Assembly (NCBI GenBank): GCA_044353195.1
Contig: JBILCJ010000001.1
Span: 9,213-73,212, forward strand
Source: Bacteroidia bacterium
GTDB lineage: Bacteria > Bacteroidota > Bacteroidia > B-17B0 > Aurantibacillaceae
DNA length: 64,000 nucleotides
Reading direction: 5' to 3'
In this document: positions 1 to 64,000 of the stretch, piece after piece
How positions within the stretch are numbered: the stretch's first letter is position 1
Layout: each line of letters begins with the position of its first letter
Notes under the pieces: generated by a model
Database searches by the model: none
What the model saw: the letters and a program-made list of their open reading frames with translations, nothing else
What the model was told of the DNA's origin: nothing
Program-made: the position numbers and the translations under genes

Positions 1-963
1 ATTCAATCACCACAAATTCAATTAGCGAAATCTTTAACTGATTTATTGCCAGAAAATCTAAATTCGATTTTTTATACAAACTCAGGCACCGAAGCAACAG
101 AAGGAGCATTGAAATTAGCAAAACGTGTAACAGGTAAAACGGAAATAATTTGTTTCACTAACTCTTATCATGGTAGTACACATGGCGCACTGAGTGTAAT
201 GGGTAATGAAGAATTTAAACAAGCTTTTCGTCCGTTATTACCAGATGTAAAAATTATCCCATACAATAACATTAATGAGGTTAAAAAAAACATCACTTCA
301 AAAACAGCTTGCGTTATTTTAGAACCAATTCAAAGTGAAACAGGTTACACTGTTGCTGATCATCAATTTTTAAAAGCGATTAGAGAAAAATGTGATGAGC
401 ATTGTGTGTTATTAATTTTTGATGAAATACAAAATGGGTTTGGAAGAAGTGGAACTTTGTTTGCTTTTGAACAAACGGGCGTTATTCCAGATGTTTTGTT
501 ATTAGCAAAAGGAATGGGTGGAGGTATGCCAATTGGTTGCATCGTGAGTTCTCAAAAATTACTGAATGAGTTTACACACAATCCGGTTTTAGGAAACATC
601 AATACTTTTGGTGGTAATGCCGTTTGTTGCGCGGCATCATTAGCCTGTTTACAAACTATTTTTTCTGAAAAATTAATTGATGCAATAGAAAAAAAATCTA
701 GTTTGATACGCACACTTTTAAATCATCAAGCCATTAAATCAATCAAAGGAAAAGGATTGATGCTTTCTTTAGAATTTGAAAACACAGATTTGAATTTTAA
801 AATTATTGAAATGTGTATTAAAAACGGTTTAATTGTAGATTGGTTTTTATTTAATACTTATTCTATGCGTATCACACCACCATTGATTATTACTGAAGAT
901 GAAATCAAAACAGCATGCGCCATAATTTTAAAATCTATTGATGAGGTTTTAGTTGAGGTTTAA
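1..963 (+). CDS. Class-III PLP-dependent aminotransferase (acetylornithine/GABA aminotransferase family), 5' end outside window
   Basis: Frame 1 is open from base 1 (IQSPQIQLAK...), so the listed TTG at 46 is not the true start. SGTEATEGALKLA, FDEIQNGFGRSG and LLAKGMGGG (PLP-lysine context) are class-III aminotransferase blocks. Confidence 0.85.
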   Translation: MQSPQIQLAKSLTDLLPENLNSIFYTNSGTEATEGALKLAKRVTGKTEIICFTNSYHGSTHGALSVMGNEEFKQAFRPLLPDVKIIPYNNINEVKKNITSKTACVILEPIQSETGYTVADHQFLKAIREKCDEHCVLLIFDEIQNGFGRSGTLFAFEQTGVIPDVLLLAKGMGGGMPIGCIVSSQKLLNEFTHNPVLGNINTFGGNAVCCAASLACLQTIFSEKLIDAIEKKSSLIRTLLNHQAIKSIKGKGLMLSLEFENTDLNFKIIEMCIKNGLIVDWFLFNTYSMRITPPLIITEDEIKTACAIILKSIDEVLVEV

Positions 964-1002
964 AATTAACAAGTGTTAGTTGTATAGTTTATTATCAAAC
1001 AA

Positions 1003-1034
1003 AAAAACAGCCCCGATTTATCGGGGCTGTTTTT
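1003..1034. terminator. Bidirectional intrinsic terminator between convergent genes
   Basis: Perfect 14-bp stem 1003-1016/1021-1034 (AAAAACAGCCCCGA tta TCGGGGCTGTTTTT), with an A-run on one side and a T-run on the other. Confidence 0.8.
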
Positions 1035-1068
1035 ATATGGAATTAGTTATTTTAAAAATAAAAATGTG

Positions 1069-3879
1069 TTATTTACTTAAATATAAATTTCGCTCACTAT
1101 AAATATCTTGAAAATACTCATCGTTTAAATCGTCAATGAAATAAATGGCTTCACCAGTACTTTTCATTTCTGGTCCCAATTCTTTTTGTACTTCAGGAAA
1201 TTTGTCATAACTAAATACAGGTATTTTGATAGCGTATCCTTTTTTCTTTGGTGCAAAATTAAAATCTTTTACTTTTGCGCCAAGCATTACTTTGGTTGCA
1301 TAATTTACATAAGGTTCATCATAAGCTTTAGCAATAAATGGAACGGTTCTACTCGCACGAGGGTTTGCTTCAATGATATACACAACTTCGTCTTTCACAG
1401 CAAATTGAATATTGATTAAACCAACTGTTTTTAAAGCTACTGCAATTTTCTTTGTATGATCTTCAATTTGTTTAATCACCTTTTCGCTTAATGAAAATGT
1501 TGGCAATAAAGCAAAGCTATCTCCACTGTGAATGCCTGCTGGTTCAATATGTTCCATAATTCCAACAATATAAACATCTTTTCCATCGCATATTGCATCC
1601 GCCTCCGCTTCGATAGCGCCTTGCAAGAAATGGTCTAATAAAACTTGATTCCCTGGCAAATCATTTAATAATTTCACCACGTGTTGCTCCAACTCTTCTT
1701 CATTGATAACAATTTTCATACTTTGTCCACCAAGCACATAACTCGGGCGAACCAACAACGGAAATCCTAATGTTTTTGATAAGGTTATTGCTTCCTCAGC
1801 ATCTTCAATCACACCAAATTTTGGATATGGAATATCATTGTCTTTTAATAAATTTGAAAATGCACCTCTATCTTCTGCTAAATCTAAAGATTTATAATCT
1901 GTTCCAATAATTTTTATGCCATAACGTTCTAATTTTTCGGCTAATTTTAATGCGGTTTGGCCTCCTAATTGAACAATAACGCCTTCTGGTTTTTCATGTA
2001 AAATAATATCGTAAATATGTTCCCAAAACACAGGCTCGAAATATAATTTATCAGCTGTACTAAAATCTGTACTAACGGTTTCAGGATTGCAATTTATCAT
2101 AATAGTTTCATAGCCCATTTCTTTGGCTGCTAAAACTCCATGCACACAACTGTAGTCAAACTCAATACCTTGACCTATACGATTAGGACCACTTCCTAAA
2201 ATAACAATTTTCTTTTTTTCCGTTCTGATACTTTCATTTTCATCTTCAAATGTTGAGTAGTAGTAGGGTGTTTTTGCTTCAAATTCAGCAGCGCACGTGT
2301 CTACCATTTTAAACACGCGATTAATATTAAATTCTTTTCGCTTTGAATACACTTCACTTTCCAAGCATTTTAAAAGATGCGCCATTTGTCTGTCGGCGTA
2401 GCCCATTTGTTTTGCTTCGTATAATAAATCTTTTGAAATGGTTTCCAGTTTATATTTACTCACTTCATTTTCAAGTGCAATCATTTGTTCAATTTGTTCT
2501 AAAAACCACATGTCGATGCGTGTAAGTTTTTGAATAGTTTTGATGGAGATACCTAATTTCATCGCATCATAAATCATAAACAAACGATTCCAACTTGGTC
2601 TTTCTAATCCTGCTAATAACTCTGCTTGATTTGTATTTTCTTTTCCATCAGCACCCAATCCATTTCGTTTAATTTCTAAACTCTGACAAGCTTTTTGTAA
2701 CGCTTCTTGAAAGCTACGACCAATCGCCATAACTTCACCAACAGATTTCATTTGAAATCCTAGTTCACGATTACAACCTTTAAATTTATCAAAATTCCAA
2801 CGAGGTATTTTTACTATCACATAATCTAAGGTTGGCTCAAAATAAGCAGAGGTTGATTTTGTAATTTGATTAATTAGTTCATCTAACTGATAGCCAATTG
2901 CTAACTTACTTGCAATACGAGCAATTGGATAACCTGTTGCTTTACTGGCTAATGCAGAAGAACGGGATACGCGTGGATTAATTTCAATCGCAATAATTTC
3001 TTCTTTTTCGTCATCGCTTACAGCAAACTGAACGTTACAACCACCCGCAAAATTTCCAATACTACGCATCATTTTTATAGCCATTGTACGCATTTTTTGG
3101 TACGTACTATCGCTTAAGGTTTGCGCAGGAGCCACAGTAATACTATCTCCAGTATGCACACCCATTGGGTCAAAATTTTCTATAGAACAAATGATGGCTA
3201 CATTGTCATTATTATCTCTTAATAATTCTAATTCGTATTCTTTCCAACCTAATACAGCTTTATCTATAAGCACTTCATGTATTGGGGAAGTTTGTAAACC
3301 TCTGTTTAATAATCCATCATAATCTTCTTTATGATACACAACACTTCCTCCGCTTCCTCCTAGTGTAAAGGATGGGCGGATCACTAATGGAAATCCGAAT
3401 TCTTGAGCAATAGATTTCCCTTCTAAAAATGATTTTGCGATTTTACTTGGAGCCATGCCAACCCCAATTTCATTCATTCTTATTCTAAATAAATCACGGT
3501 CTTCTGTTACTTTTATCGCATCAATATCTACGCCAATCATGCGCACATTGTATTTTTTCCAAATACCCATGTCATCGCATTTCAAAGCAAGATTTAATGC
3601 TGTTTGCCCTCCCATGGTAGGTAAAACCGCATCGATTTGACGTTCTTCTAAAATTTTAATAATTGATTTAACCTCTAAAGGTAATAGGTAAATGTGGTCA
3701 GCAGTTACTTTGTCGGTCATGATAGTTGCAGGATTTGAATTTATCAACGTAACTTCAATCCCTTCTTCACGCAAACTTTTTGCTGATTGTGAACCTGAAT
3801 AATCAAATTCGCACGCTTGACCAATTACAATAGGACCAGAACCAATAATTAAAACTGATTTTATAGATGTATCTTTCAT
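1069..3879 (-). CDS. carB: Carbamoyl-phosphate synthase large subunit, short form lacking the C-terminal allosteric domain
   Basis: Two ATP-grasp halves each start with GSGP..IGQ..EFDYSG. IEINPRVSRSSALASKATGYPIA and EANPRASRTVPF blocks are present. The protein ends about 25 aa after GPEMKSTGE. Confidence 0.95.
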   Translation of the reverse strand: MKDTSIKSVLIIGSGPIVIGQACEFDYSGSQSAKSLREEGIEVTLINSNPATIMTDKVTADHIYLLPLEVKSIIKILEERQIDAVLPTMGGQTALNLALKCDDMGIWKKYNVRMIGVDIDAIKVTEDRDLFRIRMNEIGVGMAPSKIAKSFLEGKSIAQEFGFPLVIRPSFTLGGSGGSVVYHKEDYDGLLNRGLQTSPIHEVLIDKAVLGWKEYELELLRDNNDNVAIICSIENFDPMGVHTGDSITVAPAQTLSDSTYQKMRTMAIKMMRSIGNFAGGCNVQFAVSDDEKEEIIAIEINPRVSRSSALASKATGYPIARIASKLAIGYQLDELINQITKSTSAYFEPTLDYVIVKIPRWNFDKFKGCNRELGFQMKSVGEVMAIGRSFQEALQKACQSLEIKRNGLGADGKENTNQAELLAGLERPSWNRLFMIYDAMKLGISIKTIQKLTRIDMWFLEQIEQMIALENEVSKYKLETISKDLLYEAKQMGYADRQMAHLLKCLESEVYSKRKEFNINRVFKMVDTCAAEFEAKTPYYYSTFEDENESIRTEKKKIVILGSGPNRIGQGIEFDYSCVHGVLAAKEMGYETIMINCNPETVSTDFSTADKLYFEPVFWEHIYDIILHEKPEGVIVQLGGQTALKLAEKLERYGIKIIGTDYKSLDLAEDRGAFSNLLKDNDIPYPKFGVIEDAEEAITLSKTLGFPLLVRPSYVLGGQSMKIVINEEELEQHVVKLLNDLPGNQVLLDHFLQGAIEAEADAICDGKDVYIVGIMEHIEPAGIHSGDSFALLPTFSLSEKVIKQIEDHTKKIAVALKTVGLINIQFAVKDEVVYIIEANPRASRTVPFIAKAYDEPYVNYATKVMLGAKVKDFNFAPKKKGYAIKIPVFSYDKFPEVQKELGPEMKSTGEAIYFIDDLNDEYFQDIYSERNLYLSK

Positions 3880-4035
3880 TTTCTTAAGTTTTGTTGGTAT
3901 AAATAAAGCTTGAAAATTATTAATAATAATTTGCTAACTTTTTATACTGTTAGTAAAAAACAAACTTGGTAAAGATACATCAAGCCATTGTAATTTCTAT
4001 TTTAAGATATTCACATTTTATTAGATTTTCCAATT

Positions 4036-5706
4036 TTATGACAAGCCACTGATTACTCCATTATCATCAATATCCATTCCTTCTGATGCCGGAATGGAAG
4101 GTAATCCTGGCATTCGCATCATGTTGCCAATAATTGGGATTAAAAAACCTGCGCCTGCCGCGATTTCAAATTCACGAACGGTGATTCTAAAGTTTGTTGG
4201 TCGGCCAATAAGTGATTCGTTATCTGAAAAGGATTTTTGTGTTTTAGCCATGCAAATTGGCAATTTAGATAAACCTAATTTTTCGATACGCTTTAAATCT
4301 TGTTCTGCTTTAGTGCTAAAATCAACTCCCTCTGCACCATAAATTTCTTTTGCGATGGTTTCTATTTTCTCAATTACGGATGAATTCCAATCGTAGAGTG
4401 GTTTAAAATTAGCTGTTGTTGTTTTTTCAATTTCATCAACAACGGCTTTTGCCAAATCTTGCGTGCCATTTCCTCCTAATAGCCAACCTTTGCTGAGCAC
4501 GGCAATTACATTCAAATTAGCGCATAATTTGACAAGTTCATGAATTTCCTCATCCGAATCTGTTACAAAATGATTGATAGCGATAACAGGGTTGATGCCA
4601 AATTTTTTAATGTTTTCAATGTGCTTTTCTAAATTGCAAAATCCTTTTCGAATCTTTTCAATCGAAGGTGTGTTCAATTCTTTTGCAGTTGCACCACCAT
4701 GATGTCGTAATGCACGAATAGTGGCAACAATAACAACAACACTTGGCTTTAATTTGCCATAGCCACACTTAATATCCATAAATTTTTCAGCACCCAAATC
4801 CGCACCAAATCCTGCCTCTGTAACAACATAATCGCCTAATGATAATCCCATTTTAGTTGCTAAAATTGAATTTGTTCCTTGTGCTATGTTTGCAAATGGT
4901 CCTCCATGAATAATAGCAGGATTACCTTCAAGTGTTTGAACTAAGTTGGGTTGAATAGCATCTTTTAATAAGATTGTCATGGCATTTTCAGCTTTTAAAT
5001 CACGGGCATAAACAGGTTGATTGCTGTAAGTAAAACCAACGAAAATATTTCCTAATTTTTCTTTTAAATCAGAAATACTAGTTGATAAACATAAAATGGC
5101 CATTATTTCGGAAGCGGCAGTAATGTTAAATCCATCTTGTCTCATTATTCCATTCGCTTTACCGCCTATGCCAATAATGATGTTCCTCAAACTTCGATCA
5201 TTCATATCAATAACACGTTTCCAAACAACAGTTCTTGGATCTAATTTTATTTCATGCTCATGATTTTGAATTACATTATCAATAATAGCAGCTAAAAAAT
5301 TATTTGCTTTTTCAATTGCCGAAAAATCACCTGTAAAATGTAAATTAATATCTTCCATAGGAATGACCTGCGAATGTCCTCCTCCAGCTGCACCACCTTT
5401 TATTCCAAAAACTGGACCTAAAGAAGGTTCACGTAACACAACTATACTTTTCTTTCCAATTTTATTTAATCCTTCGTTTAAACCAATCGAAACAGTTGTT
5501 TTGCCTTCGCCTGCTGGAGTAGGTGTGAGTGCAGTAACTAAAATTAATTTAGATGTTTTTATTTTTTCTTCATCAATTAGATGAAGAGGAAGTTTTGCCT
5601 TGTACTTGCCGTATAATTCCAAATCATCCTCCTCAATATTAAGTTTTTTGGCAACGATTTTAATGTGTGTTGGATTAACGGATTGTGCAATTTCTATATC
5701 TGTCAT
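4036..5706 (-). CDS. fhs: Formate--tetrahydrofolate ligase
   Basis: 556 aa, full-length FTHFS layout with the PTPAGEGKTT P-loop. Confidence 0.95.
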   Translation of the reverse strand: MTDIEIAQSVNPTHIKIVAKKLNIEEDDLELYGKYKAKLPLHLIDEEKIKTSKLILVTALTPTPAGEGKTTVSIGLNEGLNKIGKKSIVVLREPSLGPVFGIKGGAAGGGHSQVIPMEDINLHFTGDFSAIEKANNFLAAIIDNVIQNHEHEIKLDPRTVVWKRVIDMNDRSLRNIIIGIGGKANGIMRQDGFNITAASEIMAILCLSTSISDLKEKLGNIFVGFTYSNQPVYARDLKAENAMTILLKDAIQPNLVQTLEGNPAIIHGGPFANIAQGTNSILATKMGLSLGDYVVTEAGFGADLGAEKFMDIKCGYGKLKPSVVVIVATIRALRHHGGATAKELNTPSIEKIRKGFCNLEKHIENIKKFGINPVIAINHFVTDSDEEIHELVKLCANLNVIAVLSKGWLLGGNGTQDLAKAVVDEIEKTTTANFKPLYDWNSSVIEKIETIAKEIYGAEGVDFSTKAEQDLKRIEKLGLSKLPICMAKTQKSFSDNESLIGRPTNFRITVREFEIAAGAGFLIPIIGNMMRMPGLPSIPASEGMDIDDNGVISGLS

Positions 5707-6005
5707 AATTTTTATTTTAATGCATTAAAGCTACTATCTATTTTTTTACTACAAACATAATGGAAATAAAAATGAGATTTGTTTTACATGATCTTTTTTT
5801 CTTTTTAGTAATTCAAGAATCTAGTCATAAAACATAACTCTTTAGTTCCATTATCAACCTTCTATTAACAACAAAAAACCTATTTATCAAGCACTTACAT
5901 TTTCAGTAATGTGTATTTAGTTAATTACTCCATTTTTTGTTAATAACCCAACTTTAATAGGGTCTAAAGCCTTCGTATTTTTAGATATTAAACAAAATTG
6001 TATTA

Positions 6006-7247
6006 ATGAGTTTACAAGTTAATGTAAAAGATTTATTGTCGAATTTATACACTAATCGTGGTGTGATAGAATTGTTATTTGGTCAACGTGATCAAATAAC
6101 TGTCAATGAATTATTGGGAAGGGACGATATTAGCGAAGAGCAATACCGAAAATTAGTTTCATTAGATATTTTATTTGAATACGAAAATGTAGTTAGTTTA
6201 AATGACGCAGTGGTAAGCATGTTCGAAGATTTTATGGAAATTGGAGAAGTGACCCCAGGTTTCATAAATGACTACATCAATGAATTAAAACGTCATATTC
6301 GTTTTTATCAAGAGGCTCGTGAAATGAGGTTTTTGCGCAGTATCAAAAAATATTTAAAGAGAATTAATTCTACGTTGACAAGAGAGATTATTAAGCTCCA
6401 AAAAAATGTGGATGATACTTATAAAAATGAAGGGAATTACCGCATTAAGTTACAGAAACTAGAAGATTACAGAGAAAAGCGTGATACGATTATTGATTTT
6501 ATAAAGCAAACTTCTGCTATTGTTGATGAAACAAGAGTTCTGTTTAATATTACAAATGATACAGAATTATTTGGCATTGTATCTTCATTGAAATCAAGTT
6601 TGATTGAAAACCTCGATTTCTTAATTGAAATACAAACTGATATTACAGATTTTATTAATAAGATTCAGTTTCAATTAGATGTTTATAAAAAAGCTCAGCG
6701 TTTAAAAGAGGTTAAAGATCATGGGGCATTGCACTATAAAACTAATTTCAAGGAAATTGTAGGTTCTATCAACACGCTTAAGCACAATGGTCACAAAACA
6801 CCAAAAACAAAAATCCCAATGGAGTTTTTGTATAGCGATGAAGGCCATGTTTTGTGTAAACGCATTGCAGAAAAATATAAAATAACACGATTAATGGTTC
6901 GTGGAGTTGCCGATAAAATGTCGGTTAACTTTAAAGATAAAGGTCTAGAACAAAATATAAAATTAGATACTGAAAAGTTAGTTGAACGTTTTTTAGATCA
7001 AACGAAACAAAATTTATTTGAGTATCTAATTGAGTATAAATTCCCGAAAGCAATTGGTAACGTTTCTTTTGAAGATAGACTATCCTTGTTTGTTGAAATT
7101 GCGATGGAATATCAAACCAAATTAGATTTTAAATATCGACTTCAATACCATGATTATATTGAAGAAGAAACTAAAATAAAAAAGCGATTAGGTTATACAT
7201 TGATTGTGCCAATTAAAGAAAAAACAAAAAAAGAAAAAATTAAATAG
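6006..7247 (+). CDS. Hypothetical protein, MukF/MksF/JetA-like (kleisin-position) subunit of an SMC-like complex
   Basis: First gene of a tight three-gene operon. 413 aa with a helical, K/E-rich central region. The assignment rests only on position and size relative to the SMC-like ATPase, with no diagnostic motif. Confidence 0.45.
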   Translation: MSLQVNVKDLLSNLYTNRGVIELLFGQRDQITVNELLGRDDISEEQYRKLVSLDILFEYENVVSLNDAVVSMFEDFMEIGEVTPGFINDYINELKRHIRFYQEAREMRFLRSIKKYLKRINSTLTREIIKLQKNVDDTYKNEGNYRIKLQKLEDYREKRDTIIDFIKQTSAIVDETRVLFNITNDTELFGIVSSLKSSLIENLDFLIEIQTDITDFINKIQFQLDVYKKAQRLKEVKDHGALHYKTNFKEIVGSINTLKHNGHKTPKTKIPMEFLYSDEGHVLCKRIAEKYKITRLMVRGVADKMSVNFKDKGLEQNIKLDTEKLVERFLDQTKQNLFEYLIEYKFPKAIGNVSFEDRLSLFVEIAMEYQTKLDFKYRLQYHDYIEEETKIKKRLGYTLIVPIKEKTKKEKIK

Positions 7248-7277
7248 TTAGGTTATAACATTAACATACAAATTAAT

Positions 7278-7886
7278 ATGGAAGACTCAATAAATTTCAA
7301 CTTACCAAAACAAACACACGATATTTTTTCGGTAATGGCTCGAGGTGCTTTTATATCGAGTAATGGAAGTCGTGATGGCATGAATAGGTTGTATGACGTG
7401 ATTAATAATCCAGACAATTTTGATAGACTTCAAGCTTATTTTAATGTGATTAGATATAATATCGAACGAGGAAATAACTTTTTTTATTTTGCGAAATTAA
7501 GTGAACCCAATAGTGAAATTGAAAAAAAACTTGAACGATTTGAGCGCTATATAGATATTATTGATTTGTTTGCTAGTATGGATAACAAAATTGGTATTGG
7601 ATCTCGATTTCGTCCGGGAGAAATTGCTGAAGAGTGTAATGCAAATGTTCGTTTAAAACAGAAATTGCAAAAAATTCCATTATACCGTTCAGAAACATTA
7701 CACAATAAAGTACGCGAAATCTGTGATCTTATGAGTAGAGATTCTTTTTTAGAATTAGAAGATGAAAAAACTGAATCATACAAAGTTTTAGATTCTTATT
7801 CTTACTTATTGGAAATTATTAATTCTGTTGCTATATACGAAGATGGTTCAGAAACGAATGACGCGCAAGGATTAGTTTATAATTAA
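7278..7886 (+). CDS. Hypothetical protein, MukE/MksE/JetB-like (KITE-position) subunit
   Basis: 202 aa, acidic, starts 30 nt after the upstream gene. The block LQAYFNVIRYNIERGNNFFYFA resembles, from memory, the conserved DUF4194/MksE core. Position is between the kleisin-like and SMC-like genes. Confidence 0.45.
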   Translation: MEDSINFNLPKQTHDIFSVMARGAFISSNGSRDGMNRLYDVINNPDNFDRLQAYFNVIRYNIERGNNFFYFAKLSEPNSEIEKKLERFERYIDIIDLFASMDNKIGIGSRFRPGEIAEECNANVRLKQKLQKIPLYRSETLHNKVREICDLMSRDSFLELEDEKTESYKVLDSYSYLLEIINSVAIYEDGSETNDAQGLVYN

Positions 7887-7896
7887 AATTTTTAAA

Positions 7897-10800
7897 ATGG
7901 ATAACTGTAGAATATTAAATAGAATTGTACAAATAAATATTGCCAACGTAAAGTATACGGATTTAGAGTTGAGTGGTAATACATGTTTTGTTGGCACAAA
8001 TAATTTCGGAAAAACATCGTTGCAACGAGCTATTTTGTTTTTTTATAGTGCAAATACTAGAGGGTTAGGTATTTCTCCTTCACAAAAACCGTTTGACGAA
8101 CATTACTTTAAATTCGAAAACTCTTATTTAATATATGAAATACGTACAGAAGATAAACCTTTTTTTGTTATTGTTTATCGTCACAACAAATTAGTGTTCC
8201 GTTTTGTAGATGCTGAATACTCACCCGATTTTTTCTTTAATGAAAATGACGAGGCCTTAAAAATTAAAGAAGTTATTTCTGGCTTTGATAAACGTGGTGT
8301 ATTTTATTCAGGACAAATTGATACGTTTGAACGATATCGTAATATCTTGTACGGAACTGAAACAGATAAGTCATTAACTAAATTTCATTTACTAAAAGGG
8401 AATGAAAAATATCAAAATATACCTAAATCTATTACTAATGTTTTCTTAAGTTCTAAAAGTAGTATCGATAGCCGTTTTATTAAAGATTTCATTGCCAACT
8501 CGCTTTCAACTGAGAATAGTAGTATTAAGTTAGAGCAAGTTGATAGACAATTACGTCAGTTTAATGAAAAATATTCTGACATCGAAACGTATCTAAAAAA
8601 GGAAACACAACAACTGATTGAATTTATTGATAAAAAATATGACCAAGTGCACATGCTGAAAGGTGCGCAAATGGAAATGGCTGATAAACTTGGTAGCAGT
8701 TTACGTTATGCTGAAACGCAGAACGAAACTGTTATTAAAGCATCGCAAGCAAAACAAGAAGAACTAGATAAAATAACAGAAGCTCACGACGATCAAAAAA
8801 TCGCTTTAGAAGAAAAGCAAAAGGATGTGCGTGAAGAAATTGGTTATTATGATAGAACGATTCGTGAAGCCAATAAGAAATTAAAAGAGTACAAAGAGAA
8901 AAATATAGACGAAGCGGTTGGGAAAAATGCAGAAAGAGATAAGCTTCAAGTAGAATATAATATTGCAAGACGAGAATATGAATCTTTAACGAGTAATGTT
9001 CAAAGTATTGAAATGAAATATGCTTCATTAGTTGAGCAATTAAGAAATGATAAAACTGCTTATGTAAATAAAATAAACTCTAAAACAAGTGAAATTTTTA
9101 ATCACTATAACGAGTTACAATTATTGCAAAAAAACGAATACAGTAAAAAAGATGTTGAATTAAAACAAAAACGAGAAGAAGCTTTAACAGAAATCAACGC
9201 TGATATTACGACCAAACAAATTGAGTTTAATGAATTAAAGGCAGAGGAAAAAGTTATTCGTAATACACGGTTTTATGAAACTGAAATCAAGGCTCAAGAA
9301 ACGGAATTAGCTGATTTAAGAGCGATTAATTATAAGAATAAAAGTGAATTAGCTATTAAAAATAATCTTGTTCAAAGTAATCAAAAGGAATGGGAAAATT
9401 TAGAGCTTCGACTTAAAACATCTTTGAATAATCAAATTCAGATCACTAATAATGAAATTATTAGGGTTAAAACTGAGATTAAAGCAATCGAAGAGAAATT
9501 GAATGTTCAGCATGATGCCTTGTATGGTTATTTAGAAAAAAATGTAAAAGACTGGCATACAACTATAGGTAAAGTAGTAAATGAAGAATTACTATTTCGT
9601 ACAGATTTAAATCCTTCAAAAGTTGATGATAAAGGATTGTCAATGTATGGCATTTCTTTAAAGTTGGATGATGTAAAAGTTGTTTCAAAAACAATTGAAG
9701 AATACCAATTTGAAAAGAACGAAAGACTTGCTATTATTAGAGATTTAGAAGAATCGTTAAATCAATTTCAAGGAACAAACACTGAAGAGAAAATGTTGGC
9801 TGCTGATAAATTCGGTAAGCAATTAGGGGAATTGAAAGAAGATTTAAAAGTGTTGACTTACTCTTTAGAGTTAGCAGAAAAACGCGAGAAAAAATTAATT
9901 CTTGAATTAGAGGATTGGAAACAACGTGCTAGTAAAGAAGTAGAAGAATCTTTGACTGGCAACAAACAAAAAGTAAATCTAATCGAAGAAGAATTAGCAA
10001 TCTTAAATAAAAAGAAAAATAATTTATTGAATGATTTCAATACTCAACTCGATAAATTAAAAGCTTTTAATGATGAGCGTTTAGCTGATTTGAAAGGAAG
10101 GCAAGAAACTGAAATTAGTGAGTTAGAAGTTGAGAAGAAAAATCAAGTTAAAGAATACGAGGAAAAAGAAACAGAGTTAAGCAACGAAAAAGAAACTAAT
10201 TTTAAAGCGAAAGGTGTTGATAGTAAAGAAATAAAACGAATAGATGCTAAAATTAAAGAACTTCAAGATGCGTTAAAAGAAATTGATCAATACTCGCAAG
10301 TTGTTAGCGATTACTTGAAAGATAAACGCGAAATTTTTGATAAACTTCCTGATTTAATTCAGAAAAAAGAGGAATACGTTAAAACAGCTAATGATTTAAC
10401 TAACGAGTTAGAAGAAATTTCTCGCAAGTTTAATATCAAACGTATGGAGTTGAATAAACAAAAACGTGCGTTTGAAGAAGAATTAATTGAGTTTAATAAC
10501 GGTATCAATTATTTTACTAAAAACTTCCGTGAAACTCCTGTGTTTAATAAGTATGCAGACATCATAGATAGAGCAGAACCTAAAAAAACAAATTATAGTG
10601 TCATGGATTTGTGCACTCAATTATTAAAAAATGATTCGCACTTTAATGAAGAGTACACTGCTTTTCAACGATACGTTAATGAGTTTTCTGGTAAGTTTAG
10701 GATTGATAACCATTTTAATTTCATCATTCGTAATGATGCTACACAAGGTGAATACGAGCGCTTTGCTCAAAATTTACGTTCGTTTATAAATGAAAACAAA

Positions 10801-11580
10801 ATCGAATTATCCATTGCAGAAACAGCTACTCAAATTGGGTTAGTAACAGATAGTATCGCCACTAAAGTGAAGGAACTGAGTGGGCAAAAAGATAAAATTC
10901 AACACATCATTACTCTTATTGCAGAAGACTTTAAAAAAGCTGAATTCGAGCAATCTAAACTTATTGAATTTATTAAAATTCGATTAGAGGAATCGGATAA
11001 TAAAGTCTATAAATTATTGAAACGTATTCAAGAATTTAGAGAAGAAAATGGATTAGTGTATAACGAAGGTTTATTTAATACTGATTTTGCGACTCATAAA
11101 AATCGTGAAATTAGTAACAGAGCTGTTAAATTATTAGATCAATTAAGAACTGCAATTAAAGAACAAGAACAAGAAGAAATTCGTTTGCAAGATCTGTTTG
11201 AATTGAAATTTAATATCAAAGAAGGTTTAAACGAAACAGGTTGGACTCATAAAATTGATAGTATTGGAAGTACTGGAACAGACGTGCTAGTAAAAGCGAT
11301 TATTTATATCACACTATTACACGTATTTATAAAAGAATCATCTCACCGAAGTAGTTCTGATTTTAGAGTTCATTGTATAATTGATGAAGTTGGACAAATT
11401 TCAGCTCATTATTTACGAGAATTATTACGCTTTGCAAAAGATAGAAATATTATGATGATTAATGGTTTACCAAATAAATCTGGCTTAGAGGCACATTATA
11501 AATATACCTACCAATTCCGTAGAGAAGAAAACAATAATGTGCGAATCTTCCCAAGTATTGTAACAGAAGTTGAAGCCTAA
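7897..11580 (+). CDS. SMC/MukB/JetC-like split-head ABC ATPase with long coiled coils
   Basis: Walker A is GTNNFGKTS (nt 7993-8019). About 900 aa of K/E/L-rich heptad-like sequence is interrupted by a non-coiled segment at aa ~539-601 (nt ~9511-9700). Walker B/D-loop is HCIIDEVGQ (nt 11371-11397). Confidence 0.8.
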   Translation: MDNCRILNRIVQINIANVKYTDLELSGNTCFVGTNNFGKTSLQRAILFFYSANTRGLGISPSQKPFDEHYFKFENSYLIYEIRTEDKPFFVIVYRHNKLVFRFVDAEYSPDFFFNENDEALKIKEVISGFDKRGVFYSGQIDTFERYRNILYGTETDKSLTKFHLLKGNEKYQNIPKSITNVFLSSKSSIDSRFIKDFIANSLSTENSSIKLEQVDRQLRQFNEKYSDIETYLKKETQQLIEFIDKKYDQVHMLKGAQMEMADKLGSSLRYAETQNETVIKASQAKQEELDKITEAHDDQKIALEEKQKDVREEIGYYDRTIREANKKLKEYKEKNIDEAVGKNAERDKLQVEYNIARREYESLTSNVQSIEMKYASLVEQLRNDKTAYVNKINSKTSEIFNHYNELQLLQKNEYSKKDVELKQKREEALTEINADITTKQIEFNELKAEEKVIRNTRFYETEIKAQETELADLRAINYKNKSELAIKNNLVQSNQKEWENLELRLKTSLNNQIQITNNEIIRVKTEIKAIEEKLNVQHDALYGYLEKNVKDWHTTIGKVVNEELLFRTDLNPSKVDDKGLSMYGISLKLDDVKVVSKTIEEYQFEKNERLAIIRDLEESLNQFQGTNTEEKMLAADKFGKQLGELKEDLKVLTYSLELAEKREKKLILELEDWKQRASKEVEESLTGNKQKVNLIEEELAILNKKKNNLLNDFNTQLDKLKAFNDERLADLKGRQETEISELEVEKKNQVKEYEEKETELSNEKETNFKAKGVDSKEIKRIDAKIKELQDALKEIDQYSQVVSDYLKDKREIFDKLPDLIQKKEEYVKTANDLTNELEEISRKFNIKRMELNKQKRAFEEELIEFNNGINYFTKNFRETPVFNKYADIIDRAEPKKTNYSVMDLCTQLLKNDSHFNEEYTAFQRYVNEFSGKFRIDNHFNFIIRNDATQGEYERFAQNLRSFINENKIELSIAETATQIGLVTDSIATKVKELSGQKDKIQHIITLIAEDFKKAEFEQSKLIEFIKIRLEESDNKVYKLLKRIQEFREENGLVYNEGLFNTDFATHKNREISNRAVKLLDQLRTAIKEQEQEEIRLQDLFELKFNIKEGLNETGWTHKIDSIGSTGTDVLVKAIIYITLLHVFIKESSHRSSSDFRVHCIIDEVGQISAHYLRELLRFAKDRNIMMINGLPNKSGLEAHYKYTYQFRREENNNVRIFPSIVTEVEA

Positions 11581-11599
11581 AAATAAATTCAAAGAAAAT

Positions 11600-11630
11600 A
11601 AAAAGGGATTGCATCGCAATCCCTTTTTTT
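11600..11630. terminator. Bidirectional intrinsic terminator closing the SMC-like operon
   Basis: Stem AAAAAGGGATTGC/GCAATCCCTTTTT with loop ATC, then a T-run. An A-run upstream serves the convergent minus-strand gene. Confidence 0.85.
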
Positions 11631-11654
11631 ATAACTAATTTTTATTCGTTTAGA

Positions 11655-12107
11655 TTATTTATTTAATTTTCCTAAACGTGTCGTTGTTTTCACTGTTGTT
11701 ACTTTATAAATAAAACCTAATCCAATTGGACGTTTAACGGTAGTTTCAAATTGAGGATAAAATGCAACATCATATCCTTTGTTTTTTTCCATCACATCAT
11801 ATAAGGCATATCCAGCTACAGGATTAACAATAAATCCACCAATCACTGGAATACTTGCAACATTGATAGGTAAAGCAAGTAATCCTCCGTCCTTCGCAAC
11901 GCCACCATTTGTAACATGAAATAAACGATTCCAATCGATTCCTAAAATTTGTGTTGAAGTTGCTTCACCCGTAACTTGTTCAGATAAAGTAAAATCTTTT
12001 TTCTCTAAATTTACTCGAGTGTTCGGCTCGCGCATTGATTTGTTAATACTTGTGCAGTTTGTTAAAAATAATACTGCTGTTGAGCATACTAAAATTAATT
12101 TTTTCAT
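11655..12107 (-). CDS. Lipoprotein of unknown function
   Basis: Signal peptide with lipobox (MKKLILVCSTAVLFLTNC). 150 aa with a Gly-rich beta-type sequence. Confidence 0.6.
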   Translation of the reverse strand: MKKLILVCSTAVLFLTNCTSINKSMREPNTRVNLEKKDFTLSEQVTGEATSTQILGIDWNRLFHVTNGGVAKDGGLLALPINVASIPVIGGFIVNPVAGYALYDVMEKNKGYDVAFYPQFETTVKRPIGLGFIYKVTTVKTTTRLGKLNK

Positions 12108-12490
12108 GATTTGTTTTTTTAAGGTTTGTTTTTAAATGTTAAAATTATGGATCAAATGTACATTCTTTTTTTATTTTAACAAATAAAAAAGACAAAATAA
12201 TTACGATTAATGTCATTTTTATGTAGATTAAATAGCTTTAATTGAAGATAAAGTATATTTTGATGTAAGTTTAACTTTCTGAAAACTAACGAATTTCAAA
12301 TAAAAATAACATGGTTTTTTATGTTGTTTTTAAGTATAAATTGAATGATGTTTTTTTTAGATTCAAAGAATGAGATTAGTTGAAATAATGGTAGGAGTAT
12401 AGAAAGAAACTGTATTTTTGAATAAATAAATGATTTTAAAAAAATATTCGATTTTAAAATCTTATTTATTTTTTATAATTAAATGAAATT

Positions 12491-12895
12491 ATGATAAAAA
12501 AAATCGAACATATTGGTATTGCTGTTAAAGATATCCATAACTCCAATGAGCTATTTAAAAAATTATTTGGGCAAGATCATTATAAAATGGAAGTTGTAGA
12601 AAGTGAAGGAGTCAGCACTAGTTTTTTTATGTTAGGCGAAACGAAAATCGAATTATTAGAAGCTAAAACTGAAACCAGTGCCATTGCCAAGTTTATTGAG
12701 AAAAAAGGCGAAGGCATTCATCACATCGCTTATGAAGTCGACGATATTTATAATGAAATGGCGCGTTTAAAACTTGAAGGATTCGAAGTTTTAAATCAAG
12801 AACCAAAAAAAGGCGCAGATAATAAGTTAATATTTTTCCTTCATCCAAAAAGCACAAACGGTGTTTTAGTGGAATTGTGCCAAGAAATAAAATAA
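12491..12895 (+). CDS. mce: Methylmalonyl-CoA epimerase (VOC/glyoxalase family)
   Basis: 134 aa. IEHIGIAV, GEGIHHIAYEV and GVLVELCQ blocks are typical of the family. Confidence 0.85.
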   Translation: MIKKIEHIGIAVKDIHNSNELFKKLFGQDHYKMEVVESEGVSTSFFMLGETKIELLEAKTETSAIAKFIEKKGEGIHHIAYEVDDIYNEMARLKLEGFEVLNQEPKKGADNKLIFFLHPKSTNGVLVELCQEIK

Positions 12896-12904
12896 TTTTA
12901 TTAA

Positions 12905-13750
12905 TTAACTTAAAATTAAACACCAAGCTTCAAAAGCCTTGTTTGCATCAAGTAAGGCTTTTAAATAAGTATGCTTTTCTTGCCCGGTTTTAAATGATGT
13001 CGTATTTTCTGTTTTAAAATGCAGTACTTCCTCTGTTGTTGGAAGTTTTTCGATATTACCTAACTGACCTAAATTATTCCCAGTTAATACATTACTATTT
13101 CTAAATTCTGATGGTATCGTATCAACACCAACGCCGATGGTTGTTATTGGTTTTTCAATTTCAAATAACGCATCGCCATGAGCGCGGCAGTACCAATTTC
13201 CACCCATGCGAGCAACTAAATCTATTTTTTGTTGATCAATTAATTGGTTAGTGCCTAATACAGTTTCGTTAATGTGAATTTTAATAATTTCACACATCAC
13301 TAAATTGCAATTGCCAATTTCTTTTACTTCAAAAACCTTGCATTCGAGTTGCACTGGACTTTCTGCTACACGCATTGGTTTTATTAAATCTGATGCAACA
13401 GCTGTAAAACCTGCTTTGGTAAATTCACTCACGCCTTTTTCGAAAGGGCTACTAGCTAAGCTCATTTGTTGAACCATATCATACGTTACAACATTGATCA
13501 CACATTCAGGCACTTCTTTGATATTTAAATGTGTGTCTTTTGCTTGCCCTGTTCTTCCGCTTAGATTTGGAGAAAAAATGGCGATAGGCGGCTTTGCCGA
13601 AAACACATTAAAAAAACTAAATGGCGCTAAATTATGATTGCCTTTTGCATCAATAGTGCTCGCGAAACAAATGGGGCGAGGTCCAACAGCGCCTAATAAA
13701 TATTGATGTAATTGTGGAACAGATAATTCGGATGGAATTAGTGAAAGCAT
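12905..13750 (-). CDS. Flavin reductase-like FMN-binding domain protein
   Basis: GPRPICFASTID..GNHNLAPFSFFNVFSAKPP matches the flavin reductase domain core. There is an extra C-terminal extension of about 80 aa. Confidence 0.75.
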   Translation of the reverse strand: MLSLIPSELSVPQLHQYLLGAVGPRPICFASTIDAKGNHNLAPFSFFNVFSAKPPIAIFSPNLSGRTGQAKDTHLNIKEVPECVINVVTYDMVQQMSLASSPFEKGVSEFTKAGFTAVASDLIKPMRVAESPVQLECKVFEVKEIGNCNLVMCEIIKIHINETVLGTNQLIDQQKIDLVARMGGNWYCRAHGDALFEIEKPITTIGVGVDTIPSEFRNSNVLTGNNLGQLGNIEKLPTTEEVLHFKTENTTSFKTGQEKHTYLKALLDANKAFEAWCLILS

Positions 13751-13896
13751 ATTATGGAATTAGATTAAAGTTAAATTTTACACTTCAAGTATAAGAATTT
13801 TATCCTAAAATTCAATCTGTTAAATGTGAACGCTAAGATTGCTTTTTCTTAATTTTTTTATTTATTTTTCAGTACTTTTAAAAGATATTAAATTTC

Positions 13897-16365
13897 ATGC
13901 AACGTCATACTTATTTATATTTTACTTTATTTTTTATTCTTATTTCCTTGGGCATTGATGCGCAAGTTTATACCCTATCGGGTAAGGTATTCGAATCAGA
14001 AACGAAAGAACCGCTTCCTTTTGTCCCAGTAATGTTGAAAGGAACTACGATTGGTGCTACAACTGACTTTGATGGCAATTATTCTATTACAACATCTAAA
14101 TTAAGTGATTCTCTCATTTGTTCTTATGTTGGTTTCAAAAGGATGACGCGACCAATTAAAAGAGGTCAAACTCAACTAGTTAATTTTCCTTTAGTAGCCG
14201 AAGGTTATAATTTAGGAGAGGTTGTCATTAATCCAGGAGAAAATCCAGCACATCGAATTATTAGAAATGTGATAGCTAATAAGCCATTTAATAACAAAAG
14301 AAAATTAGAGGCGTATCAATATGAAAGTTATAATAAAGTTGAATTTGATTTAAGTAGAATTCCAAAAGAAATGCGAGAAAAAAAAATTTTCAAGCCTATT
14401 CAATTTGTTTTCGACAATGTTGATAGTATAAATTCAGGAGAAAAACCATCCCTACCAATTTTTATTACCGAATCACTTTCTGAATTGTATTATAGAAGTA
14501 ATCCAAGTTTAAGAAAAGAAATTATCAAAGCAAGTAAGGTTACTGGGATTGAAAACACAAGTATTTCTGCTATTATGGGTGATATGTATCAGAATATTAA
14601 TATTTATGATAATAATACCTTGGTATTTGGTAAAGATTTTGCAAGTCCTATTTCAGACAATGGACTGTTTTATTATAAATATTACTTAGAAGATAGTGTT
14701 TATATTGGAAACACTAGGTGTTATCACATTCGATTTAAATCAAAACGTCCTCAAGAGTTATGTTTTAGTGGAAATATGTGGATATCTGATTCTACATGGG
14801 CTGTTAAACGTTTAGAAATGAGCATTCCAAAAGGTGCGAATATTAATTTTATAAATAATGCTAATATTATCCAAGAGTTTACAAGAATAGATAGTACTTG
14901 GATGTTAAGTAAAGATAGATTAGTGATTGATTTTGCTATGAATGAAAAGCAAATAGGAGTCTATGGAAGAAAAACAACATCCTATAAAAATTTCACGATC
15001 AATCAACCCAAAGAAGTTAAATTCTATGAGTTTGGAGATAAAATTATTGTTGAAGATGATGCGTCAAAAAAAACAGATGAATTTTGGGACGCTAATAGGC
15101 ATGATAGTTTGTCAATCCGAGAAAAGAAAATTTACCACATGATTGATACCATAAAAACATTACCAATTTATCGCACGTGGGTTGATGTTCTTACTATTTT
15201 TATTTCTGGGTATAAAAAGGTAAATAATTTTGAGATTGGACCTTATTTTAATTTATTAAGTTACAATAGAATTGAAGGTCCGCGCATCAGATTTGGAGGA
15301 AGGACAAGTAGTAAATTTAGTCGATGGTATGAGTTAAATGGTTATTTGGCATATGGATTTAAAGATGAAAAATATAAATACGGAATAGGTTTTAAATCAT
15401 TTATCTCGAAAACTCCTCACCGTCAATTAGTCGGTATGAATTATAAAAGCGACTATGAAATTTTAGGACAAAGTCAGAATGGATTTTCTCAAGATAATTT
15501 ATTTGCTTCGTTGTTCAGAACAAGTCCATTAACTAATTTAACGCGTGTGGATAATACCGAAGCTTGGTATCAAAGAGAATGGATGGAGGGATTATCATCC
15601 AAGGTTTCTTTGGTTGGTCGTACTATTACGCCATTGATATTAAATGCATACCAATATTATAAAAGGGATGGAAGTATCGCCTCTAAAGAAAACATAAGAA
15701 ATACTGAAGCTCGATTGAATGTTCGTTTTGCCTATAAAGAAAAGTTTTTGAATGGAGATTTTTCTCGAATTAGCTTAGGAACGAAATGGCCTGTTATCCA
15801 GTTAAATTATGCTAAATCACTTCAAAATGCATTTCAAGGTGAATATGATTATCAAAAAGTTACCTTAAATTTGAGTGATCGTGTGCGGTTAGTTTCGTTA
15901 TTAGGATATACTGATTATACATTAGAAGCTGGACAAATATTTGGAACTCTGCCGTACCCTTTAATGGAATTACATGGTGGTAACGAAACATATGTTTATG
16001 ATTATATGGCTTACAATATGATGAAATATTATGAATTTGCAAGTGATAGATATGCCTCGATTGGCGTTTTTCATCATTTTGAAGGATTGTTATTTAATAA
16101 AATTCCTTTAGTTAAAAAATTAAAGTGGAGAGAAGTTGTTACATGTAAAGCATTGTGGGGAAGTGTCAATGAAAAAAACAAAAAAACAATATTATTTCCA
16201 AGTACGTTAAGTGCTTTAGGAAATGAGCCATACGTAGAGGTAAGTGCAGGTATTGAAAATATTTTTAAATTATTTAGGGTGGATGCCTTATGGCGTTCAA
16301 CTTATTTGAAACCTCGAGCAATTGATAATTTTGGAGTTAAAGTTGGCTTTCAACTCGCGTTTTAA
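13897..16365 (+). CDS. DUF5686 / carboxypeptidase-regulatory-like domain protein (putative outer-membrane protein)
   Basis: Signal peptide, then a CarboxypepD_reg-like N-terminus ([40 protein letters not shown]). 822 aa, aromatic-rich, with the terminal residue F as in beta-barrels. Confidence 0.75.
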
Positions 16366-16367
16366 AG

Positions 16368-17093
16368 ATGATATTAAGATCTGAAAATTTAATTAAAAAA
16401 TATAAGAATAGAACCGTTGCAAACAACGTCAGTGTTCAAGTACAGCAAGGTGAAATTGTCGGTTTACTTGGACCAAATGGTGCTGGAAAAACAACATCAT
16501 TTTATATGATAGTTGGAATGGTAGAACCAAATGCAGGAAAAATATTTTTAGACGATCGAGATATTACAAATGAACCAATGTATAAACGCGCTCAGCTTGG
16601 CGTTGGTTATTTGCCTCAAGAAGCTTCCGTATTTAGAAAATTAAGTATTGAAGATAATTTGCGGGCTGTTTTAGAAATGACAAAGCTCACAAAAAAAGAA
16701 CAAGAATTAAAAGTTGAAAGTTTATTAGACGAATTTGCTTTGCACCATGTTCGTAAAAATTTAGGTGATCAACTTTCAGGTGGCGAACGCCGTAGGACTG
16801 AAATTGCTAGGGCTTTAGCAACTGATCCCAAATTTATTTTATTAGACGAACCCTTTGCTGGTGTAGATCCAATTGCAGTTGAAGATATTCAAAGTGTAAT
16901 TAGAAAATTGAAAGATAAAAATATTGGCATCTTAATAACGGATCATAACGTGCATGAAACGTTAAACATTACAGATAGAACCTATTTACTTTATGCTGGA
17001 GAGGTAATTAAATCAGGGTCTGCCGAAGACTTAGCAAATGATGAAATGGTAAGAAGAGTTTATTTAGGAAGTAATTTTGAATTGAGAAAATAA
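16368..17093 (+). CDS. lptB: LPS export ABC transporter ATP-binding protein
   Basis: GPNGAGKTT Walker A, LSGGERRR signature and [12 protein letters not shown] Walker B. 241 aa. Confidence 0.9.
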
Positions 17094-17096
17094 TAA

Positions 17097-18962
17097 GTGA
17101 GCCAAGCAAATCATAAATCATTAGATGAAGTCAATGCTTCAGTAAACACGTCTAATCGAGGTGGATTTAAAAAACTATTAGCTTTTATTGGACCTGCTTA
17201 TATGATTAGTGTGGGCTACATGGATCCAGGTAATTGGGCTACCGACATTGAAGGTGGAAGCAAGTTTGGTTACAGTTTAATTTGGGTTTTAGTGATGAGT
17301 AATATTATTGCTTTATTATTACAAAGTCATTGTATACGTTTAGGAATTGTTGCAGGTAAAGATTTAGCACAAGCTTCTAAAAATCATTATTCTAAATTCA
17401 TCAATATTTTTCTCTACATCCTTGCCGAAATTGCTATTGCCGCTTGCGATTTGGCTGAAGTGATTGGTATGGCTATTGGTATTCATTTATTATTTCCTTC
17501 TATTAGTATACTTGGTGGAGTTTGTATTACAGTGCTTGATAGTTTTGTTTTACTGTTTTTATTGAATGCAGGAATTAGAAAATTAGAAGCGTTTATTATT
17601 TCATTGGTTGCAATTATAGGCGTTTCATTTTTTATTCAATTAGTAATAGCCAAACCTGATATGATTGAAATATCAAAAGGATTGATACCTGGATTTACTA
17701 ATGAAAATGCCTTGTATATTGCCATTGGAATAATCGGTGCAACTGTTATGCCACATAATTTATATTTACACTCTTCTTTGGTGCAAACTCGAAAGTTCGA
17801 AAGAACGCCTATTGAAATAAGAAAGGCAATCAAATTTAATTTAATAGATAGTGCCGTTGCATTAAACTTAGCACTGTTTGTAAATGCAGCCATTCTAATT
17901 ATTGCGGCTTCAACTTTTTTTAATACAGGTATAGCGGTTACTGAAATTCAAGATGCTCATAAAATGATGGCGCCCTTGTTAGGAAGTACCTTAGCTCCAT
18001 TATTATTTGCTGTGGCGTTAATTGCTGCAGGGCAAAGCTCTACTATTACAGGCACTTTAGCTGGTCAAGTAATCATGGAAGGGTATTTAAATTTACGATT
18101 ACAGCCATGGATTAGAAGATTAGCAACCCGTTTAATAGCAATCGTACCAGCATTTTTAGTGATTTATTATTTAGGTGAAGAGAAGACAGGTGATCTATTA
18201 GTTATGAGCCAAGTTATATTAAGTTTGCAATTAGGCTTTGCTATTATTCCGTTAATACATTTTGTAAGTAATAAAAAAATGATGGGAGAGTTTGTTATTC
18301 CAATGTGGCAAAAAATAGCTTCATGGATTTCGGTATCTGTTATTGTATTTCTTAATTGTCAAATGTTATTTCAAAAAACCAAGGAATGGATTGAGAACTC
18401 TTCTTACTCTGGATTAATTTCTATTACAGTAATTCCACTGATGTTATTTTGTTTTGCTATTTTATTATATATCGTTTTCGAACCAATTTTTAAAAATAAA
18501 GAACGTATAGAAAAAAATAATTTTCATGGTGAAATTCAAAAAATAATTTTTGATGAGGCTAAAACTTATTCAAAAATATCAATTGCTGTTGATTTTAGCT
18601 CGAGTGATAATAAGGCCATTAATAAAGCCATTCAACTTGGAGGTAAAGAAACAACCTACATTTTAATTCATGTTTTAGAAAGTGCAAGCGCTGTCATGTA
18701 TGGAGAGGATACAAATGACGATGAACGTAATCAAGATACCCAACATTTAGTGGCCTATAAAAATCAGCTAAATGAAAAAGGTTTTGAGTGTGAATTTAAA
18801 TTAGGTTTTGGTAATCCAAAATCAGTTATTCCTAAGTTGGTTTCAGACACTGATTTACTAGTTATGGGTACACATGGCCATACTGCTCTAAAAGACATAC
18901 TATTTGGAACAACGGTTGAACGCGTTAGACATAACATTTCAATACCTTTAGTGTTAGTATAA
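17097..18962 (+). CDS. mntH: Nramp-family divalent metal transporter fused to a C-terminal universal stress protein domain
   Basis: GTG start. GPAYMISVGYMDPGNWATDIEGG and ATVMPHNLYLHS are Nramp motifs. The C-terminal ~130 aa (nt ~18570-18959) is USP-like (IAVDFS..., LLVMGTHGHT). Confidence 0.85.
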   Translation: MSQANHKSLDEVNASVNTSNRGGFKKLLAFIGPAYMISVGYMDPGNWATDIEGGSKFGYSLIWVLVMSNIIALLLQSHCIRLGIVAGKDLAQASKNHYSKFINIFLYILAEIAIAACDLAEVIGMAIGIHLLFPSISILGGVCITVLDSFVLLFLLNAGIRKLEAFIISLVAIIGVSFFIQLVIAKPDMIEISKGLIPGFTNENALYIAIGIIGATVMPHNLYLHSSLVQTRKFERTPIEIRKAIKFNLIDSAVALNLALFVNAAILIIAASTFFNTGIAVTEIQDAHKMMAPLLGSTLAPLLFAVALIAAGQSSTITGTLAGQVIMEGYLNLRLQPWIRRLATRLIAIVPAFLVIYYLGEEKTGDLLVMSQVILSLQLGFAIIPLIHFVSNKKMMGEFVIPMWQKIASWISVSVIVFLNCQMLFQKTKEWIENSSYSGLISITVIPLMLFCFAILLYIVFEPIFKNKERIEKNNFHGEIQKIIFDEAKTYSKISIAVDFSSSDNKAINKAIQLGGKETTYILIHVLESASAVMYGEDTNDDERNQDTQHLVAYKNQLNEKGFECEFKLGFGNPKSVIPKLVSDTDLLVMGTHGHTALKDILFGTTVERVRHNISIPLVLV

Positions 18963-19002
18963 TCACTTATGATTTGAACGTGTTAAAGATTTTACACGCT
19001 TT

Positions 19003-20091
19003 CTAATCAGAAATATTTTCAGTTATTTTTTTAAAAAACTTTAAGTGTGAGAAAAATTCTTTAGCAATAATTCTAATTAGTGTATAAGTTGGAATGGCTA
19101 TTACCATACCCATTACACCTCCTAAAACTGATGCCATTAAAACAACTAAAAATAGTTCAAGTGGATGCGCTTTTACTGAGTTTGCAAAAATTGTTGGTTG
19201 AACAATTAAAGCGTCGATTATGTTTGTACTAATTAGTATGACAATTATTTTTAAAATGGTAGATGATATTAATTCGTATTGATTATACTCAATACAACCA
19301 CTAATCCCTAATAACATTGCAAAACCTAGTGTAATGATTGGTCCAATATATGGAATAACGTTCATGATTCCTGCTAAGCAACCAATGACTAAGGCATTTT
19401 TTATTCCGAAAATCCACATGAAAATGGTTACGGTTAGACTTACAAAAGCAATATCTATAAATAGTCCAATAAAATAATGACTCAACATTTTTTTTGATGT
19501 TTTAAGAATATCATGCATTTCTTTTTCAAAAGCGGATGGGGTAATGAGTAGGAGTGATTTAACAACTAATTTCTCGTCTTTAAGAAAAAAGAAGGTAATA
19601 AATAGAATAGAAAATAGTCCACCAAGAATTGTTGCAGTATAGGACAATGTGTTGTTTAATACAAAGGATATATTTTCGAAATTTAAAAATTTACCAATTT
19701 GTAAACTTATGCCATTGAGTATTTGTTCTTCGCTACCAAGATACACCATGTATTTATTAAGATCTGGATAATAATGGGTGATGTTATGAAGCACATCTTT
19801 CAAGTTTGAATCTGATAAAAAACTAACTTGTGAAATAAGCGGCGGTAAAAATGTAATTGCACCAATATAAAGTAAACTAAAAAAAAGACAAAGTGTAAGA
19901 ATGGCCGCAATACTGGTATTAACTTTTAAATTTCCGATTTTTATTTTTGTAATCAGATTCATGATTGGCATACCAAGTAGTGCTAGTATGGATGAAATGA
20001 CTAAGTAAATAAATACATTTGTAAAAACAAAAATAAATCCGATTGCGACTAAAACTGTTAAGATTGGTATTACATATTTTTTTATTTCCAT
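19003..20091 (-). CDS. AI-2E family transporter (PerM-like permease)
   Basis: 362 aa polytopic membrane protein with the typical AI-2E layout, including NVIPYIGP. Confidence 0.8.
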   Translation of the reverse strand: MEIKKYVIPILTVLVAIGFIFVFTNVFIYLVISSILALLGMPIMNLITKIKIGNLKVNTSIAAILTLCLFFSLLYIGAITFLPPLISQVSFLSDSNLKDVLHNITHYYPDLNKYMVYLGSEEQILNGISLQIGKFLNFENISFVLNNTLSYTATILGGLFSILFITFFFLKDEKLVVKSLLLITPSAFEKEMHDILKTSKKMLSHYFIGLFIDIAFVSLTVTIFMWIFGIKNALVIGCLAGIMNVIPYIGPIITLGFAMLLGISGCIEYNQYELISSTILKIIVILISTNIIDALIVQPTIFANSVKAHPLELFLVVLMASVLGGVMGMVIAIPTYTLIRIIAKEFFSHLKFFKKITENISD

Positions 20092-20094
20092 TGG

Positions 20095-20775
20095 TTAATT
20101 GGATTTTGGTTTTTTAAAATAATCCATAATCAAAATGGGTATCAGCATTAAACTTAACCCATATAAAGTATCCTCTAAAGGTATTGTAAATAGGCGTAAG
20201 TTCATGTTTTCGTTATTATTATAGATCACAACAGGTAATGCGGTTAATAGGCCGTTACAAATCAAAAATGGGATAAGTGAAATAAAATAAGCTAAAAAAA
20301 ATCGTCCTAAATTCTGTGACTTGTAAATAAACGCTGCATATAAAAGCATGATTAGACAAATAGAGGCATTAACAAGTGTGTAAGTTTTATCATGAAATAA
20401 AATAATCAAAACGAGACAAATTACCGATATGACAACGCTGTATGGTTTTCCACAACCGATCACGTCTCTTTTTGTATAACCATTTACAACCTCATAAATA
20501 AATATACAAGCGTAGGGAACAGTTATAAAAAATAGTATTTCTTCGATCGGAAGATTGAATATATATATACCTATGATGTAAGTAGGATTAAAACTCCAAA
20601 CACCAAGTTTCGTGAATAAAATATCCCAAATAATAAAGAATGCTGCACTTATAAGGATTCCAATAAATAATGGTTTCCAAAGTTTATAGTAAGCTATTTT
20701 TTTATCAAAGCTAAGGATGAAAGGAAAAAAAATACATGCTAAATTTAAAATTAGGTAAGTAAAATGAGTATCCAT
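20095..20775 (-). CDS. crtY: Lycopene cyclase domain protein (fused CrtYc/CrtYd type)
   Basis: 226 aa, about 7 TM segments, two lycopene-cyclase-domain-like halves. It sits next to crtZ. Confidence 0.7.
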   Translation of the reverse strand: MDTHFTYLILNLACIFFPFILSFDKKIAYYKLWKPLFIGILISAAFFIIWDILFTKLGVWSFNPTYIIGIYIFNLPIEEILFFITVPYACIFIYEVVNGYTKRDVIGCGKPYSVVISVICLVLIILFHDKTYTLVNASICLIMLLYAAFIYKSQNLGRFFLAYFISLIPFLICNGLLTALPVVIYNNNENMNLRLFTIPLEDTLYGLSLMLIPILIMDYFKKPKSN

Positions 20776-20801
20776 AATCTAATTAATTAAGCTAGTAAAA
20801 T

Positions 20802-21248
20802 TTAATTTCCTTTAAAATATTTGAAAGGAACAATGAGCATACCAAAATTTTCGCTATCATATTTTCCAATATTTTTATGATGAATTTTATGCGCTCTTTT
20901 TATGCCTTTTACATACCAATTATTTGATTTAGAAAACCATTTAAATCGCTGATGAATAACAACCTCATGAACTATAAAATAAGCAATGCCATAGGCTAAG
21001 ATACCAATACCAATGTAAAATTTAAAATCAAACCCATTCATAGAACCAAACATGATTCCTAGCCAACTTGGAATAGCGTAAATTAAAAAAAACACATCGT
21101 TCTTTTCAAAGAAACCATGGTTGCTTTGATCATGATGATCTCTGTGAAAATGCCACATGGTTCCATGCATAATAAATTTATGTGTAAACCAAGCCGCAAA
21201 TTCCATTCCAAAAAAGGCAATTGCTATTAGTAAAAAATTTTGTCCCAT
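20802..21248 (-). CDS. crtZ: Beta-carotene hydroxylase
   Basis: Histidine boxes HKFIMH, HRDHH, HEVVIHQR and HKIHH. 148 aa. Confidence 0.9.
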   Translation of the reverse strand: MGQNFLLIAIAFFGMEFAAWFTHKFIMHGTMWHFHRDHHDQSNHGFFEKNDVFFLIYAIPSWLGIMFGSMNGFDFKFYIGIGILAYGIAYFIVHEVVIHQRFKWFSKSNNWYVKGIKRAHKIHHKNIGKYDSENFGMLIVPFKYFKGN

Positions 21249-21278
21249 AACATGAATACAATCGAAAATTAGTTTTGT

Positions 21279-21893
21279 TTAAACAGTATTTAAAATTACA
21301 AAAAATAACAGTTGTATGATATAAAATCCTTTTGCCGTGTAATTAACTGAATTTATAAGTGTTTTTTGAAATAGTAGATTTAAACCAACTGAAATTAAAA
21401 ACCATGCTGCGTAATTTTGAATTGGAATTTGATTATTTTCCCAATACCAAAAATCATACCGTGAGGCAATGTGCTCAATAAAAAAATCGATAAAAGTCAT
21501 TAAAAATGAGCTAAATAGAACATTCACTATTCTATTTTTAAATTTGCAAAATTGTGAAGTGCCGTAAAGTAAAATAGCCCAATTGAATCCTATGAGGATT
21601 GGCACAGAAAACAAACTAAAACCAAATGCTTCCCCGTATTGATAATTGCCAAAAATAATCCCAGTTTTTACACCAATAACTTCAATTAAAAATCCAATCA
21701 GTGCAATACTCATGAGGATAATGTATAATTTTTTATTTTTTTCTGCTGCTAATAAAACTAAACATATTGATAACAATAAATTAACAGGGCTCAACGATTT
21801 AAAGGTATCAGGTAGTGTCAAAAACCCTATAATTCCTACTAAATGAAAGATACCAATGATAAGTAATGAAATATTTTTTTTAATCAAATTCAT
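21279..21893 (-). CDS. Carotenoid biosynthesis protein (DUF422 family)
   Basis: Polytopic protein with GIIFGNYQYG. I place the start at the internal ATG 21893 (MNLIKKN...) because the listed 21998 start would overlap ppk1. Confidence 0.65.
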   Translation of the reverse strand: MNLIKKNISLLIIGIFHLVGIIGFLTLPDTFKSLSPVNLLLSICLVLLAAEKNKKLYIILMSIALIGFLIEVIGVKTGIIFGNYQYGEAFGFSLFSVPILIGFNWAILLYGTSQFCKFKNRIVNVLFSSFLMTFIDFFIEHIASRYDFWYWENNQIPIQNYAAWFLISVGLNLLFQKTLINSVNYTAKGFYIIQLLFFVILNTV

Positions 21894-21976
21894 GACTACT
21901 AAAGTAGTTAAAAATACATTTAAAATAATGTTTAATGAGTATATTTGATTATTCATTTTTTGAATTTTTAGAGCGT

Positions 21977-24070
21977 ATGCAAAAGCAAAAAACACCATAT
22001 ATCAATAGAGAAATTAGCTGGCTTTCTTTCAATGAAAGAGTTTTACAAGAAGCTGCAGATGCATCAACACCATTGATTGAACGTTTAAAATTTTTAGGAA
22101 TTTTTAGCAATAATCGGGATGAGTTTTATCGAGTTCGTGTTGCTACGATTAATCGCTTAACAAAGTTAGGCAAAAAGGCTATTTCAGTATATGGCGACGA
22201 CCCGAAAGAATTATTGGTTAAACTACAACGTAAGGTTATTGAACAGCAAAAGAGTTTTGAAGAAATTTATCAAGATTTATTGATTCAGTTAGCTAAACAA
22301 AATGTGTTTATTATAAATGAAAAACAGTTAAGTCTTAACCAGCAGCAATACGTTAAAACTTATTTTCATGACGAGGTAGTATCAACGTTATTTCCAATTT
22401 TAGTTGATGAGCATAAGTCTTTTCCATACATGAAAGATAAATCTGGATATTTATTTGTTCGTTTGATTGCCAACTCACCACGAAAGAAAAATAAATATGC
22501 ACTTATTGAAATCCCCGCTAACTCTACAAGTCGCTTCGTTATTCTTCCTGCTGAAAAGAATAAACAATACATCATTCTTTTAGATGATGTTATTCGTTTT
22601 AACGTAAATGAAATGTTTTCCGTTTTTGGCTACACGACCAAGGAAGCTATAAATATTAAATTGACTCGAGATGCAGAATTAGATATTGATCAAGATGTAA
22701 GTAAAAGTATGCTTGAAAAAATATCAAAAGGTGTTAAGGATCGTAAGAAAGGTCAGCCTGTTCGTTTTGTTTATGATAGTACAATGAGCAAAGAGATGCT
22801 TAGCTTTATTATGAAAAAATTAGGAATGGATAAAAAAGATAATGCTATTCCTGGCGGACGTTACCATAACTTTAAAGATTTTATAAAATTTCCTACTATT
22901 GGTGATAAGAAATTAGTTTATAATCATCCTCATCCTTTAAATCATAAATATTTACTCAATACAGATCAAACTATTTTAAGCGTAGTTAAAGAAAAAGATA
23001 TCTTATTGCATTACCCTTATCATTCTTTTAATCATATTATTACTTTATTAAGAGAAGCTTCACTCGACCCAACCGTCGAGTCCATTAAAATCACTTTTTA
23101 CCGTGTTGCCGATTCTTCAAAAATTGCAAATGCATTAATTAATGCTATTAAAAATGGGAAAAAAGTAACTGTTCTTGTTGAGTTACAAGCACGCTTTGAT
23201 GAATCTAATAATATTTATTGGGCCAACAAATTGCAGGAAGAAGGAGCAACAGTGATTTACGGAGTTCCTGGACTAAAAGTACACAGTAAATTATTTTTGA
23301 TTACAACTAAAGTAAATGGCAAAGAAGTTAAGTATGCTCACATTGGAACGGGTAACTTCAACGAAAAGACAGCCCGTATTTATACCGATTTCAGTTTACT
23401 TACTGCTGATAAAAACATTACTGATGAAATTTCAAAAGTATTTGATTTTTATTCGAACAACTTTAAAACCGGAGAATACAAGCATTTAGCTGTGGCGCCA
23501 TTTTTTATGCGCCAAACTTTTGTGAATTTAATTGATAAAGAAATAAGCAATGCGAAGGCAGGAAAAATGGCTTATATGATTTTAAAGATGAATAGTTTGG
23601 TGGATAAGGATATGATTGCTAAACTTTATGAAGCATCACAAGCTGGCGTAAAAATTACATTGATAGTAAGAGGGATATGTTCTTTAGTTACTGAAATTCA
23701 AGGATTCAGTGATAATATCAAGGCTTACAGTATTGTAGATAAATATTTAGAACATGCGCGTGTATTTATTTTTGCAAATAGTGGAAACGAAAAAATGTAT
23801 ATCACTTCAGCTGATTGGATGAGCAGAAATTTAGATAGCAGGAGTGAAGTAGCAGTTCCTATTTTATCTTCTGAAGTAAAACAACAGATTAAAGACATTA
23901 TTAATATTCAATTATCTGGCAACACAAAAGTTCGTATACTGGATAGGCTGCAACAAAATATTTATGTGAAAGCGAAACCGGGACAGAAAAAAATTCGTGT
24001 ACAAGATGAAATATATAATTATCTAAAACAAGATAAAGAAGTATATTTAAAATCAATTGGAAAAAAGTAA
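21977..24070 (+). CDS. ppk1: Polyphosphate kinase 1
   Basis: The N-terminus MQKQKTPYINREISWLSFNERVLQEA matches the canonical PPK1 start, so I prefer ATG 21977 over the listed 21935. Two PLD-like HxK regions are present. Confidence 0.93.
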   Translation: MQKQKTPYINREISWLSFNERVLQEAADASTPLIERLKFLGIFSNNRDEFYRVRVATINRLTKLGKKAISVYGDDPKELLVKLQRKVIEQQKSFEEIYQDLLIQLAKQNVFIINEKQLSLNQQQYVKTYFHDEVVSTLFPILVDEHKSFPYMKDKSGYLFVRLIANSPRKKNKYALIEIPANSTSRFVILPAEKNKQYIILLDDVIRFNVNEMFSVFGYTTKEAINIKLTRDAELDIDQDVSKSMLEKISKGVKDRKKGQPVRFVYDSTMSKEMLSFIMKKLGMDKKDNAIPGGRYHNFKDFIKFPTIGDKKLVYNHPHPLNHKYLLNTDQTILSVVKEKDILLHYPYHSFNHIITLLREASLDPTVESIKITFYRVADSSKIANALINAIKNGKKVTVLVELQARFDESNNIYWANKLQEEGATVIYGVPGLKVHSKLFLITTKVNGKEVKYAHIGTGNFNEKTARIYTDFSLLTADKNITDEISKVFDFYSNNFKTGEYKHLAVAPFFMRQTFVNLIDKEISNAKAGKMAYMILKMNSLVDKDMIAKLYEASQAGVKITLIVRGICSLVTEIQGFSDNIKAYSIVDKYLEHARVFIFANSGNEKMYITSADWMSRNLDSRSEVAVPILSSEVKQQIKDIINIQLSGNTKVRILDRLQQNIYVKAKPGQKKIRVQDEIYNYLKQDKEVYLKSIGKK

Positions 24071-24955
24071 ATGAACACTATGATTTTTGCAGCAATAGAT
24101 ATTGGAAGTAATGCCATGCGATTATTATTTTGCAGAGCTTATGAAGTGAATGGGAAACCACATTTTTCAAAGGAAGAATTGATACGTGTGCCGATTCGCT
24201 TAGGTGAAGATGTTTTTTTGAATGGAAGAATTTCAGAAAAAAAAATTGAGAAACTTACAACTGCAATGATAGCATTTCAAAAATTGATAGCAGTATATCA
24301 AGTAGATGCTTTTAGAGTTGTTGCAACCAGTGCGATGAGAGATGCTTCAAACAGTAAAGAAGTGATTGAACATATAGAAAAAGAAAGTGGATTAAAAATA
24401 GAAATTATTGACGGTAAATTAGAAGCTCAATTAGTTTTTTCAAATCATATTGAAGAAATGCTCAATCCGAAACACGCTTATATGTATATTGATGTGGGTG
24501 GTGGAAGCACAGAATTAACGTTGTATCACAATCAAAAAGTAATTGCATCTAAATCATTCAATATTGGTACTGTTCGTATGCTTTTAAATAAAGTAGAAAA
24601 AGATGAGTGGGATTACATGAAGGATTGGATTAAGAAAACAACCTTGGGTATTCATCCTATCCATGCCATTGGTTCAGGTGGAAACATCAATAAGATTTAC
24701 AAAATGACTAAAAAGGAAAACAATAATATTAGTTATAGTAAATTAAAAGGAATATATGAAATGCTTAATTCATATACTTATAACGAGCGCGTGGAAGTGT
24801 TGAGTTTAAAGCCTGATAGGGCAGATGTAATTGTACACGCAGCAAAAATATTTATTACAATTATGAAAACTGCTGAAATGGAAACCATTTTTGTTCCTCA
24901 AATTGGTCTGTCGGATGGTATTGTGCATGATTTGTACGAAAAACAAAACAAATAA
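24071..24955 (+). CDS. ppx: Exopolyphosphatase (Ppx/GppA family, short form)
   Basis: AAIDIGSNAMRLL and DVGGGSTE are ASKHA phosphate-binding motifs. The start abuts the ppk1 stop. Confidence 0.85.
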   Translation: MNTMIFAAIDIGSNAMRLLFCRAYEVNGKPHFSKEELIRVPIRLGEDVFLNGRISEKKIEKLTTAMIAFQKLIAVYQVDAFRVVATSAMRDASNSKEVIEHIEKESGLKIEIIDGKLEAQLVFSNHIEEMLNPKHAYMYIDVGGGSTELTLYHNQKVIASKSFNIGTVRMLLNKVEKDEWDYMKDWIKKTTLGIHPIHAIGSGGNINKIYKMTKKENNNISYSKLKGIYEMLNSYTYNERVEVLSLKPDRADVIVHAAKIFITIMKTAEMETIFVPQIGLSDGIVHDLYEKQNK

Positions 24956-24974
24956 TTAACACAATAATAATACA

Positions 24975-25775
24975 ATGCGATTATTTAGCATAGCAATGAG
25001 TTGTTTTATAGTATTAAATGCATTTGTTTTACAATCAGACGTTGCTTTTAAAACAATTCTTGTTAACGATAAATCTGCCCATATTAAGATTGATGATTTT
25101 GGTAACACATATGTCATTACTAAAACTGAAATTTTGAAATACACTATTAATGGACTATTCATGAAGTCTTTTAGTGCAAAACGATATGGAAGTATTGATT
25201 TTGTTGATGTTACGAATCCTTTAAAAATTTTAGTTTATTATAAAGATTTTCAACAAATTTTATTTTTAGACAATCAACTTACTGCTGCTAGTAATATGAT
25301 ATCACTTGAAAATTTAGGTTTAGAGCAAACCAGCTTAGTATGTACTTCTGTAAACAATAGTTTTTGGTTGTTTGACAAGCAAAATAATTCCTTATTACGT
25401 TTTAATGCGAAATCTAATCAACTTGTTAAAATAGATAATTTAAAACGTGTTTTGGATATGGATTTAAAACCTAATTTTTTGAAAGAAAAGAATAATTACG
25501 TGTATTTAAATTGTCCTGATGAAGGCATTCTAGTTTTTGACATGTATGGTTCTTTTTTAAAAACCTTGCCAATCAAAAAACTGTTCGAATTTGATATTAA
25601 AAATGAGAACATTATTTACTTTAAAGATAATAGCTTGAACGAGTACAAGACAAAAATGTTTACGACCAACAGCAAACCTTTTAGAGATTCTTTGATTAAA
25701 ACAATTTATTGGCAAGGAAATCATTTTTACAAAGTTTATCAAGATTCTGTTATTCAAGTGATAAAAACAGATTAG
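24975..25775 (+). CDS. Secreted hypothetical protein
   Basis: N-terminal signal peptide. 266 aa, beta-rich and repeat-like, with no recognisable motif. Confidence 0.55.
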   Translation: MRLFSIAMSCFIVLNAFVLQSDVAFKTILVNDKSAHIKIDDFGNTYVITKTEILKYTINGLFMKSFSAKRYGSIDFVDVTNPLKILVYYKDFQQILFLDNQLTAASNMISLENLGLEQTSLVCTSVNNSFWLFDKQNNSLLRFNAKSNQLVKIDNLKRVLDMDLKPNFLKEKNNYVYLNCPDEGILVFDMYGSFLKTLPIKKLFEFDIKNENIIYFKDNSLNEYKTKMFTTNSKPFRDSLIKTIYWQGNHFYKVYQDSVIQVIKTD

Positions 25776-25791
25776 AAATTGAAGGAGTTAG

Positions 25792-25842
25792 ATTAAACTA
25801 AAAAGGTTGTTTGAATTATTCAAACAACCTTTTTAGTTTAAT
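25792..25842. terminator. 51-nt perfect palindrome (25-bp arms), bidirectional terminator candidate
   Basis: Checked base by base: 25792-25816 is the exact reverse complement of 25818-25842. It lies between convergent stop codons at 25775 and 25858, with A/T runs inside the arms. Confidence 0.7.
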
Positions 25843-25857
25843 TATATTGAGTAAAAC

Positions 25858-26406
25858 TTATGCTACTCCTGTTTTTCTAACACCAGCAGTTTTTTTAACA
25901 CCTGTGCTTGTTTTTGCTTTAGTTGTATCTTTAGTTACTGTTTTTTTAATTGTCGCTTTTTTCTCAGTAGCAGCTTTTACGATTTTTTCAGTTGCTTCAT
26001 CCTTGCCAGCAGTGGCTTCTTTAACTTTGAGATTTCCTGTTGATTGTAATCCGTTATACCAAGTAAATAATTTTTTCATATTACTTGTATAAACGCGTTC
26101 TTTATCATAGTCTGGTAAAACAGATTCAAAATAACTCGCAACTGCTTTATCATCCGATTTGGAGTCTAGACATGGGCCACCATTTTCTTTATCAAATATG
26201 GATTTCATGATTTCAGCAACAGGTTTATCTTCTCCTGTTGTAAACATACTGATATCTTCTAATGAACTTACTTTCGCTGTTGAACTAATTGAAGAACGTT
26301 TTTTATCTGTTAATCCTTCAACTATAATTCCGTTTTTTGTTTGAGCCACTACCTTAAATAATCCAGATTGGCCACTAATTGCAATAATTCCCGTTAAATC
26401 GATCAT
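25858..26406 (-). CDS. DUF5606 domain protein with Lys/Thr/Ala-rich histone-H1-like C-terminal tail
   Basis: The N-terminus MIDLTGIIAISGQSGLFKVV is typical of DUF5606. The tail is KKATIKKTVTKDTTKAKTSTGVKKTAGVRKTGVA. Confidence 0.7.
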   Translation of the reverse strand: MIDLTGIIAISGQSGLFKVVAQTKNGIIVEGLTDKKRSSISSTAKVSSLEDISMFTTGEDKPVAEIMKSIFDKENGGPCLDSKSDDKAVASYFESVLPDYDKERVYTSNMKKLFTWYNGLQSTGNLKVKEATAGKDEATEKIVKAATEKKATIKKTVTKDTTKAKTSTGVKKTAGVRKTGVA

Positions 26407-26863
26407 GTTTTTTCTAAAAGTTTATAAAACAAAATTAATAAAATTTTGGGTATTCACAAATTCTGTTTTTTATTCGCCCATATTCAAATTCTATTTTTCA
26501 TTATAATTTGAATATCATATTTATTTTTTTTCTGTTTGTTATGTTAATTCGTAGATACTAATGTTTTCAGTAAAACAGAACCATAAAAGGCAGAAAATAG
26601 CCACTCTCTTAATAAAAAAAATTATCCATCAAAATCTATTTATAGATATTTTTCAATAATTTCAATTATTCTACTTATATCCTCTGTTTATTGGGCTTTT
26701 AGGCATTTTCAACTTTTTCTGCACATTTCATAATGTTAAAAAAACCCCCTTAATGTTAATTTCATTTTTAAAAAATCCAATCATTTTTAATGATGTTTGT
26801 AAAAACAAATTATAATCTCATTTGTAATAACAGTAAGAATAAATAAATTAAACAATAATATAT

Positions 26864-27835
26864 ATGAACGAACCAATACTTGCAGAAAATAAAGATCGTT
26901 TTGTGATTTTTCCTATAAAACACAATGATATTTGGGAATTCTATAAAAAATCAGAAGCAAGTTTTTGGACTGCTGAAGAGATTGATTTATCAAATGATAA
27001 TGCAGATTGGGATAATAAGTTAAATGATAATGAACGTCATTTTGTAAAACATGTTTTAGCTTTCTTCGCTGCAAGTGATGGTATTGTTAATGAAAATTTA
27101 GCAATCAATTTTTTAAATGAAGTTCAATATCCTGAAGCGCGTTTCTTTTATGGCTTTCAAGTGATGATGGAAAACATTCACTCAGAAACTTACTCTTTGT
27201 TAATTGATACGTATATTAAAGATCCCGCTGAAAAAGATAAATTATTACATGCCGTAGAAACAGTTCCTTGTGTTGGCAAAAAAGCAGAATGGGCTTTAAC
27301 TTGGATTCAAAATGGAACATTTGCAGAGCGCTTAATTGCTTTTGCAGCCGTAGAAGGGATATTTTTCTCAGGTTCGTTTTGTTCTATTTTTTGGTTGAAG
27401 AAACGTGGTTTAATGCCAGGTTTGAGTTTTAGTAATGAATTAATCTCTCGTGATGAAGGCCTACATTGTGATTTCGCATGTATGCTATATGCAGATCACA
27501 TTAAGTATAAATTACCAAAAGAACAGGTTATTAAAATTATCACTGACGCTGTTGTGATTGAAAAAGAATTTGTATCTGACGCTATTCCTGTTCGTTTAAT
27601 TGGAATGAATGCTGATTTAATGTGTCAATACATTGAGTTTTGCGCAGATCGTTTATTATTGGCATTAGGATGCGACAAATTTTATAACGCGTCTAATCCG
27701 TTTGATTTTATGGAAATTATTTCTCTACAAGGCAAAACAAATTTCTTTGAAAAGCGTGTAGCTGAATACCAAAAATCAGGCGTTATGAATAATAAGGAAG
27801 AAAATAACGTATTTAATCTGGATGAAGATTTTTAG
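26864..27835 (+). CDS. nrdB: Ribonucleotide reductase class Ia small subunit
   Basis: Di-iron/tyrosyl radical motifs ([33 protein letters not shown]) and a C-terminal acidic tail ending DEDF. Confidence 0.95.
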
Positions 27836-28117
27836 ATAAAATCGTTCATCGGCAAAATCCCTAAATTGAACTGTAAAATATCAGTGCAACGAGTTAAAAA
27901 ACTTGTATGGGAAAACTAGCCTCCAGAAATACGTTCATTAAATGTTAAATTTTTGTTGCTTCGCTTGAAGCATTGAAAACAAAGAGAAAAAATAATTAAC
28001 CACCACTTTGTTGAAAACCAAATGTGGCAAACAAAAAAAAAGAAGAATATAGTTATAACTTGTTATAGCGAAAATGATACTGAAAAACTAAACTAAAACT
28101 ACTAAAAACTAAAGGCG

Positions 28118-30529
28118 ATGTTTGTAATTAAAAGAGATGGTACTCAAGAATCTGTGAAATTTGATAAAATCACAGCGCGTGTTCAAAAGCTTAGCTACGG
28201 CTTAGATCCAGCTTTTGTTGATCCTATTCAAGTAGCTAAAAAAGTAATTGATGGTGTTTACGATGGTGTAAGCACAGTTGATTTAGATAATCTTGCCGCA
28301 GAAACTGCCGCATCATTAACTACAAAGCATCCTGATTATGCTCAATTAGCATCACGTATTGCTGTAAGTAATTTGCATAAAAATACAATCAAATCATTCT
28401 CAAAAACAATTGAGATTTTATTTAATTATGTTGATCCAAAAACAAATCAAAAAGCATCTTTAATTGCCGAAGATGTTTATGAAATTGTTATGAAGAACGC
28501 ACAGTTATTAGATTCATCTATTATTTATGATAGAGATTTTGGTTATGATTATTTTGGTTTTAAAACCTTAGAGCGTTCTTATTTATTAAGAACACATGGT
28601 AAAGTTACTGAGCGTCCGCAACACATGTTAATGCGCGTGTCAATTGGTATACATAAAGAAGATATTGCAGCAGCAATTGAAACATATAATTTAATGAGTG
28701 AGCGTTGGTTTACACATGCAACACCAACATTATTTAATGCAGGTACTCCAAAACCACAAATGAGCTCTTGCTTTTTATTACAAGCAAAAGAAGATAGTAT
28801 TGATGGAATTTACGACACATTAAAACAATGTGCTCGTATATCTCAATCAGCTGGAGGTATTGGTTTAGCAATTCATAAAGTGCGCGCAACAGGTTCTTAT
28901 ATTAAGGGAACGAACGGAACCTCAAATGGTATTTTGCCAATGCTTAAAGTATTTAACGAAACAGCTCGTTACGTTGATCAAGGTGGCGGAAAACGTAAAG
29001 GTTCAATTGCCGTTTATTTAGAACCTTGGCATGCGGATATTTATCAGTTTTTAGATATTCGTAAAAATCATGGTAAAGAAGAAATGCGTGCTCGTGATTT
29101 ATTTACAGCGTTATGGATTCCTGATTTATTTATGAAGCGTGTAGAAGCAGAAGGAATGTGGAGTTTAATGTGTCCTAACGAATGTCCTAATTTATTCACA
29201 ACACATGGTGCAGAGTTTGAAGCATTGTATACTAAATACGAAGCAGAAGGTAAATTCCGTAAACAAGTTCCAGCACGCGAATTATGGGCAGCTATTATCG
29301 ATTCGCAAATCGAGACAGGAAATCCTTACATGTTATTTAAAGATGCGTGTAATTTAAAATCAAATCAATCTCATTTAGGTACAATCCAATCTTCTAACTT
29401 ATGTACTGAAATTGTTGAATACACAAGTCCTGATGAAGTAGCGGTTTGTAATTTAGCATCTATCGCCTTACCTCGTTTTGTTGATGAAAAAACAGGAACA
29501 TTTGATCACCAACGTTTATTTGATGTAACGTATATCATCACTAAAAATTTAAATAAAGTAATTGACCGTAACTACTACCCAATTCCTGAGGCACGTAATT
29601 CTAATATGCGCCACCGTCCAATTGGATTAGGAGTTCAAGGTTTAGCTGATGCATTTATTTTAATGCGTTACCCTTTTGAAAGTGAAGAAGCTAAAAAATT
29701 AAATGCTGAAATTTTTGAAACAATTTATTATGCTTCAATGACAGCTAGTAAAGATTTAGCAATGGTTGATGGCGCTTACGAATCGTATCCAGGTTCACCA
29801 TTATCAAAAGGCATTATGCAATTTGATATGTGGGGTGTAACACCAAGCCCACGTTGGGAATGGAACATATTAAAAGAAGAAGTTGCAAAATACGGAGTGC
29901 GTAACTCATTGTTATTAGCACCAATGCCAACAGCATCTACTTCTCAAATTTTAGGTAACAACGAATGTTTTGAACCATATACATCTAACATTTATAGCCG
30001 TAGAGTTTTAAGTGGTGAGTTTGCTGTTGTAAACAAACATTTATTGCGCGACTTAGTAAAATTAGGTATGTGGAACGACGCTCTAAAAAATAAAATCATT
30101 GGAGCAAATGGTTCAGTACAAAACATTCCTGAAATTCCTCAAAACATAAAAGATATTTACAAAACTGTTTGGGAAATTAAACAACGTACTATTATTGATA
30201 TGGCTGCCGATCGTGGTGCATACATTTGCCAATCTCAATCATTGAATTTATTTATCCAAGATGCAAACTTTGCAAAGTTATCTTCAGCACATTTTTATGC
30301 TTGGAAAAAAGGTTTGAAAACAGGTATGTATTATTTACGTACAAAAGCGGCAGCTGATGCGATTAAGTTTACAGTTGATCAAGCTGCATTATCTATACCT
30401 GTGTTAGGTAACGAAGATGCTTTATTATTTGAACGCGGCCAAGAGCATGTTATTAGCTTAGAAGAACAACAAGCGCAATTAGCTTGTAGTTTAGATAATC
30501 CAGATGCTTGCGAAGCTTGCGGATCTTAA
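28118..30529 (+). CDS. nrdA: Ribonucleotide reductase class Ia large subunit
   Basis: N-terminal ATP-cone ([16 protein letters not shown]), active-site NLCTEI, and a C-terminal CxxC tail (CEACGS). Confidence 0.95.
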
Positions 30530-30556
30530 TAACCTAAGAAAATAAAGTTTAACCCT

Positions 30557-30594
30557 AAAAAAAACCTCTCTAATTATTTAGAGAGGTTTTTTTT
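30557..30594. terminator. Bidirectional intrinsic terminator (nrdA and the convergent alcohol dehydrogenase gene)
   Basis: 17-bp perfect stem 30557-30573/30578-30594 (AAAAAAAACCTCTCTAA ttat TTAGAGAGGTTTTTTTT). Confidence 0.85.
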
Positions 30595-30718
30595 TTATCT
30601 TTTTCAATTTTAGAAAAGAATTTCGATAAGGAAATATCAAAGTAATTACAAATTCTCTTTTTTAAAATTAATGTATTCCAAAAAATTTTGGCGTTTTCCG
30701 TTTTTAAAAATACATCAA

Positions 30719-31762
30719 TTACAAGGTTGCCAAGTCTATTACAAAACGGTATTTTACATCTCCTGCTAACATGCGTTCAAACGCTGTATTGATATAATTC
30801 ATTTTAATTACCTCTACATCTGACACAATGTTATGTTCTGCGCAGTAGTCAAGCATTTCTTGAGTTTCTGGTAAACCACCAATCAAAGAGCCTGCTAAAC
30901 TTTTTCGTCCGCCAATTAAACTAAATGCCATTATTTGTGACGGTGTTGGTGGTGCACCAACACAAATCATAACGCCATTGGTATCAAGCATAGCTAAATA
31001 ATCGTTGTAGTTATGTTGTGCAGAAACAGTATCAATAATAAAATCAAATTTTCCCTTTAAGTGAATTAAATCTTCTGTGTTTTTAGTATTTGCAAAATGA
31101 TGGGCACCAAGCTTAAGTGCATCTTGTTCTTTATTTGCAGATGTACTCAACATCGTTACCTCTGCACCAAATGAAGAGGCAAATTTTACCGCCATATGTC
31201 CTAAGCCGCCTAAACCAACTACAGCTACTCTATGTCCTTTTCCAACTTTCCAATGACGCAATGGTGAGTAGGTAGTAATCCCAGCACACAATAATGGTGC
31301 AACGGCTTGCAACGGTAATTTATCTGAAATTCGTAAAACAAATGCTTCATCAACAACAATTAGTTTTGAGAAACCTCCATAGGTAAATCCACCTAATTGC
31401 TTGTCTTTACTATTATAGGTGCTTGTTGAGCCATTTCTGCAAAATTGTTCTAATCCCCTTTGGCAGTTGTCGCAATCTCTGCAAGAGTTTACTAAACAAC
31501 CTACACCAGCTAAATCTCCTACTTTAAACTTTTTAACATGCGCACCTACTTTTGTGACACGGCCCACGATTTCATGTCCTGGTACAACAGGAAAATTAGT
31601 TGATCCCCACTCATTGCGTACTTGATGTAAATCAGAGTGACACACGCCACAAAATAAAATATCAAATTGTACATCGTGTGGACCGACGTCTCTGCGGTTG
31701 AATTCAAAATCACTCAATGCTTCTCCGGCATTTTTAGCGGCATATCCTTTAGTTAATGACAT
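30719..31762 (-). CDS. Zinc-dependent NAD(P) alcohol dehydrogenase (cinnamyl-alcohol dehydrogenase/YahK-like)
   Basis: GVCHSDLH, GHEIVG, a structural-zinc Cys cluster (CRDCDNCQRGLEQFC) and a GLGGLGH Rossmann motif. Confidence 0.9.
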   Translation of the reverse strand: MSLTKGYAAKNAGEALSDFEFNRRDVGPHDVQFDILFCGVCHSDLHQVRNEWGSTNFPVVPGHEIVGRVTKVGAHVKKFKVGDLAGVGCLVNSCRDCDNCQRGLEQFCRNGSTSTYNSKDKQLGGFTYGGFSKLIVVDEAFVLRISDKLPLQAVAPLLCAGITTYSPLRHWKVGKGHRVAVVGLGGLGHMAVKFASSFGAEVTMLSTSANKEQDALKLGAHHFANTKNTEDLIHLKGKFDFIIDTVSAQHNYNDYLAMLDTNGVMICVGAPPTPSQIMAFSLIGGRKSLAGSLIGGLPETQEMLDYCAEHNIVSDVEVIKMNYINTAFERMLAGDVKYRFVIDLATL

Positions 31763-31850
31763 AGTATTATATTTTTTTATTGAAAATAAGTGAGTTAATG
31801 ATGTATGTAAAAGTACATTAAAAATGGATGCTAATTTTTTTATTAAATAA

Positions 31851-32813
31851 TTATTTCCAACGTTTCAAGCTCCATTGTATGTGTTGCATTTCATTCAAAA
31901 AAGTCCATGCAACCAGTCTACTTACTTTATTCCCTTGGGTCATCTGAATTGTTTTTACAGATACAACACCTGCTTTTTTTAAGGCCACATAAATGGCAAT
32001 TAAATGTTCGCTTTTAGAAACTAAAGACGTAAACCATAAACTACGTTCTTTGAATTCAATACTTTCAAAAATCATTCTTGTAATAAATCCAACCTCACCA
32101 CCTTTACACCATAGTTCGTTAGTTTGACCTCCAAAATTCAGGACAGGTTTTACTGTTTTTTTATAACCTAAATTTTTCCATTTCTTAGATGAACCAAATT
32201 GAGCTTCTTCTGCAGATGAATGAAATGGAGGGTTACATAGTGTGATATCAATTATTTCTGTTGGCTTAATGATTCCTTTAAAAATAGTCAATGCATTTGC
32301 TTGATGCCTGATATCAATAACGTTTGATAAATCATTTGCGCTTACAATTTGTGACGCTACTTTTACAGAAAAAGCATCGCTATCAGAACCAACAAAATAC
32401 CAACCATATTCTTTATGTCCAATTAATGGATATATACAATTAGCTCCAACACCAATATCTAAAACTCGAATGGATTTTCCTTTTGGAATAATTCCTCCGT
32501 TACTAGAACTGAGTAAGTCTGCTATATTATGAATATAATCAGCTCTTCCAGGAATGGGAGGGCATAAATAATTTTTTGGAATATCCCAATGTGTGATGCC
32601 GTAAAATCTTTGCAACAAAGCTTTATTGAGCATTTTTACAGCATCAGCATTTGTAAAATCAATGGTTTCAATTTTAAATTTATTAATTATTACAAATGAT
32701 TTTAGCTCAGGACAAACTTCTACTAATTCAGTAAAATTGTAACTGGCGTGATGTTTGTTTAGTGGATGCAATCCACTATTTTCATCTTTTTGTTTATTTA
32801 TTTTGCTATTCAA
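31851..32813 (-). CDS. rlmF: 23S rRNA (adenine1618-N6)-methyltransferase
   Basis: VLDIGVGANCIYP SAM motif and CNPPFH catalytic motif. 320 aa. Confidence 0.85.
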   Translation of the reverse strand: MNSKINKQKDENSGLHPLNKHHASYNFTELVEVCPELKSFVIINKFKIETIDFTNADAVKMLNKALLQRFYGITHWDIPKNYLCPPIPGRADYIHNIADLLSSSNGGIIPKGKSIRVLDIGVGANCIYPLIGHKEYGWYFVGSDSDAFSVKVASQIVSANDLSNVIDIRHQANALTIFKGIIKPTEIIDITLCNPPFHSSAEEAQFGSSKKWKNLGYKKTVKPVLNFGGQTNELWCKGGEVGFITRMIFESIEFKERSLWFTSLVSKSEHLIAIYVALKKAGVVSVKTIQMTQGNKVSRLVAWTFLNEMQHIQWSLKRWK

Positions 32814-32911
32814 ACAGTAGGTTTTTGAGAACGAAAGTAATAAAGATTATGATGAAAAGTTCTCAAAAAATAAATTATAAGCTTACATTTATACTTTAAA
32901 ATAAACACGCC

Positions 32912-34363
32912 ATGAACGAAGCCATTAGAAAACTAGAACCCACTGTGATGTGGAATAAATTTGCAGATTTAAATGCTGTGCCACGTCCTTCAAAAAAAGA
33001 AGAACGCGTTATTCAATTTATAAAGTCATTTGGCGAAACATTAAACTTACCCACGTATGTTGACGAAGTAGGGAATGTAATTATTAAAAAACCAGCTACT
33101 AAAGGAATGGAAGATAGAGTAACCATTGTGTTGCAAAGTCATTTAGATATGGTGCATCAAAAAAATGCAGCAACTAACTTTGATTTTAATACACAAGGTA
33201 TTGAAATGTTTGTTGAAGGAGATTGGGTAAAAGCTAACGGTACCACGCTTGGCGCTGATAATGGAATTGGTGTTGCATCCATCATGGCGTTGTTAGAATC
33301 AACAACTATTCCACATCCTGCGTTAGAAGCTCTATTTACAATTGACGAAGAAACAGGAATGACAGGCGCTTTGGCATTGAAAGGTGGATTGTTAGACGGT
33401 AGTATCATGTTGAATTTGGATACAGAAGACGATGATGAATTAACCATTGGTTGTGCTGGAGGTGTTGATATTACTGCTACTGGAACGTATACTAGTGAGG
33501 CTACCAAACATAACATGGCTTATAAAATTTCGGTAAAAGGTTTAACGGGTGGACATTCAGGAATGGATATTCATCGCGGAAGAGGAAATGCAAATAAAAT
33601 CATGAATCGTTTATTATTAAACTTAACACGTGATTTAACTATTGAGATTGCCTCTATTGATGGTGGCAGTTTAAGAAACGCAATCCCTCGCGAATCTGTT
33701 TCAGTTATAACTGTAGGCGATGCAAATAATTTGAAAAAAAGTATTCAAGAATTTGAGAGTATTATTCAAGCTGAATACAAAACAACGGATCCTAATGTAA
33801 TTATTACCATTGATGAAACTGAAGTTCCAACACAAGTAGTGTCTGCAGATTTTCAGTATAAATTATTACGCAGTATTTACGCATGTCCTTTTGGTATATA
33901 TCGCATGAGTTCTGATATTGCAGGCTTAGTCCAAACTTCAAACAATGTGGCACGTGTGATTGTAAAAGATGGAGCCTATCAAATTCAATGTTTAACACGT
34001 AGTTCAGTGGATAGTGAGAAGTTAGATTTACAACATGCAATTACCTCTGCATTTGAATTGATGGGAGCTAATATTATTGCGGCAGGATCTTATCCAGGCT
34101 GGACTCCTAAACCATCTGCACCCATTGTGAAATTAATGAGCGATTTGTATAAAGAACGTTATCATTCTGAAGCAAAAGTAAGTGCTTGCCATGCAGGTTT
34201 AGAATGTGGAATTTTAGGAACAAATTATCCCGACATGCAAATGATTTCTTTTGGGCCAAATATTAAAGGCGCTCATTCACCTGATGAAAGAGCTCAAATA
34301 AGTTCAGTACAAAAATATTGGGGTTTTTTATTAGAAACATTAGTTCGAATTCCAAAAAAATAA
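32912..34363 (+). CDS. pepD: Aminoacyl-histidine dipeptidase (M20 family)
   Basis: 483 aa. LQSHLDMV, GADNGIGVA and FTIDEETGMTGA are M20C motifs. Confidence 0.9.
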   Translation: MNEAIRKLEPTVMWNKFADLNAVPRPSKKEERVIQFIKSFGETLNLPTYVDEVGNVIIKKPATKGMEDRVTIVLQSHLDMVHQKNAATNFDFNTQGIEMFVEGDWVKANGTTLGADNGIGVASIMALLESTTIPHPALEALFTIDEETGMTGALALKGGLLDGSIMLNLDTEDDDELTIGCAGGVDITATGTYTSEATKHNMAYKISVKGLTGGHSGMDIHRGRGNANKIMNRLLLNLTRDLTIEIASIDGGSLRNAIPRESVSVITVGDANNLKKSIQEFESIIQAEYKTTDPNVIITIDETEVPTQVVSADFQYKLLRSIYACPFGIYRMSSDIAGLVQTSNNVARVIVKDGAYQIQCLTRSSVDSEKLDLQHAITSAFELMGANIIAAGSYPGWTPKPSAPIVKLMSDLYKERYHSEAKVSACHAGLECGILGTNYPDMQMISFGPNIKGAHSPDERAQISSVQKYWGFLLETLVRIPKK

Positions 34364-34375
34364 ATTTACTATAGC

Positions 34376-34963
34376 ATGATAGCAATTAATCATACATTAA
34401 TTTCTGAAGATATTTTTGACAAAAAATTTGTGTGCGACTTAACTGCTTGTAAGGGCGCTTGTTGTGTTGCAGGAGATAGTGGAGCACCATTAAGTAAGAA
34501 AGAATTGAAGCTGTTGGATAAAGTGTATCCAATTGCAAAGCCATACATGAATGAAAAAGGTATAGCGGCAGTTGAAAAGCAAGGAACGTATGTTTTAGAT
34601 TCGGATGGAGATTATACAACCACTTTAGTGAGTGATGGCGAAGAGTGTGCTTTTGTATTTTTTGATTCAAATAATATTGCTAAGTGTTCGATTGAACAGG
34701 CTTATTTGGATGGCAAAACAGATTGGAAAAAACCAATTTCTTGTCATTTATATCCAATTCGTATAACAGAGTATAAAGAGTACGATGCGGTAAATTACCA
34801 TAATTGGCATATCTGTAAACCAGCTTGTGAATGTGGAAGTGCATTAAATGTGCCTGTGTTTAAATTTTTAAAAGAACCTTTAATTAGAAAATATGGCGAC
34901 GATTGGTTTACCGAGTTAGAGGCCGTTTATGAAGTCTACGCTAAGAAATCGAAAGGGAAATAA
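34376..34963 (+). CDS. DUF3109 family Cys-rich protein
   Basis: CKGACCV and further conserved Cys residues. 195 aa, a typical Bacteroidota DUF3109 layout. Confidence 0.7.
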   Translation: MIAINHTLISEDIFDKKFVCDLTACKGACCVAGDSGAPLSKKELKLLDKVYPIAKPYMNEKGIAAVEKQGTYVLDSDGDYTTTLVSDGEECAFVFFDSNNIAKCSIEQAYLDGKTDWKKPISCHLYPIRITEYKEYDAVNYHNWHICKPACECGSALNVPVFKFLKEPLIRKYGDDWFTELEAVYEVYAKKSKGK

Positions 34964-35037
34964 AGGTAGTTTTCAGTTTTTCTTAATTTTGTAAAAAACT
35001 AAATAAAACGTATATTTGTTTCATAAAATTTAAAATC

Positions 35038-35214
35038 ATGACACACTTAATATTAGGCATGGGTACCCAAGAAATTATAATTATTTTAGTTATAGTTTTA
35101 TTAATGTTTGGAGGAAAGAAAATTCCAGAATTAATGAAAGGTTTAGGAAAAGGAATGAAAGAATTTAAAGATGCTTCTAAAGGCGAAAGCACTTCAGAAG
35201 GCGAGAATAAATAA
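35038..35214 (+). CDS. tatA: Twin-arginine translocase subunit TatA/E (58 aa, absent from the supplied ORF track)
   Basis: Hand translation gives [58 protein letters not shown]. It has a TM helix followed by the FGxKK(I/L)PEL hinge and an amphipathic helix. Confidence 0.85.
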
Positions 35215-35285
35215 TTAAAAAAAATCACAAAAAAATAAGCGTCTTTCAAACTGATTGACGCTTTTATTATTTAATATAAATAACA

Positions 35286-36704
35286 GTGTATACATTTTCA
35301 ACCATACAAAATCTTCAAACAGATTTAATCGCTGGTAACATCACCTGCGTTCAATTAGTTGAAGATTCTATTAAAACCATTGAATCCAAAAAACATTTAA
35401 ATGCATTTTTAGAAGTGTTTCATATTTCAGCAATGGAGCAAGCGAAGCGTGTAGACGAAAAAATAAAATTAAAAACACAAGGAAAATTAGCAGGAGTAAT
35501 TGTTGGTTTAAAAGATAACATTTGTTATAAAGGTCATAAGGTTTCAGCTTCTTCAAAAATTTTAGAAGGTTTTGAATCACTTTATTCTTCAACAGTTGTA
35601 GAGCGTTTATTAAATGAAGATGCTATTATCATTGGTCGTTTAAATTGCGATGAATTTGCAATGGGCAGCAGTAATGAAAATTCGGCTTACGGAAAAGTAT
35701 TAAATCCATTAAATGAAAAAACAGTTCCAGGTGGTTCATCAGGAGGAACAGCAGCAGCAGTTGCAGCAAATTTATGTCACGTTGCCTTGGGTTCAGATAC
35801 AGGTGGCTCTATTCGTCAGCCAGCTTCGTTTACAGGAACAGTTGGATTAAAACCTACATACGGTAGAGTATCGCGTTGGGGCTTAATTGCATACGGTTCT
35901 TCATTTGATCAAATTGGGCCAATAACAAAAACCGTAGATGATGCCGCTTTATTATTGCAAGTAACAGCAGGTGCTGATGAATTTGATACAACAGCTTCTC
36001 AAAAAGAGGTTGAAAATTATTCAGAAGGATTAGGCCAAACTAAAAAATATAAAATCGCTTATTTAAAAGAATGTGTTGAGGCAAATGGTTTAGATGCTGA
36101 GGTTAAACAAAAAACATTAGATACTTTAGAAAAATTAAAAAATGATGGCCACACAATTGCATCAGTTGATTTTCCGTATTTAGAATTTTTAGTACCAACT
36201 TATTATGTTATTACAACGGCTGAAGCATCATCTAATTTATCACGTTTTGACGGCGTTCATTTTGGTTATAGAAGTCCAAATGCGACTGATTTAGAAAGCA
36301 CTTATAAAAAATCACGCAGTGAAGGTTTCGGTAAAGAAGTAAAGCGCCGTATCATGTTAGGTACTTTTGTATTAAGCGCTGGTTATTATGATGCGTATTA
36401 TAGTAAAGCACAAAAAGTAAGAAATAAAATTCGTCAAAAAACACGAGAAATTTTATCTGAGTACGATTTCATTGTAACACCTTCAACTCCCGGAACAGCT
36501 TTTGAGTTTGGCAAAAACAGTGCCGATCCAATCAAAATGTATTTAGAAGATATATTTACTGTGCAAGCAAATATTGTTGGTTGTCCTGCTATTTCAGTGC
36601 CAAACGGACTTCATAGTAATGGCTTACCAATAGGTATACAAATAATGGGAAGAGATTTTGAAGAAGCAGATTTATTTAACATCGCAAAACAAATGATGCA
36701 TTAA
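35286..36704 (+). CDS. gatA: Asp/Glu-tRNA amidotransferase subunit A
   Basis: Amidase signature GGSSGGTAAAVAA...GSDTGGSIRQPA. 472 aa with a GTG start. Confidence 0.93.
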   Translation: MYTFSTIQNLQTDLIAGNITCVQLVEDSIKTIESKKHLNAFLEVFHISAMEQAKRVDEKIKLKTQGKLAGVIVGLKDNICYKGHKVSASSKILEGFESLYSSTVVERLLNEDAIIIGRLNCDEFAMGSSNENSAYGKVLNPLNEKTVPGGSSGGTAAAVAANLCHVALGSDTGGSIRQPASFTGTVGLKPTYGRVSRWGLIAYGSSFDQIGPITKTVDDAALLLQVTAGADEFDTTASQKEVENYSEGLGQTKKYKIAYLKECVEANGLDAEVKQKTLDTLEKLKNDGHTIASVDFPYLEFLVPTYYVITTAEASSNLSRFDGVHFGYRSPNATDLESTYKKSRSEGFGKEVKRRIMLGTFVLSAGYYDAYYSKAQKVRNKIRQKTREILSEYDFIVTPSTPGTAFEFGKNSADPIKMYLEDIFTVQANIVGCPAISVPNGLHSNGLPIGIQIMGRDFEEADLFNIAKQMMH

Positions 36705-36778
36705 TGTGTTTTTAGTTTAAACGATTCACCCTCCTAATATTAATTTTTTTTAGATGTTAGGTAATAAAAAAAACAAAC

Positions 36779-37870
36779 ATGGAAATTACAATTGATAGCG
36801 TTATTGACGCTCTAAAATATGTAGACGATCCAGATCTTAAAAAAGATTTAGTGACTCTTGGAATGATAAAAGATGTTGCGGTAGATGGTAAGAATGTTTT
36901 ATTTACTGTTGTATTAACAACCCCTGCATGTCCAATGAAAGACATGATTCACAACGCTTGTGTGAATGCAATAAAATTTTATGTTGATAAAGAGGCCATT
37001 GTTAATGTAACTATGACATCTAACGTTACATCAACGCGTAGTACAGATAATTCAACATTATCTAAAATTAAAAATATTATCGCCGTTGCCTCTGGTAAAG
37101 GTGGAGTAGGGAAGTCAACAGTTTCAGCAAACTTAGCAGTAGCATTAGCAAAGCAAGGTGCAAAAGTTGGTTTGGTTGATGCAGATATTTATGGTCCGTC
37201 GCAAACCATTATGTTTGATGTACAGAATGATATGCCAGCCAAATCAGAATTTGATGGTAAACCAAAAATGGCTCCAGTTGAAAGTTATGGGGTTAAATTA
37301 AATTCAGTTGGATTTTTAGCAGGCCCAGATCAGGTTATTGCATTGCGTGGCCCAATGGCATCTAAAGCATTAACACAATTGTTTATGGATACGAATTGGG
37401 GAGAATTAGATTATTTAATTATTGATTTACCTCCTGGTACAGGCGATATACAAATTACATTGTGTAGCACCATTCCAATTACAGGTGCAGTTGTTGTAAG
37501 TACTCCGCAAGCTGTAGCATTAGCGGATGCTCGAAAAGGAATTGCATTATTTAAATTGCCAGCTCTTAATGTCCCTGTTTTAGGTATTGTTGAGAACATG
37601 GCTTATTTTACGCCTGAAGAATTGCCTGAAAATAAATATTATATTTTTGGAAAAGATGGTGCAAAAAATTTAGCAGAAGAAATGAATTTACCTTTACTTG
37701 GTCAAATTCCTTTAGTACAAAGCATCAGAGAATCAGGAGATATTGGGCGACCAGCCGTTTTACAAGAAACAACTCCGCAAGCCTTGGCGTTTAGAGAAAT
37801 GGCGCAAAACATTGCGCAGCAAGTGGCTATTTTAAATGCCAATAAAATGAAAGAGTCTGTAACTTCTTAA
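36779..37870 (+). CDS. apbC: Mrp/NBP35 (ApbC) iron-sulfur cluster carrier ATPase
   Basis: N-terminal DUF59-like domain, deviant Walker A ASGKGGVGKST, and a CPxC-type motif (TPACPMK). Confidence 0.9.
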   Translation: MEITIDSVIDALKYVDDPDLKKDLVTLGMIKDVAVDGKNVLFTVVLTTPACPMKDMIHNACVNAIKFYVDKEAIVNVTMTSNVTSTRSTDNSTLSKIKNIIAVASGKGGVGKSTVSANLAVALAKQGAKVGLVDADIYGPSQTIMFDVQNDMPAKSEFDGKPKMAPVESYGVKLNSVGFLAGPDQVIALRGPMASKALTQLFMDTNWGELDYLIIDLPPGTGDIQITLCSTIPITGAVVVSTPQAVALADARKGIALFKLPALNVPVLGIVENMAYFTPEELPENKYYIFGKDGAKNLAEEMNLPLLGQIPLVQSIRESGDIGRPAVLQETTPQALAFREMAQNIAQQVAILNANKMKESVTS

Positions 37871-37880
37871 TGGAATAAAA

Positions 37881-37922
37881 AAACGTTTGAACGAAAGATT
37901 TATCGCTTGAGTTCAAACGTTT
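37881..37922 (-). terminator. Hairpin overlapping the 3' end of the acylphosphatase gene
   Basis: 12-bp perfect stem 37881-37892/37911-37922 with an 18-nt loop containing the stop codon. Only a short 4-nt T-run (TTTT) follows on the minus strand. Confidence 0.5.
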
Positions 37923-38187
37923 GTAAATCTTTCAGTGGTTGTTCTTCAGAAATGACTTCAGTTACTTTTGATAAAGGAGAACCAACATAACACCAGTCGA
38001 TAAATGTATTGACATTTTCTTCTTCGCCTTCCACTTCAATATACACATCACCGTTGTGTAAATTTTTGACTAAACCAGTAAGATTTAATTTCATTGCTTT
38101 AGATTGCGCAAACACGCGGTAATTGACACGTTGAACTTTTCCTTTTACAAGAATAGTATAATGTCTAAGTGTTTTTATTTTTTTCAT
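37900..38187 (-). CDS. acyP: Acylphosphatase
   Basis: 95 aa. VKGKVQRVNYRVFA matches the GxVQGVxFR-type motif. Confidence 0.8.
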   Translation of the reverse strand: MKKIKTLRHYTILVKGKVQRVNYRVFAQSKAMKLNLTGLVKNLHNGDVYIEVEGEEENVNTFIDWCYVGSPLSKVTEVISEEQPLKDLQTFELKR

Positions 38188-38201
38188 TTACGCAATGATG
38201 C

Positions 38202-39188
38202 TTATTTATTAAGCGTTTCTAAATTGCGATGTTCTGTTTTATTCAGTTCTTCTTTACTTAATGATTTAAAATAATCGTAAGTTATTTTCAAACCTTCAGC
38301 TCTGTTTACCTTAGGATTCCAACCTAATAATTGTTGCGCCTTTGTAATATCAGGTTTTCTTTGTTTAGGATCATCTTTTGGCAGGTCCAATGAAATTAAT
38401 TTTTGATTAGAACCTGTTAGTTTTAAAATTTCATCAGCAAAATCTTTTATAGAAATTTCATCAGGGTTTCCGATGTTTACTGGCAAATGATAATCACTCA
38501 TTAGTAAACGATAAATACCTTCTACCAAATCATCTACAAAACAAAAGCTACGAGTTTGACTTCCGTCTCCAAACATAGTTAAATCTTCTCCACGAAGCGC
38601 TTGACCTATAAATGCTGGTAATACGCGCCCATCATTTAATCTCATTTTTGGTCCGTATGTATTAAAGATACGAATGATACGAGTTTCTAACCCATGCGTT
38701 TCGTGATAAGCCATTGTTAAGGCTTCCATGAAACGTTTTGCTTCATCGTAACAACCACGTGGTCCTACAGGATTTACATTTCCCCAATATTCTTCTGTTT
38801 GAGGATGTACCGCAGGATCTCCATATACTTCACTTGTTGAGGCAACTAATACTCGTGCTTTTTTAACTCTAGCAAAACCTAGTACGTTGTGTGTTCCCAA
38901 GGATGAAACTTTTAACGTTTGAATTGGAATTTTTAAATAATCAATTGGACTTGCAGGTGATGCAAAATGTAAAATGTAATCGATGTTTCCAGGTACGTGA
39001 ATAAATTTAGAAACATCATGATGGTAAAATTCAAATTGAGGAAGTTTAAAAAGATGCTCAATATTTTTCAAATCACCTGTAACCAGGTTATCCATAGCCA
39101 CAACGCTCATTCCTTCTTTGATAAATCGATCACATAAATGTGAACCTAAAAATCCTGCTGCTCCTGTTATTAAAATTCTTTTTTGCAT
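38202..39188 (-). CDS. uxs: UDP-glucuronate decarboxylase (UDP-xylose synthase family)
   Basis: GAAGFLGSH Rossmann motif, YDEAKR catalytic motif, extended SDR. 328 aa. Confidence 0.88.
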
Positions 39189-39230
39189 AAGTGTATCAAC
39201 CTAATTTGTTTAATTGTTATTTCTAATTTA

Positions 39231-40553
39231 TTAATTCGTATTGATTCCAACACAGTAATAATTGTAACCAAGTTTTTTCATGTCTTGAAAATCGAAAATA
39301 TTTCTACCGTCAAATAATGTTTTTTCATTTAAACGTTTTCCTATTTCTTCAAAATCAGGAACTCTAAATTCTGGCCACTCAGTTACAATTAGTAACGCAT
39401 CTGCATTATTTAAGCTATCATACATATCTAACGAATACGAAATTGTATCACCAATCATACGCTGTGCTTCGTGCATAGCAACTGGATCATATGCAACAAC
39501 AGTGGCTCCTTCTTTTAATAATTTTTCAATGATGACTAAAGATGGTGCTTCGCGCATGTCATCTGTTTTTGGTTTAAATGATAATCCCCATAGTGCAAAT
39601 TTCTTTCCTTTTAAATCTCCCTTAAAATGATTTTTTACTTTATTGAAAAGAACTTCTTTTTGATTTTCATTGACTTCTTCCACAGCTGTTAAAACACGCA
39701 TGTTGTATTTATTTTCGTTAGCCGTTTTAATTAAAGCTTTTACATCTTTTGGAAAACAACTTCCTCCATAACCAACACCTGGATAAATAAATTTAGTTCC
39801 GATGCGTGTATCACTTCCAATTCCTTTACGAACCATGTTGACATCAGCACCCATGATTTCGCAAAGATTTGCAATGTCATTCATGAAACTAATTTTAGTT
39901 GCAAGCATTGCATTTGCTGCATACTTAGTCATTTCGGCTGATGGAATATCCATAAAATAAATGGGATGACCATTCATTAAAAAAGGTTTATACAGCTTTC
40001 TGATTAGTTCTTCAGCTTTTGGATTATCAACACCAACAACAATTCTGTCAGGCTTCATAAAATCTTCGATAGCAGCACCTTCTTTTAAAAATTCTGGATT
40101 TGATGCAACATATATTTCTAAATCTGATTTTCTTTTTAGTAATTCTTCTTTTAACGCACCTCTCACTTTTTCTGCTGTTCCAACAGGCACTGTACTTTTA
40201 GTTACAACCACCATTGGATGTTGAGCATGTTTCCCGATACTAGAAGCAACAGCTAATACATATTTTAAATCAGCCGAACCATCTTCATCTGGTGGAGTTC
40301 CAACGGCGATAAAAACAACTTCAGCACCTTGTATTGCTTCAGCTAAGTTGGTTGAAAAATGTAAACGTTTTTTTTCCACATTACGACTTACCATTTCATC
40401 TAAACCTGGCTCGTAAATTGGTAAAATACCTTTATGTAAATTATCTATTTTATTTTGATCAATATCAATACATGTTACATTCATCCCAACTTCTGCAAAG
40501 CATGTACCTGTTACTAATCCTACGTATCCTGTTCCTACAATAGCTATTTTCAT
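39231..40553 (-). CDS. ugd: UDP-glucose 6-dehydrogenase
   Basis: GTGYVGLV N-terminus and catalytic GGSCFPKD. 440 aa. Confidence 0.93.
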   Translation of the reverse strand: MKIAIVGTGYVGLVTGTCFAEVGMNVTCIDIDQNKIDNLHKGILPIYEPGLDEMVSRNVEKKRLHFSTNLAEAIQGAEVVFIAVGTPPDEDGSADLKYVLAVASSIGKHAQHPMVVVTKSTVPVGTAEKVRGALKEELLKRKSDLEIYVASNPEFLKEGAAIEDFMKPDRIVVGVDNPKAEELIRKLYKPFLMNGHPIYFMDIPSAEMTKYAANAMLATKISFMNDIANLCEIMGADVNMVRKGIGSDTRIGTKFIYPGVGYGGSCFPKDVKALIKTANENKYNMRVLTAVEEVNENQKEVLFNKVKNHFKGDLKGKKFALWGLSFKPKTDDMREAPSLVIIEKLLKEGATVVAYDPVAMHEAQRMIGDTISYSLDMYDSLNNADALLIVTEWPEFRVPDFEEIGKRLNEKTLFDGRNIFDFQDMKKLGYNYYCVGINTN

Positions 40554-40596
40554 ATATTCAATTAGTTAATTTGACAATGAGTTTATGTGACTATGC

Positions 40597-40977
40597 TCAC
40601 GAGACAATAATTGCCGTTTTATTTTTTAAATTGTTTTTAGTTGATGATATAATCTTTGATAATATCTTTATAATAATTTGTAATTTCTCTTTTAACTCAC
40701 TTGTCGGGTATGATTTAGATTGCTCACAAATGGTTAGCCAATACATAGTTTCATCCGCCTCTTTATGTGCAATTTTTAATTTATGAATAAAATCAGATTT
40801 ACTTTCTGCATTTTGTGCTTCATGCACATTGGCACCAATTGATGTCCCTGATTTTAATAATTGATTAGCTACAACAAATTTCCTTTTACTTTCTAGAAGT
40901 TCAACAAAAGATATCACCTCAATAGAAAATTCTATAGTCAATTTTAATATAGGGTTATCTTTTTGTTCCATTGTCAA
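40597..40977 (-). CDS. Four-helix-bundle protein (23S rRNA intervening-sequence protein family)
   Basis: LLKSGTSIGANVHEAQNAES..FIHKLKIAHKEADETMYWL is the family signature. The start may be the ATG at 40971. Confidence 0.8.
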   Translation of the reverse strand: MTMEQKDNPILKLTIEFSIEVISFVELLESKRKFVVANQLLKSGTSIGANVHEAQNAESKSDFIHKLKIAHKEADETMYWLTICEQSKSYPTSELKEKLQIIIKILSKIISSTKNNLKNKTAIIVS

Positions 40978-40990
40978 ATAGTCATATTGA

Positions 40991-42130
40991 CTAATTAATT
41001 AATTCTAAAAGGTTAGTACAAATATACTTCAACATTTCTTCCTCCATCTCAGTATGCATTGGTAACGATAAAACCGTTGCGCAAAGTTTTTCTGTAATCG
41101 GAAAATCTTCTTTTTTAAATCGGTCGCTTTTATATGCATTTTGTTCATGCAATGGAATAGGGTAGTAAATCATTGCGGGTATACCACGTTCAGCTAATTG
41201 CTCGCGTAATAATTTTCTATCAACGCCAATCAATTGTAATGTGTATTGATGAAACACATGCGTAGAATTTTTTACTCTAACTGGTGTTTTTAATTTTGGG
41301 TGATTTGCAAAAGCACCATCATAAAAATCGGCAGCTTTATTTCTTGCCGCAGCGTATTCATCAAGATGTTTTAACTTTACTTTTAAAATAGCAGCTTGTA
41401 TAGTATCTAATCGCGAATTTACGCCTAGCACATCGTGCACATATTGCACGCTTTGACCATGGTGAGCAATCATTCTTAATTTTTTCGCAAGGTCATCATC
41501 GTTGGTATAAATAGCTCCACCATCACCGTAACAACCTAAATTTTTACTCGGAAAAAATGAAGTGCAACCGATTGTACCAATGGTTCCAGCTTTCCTAATC
41601 GTGCCATCATTAAAAGTATAATCAGCACCAATAGCTTGTGCTACATCTTCAATTACAAATAAATTATGCTTTTGCGCTAAAGCCATGATGCGTTCCATAT
41701 CCGCACATTGTCCAAATAAATGAACAGGTACAATTGCTTTAGTTTTTGGTGTGATGGCTTTTTCTATGGCTTCAATATTGATATCGAACGTATCTTCATA
41801 AACATCAACCAGAACTGGTGTTAAACCAAGTAATCCTATCACTTCAGCAGTTGCAACGTAGGTAAAACTAGCTGTAATCACCTCATCACCTGGCTTCAAA
41901 TCCAGAGCCATCATGGCAATTTGTAGTGCGTCTGTCCCATTTGCGCATGGAATAACGTGTTTTACGTGTAAGTAATTTTCTAAATCTGCTTGAAATTCTT
42001 TTACCGCTGGTCCGTTAATAAATGCTGTATTTGAAATGACTTCTTCAATGCCTGCATCAACTTCAGCCTTTATTTTTAGGTATTGACTTTTTAAGTCAAC
42101 CATTTGTATTTTTTTTTCTAAAGTTGCCAT
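40991..42130 (-). CDS. DegT/DnrJ/EryC1/StrS family sugar aminotransferase
   Basis: 379 aa with the family layout, including FFPSKNLG (PLP-lysine region). Confidence 0.9.
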   Translation of the reverse strand: MATLEKKIQMVDLKSQYLKIKAEVDAGIEEVISNTAFINGPAVKEFQADLENYLHVKHVIPCANGTDALQIAMMALDLKPGDEVITASFTYVATAEVIGLLGLTPVLVDVYEDTFDINIEAIEKAITPKTKAIVPVHLFGQCADMERIMALAQKHNLFVIEDVAQAIGADYTFNDGTIRKAGTIGTIGCTSFFPSKNLGCYGDGGAIYTNDDDLAKKLRMIAHHGQSVQYVHDVLGVNSRLDTIQAAILKVKLKHLDEYAAARNKAADFYDGAFANHPKLKTPVRVKNSTHVFHQYTLQLIGVDRKLLREQLAERGIPAMIYYPIPLHEQNAYKSDRFKKEDFPITEKLCATVLSLPMHTEMEEEMLKYICTNLLELIN

Positions 42131-42354
42131 TCTTTAATTTCAAATTTTAGTATGCGAATATAACGAATTTGCCACAACTAAGTTGGCTTTATGTTTAAAA
42201 TAATTTGGAGCTATTTCCTACTTTCCGCTCTATCTTTTTTGCATGAAAAAATGTAAAAAAGGATGCCGCTTCTATCAGGGCTAGTTTTTGCTCTAATTTG
42301 GATGAGTCTTTCTTTTTCAGGTTCTATAAATGAAATTCTCAGCGACCTTTGTTG

Positions 42355-43776
42355 TTAAACATCAAAAAAATCATCAGAAAAATTCATTAAATAAACTTTT
42401 TCTGTAGCTCGCGTAAAAGCAGTGTATAACCAACGAATGTATTCTTTATTCAACATTTCTTTTGTTAAATAACCTTGATCTATAAAAACGCAAGGCCATT
42501 GACCACCTTGTGCTTTGTGACACGTTACTGAATAATTAAATTTAATTTGCAATGCATTAAAATAAGGACTTTTGCGTAAATAATTCATACGAAGGCTTTT
42601 TATTGGTTCGTCATTTACATCTTCCATAATATTGGAGAATAATTGCTGTTGTTGTTCTTTTGTAAGCGATGGAACTTCTGTATAAATAGAGTCTAAAAGC
42701 AAAGTTAAATTTAGTTCTGGAGTGTTTTCATAGTCGCATAATTTAACCACACATTCAGCAAAATTAAAACCATACATTTCTTTTCGACGAATGATTTTTT
42801 TTATTTCTAAACTATCACCATTCGCTATAAATCCAGCTTCAGATTTTTCATCTAACCAATAGTAATTATTTTTCACAACCATCATCAAATCTCCACTACA
42901 CAAATCTTCTTCCATATAACGTACACGAGCTCTCACTGCTTGGTTAAATAAATTCGCACGCTTATTACTTCTTGTTACCAGTAACACGTCATTATAACCA
43001 TAATTACTGTAAGCGTTATTGAGTGCGTCTTCTAAATCTTCGCCACTTAATCTTATCACATCTTTGTGCAAACTTATTTTAGGAAAGTCACCATCAAAAT
43101 TGTCAATACACTCTCTTAAATGAGTTGCATTTTTTAGTATACCACTAGCATCTTGTTGCCTTGCAACTTGCTTTAATTCTACATGTTTTATTTGTAAATG
43201 ATAACTAGCTTTTAAATAATTTAAATCTAATGCGGGACTTTCATTACTGCCAATCGGAGGTAATTGAGCAGTATCACCAACCATAATTAATTTGCAGTTT
43301 GTGCCGCTAAATACATATTCTAGTAAGCTTTCTAATAGGCTATGATACACAGAGTCTGAAGTTGGATTATCTAATCCAATCATAGAGGCTTCATCTACTA
43401 TAAAAATAGTATTTGTGTGTTTGTTTTCCGCTAAAGCAAAGGCTACTCCACCATCATGTGTGGGAATTTTTATAAATATTTTTTTATGAATTGTTTGAGC
43501 AGGTTTTTGCGAATAGTTTGATAAAACTTTTGCGGCCCTTCCGGTTGGTGCTAGTAAAACACTTTTCCATTTAAAACTCGGTAGCGTTTTTGATAGCGCT
43601 CCAATCATGTTTGTTTTTCCAGTTCCTGCATAACCTTTTAAAACAAAAATTTCGCGTTCATTTTTATTGCTAATAAAATCAGACAACAACGCAATTAAAT
43701 TTGATTGATCGCTATTAGGTACAAATGGTAAACAGCTAAAAAAAATTGACGTAAAATTATTATTTGTATAGTTCAA
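42355..43776 (-). CDS. RecD/Dda-like SF1 DNA helicase
   Basis: Walker A GYAGTGKT, Walker B FIVDEASMI, VGDTAQLPPI, and a C-terminal TCHKAQGGQW motif. Confidence 0.8.
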   Translation of the reverse strand: MNYTNNNFTSIFFSCLPFVPNSDQSNLIALLSDFISNKNEREIFVLKGYAGTGKTNMIGALSKTLPSFKWKSVLLAPTGRAAKVLSNYSQKPAQTIHKKIFIKIPTHDGGVAFALAENKHTNTIFIVDEASMIGLDNPTSDSVYHSLLESLLEYVFSGTNCKLIMVGDTAQLPPIGSNESPALDLNYLKASYHLQIKHVELKQVARQQDASGILKNATHLRECIDNFDGDFPKISLHKDVIRLSGEDLEDALNNAYSNYGYNDVLLVTRSNKRANLFNQAVRARVRYMEEDLCSGDLMMVVKNNYYWLDEKSEAGFIANGDSLEIKKIIRRKEMYGFNFAECVVKLCDYENTPELNLTLLLDSIYTEVPSLTKEQQQQLFSNIMEDVNDEPIKSLRMNYLRKSPYFNALQIKFNYSVTCHKAQGGQWPCVFIDQGYLTKEMLNKEYIRWLYTAFTRATEKVYLMNFSDDFFDV

Positions 43777-43827
43777 TTTTTTTTGGTTTAAATGATGAAT
43801 TGTTGATGAAATGAATGCTTATTTTCA

Positions 43828-45786
43828 TTATTTTTTTTCAATCCAATCTCCGTGTTCTTTAATCAATTCAACTAATTCATTCACTGCATTTTCACTTGGC
43901 ACATTTTTTTTAACAACTTCTTTACCTTTGTATAGGGAAATTTTACCAACACCAACACCTACATAACCGTAATCAGCATCTGCCATTTCGCCTGGTCCGT
44001 TTACGATACAGCCCATAATACCAATTTTAATTCCTTTTAAATGGTCAGTTCGTTCACGTATACTTTGCGTTGTTTCTTGTAAATCAAATAGTGTTCTTCC
44101 GCAACTTGGACAAGAAATATATTCCGCCTTACTAATTCGAGTTCGAGTTGCTTGCAAAATTCCAAAAGCTGTTGAGTTTGTATTTTTCGGCGAGGTACAA
44201 TTTATTTGTTTTAACCAAATCCCTTCCCCTAAGCCGTCTAAAAGCAAAGCGCCAATTTCAGTTGATGCACCTAATTGAAACGCTTCTTCCGTTAAGTCTA
44301 CATAATTTCTTTTTAAGATTACAGGTATTGTAATTTGATGCTCTGCCAATGTTACAAACAAACGTCTTAATTCAGGCATTGCATGAGGATTAAACGTGTC
44401 TAAAACTAAAACAATGTTTTTCAAATTCTTAATTTTTAAAATAAAATTAGGAGTTAAAATTTCTTTAGTAACAGCAATAAAATTTAATGTATCGTGATGT
44501 TTTTCAGAGCTAAAAAATTCGTCTCCACAAAAAAGAGGAAATTGTCTTAATGGATTTTCTAATTTTTTCCACGCTTCGCTATTGTTTATAATTCCTAATG
44601 TTCCTGGTATTTCAAAATCGATAGGATTATCTCCAGCATAAATATAATCACATGCCGTATCACTAATATTCCATTTATCTAAAGGAACAGAATAATTGTA
44701 TCCAACTGCAAAAAGTGACGCTGGTGTAATTTGTTCTTTCGAACTAAAATCTGCAATAACGCGCGGAACGTTATGCCCTCCAATATTTATAACTTCTATG
44801 CTATCTCGCTTTTTATAATCGTATGGATTGTAAGATAAAATTATTTTTTCTTTTTCAGTTTCTAGAGGTGTGATAGACTGATGAAGTTTTATTTTTTGTT
44901 CTGAGTAGCGATCAGCAAGTAATTTCGCTACAGGCATTTCAAATTCAGGCTCTTCAGTGAGAGAAACTCTGATAGTATCTCCTAATCCATCTTCTAATAA
45001 TGTGCCAATTCCAACTGCTGATTTAATCCTTCCGTCTTCGCCATCACCAGCTTCTGTAACACCTAAATGCAAAGGATAATTACGGTTTGTTTCAATCATC
45101 TTTTGAACTAACAGTCTGTATGCTTGCACCATTACTTGTGTGTTACTCGCCTTCATGGAAATCACAATATTATGGTAATTTGAATCTTCACAAATTCTTA
45201 AAAATTCAAATGCTGATTCTACCATTCCTAATGGCGTGTCTCCATATCTGCTTAATATCCTATCGCTTAAAGATCCATGATTTGTTCCAATACGCATAGC
45301 TGTTCCGTATTCTTTGCAAATTTTTACTAATGGCGTAAATCTATTTCTAATCCGTTCTAATTCTTTTTCATAGGCTGAATCAGTGTAATCAATTTCTTCA
45401 AATTTTTTCTTATCAGCATAATTTCCGGGATTAACTCGCACTTTTTCGATAACACGGGCAGCATATTCAGCGGCGTTTGGTGTGAAATGTATATCTGCTA
45501 CAAGTGGTGTTTGAAATCCTGCGGCAACTAATTCTTTTTTTATGAATTCTAAGTTTTTTGCTTCATTGATGCTAGGTGCTGTAATTCTGACCAATTCACA
45601 GCCAGCTTCAATCATTCTAATACTTTGAGCAACCGTCGCTTTTGTATCCATCGTATCAGTTGTTGTCATACTTTGTATACGAATTGGATTATTCCCTCCA
45701 ATACCAACACTTCCGCACGTTACTTCACGGGTCAAAAAACGTTTATATTCTGTTAAGCTATGACTGTATGGTAAATATAAATTCAT
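43828..45786 (-). CDS. ispG: 4-hydroxy-3-methylbut-2-enyl diphosphate synthase (long form with insert domain)
   Basis: N-terminal TIM-barrel blocks (VRITAP, ADIHF) and a C-terminal 4Fe-4S domain with CPSCGRT...GCIVNGPGE. 652 aa. Confidence 0.93.
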   Translation of the reverse strand: MNLYLPYSHSLTEYKRFLTREVTCGSVGIGGNNPIRIQSMTTTDTMDTKATVAQSIRMIEAGCELVRITAPSINEAKNLEFIKKELVAAGFQTPLVADIHFTPNAAEYAARVIEKVRVNPGNYADKKKFEEIDYTDSAYEKELERIRNRFTPLVKICKEYGTAMRIGTNHGSLSDRILSRYGDTPLGMVESAFEFLRICEDSNYHNIVISMKASNTQVMVQAYRLLVQKMIETNRNYPLHLGVTEAGDGEDGRIKSAVGIGTLLEDGLGDTIRVSLTEEPEFEMPVAKLLADRYSEQKIKLHQSITPLETEKEKIILSYNPYDYKKRDSIEVINIGGHNVPRVIADFSSKEQITPASLFAVGYNYSVPLDKWNISDTACDYIYAGDNPIDFEIPGTLGIINNSEAWKKLENPLRQFPLFCGDEFFSSEKHHDTLNFIAVTKEILTPNFILKIKNLKNIVLVLDTFNPHAMPELRRLFVTLAEHQITIPVILKRNYVDLTEEAFQLGASTEIGALLLDGLGEGIWLKQINCTSPKNTNSTAFGILQATRTRISKAEYISCPSCGRTLFDLQETTQSIRERTDHLKGIKIGIMGCIVNGPGEMADADYGYVGVGVGKISLYKGKEVVKKNVPSENAVNELVELIKEHGDWIEKK

Positions 45787-45814
45787 TATTAAAATCTTTA
45801 TTTTTTATTTCTAA

Positions 45815-46624
45815 TTAACTAATTACTTTATAAAGGATTGGTTTACTTGGACTAGCATCGTTTTCAAAACTTGCTATTTGAATATTTAAAATATAGGTTC
45901 CGTCTATAACTTCATTAGGGACATAAATAAACTCGGTAATTGTTTTTTGAAGTTGCGTGTTGAATGGATATTGCCAAAATGCGTGATGTGCTAATAATTT
46001 ACCTTCGTCATTTTCTCTATCTATAGATGGCAAATCAATTAGTAAATGTTCGACTCCTATTTCATTTAAAAATAGAATACCCTCTTCTAAAATATAAGGT
46101 GGATTTGTGTTTGAATATTGAGTTGTTAATTTATTTAATCCGTTACCCAAAGTTCTTATTACAATTGCCTCTGGTTTATTTCCATCTAATGAATTTTCTA
46201 ATTGTTTTTTTGTGATTACAAAATCTCCGTTATCAAGTTCGGTTGGAAGAATAGTTATGACTTCTGCTAAAAACATGAATTGATTTAAGCATTTATTAAT
46301 CGTGATAAATTCTTTACTAATATGCCCAACACATTCGGTGTGTGTGCCATTTCCGTGCGGATTAAAAGTTATATTTCTAAAATTAACCGAACCTCCTTTG
46401 TTTACATCACCTATCCAATCACCATTTTCTACAGGCTCTAATTTCATGGGGTTGACGTACCAAGCGCTAGTGCAATTTTTATCATTACTCAATGGTATCG
46501 AAATATCAATGGGTTGGTAAAAATCCATATTATAGTTTTTTCCTTTATGAAAAATAGTTCCAATCATTTTTTTAGGTGAATTTTTATTTTCTAAATGTAT
46601 GGTAGAATTTTTTTCTATTTTCAT
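45815..46624 (-). CDS. Cyclase family protein (kynurenine formamidase-like fold)
   Basis: HGNGTHTECVGH resembles the HxGTHxDxPxH cyclase motif. 269 aa. Confidence 0.65.
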   Translation of the reverse strand: MKIEKNSTIHLENKNSPKKMIGTIFHKGKNYNMDFYQPIDISIPLSNDKNCTSAWYVNPMKLEPVENGDWIGDVNKGGSVNFRNITFNPHGNGTHTECVGHISKEFITINKCLNQFMFLAEVITILPTELDNGDFVITKKQLENSLDGNKPEAIVIRTLGNGLNKLTTQYSNTNPPYILEEGILFLNEIGVEHLLIDLPSIDRENDEGKLLAHHAFWQYPFNTQLQKTITEFIYVPNEVIDGTYILNIQIASFENDASPSKPILYKVIS

Positions 46625-46834
46625 TCAATCTCATAATTTGTAAATTTTTAATTAACATCATCTTTAAAATCCTTTTTTTTGGATTTTTTTTGGATTTTTG
46701 TTCTTATAACTTAAAATTCATTACTTTTTAACAAAAAAAAGTTCAAATAGTTTGAGTTTATATAAAAATGTTATATCTTGGTGCCCGAGGTAGTTGCCTT
46801 TTTATTTAATTAATTAAACTAATTTTGGTGTAAT

Positions 46835-47812
46835 ATGAAAATTTTTTTTACCACACTAGCACTTGCTTTATCAGCAATAATGAATAATTCATTTGCTCAA
46901 CAAGATCCGCAGTTCACTCAGTTTATGCATAATAAATTAATTTATAATCCAGGTTATGCAGGAACGTCTGATGCGATTTGTTCGAATGTACTTTATCGTC
47001 AGCAGTGGGTCAATTTTCCAGGAGCGCCAAAAACTGCCTTAGTAAGTTTTGATATGCCTATAGGAAGTTTGCCAATTGGTGTTGGTTTAAATGTGATGTC
47101 TGATCAACTTGGTTTTGATAAATCTTTATATGCTCGTTTAGCTGTTTCTTATAGAAAAGTTATCGGCGCTGGAACATTAGGTTTAGGAATTGATGCAGGT
47201 ATTCTTCAAAAATCATTCAATGGTGCTTGGGTAACTCCAGACGGTAACGGTGTCCAAGATAACTCTATTCCGGGTTACACTTCAGGTACTGGAACCACAG
47301 TTGCTACAAATTCTGGACTTAATAAAATGACTTATGATTTAGGTTTTGGAGCTTATTATACCATTGCAAATAAATTTTATGTTGGTTTATCGTCAACCCA
47401 TCTTACAGCTCAAGATGTTGCGGCAAATAGTAATGTAAAATATGCTTTAGCACGCCACTACTATATCATGAGTGGTTATACATTTGATTTAACACCTGAA
47501 CATGCTGTAACTCCTAATATCAATATTAAATCAGACGGAACATCTACTCAGTTAGATTTAAATGTTACTTATATGTTTGATAAAACGTATTGGTTTGGAC
47601 TTTCTTATCGTATGCAAGATGCCATTGCTCCTATGCTTGGTGCAAAGTTTTTACCAAATAAAAGCCTGAAGGTTGGTTATTCTTATGATATTACAACATC
47701 AAAAATGAGAGGTCATAGCTCTGGTTCGCATGAAATTATGTTAGGATATTGTTTTAACGTTAAAAGAACGCCTAAAATTACATCTTACCAAAATGCAAGA
47801 TTTTTAGATTAA
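46835..47812 (+). CDS. porP: PorP/SprF family type IX secretion system membrane protein
   Basis: Signal peptide, then QQDPQFTQFMHNKLIYNPGYAG, the family hallmark. It lies directly upstream of gldK. Confidence 0.88.
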   Translation: MKIFFTTLALALSAIMNNSFAQQDPQFTQFMHNKLIYNPGYAGTSDAICSNVLYRQQWVNFPGAPKTALVSFDMPIGSLPIGVGLNVMSDQLGFDKSLYARLAVSYRKVIGAGTLGLGIDAGILQKSFNGAWVTPDGNGVQDNSIPGYTSGTGTTVATNSGLNKMTYDLGFGAYYTIANKFYVGLSSTHLTAQDVAANSNVKYALARHYYIMSGYTFDLTPEHAVTPNINIKSDGTSTQLDLNVTYMFDKTYWFGLSYRMQDAIAPMLGAKFLPNKSLKVGYSYDITTSKMRGHSSGSHEIMLGYCFNVKRTPKITSYQNARFLD

Positions 47813-47991
47813 TTTGTAACCTTTTAAATAAAATACCGTTAAAGCACCTTAAAAGTTAAATTTAATTGTTAATAAGTTGTTAATAGCCAAAATTGTAACT
47901 AAAGTAAAAAATTGAATTATAAAATAAAAGCGCAGAATAAAAGATAACTACAGTTTAAAATCTTTTAAAGCAAAAAACTAAACAAAGTACT

Positions 47992-49536
47992 ATGAAAAAA
48001 TTAATTGTATTAGCTTCATTTGTTGCCGTTGTTACAGGTTGTAACAAAAAGGTAGGTGAGTTAGTTGGCGTAGAAGGAAGAGAAAAATGGTTCCAGCCAG
48101 ATCCATTCGGCACACTTTATATTCCAATGGGTAGTTACCACATGGGGCCAAGCGATCAAGAGATTACAATGGCTCATACAGCTAAGTCAAAAATGGTTTC
48201 TGTACAAGCATTTTATATTGATGATTCTGAAATTTCTAATAATGAATATCGTCAATTTGTATATTGGGTGAGAGATTCAATTGCGCGTAAATTATTAGCA
48301 AATGGATCAGGTCCAGACGCTGAAGATTTTCAAATTTCTCAAGAGGATTTCTTGTCTATGTTTCCTGTTTATAAAGGAGATAATAATCTGCAAGATCCAT
48401 ATATCAATTGGGCGACTAAAATCAAATGGGATAGCGATGATGAAGATTACCGTTTAGATTTACAACCTTTATATTTACCTGAAGGTGAACGTTTTTATAA
48501 TAGAAAAGAAATTGATACACGTAAATTAAATTACGAGTATTATAGAATTGATATTAAATTGGCAGCATCTAAATACAATCGTTTTGTGCCACAAAAATCA
48601 CCAGACGTGCAAGACGCTTCGCATGCATACAAGCAATCTGATTACATGAATGGTGTTCACACCAATGAAGGTCAAAATGGAGTTCCGGGTGGATTATCTA
48701 ATGCAGTTGGAGATCCAAGTAAGGATCCTAAGACATTAGGTACGTATGATGTTACAGACCAAAAATCTGTTGGTAATGGTAATTATACTTCAAATGTTCG
48801 TAAGAGTGTTGACCGTTCTGTATTTGTATTAAAAGATGTAATTAATGTGTATCCTGATACATTAGCTTGGGTTCACGATTTCACTTACTCATTTAATGAA
48901 CCAATGACTAATATGTATTTTTGGCATCCATCTTATGATGATTATCCTGTTGTTGGAGTTACTTGGAAACAAGCGAGAGCATTTAGTATATGGAGATCTA
49001 ACTTATTGAATAATTATTTAATTGGCACAGAGCAATCAATTGTGAATGATTTCCGTTTACCAACTGAATCTGAGTGGGAATATGCTGCTCGTGGAGGAAA
49101 TGATTTATCTCCATACCCTTGGGGCGGACCATATATTCGTAACGCTAAAGGTTGTTTCTTAGGCAACTTTAAGCCAATGAGAGGTTCATATATTGATGAT
49201 GGTGGATTTCAATCAGTTTATATTTATTCATATAATCCTAATGATTACGGTTTATATTGTATGGCAGGAAATGTTTCAGAGTGGACAAATAATGCATTCG
49301 ACGAATCATCGTATGACTTTTCTCACGATTTAAATCCCGATTATACTTATGAAGCACAAGATAAGGATGCTAATGTTTTGAAGCGTAAAGTAATTCGTGG
49401 TGGTTCTTGGAAAGATGTAGGCTATTATTTACAAGTAAGTACTCGTACTTACGAATACCAAGATACTGCAAAATGTTATATAGGATTCCGTAATGTGATG
49501 ACTTATTTAGGTCGTGCTAAGGGAGATGAAATTTAA
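47992..49536 (+). CDS. gldK: Gliding motility/T9SS lipoprotein GldK (FGE-sulfatase fold)
   Basis: Lipobox VVTGC. SUMF1/FGE-like blocks (YPVVGVTWKQARAF, LPTESEWEYAARGG, VIRGGSW). Confidence 0.93.
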   Translation: MKKLIVLASFVAVVTGCNKKVGELVGVEGREKWFQPDPFGTLYIPMGSYHMGPSDQEITMAHTAKSKMVSVQAFYIDDSEISNNEYRQFVYWVRDSIARKLLANGSGPDAEDFQISQEDFLSMFPVYKGDNNLQDPYINWATKIKWDSDDEDYRLDLQPLYLPEGERFYNRKEIDTRKLNYEYYRIDIKLAASKYNRFVPQKSPDVQDASHAYKQSDYMNGVHTNEGQNGVPGGLSNAVGDPSKDPKTLGTYDVTDQKSVGNGNYTSNVRKSVDRSVFVLKDVINVYPDTLAWVHDFTYSFNEPMTNMYFWHPSYDDYPVVGVTWKQARAFSIWRSNLLNNYLIGTEQSIVNDFRLPTESEWEYAARGGNDLSPYPWGGPYIRNAKGCFLGNFKPMRGSYIDDGGFQSVYIYSYNPNDYGLYCMAGNVSEWTNNAFDESSYDFSHDLNPDYTYEAQDKDANVLKRKVIRGGSWKDVGYYLQVSTRTYEYQDTAKCYIGFRNVMTYLGRAKGDEI

Positions 49537-49598
49537 TAAACACACATAAACACAAATAAACAAACACAAAAACTCAACTAATTAAAAACTAAACAACT

Positions 49599-50396
49599 AT
49601 GAGCAAACTTCCTAAAGTAACCGGTTTTAAAAAGTATTTACACTTAGCATCATGTTTTGGTGCAGCAGTTGTAATTGTTGGAGCCTTATTTAAAATTATG
49701 CACTGGCCAGGTGCTTCTGCAGCATTAATTGCAGGTCTTGGTACTGAAGCTGTACTATTTATTTTATTCGGTTTAGATATACCTCATGAGGAATACGATT
49801 GGTCTTTAGCTTACCCTGAATTAGGTGGCATGGGCGGACATGAAGACGAAGAATCTTCTGAACATAGTAATTTACCTTTAACAAATCAATTGGATAATAT
49901 GCTTGCTGAAGCAAAAATAGGACCAGAATTAATCGAAAGTTTAGGAATGGGTATGCGTTCATTAAGTGATAATGCATCTAAAATGGGAGATTTATCAAAT
50001 GCTCATTTAGCAACTAATGAATACGTTGATAGCGTTAGATCGGCGTCTAAAAACGTATCTAGTTTAGCTGATAGCTATTCAAAAGCGGCAGAATCTATGG
50101 TTAGTTTAGCAGCTTCAAACGATGTTAGTAGTTCTATTGGTGATTCTTTAGGCAAGGTTTCTAGTAACTTAAACGCATTGAATGCTACTTATGAGTTACA
50201 ATTGCAAGGTTCAAAAAATCATTTAGAAGCAACTGAGAAATTTTATGGTGGTTTAGCTGATTTAATGAAAAATTTACATGATTCTGTTGATGATACTAAA
50301 AAATATCGTCAAGAAATGTCTACATTATCTTCTAATTTAACTGCATTAAACGGTATCTACGGAAACATGTTAGGTGCAATGAATTATAACAAATAA
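49599..50396 (+). CDS. gldL: Gliding motility/T9SS protein GldL
   Basis: Two N-terminal TM helices with GAAVVIVGALFKIMHWPGA. 265 aa. Confidence 0.9.
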   Translation: MSKLPKVTGFKKYLHLASCFGAAVVIVGALFKIMHWPGASAALIAGLGTEAVLFILFGLDIPHEEYDWSLAYPELGGMGGHEDEESSEHSNLPLTNQLDNMLAEAKIGPELIESLGMGMRSLSDNASKMGDLSNAHLATNEYVDSVRSASKNVSSLADSYSKAAESMVSLAASNDVSSSIGDSLGKVSSNLNALNATYELQLQGSKNHLEATEKFYGGLADLMKNLHDSVDDTKKYRQEMSTLSSNLTALNGIYGNMLGAMNYNK

Positions 50397-50486
50397 TTGT
50401 AAATAAATAGTAATGTCACGTTCATTTTTTGAAATGACGATTTAAAATTCATTAAAATATTAATCTAAAAGTAATTATAAAATAAT

Positions 50487-52154
50487 ATGGGAGGCGGTAA
50501 AGAAACCCCAAGACAAAAGATGATTGGTATGATGTATCTCGTACTAACAGCACTCTTGGCAATGAATACATCAAAACAAGTTTTACAAGGATATTTGGCA
50601 GTAAATGAAAGTTTGGCTAAATCTAAAGAAAACTTAAACGAAAACAACATTCGGACAGCTAAATCTTTTGAGGCATCTATTAATGGTAATGCCGGAGCAA
50701 GACCTTATTACGAAAAAGCTGTTGAAGCTCAAAAAGAAATCGAAGAGGTTTTTAAATATATTGGAAAAGTTAGAACTAATGTAGTTGTTCACACTGAGCC
50801 TGCAACCACTGGAGGCAATGAAAAAGTAGCTGATACTTTAAATTTGCGTCGTATGGAAAAAATTGACGACTATGATATTCCAAGTCATGTATTAGGTTTA
50901 GGAGAACCCAAAGCTCCAGAAAAGGGACCTTTAACAGCATATGAATTGAGAGGTAAATTAACGAGTCTACATGACAAGTTGATTTCTATGGTTGAAACCA
51001 TGCAAAAAGATCCAAAAACTAAGTTGTTAGATGACGATTACCAAGGTATTAAAAAGAAAATAGGTTCAATTAAGCCAGTTGATAGTAAACGTTTAGAAGA
51101 TGGTATTGAATTTAATTGGGAAATGGATAATTTCTATCATTTACCATTAGCCGCAGTTTATACAAGTTTCAATAAAATTCAAAACGATTTAAAAAACGTT
51201 GAGGCTGAAATTTTACAAGTATTTTCAGGTGCTAGTGGGAAATTAGCTATTAAATTTGACCATTTAGAAGCAAAGGTAATTGCACCTTCTTCATACATCC
51301 AAGCTGGACAACCTTATAAAGCTGATATTTTATTAGTTGCATCTTCTTCAAAAGCAGCTAAAGGCGATTTAGAGTTTTTGATTGGAGCAGATTCTGCTTC
51401 TGGTTCAGGTGGAACTTTATTAGAAACAGTTGAAAATGGTATCGGTAAATATTCTGCTGGAACAGGTGGGCAAGGTGAGCAAACATTTAAAGGTGTAATC
51501 AAGTTCAAAAAGCCAGATGGTTCTTTTGATCGTTATCCTTTTTCCGCTACGTATATGGTTGCTGCTCCGGCTGTAGCTGTTGAGGCTGAAAAAATGAATG
51601 TATTTTATATCGGTGTTGATAATCCAATTGCAGTTTCTGCTGCTGGCGTATCGCCCACTGATTTAATTGTTAATGCAACAGGTGGTGGATGTACCAAAAC
51701 TGGTGGTGCTGGTGGTAAGTTTGTTTTAAAATTTACAACAGTTGGAGAATGCGAAATTTCTGTTTCTGCAAAAACGAAAGATGGAACAAAACCTCAAGGT
51801 CCGGCAAAAAAGTTTCGTGTAAAGAAAATTCCTGATCCAGTAGCTAAAGTTGGTGGTAAAACAGGTAATGTAGACATGAAAAAATCTGAATTAGCCTCTA
51901 TTGCTGGTGTTGGAGCTGAGTTAGCTGGATTCGACTTTGATGCCAAATTCATTGTAGTGTCATTTGAATTAAGTGCGGTTGTTAAAGGTAACTTAAAAAG
52001 CGAGGCTTGTACAGGCAATAATTTATCTTCTGGGGCAAAGGCTGTTTTAGCTTCAGCCGGAGTTGGAAGTAAAATATTTGTAGATAATGTTAAAGCTAAA
52101 GGCCCTGATGGTACTATCAGAAATATTCCTGGAGTAACAATAAAAGTAAAATAA
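50487..52154 (+). CDS. gldM: Gliding motility/T9SS protein GldM
   Basis: The N-terminus MGGGKETPRQKMIGMMYLVLTALLAMN is the canonical GldM start. 555 aa. Confidence 0.93.
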   Translation: MGGGKETPRQKMIGMMYLVLTALLAMNTSKQVLQGYLAVNESLAKSKENLNENNIRTAKSFEASINGNAGARPYYEKAVEAQKEIEEVFKYIGKVRTNVVVHTEPATTGGNEKVADTLNLRRMEKIDDYDIPSHVLGLGEPKAPEKGPLTAYELRGKLTSLHDKLISMVETMQKDPKTKLLDDDYQGIKKKIGSIKPVDSKRLEDGIEFNWEMDNFYHLPLAAVYTSFNKIQNDLKNVEAEILQVFSGASGKLAIKFDHLEAKVIAPSSYIQAGQPYKADILLVASSSKAAKGDLEFLIGADSASGSGGTLLETVENGIGKYSAGTGGQGEQTFKGVIKFKKPDGSFDRYPFSATYMVAAPAVAVEAEKMNVFYIGVDNPIAVSAAGVSPTDLIVNATGGGCTKTGGAGGKFVLKFTTVGECEISVSAKTKDGTKPQGPAKKFRVKKIPDPVAKVGGKTGNVDMKKSELASIAGVGAELAGFDFDAKFIVVSFELSAVVKGNLKSEACTGNNLSSGAKAVLASAGVGSKIFVDNVKAKGPDGTIRNIPGVTIKVK

Positions 52155-52157
52155 ATA

Positions 52158-53009
52158 ATGATGAAAAAGTTTAAACATATTCTATTGTGCGCTGCTGCCA
52201 TTTTGGTTACAACGAATATTGATGCGCAACCTAGTATTTTCCAACCAGGAGATTACAAAGATGGTGTATATGATAAGGAAAATTCAACTAACCGACGTGT
52301 TATACCTTATACGCATTTGCGTGAAGCTGATGTAACATGGGAGAAACGCGTATGGAGAGAAATAGATATGCGTGAAAAACAAAATCAACAATTATATTTC
52401 CCTTTAGAGATTGGCGTAAGTCGAATCTCATTACTACAAGTATTGTTTAAGTATATTTTGAAGAATGAGTTGATTGCTTTTAGCGATGAAGAATTTCAAG
52501 TTCAATTGGAGCCTTCTGTTATTCGTAATAAAATTGTTAAAATTGATACTGTAGAGCAAATGTCTTATCTCGAAGATGGAACCGAAGTTGCAACTCGTGT
52601 TGGCACTTCTGATTCTACTTGGATGTACAGACAATTCCGAAAAATTAGATTAAAAGAAGATTGGTTTTTTGATAAACAAAAGTCGGTTTTAGAGGTTCGT
52701 ATTATAGGTATGGGGATTTACACTTATGATGAAGAAAAAGAGGCTCCAAAAGAACAGTTTTGGGTTTATTTCCCATCATGTCGTAAATTTTTCGCTAAGC
52801 ACGAAGTGTATAATCCTAAAAATGATTCAGAACGAAGAACATTTGAAGATATATTTTGGAAGCGCCAATTTGCTAGTGTAATTACGAAAGAAACGAATGT
52901 GTTTGATAGACAAATTTCTGAGTACTCAAAAGGTATTGATGCATTGCTAGAATCTGACCGTATTAAAAATGATATTTTTACGTGGGAGCATGATCAATGG
53001 CATTTTTAA
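52158..53009 (+). CDS. gldN: Gliding motility/T9SS protein GldN
   Basis: Signal peptide, starts 3 nt after the gldM stop, 283 aa. The call rests on synteny plus family-like sequence. Confidence 0.88.
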   Translation: MMKKFKHILLCAAAILVTTNIDAQPSIFQPGDYKDGVYDKENSTNRRVIPYTHLREADVTWEKRVWREIDMREKQNQQLYFPLEIGVSRISLLQVLFKYILKNELIAFSDEEFQVQLEPSVIRNKIVKIDTVEQMSYLEDGTEVATRVGTSDSTWMYRQFRKIRLKEDWFFDKQKSVLEVRIIGMGIYTYDEEKEAPKEQFWVYFPSCRKFFAKHEVYNPKNDSERRTFEDIFWKRQFASVITKETNVFDRQISEYSKGIDALLESDRIKNDIFTWEHDQWHF

Positions 53010-53027
53010 ATCATAAATTGATGCATT

Positions 53028-53068
53028 AAAAAATCCCCTTTCATTATGAAAGGGGATTTTTTGTTTTT
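53028..53068. terminator. Bidirectional intrinsic terminator (gldN and the convergent glyA)
   Basis: 15-bp perfect stem AAAAAATCCCCTTTC/GAAAGGGGATTTTTT with loop ATTAT, and T-rich flanks. Confidence 0.85.
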
Positions 53069-53109
53069 ATTCATATAATTTACACTGAAAAAAATTAGGA
53101 TTGTAATGT

Positions 53110-54384
53110 TTAGTCTTTGAATAAAGGAAATTTACTCATCATGGTATTTATTTTCAACTTTAGTTTTGCAATTTCTTTAGGATTGTCTTTATGTTTTAAT
53201 GCAGAGTCAATATAATCTACCACTTTTAAGCAATCTTTTTCATTCAATCCTCTGCTTGTAATAGCTGGTGTGCCGATACGAATCCCAGAGGTAACAAAAG
53301 GAGATTTGTCATCAAAAGGAACCATGTTTTTATTTACTGTAATATCAACTTCCCCTAATGCTTTTTCAGCTTCTTTACCAGTAAGTTTTTTATTTCTTAA
53401 ATCAATTAACATACAATGATTATCTGTGCCTCCTGATATAATTTTATAACCCTTTTCTGTTAGTGCTTTTGCCATCACTTGAGCATTTTTAATTACTTGA
53501 ACACAATAATGCATGTATTCATCACTTAAACATTCTCCGTATGCTACTGCTTTGGCTGCTATAACGTGTTCTAAAGGTCCACCTTGCGTTCCAGGAAAAA
53601 CACCCATATCCAAACAGGCACTCATCATTTTTAATTCTCCCTTCAGCGTTTTTTCACCCATAGGATTTTCAAAATCTTTCCCCATCATAATCATTCCACC
53701 TCTTGGTCCTCTTAACGTTTTATGAGTAGTGGTTGTTACGATATGACAATGCGGTAAAGGATCATTTAAAATACCTTTTGCAATTAAACCAGATGGATGG
53801 GAAATATCTGCTAATAATAAAGCACCTACTGAATCGGCAATTTTTCTTAACCTAGCATAATCCCAATCTCTAGAATATGCTGAAGCTCCACAAATTATCA
53901 TTTTTGGCTTTTCTTTTTTAGCTATCTCCTCAACTTTATTGTAATTTACTTTACCCGTTTTTTCATCCACACCATAAAATGTAGCGCGGTATAATTTTCC
54001 GGAAAAATTTACCGGCGAGCCGTGTGTTAAATGTCCACCATGTGATAAATCAAACCCTAGAATAGTATCGCCAGGTTTAAGACAAGCCAACATTACAGCT
54101 GCATTAGCTTGCGCGCCTGAATGTGGTTGTACATTTACCCATGCTGCTCCAAATAATTCTTTAGCTCTATCAATTGCCAATTGCTCTACTTTATCAACCA
54201 CTTCGCAACCACCATAATAACGCTTGTTTGGCAACCCCTCTGCATATTTATTTGTTAATACGCTACCCATTGCTTTCATGACTTGCTCGCTCACATAATT
54301 TTCGCTGGCAATAAGTTCAATACCTCGAGTTTGGCGTTCTTTTTCTTCTTTAATCAATTTAAAAATAGTTGTGTCTTTTTTCAT
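53110..54384 (-). CDS. glyA: Serine hydroxymethyltransferase
   Basis: [17 protein letters not shown]-lysine motif. 424 aa. Confidence 0.95.
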
Positions 54385-54389
54385 AGTAT

Positions 54390-54869
54390 TTATTTTTTTT
54401 CAATATTAAATTTAGTGTAAAGTGTTGAGGTTGCTATGATGAAAAATGCAACTAATGGAGATTCTGCAATTCCCATTAACCATCTACTAAATGTATATTC
54501 TTCACCTGATAATTGATTATTAATAATGTAATTATAAAGCATAATAAAACTCGATAATGTAAATAATAAGCTATAAATATAAACAATCCACCTTGTTATT
54601 TTTTTATTGTCGCAAATAATTTTAACGGAGTAAAATGAAACCGTAAAATACATGACAACATAAAGAACTGTTAATGGATATTTAGCGTAATACAAAGTTT
54701 CATAATTATAATTAGACAGAAACGTTAAGCTTTTTGAAATGAATATATCGTTATTTTTGTAATATGTTTTGTATAATTGATTGTTTATATTTACAAATAC
54801 AAATTCTCTGCTAAAACCAAGAAAAGCGAAAACACTTAAAATGCTTAAATATTTCAAGGCCATTTTCAT
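54390..54869 (-). CDS. Exosortase F system-associated membrane protein (putative)
   Basis: 159-aa polytopic protein whose start overlaps the xrtF stop by 4 nt (ATGA). The assignment is by synteny with xrtF. Confidence 0.6.
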
Positions 54870-55399
54870 ATTTTTCCTTTTGCTTTTGAGAATTTATTTA
54901 CCCATACCATCCATAAGAAAAACACAAAACTGTAGGCGATAAATGTAAATGTATAGGTGTGATTAAATTCGAGATAAGATGGTTTGTAATAAGCAATAAG
55001 GGATAAAGAAACTATTCTACAAAGATTTAAGCTATACACTAAAATTATTCCTATCGGTAGATACCATAATTTATGTTTAAAATATCCAGGATAAGCAATA
55101 ATAAAGATGGCAAATAAAAACATGAGTGTAATTCCATTACACGGTCCGCCTATCCAAACTCCACTAGACCCGTCAATTCCAAACACTTGAAAATCATTAA
55201 TTTCTCTACTAGAGAAGGTTTTATAGTTTAAAAAAGATAAAATCAGTTCACAAGCATTTATAATTATACGAATGAAATATTGATCAAAACCCGTATATTT
55301 TTTTAAAATTAACTCATAAATAAAATAAAAAAACACATAAAGCAAACCTGCTTTTAATAAGAATTTATGAAATGTATTTAGTGTTATGAATTTTACCAA
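54866..55399 (-). CDS. xrtF: Exosortase family protein XrtF
   Basis: 177-aa polytopic protein with candidate Cys/Arg/His catalytic residues in membrane context (GGPCNGITLMF, NLCRIVSL, FNHTY). Size and neighbour fit the Flavobacteriia XrtF subtype. Confidence 0.75.
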   Translation of the reverse strand: MVKFITLNTFHKFLLKAGLLYVFFYFIYELILKKYTGFDQYFIRIIINACELILSFLNYKTFSSREINDFQVFGIDGSSGVWIGGPCNGITLMFLFAIFIIAYPGYFKHKLWYLPIGIILVYSLNLCRIVSLSLIAYYKPSYLEFNHTYTFTFIAYSFVFFLWMVWVNKFSKAKGKI

Positions 55400-55487
55400 G
55401 TTACGTGATATTCTATGTGTTTATGTTTATTATAGATTTTCATCGAGTATTGATATAAATTCGAATTTATAATAGTTAACCAGGGTA

Positions 55488-55697
55488 TTATATCTTTGTG
55501 TTCTTTTTAGAGTAGAGTTTTGAACCTCCATATATAATACCTGCTGCAATAAGGAGAGAAATCCCTCCATCAATAGGAATACAAGGTGGTGGCCAACAGA
55601 TTGGCCCACCACCACCTGGAGGAGGGGGTGGCCCTGCAAAACAAGAGGCAGAGGCCGTTAAGATAAAAAAGCCTAAAAGTTTTGATGTTAATTTCAT
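55488..55697 (-). CDS. Small secreted precursor with exosortase-type C-terminal sorting signal (candidate XrtF substrate)
   Basis: Hand-checked translation gives a signal peptide (MKLTSKLLGFFILTASASCFA), a core (GPPPPPGGGGPICWPPPCIP), then IDGG, a TM helix (ISLLIAAGIIYGG) and a basic tail (SKLYSKKNTKI). It is the only one of three overlapping same-strand ORFs with a coherent architecture. Confidence 0.6.
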   Translation of the reverse strand: MKLTSKLLGFFILTASASCFAGPPPPPGGGGPICWPPPCIPIDGGISLLIAAGIIYGGSKLYSKKNTKI

Positions 55698-55759
55698 TAT
55701 GATAAAAAATTAGTGCGATGCCATAAATGTAATAATTTTTATTTGCACTAACAATTGTA

Positions 55760-55790
55760 TTGTTAAAACGAGTGCAATTTATTATATTTG
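55760..55790 (+). promoter_or_regulatory. Candidate Bacteroidota sigma-A promoter for the wzc-like operon
   Basis: TTG at 55760-55762 and TATATTTG at 55783-55790 (matches the TAnnTTTG -7 consensus), 20-bp spacer, 22 nt upstream of the TTG start at 55813. Confidence 0.35.
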
Positions 55791-55812
55791 ACACTTAAGT
55801 AGACCCACAATT

Positions 55813-58191
55813 TTGAGCGAAAAGAACAATATTTCAAATTTAAATGTAAATGACCTTAAAGTAATTTGGAGGATTTTTGCAAAAAATTGGTATATTCCAG
55901 TTATAATTGTTGCGGTGTTGTATGTGGTAGGCTATTTTTATATTTATAAGTTAACAAATGTTTATCAAGCTTCAGTAGAACTTCTAAAATCAAATGACAC
56001 GTATTATAAGGAAAATTTAATTACTGACAATAATACTAGTTTTTATGGCGGTACTCAGAGTTTCATTGATAACTCTAATGAAATGCGAATCATTAAGTCT
56101 TATGATTTGATGAAAGAAACTATTGATAAATTAAAAGATAAATTACATGTCTCTTATTTTATTATTGGAAGGGTTAGAACAACAGAGCAATTTTCGGGCA
56201 ATCCATTTAAGATTAATGTCAAAAATATTAATCCACGCTTAAATGAAATGCGTATTAATTTCAGGATTCTTGATTATGATAAATTTCAGTTAAAGTATAA
56301 TTTAAATGGTGAGGATAAATTAAAAGTTGGAAAGTTTGGAGAAGATTGTATCGATTTAGATTTTAATTTTTTTATTGAAAGAGACGGGAATTTTAATCGT
56401 AACTCATTGTCGCAATTGTCGCAAATAGAATACCAATTTAGTGTGCACGATTTAAATAATTTGGTTTATAATTATCAACAAGGGCTTCAGGTATTGAATC
56501 CTGATTACACAAATGTTTTAGTATTATCATTAAATGATATTCTACCCGAGAGAGCGGTTTTGATTTTAGACACATTATCAAGGTCATACATAAACAGATC
56601 GCTCAATGCACGTTTTGATATTAATGAGCGCACAGTAACTTACATTGATAAGCAATTAGAGGAAGTTCGTTCTTCGTTAAAAGACGTGGAAGATACTATG
56701 CAGAATTACAAAAAAGACAACTCTATTTTAGATTTAGAATGGGAGAAAACTGATTTTTTTGCAAAACTTTCTTCTTATGATGATCAAAAATCTAAATTGA
56801 AATTAAAGATAGACGCAATCAATGATTTGGAGAAATACATAATTGAAGATAAAGATCCTCAGTTTTTACCACCAAATGTTTTTTTAGTTGATAATGATAA
56901 TTTTTTAATCTCTTCGGTTAAAGAATTATATTCTTCTCAAATAGAGTTAGGTAAAGTTTTAAGTTCATCAAAAGACATTAACCCAAATGTGATAGAAATT
57001 AAACAAAAAATCAAGCAGTTAAAACAAAGCATGTTGGTTTATGTCAATAATACGAGAAACGCCAGTTATAAAATCATTGAAAATTTAAATAGCGAAATTG
57101 GAAGTTATGTTGGCGAGATAAAAACAATTCCAAAAAAGCAGCGGGAAATTTTAAACATACAAAGAAAAGTAAACGTAAATGAAGAAATGTTTAACTTTTT
57201 ATTGCAAAAGAAAGCTAATACAAAAATAGCCAAAGCATCTATTGTTCCAGAAATTAATGTGATTGATAGCCCAAGAAATATAGGTGTTGTTAGTCCAGAT
57301 AGAAAATCAATTATTTCCAAATTTATCACAACGGGATTGATTATTTCTATTATTATTATTTTACTAAGAGTCTTTTTCTTTACGACTATTCAAACAGTGG
57401 AAGAATTGGCAGAAAAAACACATTTGCCAATAATAGGTGATTTACCTTTTCAGAAAAATTTACATAATTTTGGTTTTGCTGTTGAAACGAATCCTAACTC
57501 ATTCGTTTCTGAAGCATTTCGAACACTACGAACTAATCTGCAATATGTATTTCTTAACGCCCCAAAAAGCACCATTTTAGTAACTTCTAATGGGCCAGGC
57601 GAAGGTAAGACATTTACAACCATTAATATTGCCGCCATATTAGCTAAAGGAGGAAAGCGAGTTGTACTGTTAGAGTTAGATTTGCATAAACCTCGAATTC
57701 AAAAAGCACTTGAACTTAATGCGGATATTGGAATTAGTACATTTATGGTTGGTGCTAACACCTTGGATGAAATTGTAAAAAACACTCAGATTAAAAACCT
57801 TTATGCCATTTTATCTGGACCAATACCTCCAAATCCTTCTGACTTAGTTCTATCTGATAAATTGAAAGAATTGATGGACTATGCAAAACAAAACTTTGAC
57901 TATGTCTTAATTGATACGCCGCCATTAGGATTATTATCAGATGCCGCTTATTTAATGCAGTATTCTGATATTAATCTATTTGTGTTAAATGCAAAACATG
58001 CTAATAAACACGTTTTAAACTTGTTTCATAAAACAGTTGCAGATAATTCAATTAAACATGTTTACTTGGTTTTGAATGGTGTAAAACGCCGGAAAAATAA
58101 ATATTATTATTCGAGATACGGTTATGGCTATGGTTACGGCTATGGTTACGGCTACGGATATGGTTACGGATATAATAAAGATAAGTCTTAA
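55813..58191 (+). CDS. wzc: Polysaccharide biosynthesis tyrosine autokinase (Wzz/GumC domain plus BY-kinase)
   Basis: N-terminal Wzz-type TM and periplasmic coiled region, second TM, Walker A SNGPGEGKTFTT, Walker A' VVLLELDL, Walker B VLIDTPP, and a C-terminal Tyr cluster. TTG start. Confidence 0.88.
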   Translation: MSEKNNISNLNVNDLKVIWRIFAKNWYIPVIIVAVLYVVGYFYIYKLTNVYQASVELLKSNDTYYKENLITDNNTSFYGGTQSFIDNSNEMRIIKSYDLMKETIDKLKDKLHVSYFIIGRVRTTEQFSGNPFKINVKNINPRLNEMRINFRILDYDKFQLKYNLNGEDKLKVGKFGEDCIDLDFNFFIERDGNFNRNSLSQLSQIEYQFSVHDLNNLVYNYQQGLQVLNPDYTNVLVLSLNDILPERAVLILDTLSRSYINRSLNARFDINERTVTYIDKQLEEVRSSLKDVEDTMQNYKKDNSILDLEWEKTDFFAKLSSYDDQKSKLKLKIDAINDLEKYIIEDKDPQFLPPNVFLVDNDNFLISSVKELYSSQIELGKVLSSSKDINPNVIEIKQKIKQLKQSMLVYVNNTRNASYKIIENLNSEIGSYVGEIKTIPKKQREILNIQRKVNVNEEMFNFLLQKKANTKIAKASIVPEINVIDSPRNIGVVSPDRKSIISKFITTGLIISIIIILLRVFFFTTIQTVEELAEKTHLPIIGDLPFQKNLHNFGFAVETNPNSFVSEAFRTLRTNLQYVFLNAPKSTILVTSNGPGEGKTFTTINIAAILAKGGKRVVLLELDLHKPRIQKALELNADIGISTFMVGANTLDEIVKNTQIKNLYAILSGPIPPNPSDLVLSDKLKELMDYAKQNFDYVLIDTPPLGLLSDAAYLMQYSDINLFVLNAKHANKHVLNLFHKTVADNSIKHVYLVLNGVKRRKNKYYYSRYGYGYGYGYGYGYGYGYGYNKDKS
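58117..58173 (+). repeat. Tandem TAY-GGN hexanucleotide repeat encoding (YG)9Y
   Basis: The sequence reads tac ggt tat ggc tat ggt tac ggc tat ggt tac ggc tac gga tat ggt tac gga tat. The 12-nt unit tatggttacggc occurs twice in tandem. Confidence 0.9.
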
Positions 58192-58259
58192 TTATAAATT
58201 ATATTCTATTTAAACTATTGCAACTTCATGTGAGTGAGGCTGCGAAGCTTTTGAGAAAA

Positions 58260-58751
58260 ATGAAATACTGGTATGCTGTATATGTTAATGTTAGACACGA
58301 AAAAAAAGTGGTCGAAAAATTACTTCAACAAAATGTGGAAGCTTATTCGCCTACCATAAAAAAACAGCAGCAATGGAGCGATAGAAAAAAGTGGGTGGAG
58401 TTTCCAATGTTAACAGGGTATGTTTTTGTTAAAATAAATTTAATTGAAAAAGAAAAAGTATTGTTTAATCAGAGTGTATTTTCTTTTGTAAAATTTAATA
58501 ACGAAGAAGCTAAAATTAGAGACGAAGAAATTGATATTTTGAAATCGATTGAAAAAACTGGGTACGATGTTACATCTGAAGTAAAAGGTTTAAAACTAAA
58601 CGATGAAGTTGAAATTTTACAAGGATTTTTAAAAGGACATAAGGGTATCTTAATTCAATTTGGTTCTGAAGATTATGTGCAAATTGAATTGTTAAGCTTA
58701 AAACAAAATGTTAAAGTTAAGGTTCCGAAAAACATCTTGAAACTTAATTAA
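58260..58751 (+). CDS. upxY: UpxY family (NusG-like) transcription antiterminator
   Basis: MKYWYAVYVNVRHEKKV is an NGN-domain start, so I prefer ATG 58260 over the listed TTG 58218. A KOW-like segment (NDEVEILQGFLKGHKGILIQ) is present. Confidence 0.82.
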   Translation: MKYWYAVYVNVRHEKKVVEKLLQQNVEAYSPTIKKQQQWSDRKKWVEFPMLTGYVFVKINLIEKEKVLFNQSVFSFVKFNNEEAKIRDEEIDILKSIEKTGYDVTSEVKGLKLNDEVEILQGFLKGHKGILIQFGSEDYVQIELLSLKQNVKVKVPKNILKLN

Positions 58752-58774
58752 ACTTTTAAGAAATAATATTTAGG

Positions 58775-59386
58775 ATGATTGTTATTGTTGATTACGGTTT
58801 AGGAAATTTAGCTTCTGTTGCAAATATGTTTAAAAAGGCTGGAATAAAAAATGTTTGTATTTCTAGTGATGAAAAGGTTATTGCAAAAGCTTCAAAATTG
58901 GTTTTGCCAGGAGTTGGTTCGTTTGATGCAGGTATGAAGAATTTAGAAGCTTCAAATTTAATACCGATACTGAACAAGAAAGTGCTTGAAGAAAAAGTTC
59001 CAATTTTAGGAATTTGTTTAGGCATGCAACTTCTTACAAAACGAAGTGATGAGGGTGAGAAAAGTGGCTTAGGTTGGATTGATGGGGAAACAGTTAAGTT
59101 TAAATTAGATCCATCACTAAAACTAAAAATACCTCACATGGGTTGGAATTATATTACAGTGCAAAAACCAAATCCATTAATTGATAGTAATAGTAAAAAC
59201 AGATTTTATTTCGTCCATTCTTATTATGTAAAATGTTTCGATCAAATTCAATCTCTTGCAACGAGCCATTTTGGAAATGATTTTACATGCATGGTAATGA
59301 AAAATAATATTTACGGCGCACAATTCCATCCTGAAAAAAGCTTGAAATTTGGAATGAGACTTTTAGAAAATTTTTCGAAACTGTAA
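58775..59386 (+). CDS. hisH: HisH-type glutamine amidotransferase, glycan-locus paralog (WbuY-like)
   Basis: Catalytic GICLGMQ Cys and the FHPEKS His/Glu region. 203 aa. It sits in a polysaccharide locus, not a his operon. Confidence 0.82.
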   Translation: MIVIVDYGLGNLASVANMFKKAGIKNVCISSDEKVIAKASKLVLPGVGSFDAGMKNLEASNLIPILNKKVLEEKVPILGICLGMQLLTKRSDEGEKSGLGWIDGETVKFKLDPSLKLKIPHMGWNYITVQKPNPLIDSNSKNRFYFVHSYYVKCFDQIQSLATSHFGNDFTCMVMKNNIYGAQFHPEKSLKFGMRLLENFSKL

Positions 59387-60141
59387 TGGCACTCAAACGA
59401 ATTATACCTTGTTTGCTTTATGACGGGAGTGGATTAGTAAAAACGATTAAGTTTAAAAATCCAAACTACATCGGCGATCCTATTAACGCCATTAAGATAT
59501 TTAACGATAAAGAAATTGACGAATTAATAGTGTTAGATATTAATGCTTCAAAGCAAAAAAGAAAACCAAATTTTGAACAAATTGCACATATGGCAAGCGA
59601 AGCATTTATGCCTTTTGCCTATGGCGGTGGTGTAAAAACGTTTGAAGATTTTTCAACTTTATATAAATTAGGTATTGAAAAAATAGTAGTGAACTCATTG
59701 ATACAGGAAAAACCTGAATTGATAAAGAAAGTAGTTGAGCAATATGGCTCTCAAGCAATTGTAGCTTCTGTTGATGTAAAAAAATCAATTTTTAAAGGAA
59801 AGCTTCCCTATTCTTATATTGGAAATAAAATAAATGATTCAATATTACATTATGCAAAATATTTAACAAACACACTAGGAGTAGGAGAGTTGATGATAAA
59901 TAGTGTTGATAAAGATGGAACTTGGGAAGGTTACGATAACGAAATTATATCTCAGATATTAAATCATGTTGATGTGCCTGTTATTGCTTGCGGAGGTTGT
60001 GGAAGCATAAATGATTTAAAAAAAGTACTATACGAAACTGATGCAAATGCTGCTGCCATAGGTAGTATGGCTGTATACAGTAAAAAAGGAATGGGTGTAT
60101 TAATTAATTTTCCAAATAGAGAAGACATAATTATTGAATAG
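59386..60141 (+). CDS. hisF: HisF-type cyclase paralog (AglZ/HisF2/WbuZ-like acetamidino-sugar modification protein)
   Basis: RIIPCLL start, (beta-alpha)8 HisF-like blocks (DELIVLDI, GGGV, ACGGCGS). The start overlaps the hisH stop. Confidence 0.8.
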   Translation: MALKRIIPCLLYDGSGLVKTIKFKNPNYIGDPINAIKIFNDKEIDELIVLDINASKQKRKPNFEQIAHMASEAFMPFAYGGGVKTFEDFSTLYKLGIEKIVVNSLIQEKPELIKKVVEQYGSQAIVASVDVKKSIFKGKLPYSYIGNKINDSILHYAKYLTNTLGVGELMINSVDKDGTWEGYDNEIISQILNHVDVPVIACGGCGSINDLKKVLYETDANAAAIGSMAVYSKKGMGVLINFPNREDIIIE

Positions 60142-60142
60142 T

Positions 60143-60991
60143 ATGCAGAAAGAAGAGCACTGGGATTTAACCATTAAGCCACAAACACATTGGTATGATT
60201 TACGAATAAAAGAAATTTTTAAGTATAAAGATTTGTTATTCTTGTTTGTAAAAAGAGATTTTATTTCAATCTATAAACAAACAATTTTAGGGCCGCTATG
60301 GTTTTTTATTCAGCCAATAATTACAGCAATAACCTTTACTGTGATATTTGGAAATTTGGCAAAAATTTCAACTGATGGTTTACCACAAATTTTATTTTAT
60401 ATGTGTGGTATTACTTTATGGAATTATTTTGCTGATACATTAACTAAAACGGCTGATACGTTTTCATCTAATGTTAATATTTTTGGGAAGGTATATTTTC
60501 CTCGAATGATTGTGCCACTTTCTGTGGTAGTTTCTAATCTTATTAAATTAGGCATTCAGTTTCTTTTATTTTTATGTATTTGGATTTATTATTTAATCCA
60601 AACCGATTTAATTCATCCTAATAAAATGTTAGTATTAATTCCTTATTTAATTATTTTAATTGGATTTATGGCGTTGAGCTTCGGTATTATTATTTCAAGT
60701 TTAACTACTAAATACCGTGACTTGAAGTTTCTAGTTACATTCGGAATCCAATTGATGATGTATGCATCTCCCATTGTATATCCTCTTTCCATTGTTCCCG
60801 AAAAATACAAATGGATCATTGTTGCAAATCCCGTTACAAGTATTATTGAATCATTTAAATATGCCTTTTTAGGAGTTGGAGAGTTTAATTGGTTTTATTT
60901 GGGTTATAGCACGTTATTTACAATCGTTTTATTTATGATAGGTTTGGTTATTTTTCATCGTGTTGAAAAATCATTTATGGATACAGTATAA
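60143..60991 (+). CDS. wzm: ABC-2 type polysaccharide/O-antigen export permease
   Basis: Six predicted TM segments, DLLFLFVKRDFISIYKQTILGPLWFFIQP is a typical Wzm/TagG N-terminus. I prefer ATG 60143 over the listed TTG 60134. Confidence 0.85.
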   Translation: MQKEEHWDLTIKPQTHWYDLRIKEIFKYKDLLFLFVKRDFISIYKQTILGPLWFFIQPIITAITFTVIFGNLAKISTDGLPQILFYMCGITLWNYFADTLTKTADTFSSNVNIFGKVYFPRMIVPLSVVVSNLIKLGIQFLLFLCIWIYYLIQTDLIHPNKMLVLIPYLIILIGFMALSFGIIISSLTTKYRDLKFLVTFGIQLMMYASPIVYPLSIVPEKYKWIIVANPVTSIIESFKYAFLGVGEFNWFYLGYSTLFTIVLFMIGLVIFHRVEKSFMDTV

Positions 60992-60994
60992 TTT

Positions 60995-62281
60995 ATGAGC
61001 AACGTTGTTTTAAAAGTAGAAAATATATCAAAACAGTATCGTCTTGGTCAACTTGGTACTGGCACTATTAGCCATGATTTAAACAGATGGTTTCATAAAG
61101 TAAGAGGCAAGGAAGATCCTTATTTGAAGTTAGGAGCTATTAATGATAAAAGTGTTGCTGATGGTAGCGATTATGTGTGGTCATTGAAAGATATTAATTT
61201 TGAAGTGAAGCAAGGCGAAGTACTAGGTATTATTGGAAAGAATGGCGCAGGAAAATCAACTTTATTAAAAATATTATCACAAGTTACTGCCCCCACAACT
61301 GGGAAAATAAAAGTAAAAGGCCGTATTGCAGCATTGTTAGAAGTTGGAACAGGCTTTCATCCTGAACTAACTGGAAGAGAAAATATTTTTTTGAATGGTG
61401 CTATTTTAGGAATGACTAAGAGTGAAATAAAAAGTAAGTTTGATGAAATTGTTGAATTTAGTGGTGTGGCAAAATATTTAGATACTCCTGTAAAGCGTTA
61501 TTCATCTGGCATGATGGTTCGACTAGGGTTTGCAGTCGCCGCCCATTTAGAACCTGAAATTTTAATTGTTGATGAAGTATTAGCTGTTGGCGACGCTGAA
61601 TTTCAAAAAAAATGTTTAGGAAAAATGAAGCAAGTGAGTGGAGAAGGAAGAACAGTTTTATTTGTAAGTCATAATATGCCATCTATTAAATCACTCTGCA
61701 CTAAAGGTTTGTTTCTTGAAAATGGCAATGTGAAATTTGACGGAAATATAGATCAAACTATTTCAAGTTATTTCAATTCAGGAATCACAGCATTAAATCA
61801 GATAGGGATTATTCCTGATAATCATCCTAGATATTCAACAGGCGAGGCTAAAATTAGAGAGGTATTCTTATTAGACGAAAAAGAACAGATCACAAATGAA
61901 CTTTTTTTTAATTCACTTATTAAATTAAAAATTAAAATAGAAGTAGTACAAAAAATTAATGATGTAATTATTGATGTTAAAGTGGTTTCAAAAGATGGGA
62001 TCATTATTTCATATTCAATTAATTCATCAAATTTAAAAGATCTTTATAATTTAGAGAAAGGTATTTCAGTGTTTGAAGTAACTATGCAGAATCAATTTCA
62101 GCCCGGTAGTTATGATTTAACTGTGGGAGTACATTTTGCAAAAGGTGTAACAATAGATTATTTGGAACATATATATCCTTTTGATGTTTTAAACATTGGA
62201 AAAGGAAACGAAGACGATTACTTATTAAATTGGCAATTTGGATATATTAATTTGCCGTCAACATGGAAAAAAAATAATTAA
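60995..62281 (+). CDS. wzt: Polysaccharide/O-antigen export ABC ATPase with C-terminal extra (carbohydrate-binding-type) domain
   Basis: [21 protein letters not shown] signature, [12 protein letters not shown] Walker B, and about 170 extra C-terminal aa. Confidence 0.85.
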
Positions 62282-62285
62282 AAAA

Positions 62286-63236
62286 ATGATAGAAAATAAA
62301 AAAGTATTTATTACAGGAGGAGCTGGTTTTATAGCTAATACAATTATTTCAAGATTAGTAGAAAACAATCAGATTATAGTTTATGATAATTTTCATCGAG
62401 ATACTTTAAGTTCATCTGTTTATGCTAATCACAAAAATATCTCGATAGTAAAAGGCGATGTTTTAGATTTAGAGTCTTTAACAAAAGCAATGAAGGGAGC
62501 TGATATTGTTATTCATGCTGCAGGAATTGCAGGAATTGATACAGTGATAAAAGATCCTGTGAAAACGATGCGTGTAAATATGATAGGCACGGCTAATGCA
62601 TTGGAAGCAGCATACGTTAATAATGTTAAAGATAGATTTATTGACTTTTCAACTTCCGAAATTTTTGGTTCTTATGCTTTTAAGTCTACTGAAGAAGATA
62701 ACACTGTATCAGGAAGTGCTGGTGAAGCGAGATGGACTTACGCGGTTAGTAAACTAGCAGGAGAACATTTGGCACACGCTTATTTTAAAAAATATAATTT
62801 GCCTACAGTAACAGTTAGGCCGTTTAACGTTTATGGTCCGGGGCAAACAGGAGAAGGAGCTATTCAGATATTTATAAAAAAAGCATTGAAAAACGAAGAT
62901 ATATTTATTAACGGTGATGGAAATCAAATAAGAGCTTGGTGTTATGTTGATGATTTTGTTGAATGCATCATGTTAGCACTTTCAGATAAAAGAGCTGTTG
63001 GAGAAAGTTTTAATATTGGTAACGCTCGGGCAGTAACAACTATTTTAGGTTTAGCTGAAACAGTTTTAAGAGTTTTAAAATCTGATTCGAAAATAGTTTT
63101 CAAAGATTCATTATCGGCTGATGTAGAGTTAAGAATTCCTAGTGTTGAAAAAGCAAAAAAACTACTAAATTTTAAAGCTAAAATTGATTTAGAAGAAGGT
63201 ATTTTGATTACGGCCGAATCATTTAAATTAAAGTAA
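62286..63236 (+). CDS. NAD-dependent sugar-nucleotide epimerase/dehydratase (extended SDR)
   Basis: GGAGFIAN Rossmann motif and YAVSK catalytic motif. I prefer ATG 62286 ([12 protein letters not shown]) because the listed 62238 start overlaps wzt. Confidence 0.85.
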
Positions 63237-63986
63237 TTGCAAAAACTTTTTTTGTTAGGATCTACCAGTTTTGTTGGTAAAAATATTGTAGGAGAATTAA
63301 AAAAACACTACGAGGTAATAGAATTATCAAGACCTTATTTTGATTTTTTAGATCCAAAAACATACTCAACGATTGATTTTTCTAAATCAATTATTGTGGA
63401 TTGCATAAATGTAAATAATGGTAATGTTTATGATATAGAAAATTGTAATTTGAATGGATTCAGATTATTTTTAGATAATATTATTCAACATCATAAACAA
63501 ACTAAATATATATATATTTCTACTATATCAGTTATTTCTGATGAAATAGTGAGTCAGAATAAATATGTAAAGTCTAAATTGTTAGCTGAAGACTATTTAA
63601 AAGAATCAGGTATACTGAATCATATTATTAGACTTACTTATCCTATTGGCAAGGGTGAAAATAAATTGAGATTAACAAGTAGATTAATAAAGGATATTAA
63701 AAATAAAGAACATATTACAATTTCAGATATCAAAATTAATTTAACTCCTATAAAATGTCTTGCTGAAAATATTTTTCAACTAACTCAGTTTGAAGAAAAC
63801 AAAACAACTTTTTTTTCAAACAATGTTTATATTTCATTGCAAGATTTTATAGAAACTATAGGCGAATTATTAAGCATTAAACCAAATTATATAATTAATA
63901 AATCTGAAACGCATTTTGAGCCAATTTCCGACAATCCTATAGGGTGCGATGTGAAATTATTAGATTGTTTAAAGGAAATGATATGA
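63237..63986 (+). CDS. Short SDR-like NAD(P)-binding protein (putative sugar-nucleotide reductase)
   Basis: N-terminal LLGSTSFVGKNI glycine-rich loop and YVKSK (YxxxK-like). TTG start immediately after the upstream stop. 249 aa. Confidence 0.55.
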   Translation: MQKLFLLGSTSFVGKNIVGELKKHYEVIELSRPYFDFLDPKTYSTIDFSKSIIVDCINVNNGNVYDIENCNLNGFRLFLDNIIQHHKQTKYIYISTISVISDEIVSQNKYVKSKLLAEDYLKESGILNHIIRLTYPIGKGENKLRLTSRLIKDIKNKEHITISDIKINLTPIKCLAENIFQLTQFEENKTTFFSNNVYISLQDFIETIGELLSIKPNYIINKSETHFEPISDNPIGCDVKLLDCLKEMI

Positions 63987-64000
63987 ATAGTAAAATGAGA
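63983..64000 (+). CDS. Start of a further glycan-locus gene (only 6 codons in the window)
   Basis: ATG at 63983 overlaps the upstream TGA (ATGA coupling) and reads MNSKMR to the window edge. Confidence 0.25.

What the first reader, a model, noticed from the sequence alone, without database searches (positions are those of the whole stretch)
6006..11580. MksFEB / Wadjet JetABC-like SMC operon with no nuclease partner
Three co-directional genes (413, 202 and 1227 aa) are separated by 30-nt and 10-nt gaps. A 299-bp AT-rich spacer lies upstream and a strong bidirectional terminator (11600-11630) lies downstream. The large protein has the split-head SMC layout: Walker A, a long coiled coil, a hinge-like break, a second coiled coil, then Walker B. 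Gene order and sizes (about 400, about 200 and over 1100 aa) match mukF-mukE-mukB, mksF-mksE-mksB and Wadjet jetA-jetB-jetC. Wadjet plasmid cleavage depends on the Toprim protein JetD (MksG). Here the next gene is a convergent 150-aa lipoprotein, so no nuclease is encoded at the locus. It could be a divergent Bacteroidota condensin. It could also be a defence-type SMC module whose effector is absent, acts in trans, or is of a new kind. I could not assign either small subunit by a firm motif, which suggests strong divergence from described families.
Basis: partly seen in the sequence, partly recalled or inferred. Interest (0 to 1): 0.85.

Follow-up and report, generated by a model that had tools for sequence, protein, structure and literature searches.

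The report
Nuclease-less MksFEB-type SMC operon
This is a three-gene SMC "condensin-like" operon from an uncultured Bacteroidia lineage; its relatives carry a DNA-cutting partner for plasmid defence, but this lineage has lost that partner and kept the rest under very strong selection, so it is another example of a known kind, not a new one.

Summary
Three co-directional genes (413, 202 and 1227 aa) sit between a 299-bp AT-rich spacer and a strong bidirectional terminator.

- **E** matches Pfam MksE (1e-29).
- **B** matches DUF3584 over its full length (5e-61). It has Walker A, an STG signature, Walker B, two long helical arms and a small hinge.
- **F** has no sequence match anywhere. Its confident AlphaFold model (pLDDT 89) finds MukF as its ten best PDB matches.

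No nuclease is encoded in the operon, in the 64-kb window, or within ±10 kb in 80 related species.

The same family also occurs as a four-gene operon, F-E-B-X. X is a roughly 285-aa Toprim protein (Pfam DUF7281, weakly JetD-like). F-E-B-X operons lie on plasmids and in defence islands. One of the two closest outgroups of this lineage has X. The nuclease has therefore been lost here, and lost repeatedly elsewhere in the family.

In this lineage F-E-B is present in at least 150 species representatives, 80 of which were examined here. It sits among housekeeping genes, has dN/dS of 0.01-0.07, and is more conserved than the neighbouring fhs gene.

The best reading is a domesticated, cleavage-free chromosome-organising SMC complex, like P. 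aeruginosa MksBEF or MukBEF. That evolutionary route is already proposed in the literature. Verdict: new member of a known kind, moderate interest.

The parts
5851..5984 (+). Conserved upstream control region of the operon. It holds two GTTAATWAC boxes (5920-5928 and 5939-5947, 19 nt apart), an inverted copy ATTAAC (5864-5869), TTATCAA boxes (5851-5857 and 5884-5890), a weak -33-like TTTA (5953-5956), and a -7-like TATTTTTA (5976-5983) 22 nt before the ATG.
   Evidence: These blocks are conserved across the lineage whatever the upstream neighbour, even though synonymous sites are saturated. No consensus RNA structure was found, so this is a DNA-level element. Two of the three GTTAATWAC sites in the 64-kb window are here. 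The promoter/operator role is inferred, not shown.
6006..7247 (+). F subunit (413 aa), a MukF/MksF-like kleisin. It has an N-terminal winged helix (about residues 1-76), a long helical bundle (85-238), a low-confidence linker (lowest around residues 251-320) and a C-terminal winged helix (322-402).
   Evidence: There is no Pfam, NCBIfam, PADLOC or PDB sequence match, even with a 73-sequence profile. The AlphaFold2 model has pLDDT 89.4. The ten best Foldseek PDB matches are all MukF chains (9gm7, 7nz2, 3euh, 1t98, 3rpu), with a best E-value of 4.8e-4.
7278..7886 (+). E subunit (202 aa), an MksE-family KITE protein.
   Evidence: Pfam PF21980 MksE: E = 1.3e-29, 104 bits, covering profile positions 1-160 of 163. 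The JetB (DUF4194) match is not significant.
7897..11580 (+). B subunit (1227 aa), a MukB/MksB-like SMC ATPase.
   Evidence: Pfam DUF3584: E = 5.3e-61, covering profile positions 13-1175 of 1191. The ATPase motifs are invariant in distant homologues. The signature and Walker B regions align with the LSTGE and LDE motifs of E. coli MukB.
7993..8019 (+). Walker A / P-loop of B (GTNNFGKTS, residues 33-41).
   Evidence: G33, G38 and K39 are invariant.
9541..9693 (+). Small hinge of B (about residues 549-599), between the ascending arm (residues 229-536) and the descending arm (600-892).
   Evidence: Secondary structure of the AlphaFold2 model (arm pLDDT 70-89, hinge low). W553, G558, L566 and G585 are invariant across clades.
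11266..11388 (+). Signature motif GSTGT (residues 1124-1128) and Walker B HCIIDE (1159-1164) of B.
   Evidence: S1125, G1127, D1163 and E1164 are invariant.
11600..11628 (.). Bidirectional intrinsic terminator shared with the convergent lipoprotein gene.
   Evidence: 13-bp stem, z = -5.1, A-run on the 5' side and T-run on the 3' side.

Best explanation
The three genes encode a MukBEF-like SMC complex of the Mks/Wadjet group. B is an SMC-type ATPase that dimerises through a small hinge. F is a MukF-like kleisin that bridges the B heads. E is a KITE protein that binds F.

By analogy with MukBEF, P. aeruginosa MksBEF and JetABC, the complex should entrap DNA and extrude loops using ATP. This is inferred, not shown.

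Related operons in other Bacteroidota carry a fourth gene, X, a Toprim nuclease of the DUF7281 family that is JetD-like. Those operons sit on plasmids and in defence islands, so they are probably plasmid-restricting Wadjet-like systems. This lineage has lost X but kept F, E and B intact and highly constrained.

The most likely function here is therefore cleavage-free chromosome organisation or segregation. That would make it a domesticated condensin, parallel to the origin proposed for MksBEF and MukBEF. The subunit identities are shown by the evidence here. Loss of the nuclease is inferred from a coarse, unsupported tree, and the housekeeping function is also inferred.
For: **Subunit identity.** MksE and DUF3584 match strongly. 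The F model resembles MukF. The ATPase motifs are conserved. The arm-hinge-arm layout is seen in the B model.

**No nuclease.** No Jet or Toprim match was found in the 64-kb window; the only 'ATPase-Toprim' PADLOC match was to two proteins and was attributed, without a direct check, to the window's two ABC ATPases. X has no tblastn match in the window or in the 80 loci with ±10 kb flanks. The flanks in those 80 loci are housekeeping genes: fhs, a bshC-like gene, a GT1 glycosyltransferase, proS, htpG and ppiD.

**Family context.** F-E-B-X operons occur in Phocaeicola massiliensis (two copies), on Persicobacter plasmids, and in L098, L099, L100 and L101. L101 lies next to Gabija, TIR and Schlafen genes. 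X has invariant ENxE and GDxD Toprim motifs and a JetD C-terminal match of 6e-6. L098 (F-E-B-X) and Sporocytophaga (F-E-B) are the closest outgroups, with 42-43% (F), 46% (E) and 39-41% (B) identity.

**Constraint.** F-E-B is present in at least 150 species representatives and always in the same order. dN/dS is 0.01-0.07 with dS above 1. Mean amino-acid identity is 90-92%, against 88% for the adjacent fhs gene. The promoter region is also conserved.

**Contrast with X.** X homologues are patchy and diverse, with a median pairwise identity of 50%.

[quoted passage not shown] Several Wadjet-group members lack MksG/JetD (PMC7617805).
Against: There are no functional data for any member of this Bacteroidota family. 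I could not search whole genomes of the lineage, so a nuclease encoded elsewhere, and the presence or absence of Smc-ScpAB, remain unknown. Strong purifying selection shows that the complex is functional, not what the function is; a cleavage-free anti-plasmid role would also be selected. The phylogeny is a neighbour-joining tree at 25-45% identity, and no support values were read from it. The head domains of the B model are of low confidence.
Confidence: 0.6

Rival explanations
1. It is still a plasmid or phage defence system, and its nuclease or other effector is encoded elsewhere in the genome or is of an unrecognised type.
For: The closest family members are F-E-B-X operons in defence or plasmid contexts. 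Only 64 kb of this genome and ±10 kb around 80 related operons could be inspected.
Against: In every sampled case X lies directly downstream of B. The profile search for X returned 235 diverse proteins. It did not return a large block of near-identical sequences, which this heavily sampled lineage gives for F and B. The flanks are housekeeping genes and vary between species, with no conserved partner gene. Conservation is higher than for a central-metabolism enzyme, which is unusual for a defence system.
Confidence: 0.15
2. It restrains extrachromosomal DNA without cutting it, for example by compacting, silencing or mis-segregating plasmids, as Smc5/6 does with viral DNA.
For: The complex descends from a plasmid-sensing family. 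Persicobacter carries an F-E-B copy and an F-E-B-X copy on separate secondary replicons. That would fit distinct DNA-management roles on multi-replicon genomes.
Against: No evidence bears on this directly. Lineage-wide vertical retention and the housekeeping context fit a chromosomal role at least as well.
Confidence: 0.15
3. It is a decaying remnant of a Wadjet-like system left after nuclease loss, with no current function.
For: The nuclease gene is missing. Unrelated genes have been inserted between E and B in relatives.
Against: All three ORFs are intact in 80 species, dN/dS is 0.01-0.07 with saturated dS, and the ATPase motifs are invariant. A truly disrupted copy looks different: in L099 an IS605-family transposase (OrfB) gene sits between E and B, and the B product there is only 582 aa.
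Confidence: 0.02

Closest known systems
MksBEF of Pseudomonas aeruginosa (nuclease-less Muk-like SMC; Petrushenko et al. 2011; Lioy et al. 2020)
   Same: Both are three-gene F-E-B operons without MksG/JetD. Pfam files E under MksE, a family named for the MksBEF-type condensin, and files B under DUF3584. A chromosomal housekeeping context and a proposed origin by loss of JetD (PMC10586767) are shared.
   Different: No P. aeruginosa sequence was compared directly here. F is not recognised by any sequence model. The host is Bacteroidota. The nuclease-bearing sister operons use a short DUF7281 Toprim protein. Whether it coexists with Smc-ScpAB, as in P. aeruginosa, is unknown.
MukBEF of Escherichia coli
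   Same: The gene order F-E-B is the same. The F model's best structural matches are MukF. The signature (STG) and Walker B regions of B align with those of MukB. MukBEF is also a Wadjet-group member without a nuclease (PMC7617805).
   Different: No sequence-level similarity was detected for F or E, and no MukF, MukE or MukB Pfam domains match. B is 1227 aa against 1486 aa for MukB, with a much smaller hinge. No MatP, Topo IV or AcpP link is known.
Wadjet JetABCD / MksBEFG / EptABCD plasmid-restriction systems
   Same: The overall SMC-kleisin-KITE design is the same. Related Bacteroidota operons carry a Toprim fourth gene with weak JetD C-terminal similarity and the E...DxD motifs, some in defence islands or on plasmids.
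   Different: The window has no JetD. The PADLOC JetA, JetB and JetC models do not match significantly. X is only about 256-297 aa, and only the last ~130 residues of X match JetD models, aligning to their C-terminal end. The Bacteroidota FEBG operons seen in the parts of Buermann et al. Data S1 that were read have a different size class (B about 1050-1130 aa, F about 440-490 aa).
DUF3584 three-gene operon of Shewanella (Price et al., bioRxiv 10.1101/072470)
   Same: It is a DUF3584 protein cofit with two small hypothetical proteins. It was proposed to be an SMC-like chromosome-partitioning or repair system with cisplatin and motility phenotypes.
   Different: The host is a proteobacterium and no sequences were compared here. 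Proteobacterial plasmid homologues found here have the order B-E-F-X and only 16-22% identity to B.

Membership tests
Mks/MukBEF-like SMC complex (Wadjet group in the broad sense) | A large SMC-like ABC ATPase with Walker A, signature motif and Walker B split by two long antiparallel coiled-coil arms and a hinge | tested here: met
   DUF3584 matches over its full length at 5e-61. The motifs are located and invariant. Helices span 229-536 and 600-892 around a hinge at about 549-599 (head domains low confidence).
Mks/MukBEF-like SMC complex (Wadjet group in the broad sense) | A KITE subunit of the MksE/MukE/JetB type encoded next to the ATPase | tested here: met
   Pfam MksE PF21980, E = 1.3e-29.
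Mks/MukBEF-like SMC complex (Wadjet group in the broad sense) | A MukF/MksF/JetA-type kleisin with N- and C-terminal winged-helix domains joined by a helical middle domain and a flexible linker | tested here: met
   AlphaFold2 model with pLDDT 89.4 shows this layout. The top ten Foldseek PDB matches are MukF. Sequence methods are negative.
Mks/MukBEF-like SMC complex (Wadjet group in the broad sense) | Assembly into a complex with ATP-dependent DNA entrapment or loop extrusion | not testable with these tools
   This needs biochemistry, or at least multimer modelling, which was not available.
Wadjet defence system in the strict sense (JetABCD/MksBEFG) | A JetD/MksG Toprim nuclease encoded in the operon | tested here: not met
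   The gene downstream of B is a convergent lipoprotein gene. No Jet or true Toprim match was found in the window. X has no tblastn match in the window or in 80 related loci.
Wadjet defence system in the strict sense (JetABCD/MksBEFG) | Matches to the JetA (DUF3375), JetB (DUF4194) and JetC profiles used by defence finders | tested here: not met
   PADLOC gave no match for JetA, E = 0.015 for JetB and E = 0.084 for JetC. Pfam gave no DUF3375 or DUF4194 match.
Wadjet defence system in the strict sense (JetABCD/MksBEFG) | Patchy distribution in defence islands or mobile elements | tested here: not met
   The window and the flanks in 80 loci are housekeeping. The operon is vertically retained with dN/dS of 0.01-0.07. 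In contrast, the F-E-B-X relatives do show this feature.
MukBEF proper (Enterobacterales type) | Sequence membership of the MukF, MukE and MukB families | tested here: not met
   No Muk Pfam domains match. hhalign of the F profile against E. coli MukF gives probability 0.1. BLASTP of E and B gives only motif-level similarity.
Smc-ScpAB | SMC_N and SMC hinge domains with ScpA/ScpB partners | tested here: not met
   No SMC_N, SMC_hinge, ScpA or ScpB match for the three proteins at E up to 0.1. The window has no other ORF longer than 936 aa outside the operon. A motif scan for an SMC-type gene in all fetched DNA found none.
Housekeeping condensin (functional class) | Chromosome segregation or organisation phenotype, and loading on the chromosome | not testable with these tools
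   This is only inferred from conservation and context.

The most novel reading that the evidence does not exclude
In a large uncultured Bacteroidia lineage, and independently in Parabacteroides, Sporocytophaga and Flammeovirga/Persicobacter, a Wadjet-like plasmid-defence SMC system has lost its Toprim nuclease. It has then been domesticated into a core chromosome-organising condensin. This would be a fresh, datable replay of the route proposed for MukBEF. It may also account for the 'currently unidentified SMC complexes' inferred from Hi-C maps of gut Bacteroidota, in which no known condensin was found (PMC10197239).
Probability: 0.3. Interest if true: 0.6.

Novelty: new member of a known kind. 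Interest (0 to 1): 0.35.

Why it matters
Nuclease-less Mks/Wadjet-group complexes are already recognised (MukBEF, P. aeruginosa MksBEF), and reviews already propose that they arose from defence systems by loss of JetD. This locus adds a clean natural example in Bacteroidota. Closely related operons with and without the Toprim gene exist, sometimes in the same genome, as in Persicobacter. That makes the switch from defence system to chromosome organiser testable by comparison.

There are also practical annotation gains:
- the kleisin of this family is annotated only as 'hypothetical protein', with no Pfam model;
- B is annotated only as 'ATP-binding protein';
- the four-gene version did not reach significance against PADLOC's JetA/B/C profiles, and its X subunit gives only weak JetD matches, so it may go uncalled as Wadjet;
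- a Hi-C study reported no condensin homologues in two gut Bacteroidota, although homologous operons occur in Parabacteroides, Phocaeicola and Bacteroides.

Tried and rejected
**Sequence routes to name F all failed.** These were Pfam, NCBIfam, PADLOC, phmmer against PDB, a 73-sequence profile against PDB and Pfam, and hhalign against E. coli MukF. Only structure prediction followed by Foldseek worked.

**BLASTP against E. coli MukE and MukB** gave nothing beyond the ATPase motifs.

**Structure of B.** The protein exceeds the 1200-aa limit. The accepted shallow alignment gave pLDDT 56 with unreliable heads, so no fold search was run on it.

**Homologue searches.** The homologous-protein runs with F and with the B profile listed only members of the same lineage at 78-100% identity. 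Diversity had to come from the representative search, the plasmid collection and contig look-ups instead.

**A co-resident Smc-ScpAB** could not be tested. A motif scan of all 1.79 Mb of fetched DNA found no SMC-type gene, which is uninformative.

**Cluster 0.** I considered that this co-directional upstream gene, seen in 39 loci, might be a fourth subunit. It is a GT1 glycosyltransferase, mostly 130-590 bp upstream of F.

**A structured 5' leader** in the conserved upstream region was considered. RNAalifold found no pairs and Rfam found nothing.

**The PADLOC 'ATPase-Toprim' match** in the window was to two proteins; it was attributed, without a direct check, to the window's two ABC-transporter ATPases.
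Full report
**1. The observation**

The window holds three co-directional ORFs at 6006-7247 (413 aa, called F here), 7278-7886 (202 aa, E) and 7897-11580 (1227 aa, B).
- The gaps between them are 30 nt and 10 nt.
- Upstream lies a 299-bp spacer with 22.7% GC that separates F from a divergent formate-tetrahydrofolate ligase gene, fhs.
- Downstream, a 13-bp hairpin at 11600-11628 is flanked by an A-run and a T-run. It folds far better than shuffled sequence (z = -5.1) and serves both B and the convergent 150-aa lipoprotein-like gene.

**2. What the proteins are**

*E and B.* E matches Pfam MksE (PF21980) at 1.3e-29. B matches DUF3584 (PF12128) from end to end at 5.3e-61.

PADLOC's Wadjet profiles do not match: JetA gives nothing, JetB gives E = 0.015 and JetC gives E = 0.084. 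NCBIfam has nothing, and no solved structure is detectable by sequence.

B has Walker A GTNNFGKTS (residues 33-41), signature GSTGT (1124-1128) and Walker B HCIIDE (1159-1164). The key residues are invariant in homologues only 16-29% identical overall. The signature and Walker B stretch aligns with the LSTGE and LDE motifs of E. coli MukB.

An AlphaFold2 model of residues 1-1200 is poor in the heads (mean pLDDT 56). It shows long helices at 229-536 and 600-892 (pLDDT 70-89) around a short non-helical hinge at about 549-599. That hinge contains residues invariant across clades.

*F.* F has no match in Pfam, NCBIfam, PADLOC or PDB, even as a 73-sequence profile. hhalign against E. coli MukF is also negative.

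With that alignment, AlphaFold2 gives a confident model (pLDDT 89.4) with four parts:
- an N-terminal winged helix;
- a long helical bundle;
- a low-confidence linker;
- a C-terminal winged helix.

Its ten best Foldseek matches in the PDB are all MukF chains, with a best E-value of 4.8e-4 and probabilities of 0.72-1.0. F is therefore a MukF-type kleisin, and the operon encodes a kleisin, a KITE protein and an SMC-like ATPase.

**3. Where it occurs and how it evolves in this lineage**

The genome scan found 150 relatives of F among species representatives, all in uncultured Bacteroidia/Bacteroidota MAGs. F identity was 76-100% in the 80 best, which were kept.

In every one of the 80 loci fetched, wherever the contig extends far enough, F, E and B are together and in the same order.

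The flanks differ between sub-clades and are housekeeping genes: fhs, a bshC-like gene, a GT1 glycosyltransferase, proS, htpG, ppiD and a T9SS-tail protein.

The rest of the 64-kb window is also housekeeping: ribonucleotide reductase, SHMT, GcpE, CarB and others. The window contains no Jet component. The only 'ATPase-Toprim' PADLOC match was to two proteins and was attributed, without a direct check, to the window's two ABC-transporter ATPases.

Against nine relatives that share the fhs neighbour:
- synonymous sites are saturated (dS above 1);
- dN/dS is 0.01-0.07;
- mean amino-acid identity is 90% for F, 91% for E and 92% for B, against 88% for fhs.

About 130 nt upstream of F is conserved across the lineage whatever the neighbouring gene. 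It includes two GTTAATWAC boxes 19 nt apart and a -7-like TATTTTTA. It has no consensus RNA fold, so it is most likely a promoter/operator region.

**4. The wider family and the missing nuclease**

F's family is small: 213 clusters at 50% identity out of 1.84 billion representatives. The examples sampled are all Bacteroidota.

*Three-gene operons with housekeeping flanks* occur in:
- Flammeovirga kamogawensis;
- Sporocytophaga;
- Parabacteroides distasonis and gut Parabacteroides;
- Persicobacter secondary replicons.

NCBI already names the Parabacteroides E subunit 'condensin complex protein MksE'.

*Four-gene operons* have the same three proteins (F without a Pfam match, MksE, DUF3584) followed directly by a fourth gene, X, of 256-297 aa. 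They occur in:
- Phocaeicola massiliensis, two copies;
- Persicobacter plasmid pPP6, beside a relaxase and a toxin-antitoxin pair, and JZB09 plasmid 1;
- metagenomic loci L098, L099, L100 and L101.

L101 lies in a defence island with Gabija, TIR and Schlafen-like genes.

X belongs to Pfam DUF7281. It matches only the C-terminal ~130 residues of PADLOC JetD models (E from 6e-6 to 9e-5) and carries invariant ENxE and GDxD motifs typical of Toprim domains. Proteobacterial plasmids carry a B-E-F-X version.

The two closest outgroups of the window's lineage are L098, which has X, and Sporocytophaga, which lacks it. They share 42-43% (F), 46% (E) and 39-41% (B) identity with the window. All other clades share 24-37%.

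In a coarse neighbour-joining tree, from which no support values were read, operons without X appear in at least four places. The nuclease has therefore probably been lost repeatedly, including at the base of this lineage.

*Is X encoded elsewhere in this lineage?* X has no tblastn match in the window or in the 80 loci. A profile search for X returned 235 diverse proteins, with a median pairwise identity of 50% and 68 clusters at 75% identity among the 120 listed. There was no block of near-identical sequences of the kind this heavily sampled lineage gives for F and B. The two largest X clusters are cis-linked F-E-B-X operons. This argues against an X gene elsewhere in these genomes, but it is not a whole-genome test.

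**5. Mechanism**

*Shown:* the subunit identities, the intact ATPase motifs, the absence of a linked nuclease, and strong purifying selection.

*Inferred from established knowledge of MukBEF and JetABC:* B dimerises at the hinge, F bridges the heads and recruits E, and the complex entraps DNA and extrudes loops using ATP.

*Inferred from context:* without X the complex cannot cleave DNA. Lineage-wide vertical retention among housekeeping genes then points to chromosome organisation or segregation. [quoted passage not shown]

I put this reading at about 0.6. The rivals are:
- an effector acting in trans (0.15);
- cleavage-free restraint of extrachromosomal DNA (0.15);
- a decaying remnant, effectively excluded by dN/dS (0.02).

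**6. Comparison with what is known, and novelty**

The locus passes the structural tests for a Muk-like SMC complex. It fails the tests for strict Wadjet (no JetD, no Jet profile matches, no defence-island context), for MukBEF proper and for Smc-ScpAB.

The parts of Buermann et al. Data S1 that were read list other Bacteroidota FEBG operons of a different size class (B about 1050-1130 aa). None of the species found here appeared among the names searched.

A Hi-C study reported that no known condensin homologues could be found in Bacteroides caecimuris and Muribaculum intestinale, and concluded that other SMC complexes remain to be identified (PMC10197239). Homologous operons are present in Parabacteroides, Phocaeicola and Bacteroides finegoldii. 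However, the Phocaeicola copies carry X, and the two Hi-C species themselves were not tested here.

Price et al. linked a DUF3584 three-gene operon in Shewanella to cisplatin and motility phenotypes.

Overall this is a new member of a known kind. The identification is sound and the evolutionary setting is instructive, but neither the architecture nor the absence of a nuclease is new. Interest: 0.35.

**7. Limits**
- There are no whole genomes, so the presence of Smc-ScpAB and of unlinked nucleases is untested.
- The phylogeny is distance-based and covers very divergent sequences.
- The head domains of B are not modelled reliably.
- No experiment exists for any member of this Bacteroidota family.

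Noticed in passing
L006 11881-12879, L011 9880-10875, and 31 other loci including L002 and L003 (absent from the window, where the E-B gap at 7887-7896 is 10 nt): In 33 of 80 related species a 331-332 aa ORF lies wedged between E and B, with gaps of about 11 and 35 nt. It has an N-terminal signal peptide and no Pfam match. It is far less conserved (54-100% identity) than F, E and B. It is present in the window's closest relatives at 96-97% identity, so the window's species appears to have lost it cleanly.
   Followed up: partly
L060 11277-15924; L101 1121-4315; L099 2324-3508: The E-B junction looks like an insertion hotspot. L060 carries a 217-aa ORF between F and E, and four ORFs between E and B: RhuM, a glyoxalase-like protein, a phosphoribosyltransferase and a DprA/SLOG-like protein. 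L101 (F-E-B-X) has a 1064-aa ORF without a Pfam match between E and B. L099 has an IS605-family transposase (OrfB) gene there, and the DUF3584 (B) product is only 582 aa.
   Followed up: partly
L087 11696-12553, L089 11645-12523, L090 11663-12556, L096 9696-10550, L098 13590-14360, L099 5273-6145, L100 8001-8852, L101 8001-8858: DUF7281 (PF23947) is the Toprim effector of a four-gene Wadjet-like family: F without a Pfam match, MksE, DUF3584 and DUF7281. PADLOC's JetA/B/C profiles do not match it significantly, and its JetD profiles match only weakly. No paper in the searched library mentions DUF7281. This four-gene family may go uncalled by PADLOC's Wadjet profiles; the full tools were not run.
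   Followed up: partly
L087/L088 (Persicobacter psychrovividus pPP6 and pPP3), L095/L096 (Persicobacter sp. JZB09 plasmids 2 and 1), L089/L090 (Phocaeicola massiliensis): Single genomes carry two paralogous systems. Each Persicobacter has one F-E-B and one F-E-B-X on different secondary replicons. One P. massiliensis strain has two divergent F-E-B-X operons, with B proteins 33% identical.
   Followed up: partly
window 5851-5984: A non-coding region upstream of F is conserved across the whole lineage. It has repeated (T)GTTAAT boxes in both orientations and TTATCAA boxes, and more distant sub-clades have extra CTGTTAAT copies. This suggests an unknown DNA-binding regulator.
   Followed up: partly
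window 42210-42286 (- strand): A Flavo-1 RNA motif (Rfam RF01705, 64.6 bits, above the gathering score) lies in the 5' region of the gene at 40991-42130.
   Followed up: no
L086 (NZ_OY725754.1), L093/L094 (NZ_OY725907.1), L089/L090 (OY725996.1, OY726003.1): PLSDB 'plasmid' records of the TSDC17.2-1.1 gut isolates carry core chromosomal genes (rplU, rpmA, gcvT, dapF, secA), and one breaks inside B. They look like chromosomal contigs mislabelled as circular plasmids.
   Followed up: no
Flammeovirga pectinis protein AZQ60653.1, locus tag EI427_00035: The F homologue is about the seventh gene of its chromosome record, so it may lie close to the replication origin. Whether these operons are origin-proximal in general was not examined.
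   Followed up: no

Follow-up and report, generated by a model that had tools for sequence, protein, structure and literature searches.

Three consecutive minus-strand genes in the window (the whole 64-kb stretch of DNA that was analyzed) probably form a dedicated PID-CTERM/exosortase X (XrtX) sorting module, in which one enzyme serves one target within a Wzc-dependent polysaccharide locus. The genes are real, the putative catalytic residues of the enzyme are conserved, the small gene and the enzyme gene are linked in both directions, and the small gene is selected at the protein level. A preliminary description of this locus had given the order and sizes of a small reading frame, a spacer, an exosortase gene, and a membrane protein gene, together with an ATGA overlap; coordinates and sequence features all match base for base, and they are arranged as follows.

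53110..54384, minus strand: glyA (serine hydroxymethyltransferase; NF000586, 613 bits)
54390..54869, minus strand: polytopic membrane protein, 159 aa, divergent homologue of the XrtX-associated membrane protein (NF046082, 35.3 bits)
54866..55399, minus strand: XrtX, 177 aa, TTG start (NF046081, 173.1 bits; cutoff, 170)
54959-54961, 55016-55018, and 55139-55141, minus strand: candidate catalytic codons of XrtX for His147, Arg128, and Cys87, respectively, invariant in homologues
55400..55487, minus strand: intergenic spacer of 88 nt between the small gene and xrtX
55488..55697, minus strand: PID-CTERM mini-protein precursor gene, 69 aa, ATG start, stop codon included (NF046080, 40.6 bits; cutoff, 26)
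55491..55577, minus strand: PID-CTERM sorting signal, residues 41-69, with P-I-D-G-G, the helix ISLLIAAGIIYGG, and the tail SKLYSKKNTKI (NF046080 match at residues 41-64)
55578..55634, minus strand: Pro/Gly-rich core of the mature peptide, residues 22-40, GPPPPPGGGGPICWPPPCI, delimited by homologue conservation
55581-55598, minus strand: CWPPPC codons within the Pro/Gly-rich core
55635..55697, minus strand: predicted Sec signal peptide, residues 1-21, MKLTSKLLGFFILTASASCFA, read from the sequence
55813..58191, plus strand: Wzc-type polysaccharide co-polymerase/tyrosine autokinase with a C-terminal (YG)n tail (TIGR01007, 156.6 bits; cutoff, 108)
58218..58751, plus strand: UpxY-family transcription antiterminator, opening a polysaccharide biosynthesis/export operon (NF033644, 112.9 bits; cutoff, 100)

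The ATGA overlap is shared by the xrtX stop codon and the start codon of the 159-aa frame. The Wzc-type gene is divergent from the module and is followed downstream by the UpxY antiterminator gene and then by sugar-modification and ABC-export genes. No attenuator or terminator was found in the 88-nt spacer, which has 0 terminator-like sites and no significant RNA structure (fold z = 0.49). Other lineages have 1 to 35 nt between the small gene and xrtX, or the reading frames abut.

The product of the small gene is MKLTSKLLGFFILTASASCFAGPPPPPGGGGPICWPPPCIPIDGGISLLIAAGIIYGGSKLYSKKNTKI, and its tripartite signal (PIDGG, helix, and basic tail) lies at the extreme C terminus. It passes the PID-CTERM model NF046080 with an E value of 1.5e-10 over profile positions 2 to 25 of 25, and no match to the PEP-CTERM model (TIGR02595) was found at E ≤ 1. 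The motif reads P-[IV]-D-[GN]-G, not P-E-P, in 75 of 75 loci, which bears out the earlier proposal that P-I-D stands in place of P-E-P in an exosortase-type signal. Residues P41, D43, G44, G45, L49, A51, A52, G57, and K60 of the signal are invariant in the homologue alignment (30 sequences for the core), and no second PID-CTERM-like C terminus occurs in any frame of the 64-kb window. The novelty that the preliminary description had implied for the motif did not stand: signal and enzyme are already known, being curated as NCBIfam NF046080 (signal), NF046081 (enzyme), and NF046082 (partner family) and as Pfam PF28310. Identical and near-identical public proteins are labeled PF28310 PID_CTERM, and the NCBI record of one family member reads “PID-CTERM protein-sorting domain-containing protein”; other public records of the small protein read “hypothetical protein.” Our Pfam search gave no match for the small protein or the partner, and the Pfam release used predates PF28310 and PF26628.

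The N terminus of the precursor, as read from the sequence, has a basic n-region and a hydrophobic h-region, and the predicted signal peptide would be cut after Ala21; Ala at position –1, which would suit an SPase I site, is kept in at least 90% of homologues. A lipoprotein signal at Cys19 is unlikely, because this cysteine is not conserved whereas the Ala at –1 is. The mature part would comprise only about 20 residues with two Cys, as previously described, and both Cys are conserved in homologues: C34, W35, P36, P37, P38, and C39 are invariant in 30 homologues, and CWPPPC hardly varies in this clade, occurring in 75 of 78 genome loci. Ser, Thr, and Lys are often missing from the mature part, which thus offers no obvious site for the glycosylation usually suggested for PEP-CTERM proteins.

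At E ≤ 0.01, a search with the 69-aa protein gave 247 homologue clusters, and almost all of them measure 67 to 76 aa. Other proteins with the same C terminus, whose existence had been named as a check, were found in number: a family profile search gave 1928 clusters at 50% identity, and the more distant clusters amount to about 1900 to 2300 overall. Among the best-scoring ~270 of these roughly 1900 to 2300 clusters, all members are tiny (53 to 130 aa) and consist of a signal peptide, a Pro/Gly-rich stretch of 10 to 50 aa, and the PID-CTERM; larger proteins with a PID-CTERM tail were found neither among these ~270 representatives nor in ~1.4 Mb of loci. Distant family members have lost both Cys and kept the Pro-rich stretch and the PID-CTERM. 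Over the 28-codon core of 76 loci, the entropies at codon positions 1, 2, and 3 were 0.42, 0.29, and 1.40 bits, and CWPPPC is encoded with every one of the four Pro codons and with either Cys codon. The small gene is under purifying selection at the protein level and is a real gene, far beyond a chance reading frame.

The downstream enzyme had been called XrtF. This older label stands insofar as the 177-aa protein passes the XrtF cutoff (TIGR04128, 91.7 bits; cutoff, 90), but XrtX is the better model by 81 bits, even if only 3 bits above its own cutoff; XrtH (51.2 bits) and XrtY (48.1 bits) follow. XrtX is the best model for all 32 sampled exosortase homologues. By the current curated models, the enzyme is thus classed as XrtX, the nearest relative of XrtF; public annotations of these enzymes, the older ones included, read XrtF or generic exosortase. 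The exosortase/archaeosortase signature TIGR04178 is also passed (54.1 bits; cutoff, 23), and C87, R128, and H147 are invariant in three alignments (two of them of 32 and of 30 homologues); these residues make up the Cys-Arg-His triad proposed for exosortases and archaeosortases (Haft 2023 bioRxiv). Public gene calls use an internal GTG start, giving a 156-aa exosortase; because F13 and Y21, upstream of this GTG, do not vary among homologues and the alignment to the XrtX model begins at residue 10, the TTG start of the 177-aa form is better. The AF2 model of XrtX is a helical membrane protein (pLDDT, 78.8). A PDB sequence search with XrtX gave no match at E ≤ 1, and a fold search with the AF2 model gave no meaningful one (best hit heliorhodopsin; E value, 0.5; TM score, ~0.2).

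The third gene of the module encodes a protein with four hydrophobic segments. It matches NF046082 over its full length (E value, 8.6e-9) at a score below the cutoff of 75; its clade homologues score 20 to 36 bits, and 9 of 10 clade members tested lie under the cutoff. No XrtF-partner model matched the 159-aa protein at E ≤ 1. This uncultured clade, represented by MAGs only, lies at the edge of the curated models.

The linkage between the two genes was followed from either side. Searches that set out from the enzyme place the small gene immediately before xrtX, in the same orientation, in 78 of 80 species genomes. Those that set out from the small protein show xrtX as the next gene downstream in 67 of the 72 metagenome loci that could be evaluated, and each locus holds exactly one small-protein match. 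The small gene is therefore a conserved neighbor of the exosortase, as the preliminary description had supposed, and the conserved upstream frame that it had proposed to look for in other genomes is present. A sorting system is called “dedicated” when enzyme and target genes are consecutive (Haft 2023 bioRxiv), and the two adjacency counts with one match per locus fit this criterion. In the remaining 2 of 80 genomes, xrtX and the partner gene are present without an adjoining small gene; xrtX is followed immediately by the partner gene in 80 of 80 genome loci. Small genes of the same core in other Bacteroidota lineages have no exosortase within 5 to 10 kb, so the adjacency to xrtX is clade specific. 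The placement of the module at a Wzc exopolysaccharide (EPS) locus was also borne out: 76 of 80 genome loci have a Wzc homologue within ±4 kb, as do 28 of the 32 metagenome loci having at least 4 kb of upstream sequence. The UpxY antiterminator gene accompanies 46 of 80 genome loci, and glyA is downstream in 78 of 80. Even lineages without an adjacent xrtX have glyA after the small gene. No homologue of the DUF8202-type gene was found in the window.

From these features, we infer a route in which Sec would export the 69-aa precursor, the signal peptide would be removed after Ala21, and the C-terminal helix and basic tail would hold the precursor in the inner membrane. XrtX, a putative polytopic membrane cysteine protease or transpeptidase with the candidate triad Cys87-Arg128-His147, may then recognize P-I-D-G-G at the membrane surface together with its 159-aa partner and remove the helix and tail. 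By analogy with ArtA, it would probably transfer the ~20-residue Pro-rich peptide (GPPPPPGGGGPICWPPPCIP...) to a lipid or glycan acceptor, which may be connected with the neighboring capsule/EPS pathway; the two Cys of the mature peptide are likely to form a small disulfide loop. Since every member listed is of 53 to 130 aa (~270 of ~1900 to 2300 clusters), the PID-CTERM “cargo” could even be the short Pro-rich peptide itself. XrtX would then serve to produce a single polyproline/CWPPPC peptide of ~20 residues and to attach it to a lipid or to a Wzc-handled capsule/EPS polymer, so that the peptide would cap, prime, or anchor a glycan, a proposal that we put forward as speculative, with perhaps a modest chance of being correct.

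The locus shares most with the PID-CTERM/XrtX system of NCBIfam and Pfam: its small protein and its exosortase score above the curated cutoffs, and the third gene product is a full-length homologue, although XrtX exceeds its cutoff narrowly and the partner family stays at 20 to 36 bits against 75. The XrtF system of Flavobacterium johnsoniae (Fjoh_1448/1449) likewise has a short Bacteroidota exosortase (~175 aa) followed by a small polytopic partner gene, for the exosortase F system-associated protein, and the XrtF cutoff is cleared by the window exosortase as well. Biofilm formation and surface colonization in that organism depend on XrtF and its partner (PMC10936215). However, XrtF has no known target (PMC12188702), whereas the window locus has an adjacent predicted target gene; the enzyme here is better matched by XrtX, and the third gene lacks an XrtF-partner match. 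Compared with the PEP-CTERM/exosortase A (EpsH/XrtA) systems of Proteobacteria and cyanobacteria, the window locus has the same tripartite signal, a predicted signal peptide, and a Cys-Arg-His exosortase, and it likewise belongs to an EPS locus that encodes a Wzc-like protein of the chain-length/tyrosine-kinase type; the XrtA-associated kinase and chain-length models match the Wzc of the window in part. The differences are that the motif here is P-I-D-G-G, that each enzyme has one target rather than many, that the PID-CTERM cargo is of 10 to 50 residues rather than a folded or Ser/Thr-rich protein, and that XrtA enzymes have eight or more helices whereas XrtX has only ~177 aa.

The ArtA enzyme of the PGF-CTERM system in Haloferax volcanii comes from a homologous family for which the same triad has been proposed. 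ArtA is the only family member for which removal of the C-terminal helix has been shown to be coupled to lipid attachment (Haft 2023 bioRxiv), and this coupling is the basis of the mechanism proposed for XrtX. Unlike the present system, ArtA is archaeal, uses another motif, and acts on large S-layer glycoproteins, and the ArtA model matches the window exosortase weakly (23 bits against 75). The Cys-containing signals of the myxosortases (MYXO-CTERM, JDVT-CTERM, and others) resemble the small protein in that one or two conserved Cys directly precede the helix, and JDVT-CTERM too is a dedicated system, its enzyme and target genes lying side by side (Haft 2023 bioRxiv). However, these signals are cut by Rce1/CPBP-type glutamic intramembrane proteases and not by exosortases, and the Cys pair of the PID-CTERM proteins is not part of the 25 residues curated as the signal and is missing from distant members.

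Counted in favor of the sorting module were the passed models (NF046080, NF046081, and TIGR04178), the invariant triad, the full-length partner match, the XrtX model as best match of all 32 sampled homologues, the tripartite signal with its invariant or nearly invariant residues (A21, CWPPPC, P41, D43, G44, G45, and K60), the two-way linkage with a single small-protein match per locus, the regular presence of the partner and Wzc genes, the third-position entropy, and the requirement for XrtF and its partner in F. johnsoniae biofilm formation and colonization (PMC10936215). Counted against it were the partner score under the NF046082 cutoff in the clade, the 2 of 80 genomes without an adjoining small gene together with the exosortase-less small genes of other lineages, the frequent lack of Ser, Thr, and Lys in the mature part, and the helix, which is as conserved as the “cargo” and would also fit a stable membrane subunit. 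In this alternative, which we consider unlikely, the small protein would be a stable subunit or regulator that spans the membrane once, anchored by its C terminus with a Pro-rich tail in the periplasm, and would assemble with XrtX, the partner, and/or Wzc, and its likeness to a sorting signal would be only architectural. Conservation of the helix and the flanking GG and KxLY at the level of the core (L49, A51, A52, G57, and K60 are invariant) is unusual for a discarded segment, but coevolution of one enzyme with one target would likewise be expected to keep the signal strongly conserved. The “cargo” seems too small for a usual functional surface protein and the Wzc synteny is tight; yet related small genes lie far from any exosortase or Wzc, which a diffusible enzyme-substrate relation would fit better, and the combination of motif, helix, basic tail, and signal peptide with an adjacent intact-triad exosortase fits the criteria of a dedicated system.

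It is rather improbable that XrtX is a peptidase only, freeing a ~20-residue disulfide-looped, Pro-rich peptide that would act without anchoring as a signal, inhibitor, or matrix component, similar to a RiPP. The tiny precursor with its highly conserved CWPPPC core and the gene order (precursor first, processing enzyme next, as in peptide-maturation operons) would suit such a role, and exosortases may or may not be one-step transpeptidases (Haft 2023 bioRxiv). However, the conserved module contains no peptide-specific exporter or modification enzyme, glyA and Wzc being the sole conserved neighbors; distant members lose both Cys; and ArtA and PEP-CTERM systems yield anchored products (PMC12188702, Haft 2023 bioRxiv). 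Virtually no weight is left for the reading in which the 69-aa ORF arose by chance ahead of an ordinary XrtF gene without a cognate target. The frame is short, of low complexity, and annotated as a hypothetical protein, and the enzyme is labeled XrtF in the sources, but chance is refuted by the 247 close homologue clusters, the synteny in 78 of 80 genomes, and the codon-entropy pattern, with synonymous turnover at invariant residues; the ~1900 to 2300 distant clusters and the passed curated model also speak against it.

Our literature search for PID-CTERM and exosortase X found no published description of, or experiment on, PID-CTERM proteins. Exosortases were predicted in 2006, and the bacterial acceptor and the XrtF substrates are still unidentified (PMC10936215, PMC12188702, Haft 2023 bioRxiv), in keeping with the earlier statement that XrtF lacks a known substrate. 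For annotation, the enzyme of this MAG clade is better named XrtX than XrtF, the 69-aa frame is a genuine gene that deserves to be kept rather than discarded as a short hypothetical ORF, and the partner protein falls under the present NF046082 cutoff. The XrtX module is the closest XrtF relative with an obvious single adjacent predicted substrate, and since the predicted mature part is small enough for direct mass spectrometry, it offers a convenient experimental handle. If the peptide is itself the cargo, one enzyme, one partner, and one 20-residue substrate would make this the simplest place to identify the bacterial exosortase acceptor, and the module would hint, by homology, at what the missing XrtF substrates in Flavobacterium look like.

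The genes of the module and of its downstream flank were located in the window as follows.

55697..55488, minus strand: small-protein ORF, 69 aa, ATG start
88 nt, minus strand: spacer between the small gene and the exosortase gene
55399..54866, minus strand: exosortase ORF (xrtX), 177 aa, TTG start
54869..54390, minus strand: partner ORF, 159 aa, ATGA overlap with the exosortase stop
53110-54384, minus strand: glyA (serine hydroxymethyltransferase), on the other flank of the module
47992-53009, plus strand: complete gldK-gldL-gldM-gldN operon (T9SS/gliding core), adjoining glyA and the XrtX module

The 69-aa product proved to be as read in the preliminary description, with MKLTSKLLGFFILTASASCFA followed by GPPPPPGGGGPICWPPPCI, PIDGG, ISLLIAAGIIYGG, and SKLYSKKNTKI, and its hydropathy profile has two hydrophobic segments, one signal-like at the N terminus and one at the C terminus. 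At least 90% of 30 homologues share A21, the –1 residue of the predicted signal-peptidase site; a lipoprotein signal at Cys19 is unlikely, because this residue is not conserved. The 22 residues between A21 and approximately D43 (10 Pro, 5 Gly, 3 Ile, 2 Cys, 1 Trp, and 1 Asp) are what would remain if cuts fell after A21 and near D43. No second C terminus composed of P-[IVLM]-D, a helix, and a basic tail was found in any other frame of the whole 64-kb window, and neither a terminator nor significant structure was found in the spacer.

In NCBIfam release 20, the small protein scores above the cutoff of NF046080, “PID-CTERM protein-sorting domain” (residues 41 to 64; 40.6 bits versus 26), and gives no match to the PEP-CTERM models at E ≤ 1. 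It is without a model in the Pfam copy searched; an identical protein carries PF28310, “PID_CTERM,” in public precomputed annotation, and one NCBI record is named “PID-CTERM protein-sorting domain-containing protein.” Whether a sorting-signal model with the P-I-D motif had been curated was a question raised earlier, and such models thus exist in two databases. At 173.1 bits, the 177-aa protein is above the cutoff of 170 for NF046081, “exosortase X”; it lies barely above the XrtF cutoff (91.7 versus 90) and also exceeds that of the signature common to exosortases and archaeosortases (54.1 versus 23). These scores place the enzyme in XrtX, a newer class with XrtF as its nearest relative. The preliminary description had correctly worked out the system with only the sequence to go on; its label XrtF was wrong only insofar as the classification has since moved on, and older annotations of these exosortases read “exosortase family protein XrtF” or “archaeosortase/exosortase family protein.” Along its whole length the 159-aa protein matches NF046082, “XrtX-associated membrane protein” (E = 8.6e-9), but at 35.3 bits it falls short of that model's cutoff of 75. 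This MAG clade is only marginally covered by the curated models: its XrtX is 3 bits above the cutoff, and its partner proteins (the window and homologues in related loci L013 to L089) score 20 to 36 bits on NF046082, one having no match. Despite these low scores the homologues show full-length alignment and perfect synteny, and NF046082 appears to miss this partner branch. Since the sorting signal and enzyme class are curated in NCBIfam (NF046080-82) and Pfam (PF28310), the finding is regarded as already known; no mention of PID-CTERM was found in the literature searched.

C87, R128, and H147 of the exosortase are invariant in three independent alignments and are its putative catalytic residues; Cys, Arg, and His are the residue types inferred as the exosortase/archaeosortase catalytic triad (Haft 2023 bioRxiv). 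In public databases (JGI, ENA) the protein is called from a GTG inside the ORF and is only 156 aa long. The 21 residues upstream of this GTG (55336-55399, minus strand) align to the XrtX model and contain the invariant positions F13 and Y21; because this conserved N terminus precedes the GTG, TTG at 55399 (177 aa) is likely the true start, and the GTG start is probably too short. The AlphaFold2 model (pLDDT 78.8, pTM 0.69) shows a compact membrane protein built of helices, in which residues 61 to 83 form a short β-hairpin, and no similar solved structure was found by sequence or by fold.

The small protein has 247 homologue clusters at E ≤ 0.01, nearly all of 67 to 76 aa, and C34, W35, P36, P37, P38, C39, P41, D43, G44, G45, L49, A51, A52, G57, and K60 are invariant in 30 homologues. 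Selection acts on the protein and not on the DNA, since across 76 loci all synonymous codons are used for the invariant Pro and Cys residues and third-position entropy is high (in a 28-codon core, 1.40 bits against 0.42 at the first codon position and 0.29 at the second).

The linkage of small gene and exosortase was scanned from both sides. With one genome per GTDB species, 223 genomes carried a relative of the enzyme, and the best 80 of the 223, all Bacteroidota/Bacteroidia MAGs, were examined. In 78 of these 80 the small-protein HMM gave a single match, to the ORF just upstream of xrtX in the same orientation; the partner gene comes after xrtX at all 80 loci, glyA lies downstream in 78/80, a Wzc homologue is found within 4 kb in 76/80, a UpxY/NusG-like gene is present in 46/80, and GldN lies within 4 kb of xrtX in 10/80. 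The metagenome scan that began with the small protein yielded 80 loci, 72 of them long enough to judge; in 67 of these, xrtX comes directly after the small gene. The conserved ORF expected beside the enzyme in relatives was therefore recovered, and with linkage in both directions the module shows the gene arrangement by which dedicated one-to-one sorting systems are recognized (Haft 2023 bioRxiv). Two loci, L045 and L046, keep the order Wzc, xrtX, partner, glyA with the small gene absent from the locus (the Wzc-xrtX intergenic region of L045, 3866-4022, is only ~155 bp); either the target gene now lies at another site in these genomes or the enzyme is maintained in its absence. Truncated small-gene copies occur in L033 and L090, and L083 has a CWPPSAC variant.

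The divergent neighbor of the module is a Wzc-type tyrosine autokinase/co-polymerase (TIGR01007, 156.6 versus 108), followed by a UpxY antiterminator gene (112.9 versus 100) and, further on, by HisH and AglZ/HisF2 acetamidino-sugar genes (320.8 versus 310), Wzm/Wzt-like ABC exporter genes, and a sugar dehydratase gene. The kinase C terminus is an unusually regular Tyr-Gly repeat, YYYSRYGYGYGYGYGYGYGYGYGYNKDKS (58105-58191, plus strand), presumably an atypical (YG)n version of the Tyr cluster that is autophosphorylated; a similar tail is present on the L045 homologue. Conservation of glyA beside the module may reflect either inherited synteny or a functional link. Elsewhere, and unrelated to the module, the window encodes a 1,227-aa DUF3584/AAA_15 (SMC-like ATPase) protein (7897-11580, plus strand).

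Profile searching of 1.84 billion representatives yielded 1,928 clusters at E ≤ 1e-3, the best 150 of which are all 53 to 130 aa and match at the C terminus; a second search with divergent members as query gave 2,340 clusters (90% identity), with lengths of 70 to 111 aa throughout the best 120. A tiny passenger is thus a family-wide property, at least among the matches listed. Distant members keep the signal peptide, 10 to 50 Pro/Gly-rich residues, P-I-D-G-G, helix, and basic tail; CWPPPC is replaced by CWPHC, CFPNPC, or CGPAPC, or the Cys are absent altogether. The NCBIfam domain begins at P41, with the Cys pair outside, and the CWPPPC loop is a feature of a large subclade including the window's protein.

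Some Flavobacteriales-type MAGs carry a small gene that shares the PPCWPPPCVPIDGG core and stands directly after the gene of a ~1,000-aa DUF8202 (PF26628) protein. The loci of other Bacteroidota lineages in which this pair was seen are as follows.

L094:1876-5237, DUF8202 gene next to small gene
L097:1938-5231, same arrangement
L099:6945-10237, same arrangement
L136, L137, L143, L155, L171, and L174, same arrangement

At some of these loci no exosortase was found within 5 to 10 kb. The pair lies at the end of a glycosyltransferase cluster, and glyA directly follows the small gene where xrtX and partner are absent from the locus (L094:5318-6598; L099:10310-11602). Some DUF8202 proteins bear a T9SS C-terminal domain, and some Laminin_G_3/G8 domains. 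The order Wzc, DUF8202, small gene, xrtX, partner occurs in 9/43 metagenome loci, xrtX is upstream of the DUF8202 gene in L117, and two more distant family members lie in unrelated contexts. Besides XrtX, the small gene has DUF8202 as a second recurrent partner; no DUF8202 homologue was found in the window. Because other lineages place the small gene without a nearby exosortase, enzyme-target adjacency is typical of the window's clade and not universal; the common thread across gene orders is the polysaccharide context.

The best-supported reading is a four-step sorting mechanism. Sec would export the precursor, with loss of the signal peptide, and the C-terminal helix would hold it in the inner membrane; XrtX and its partner would then recognize P-I-D-G-G, remove helix and tail, and, by analogy with archaeosortase A (ArtA) of Haloferax volcanii, probably transfer the ~20-residue peptide, with a likely disulphide, to a lipid or glycan acceptor. 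The product would act in the envelope or in the EPS pathway served by Wzc. A chance ORF is excluded. The very high conservation of the C-terminal helix would also suit an uncleaved membrane subunit or regulator, and cleavage might instead yield a released peptide; sorting is preferred over both.

[quoted passage not shown] With one enzyme dedicated to one substrate, so minimal a system could bring the long-unknown acceptor of exosortases within reach of study.
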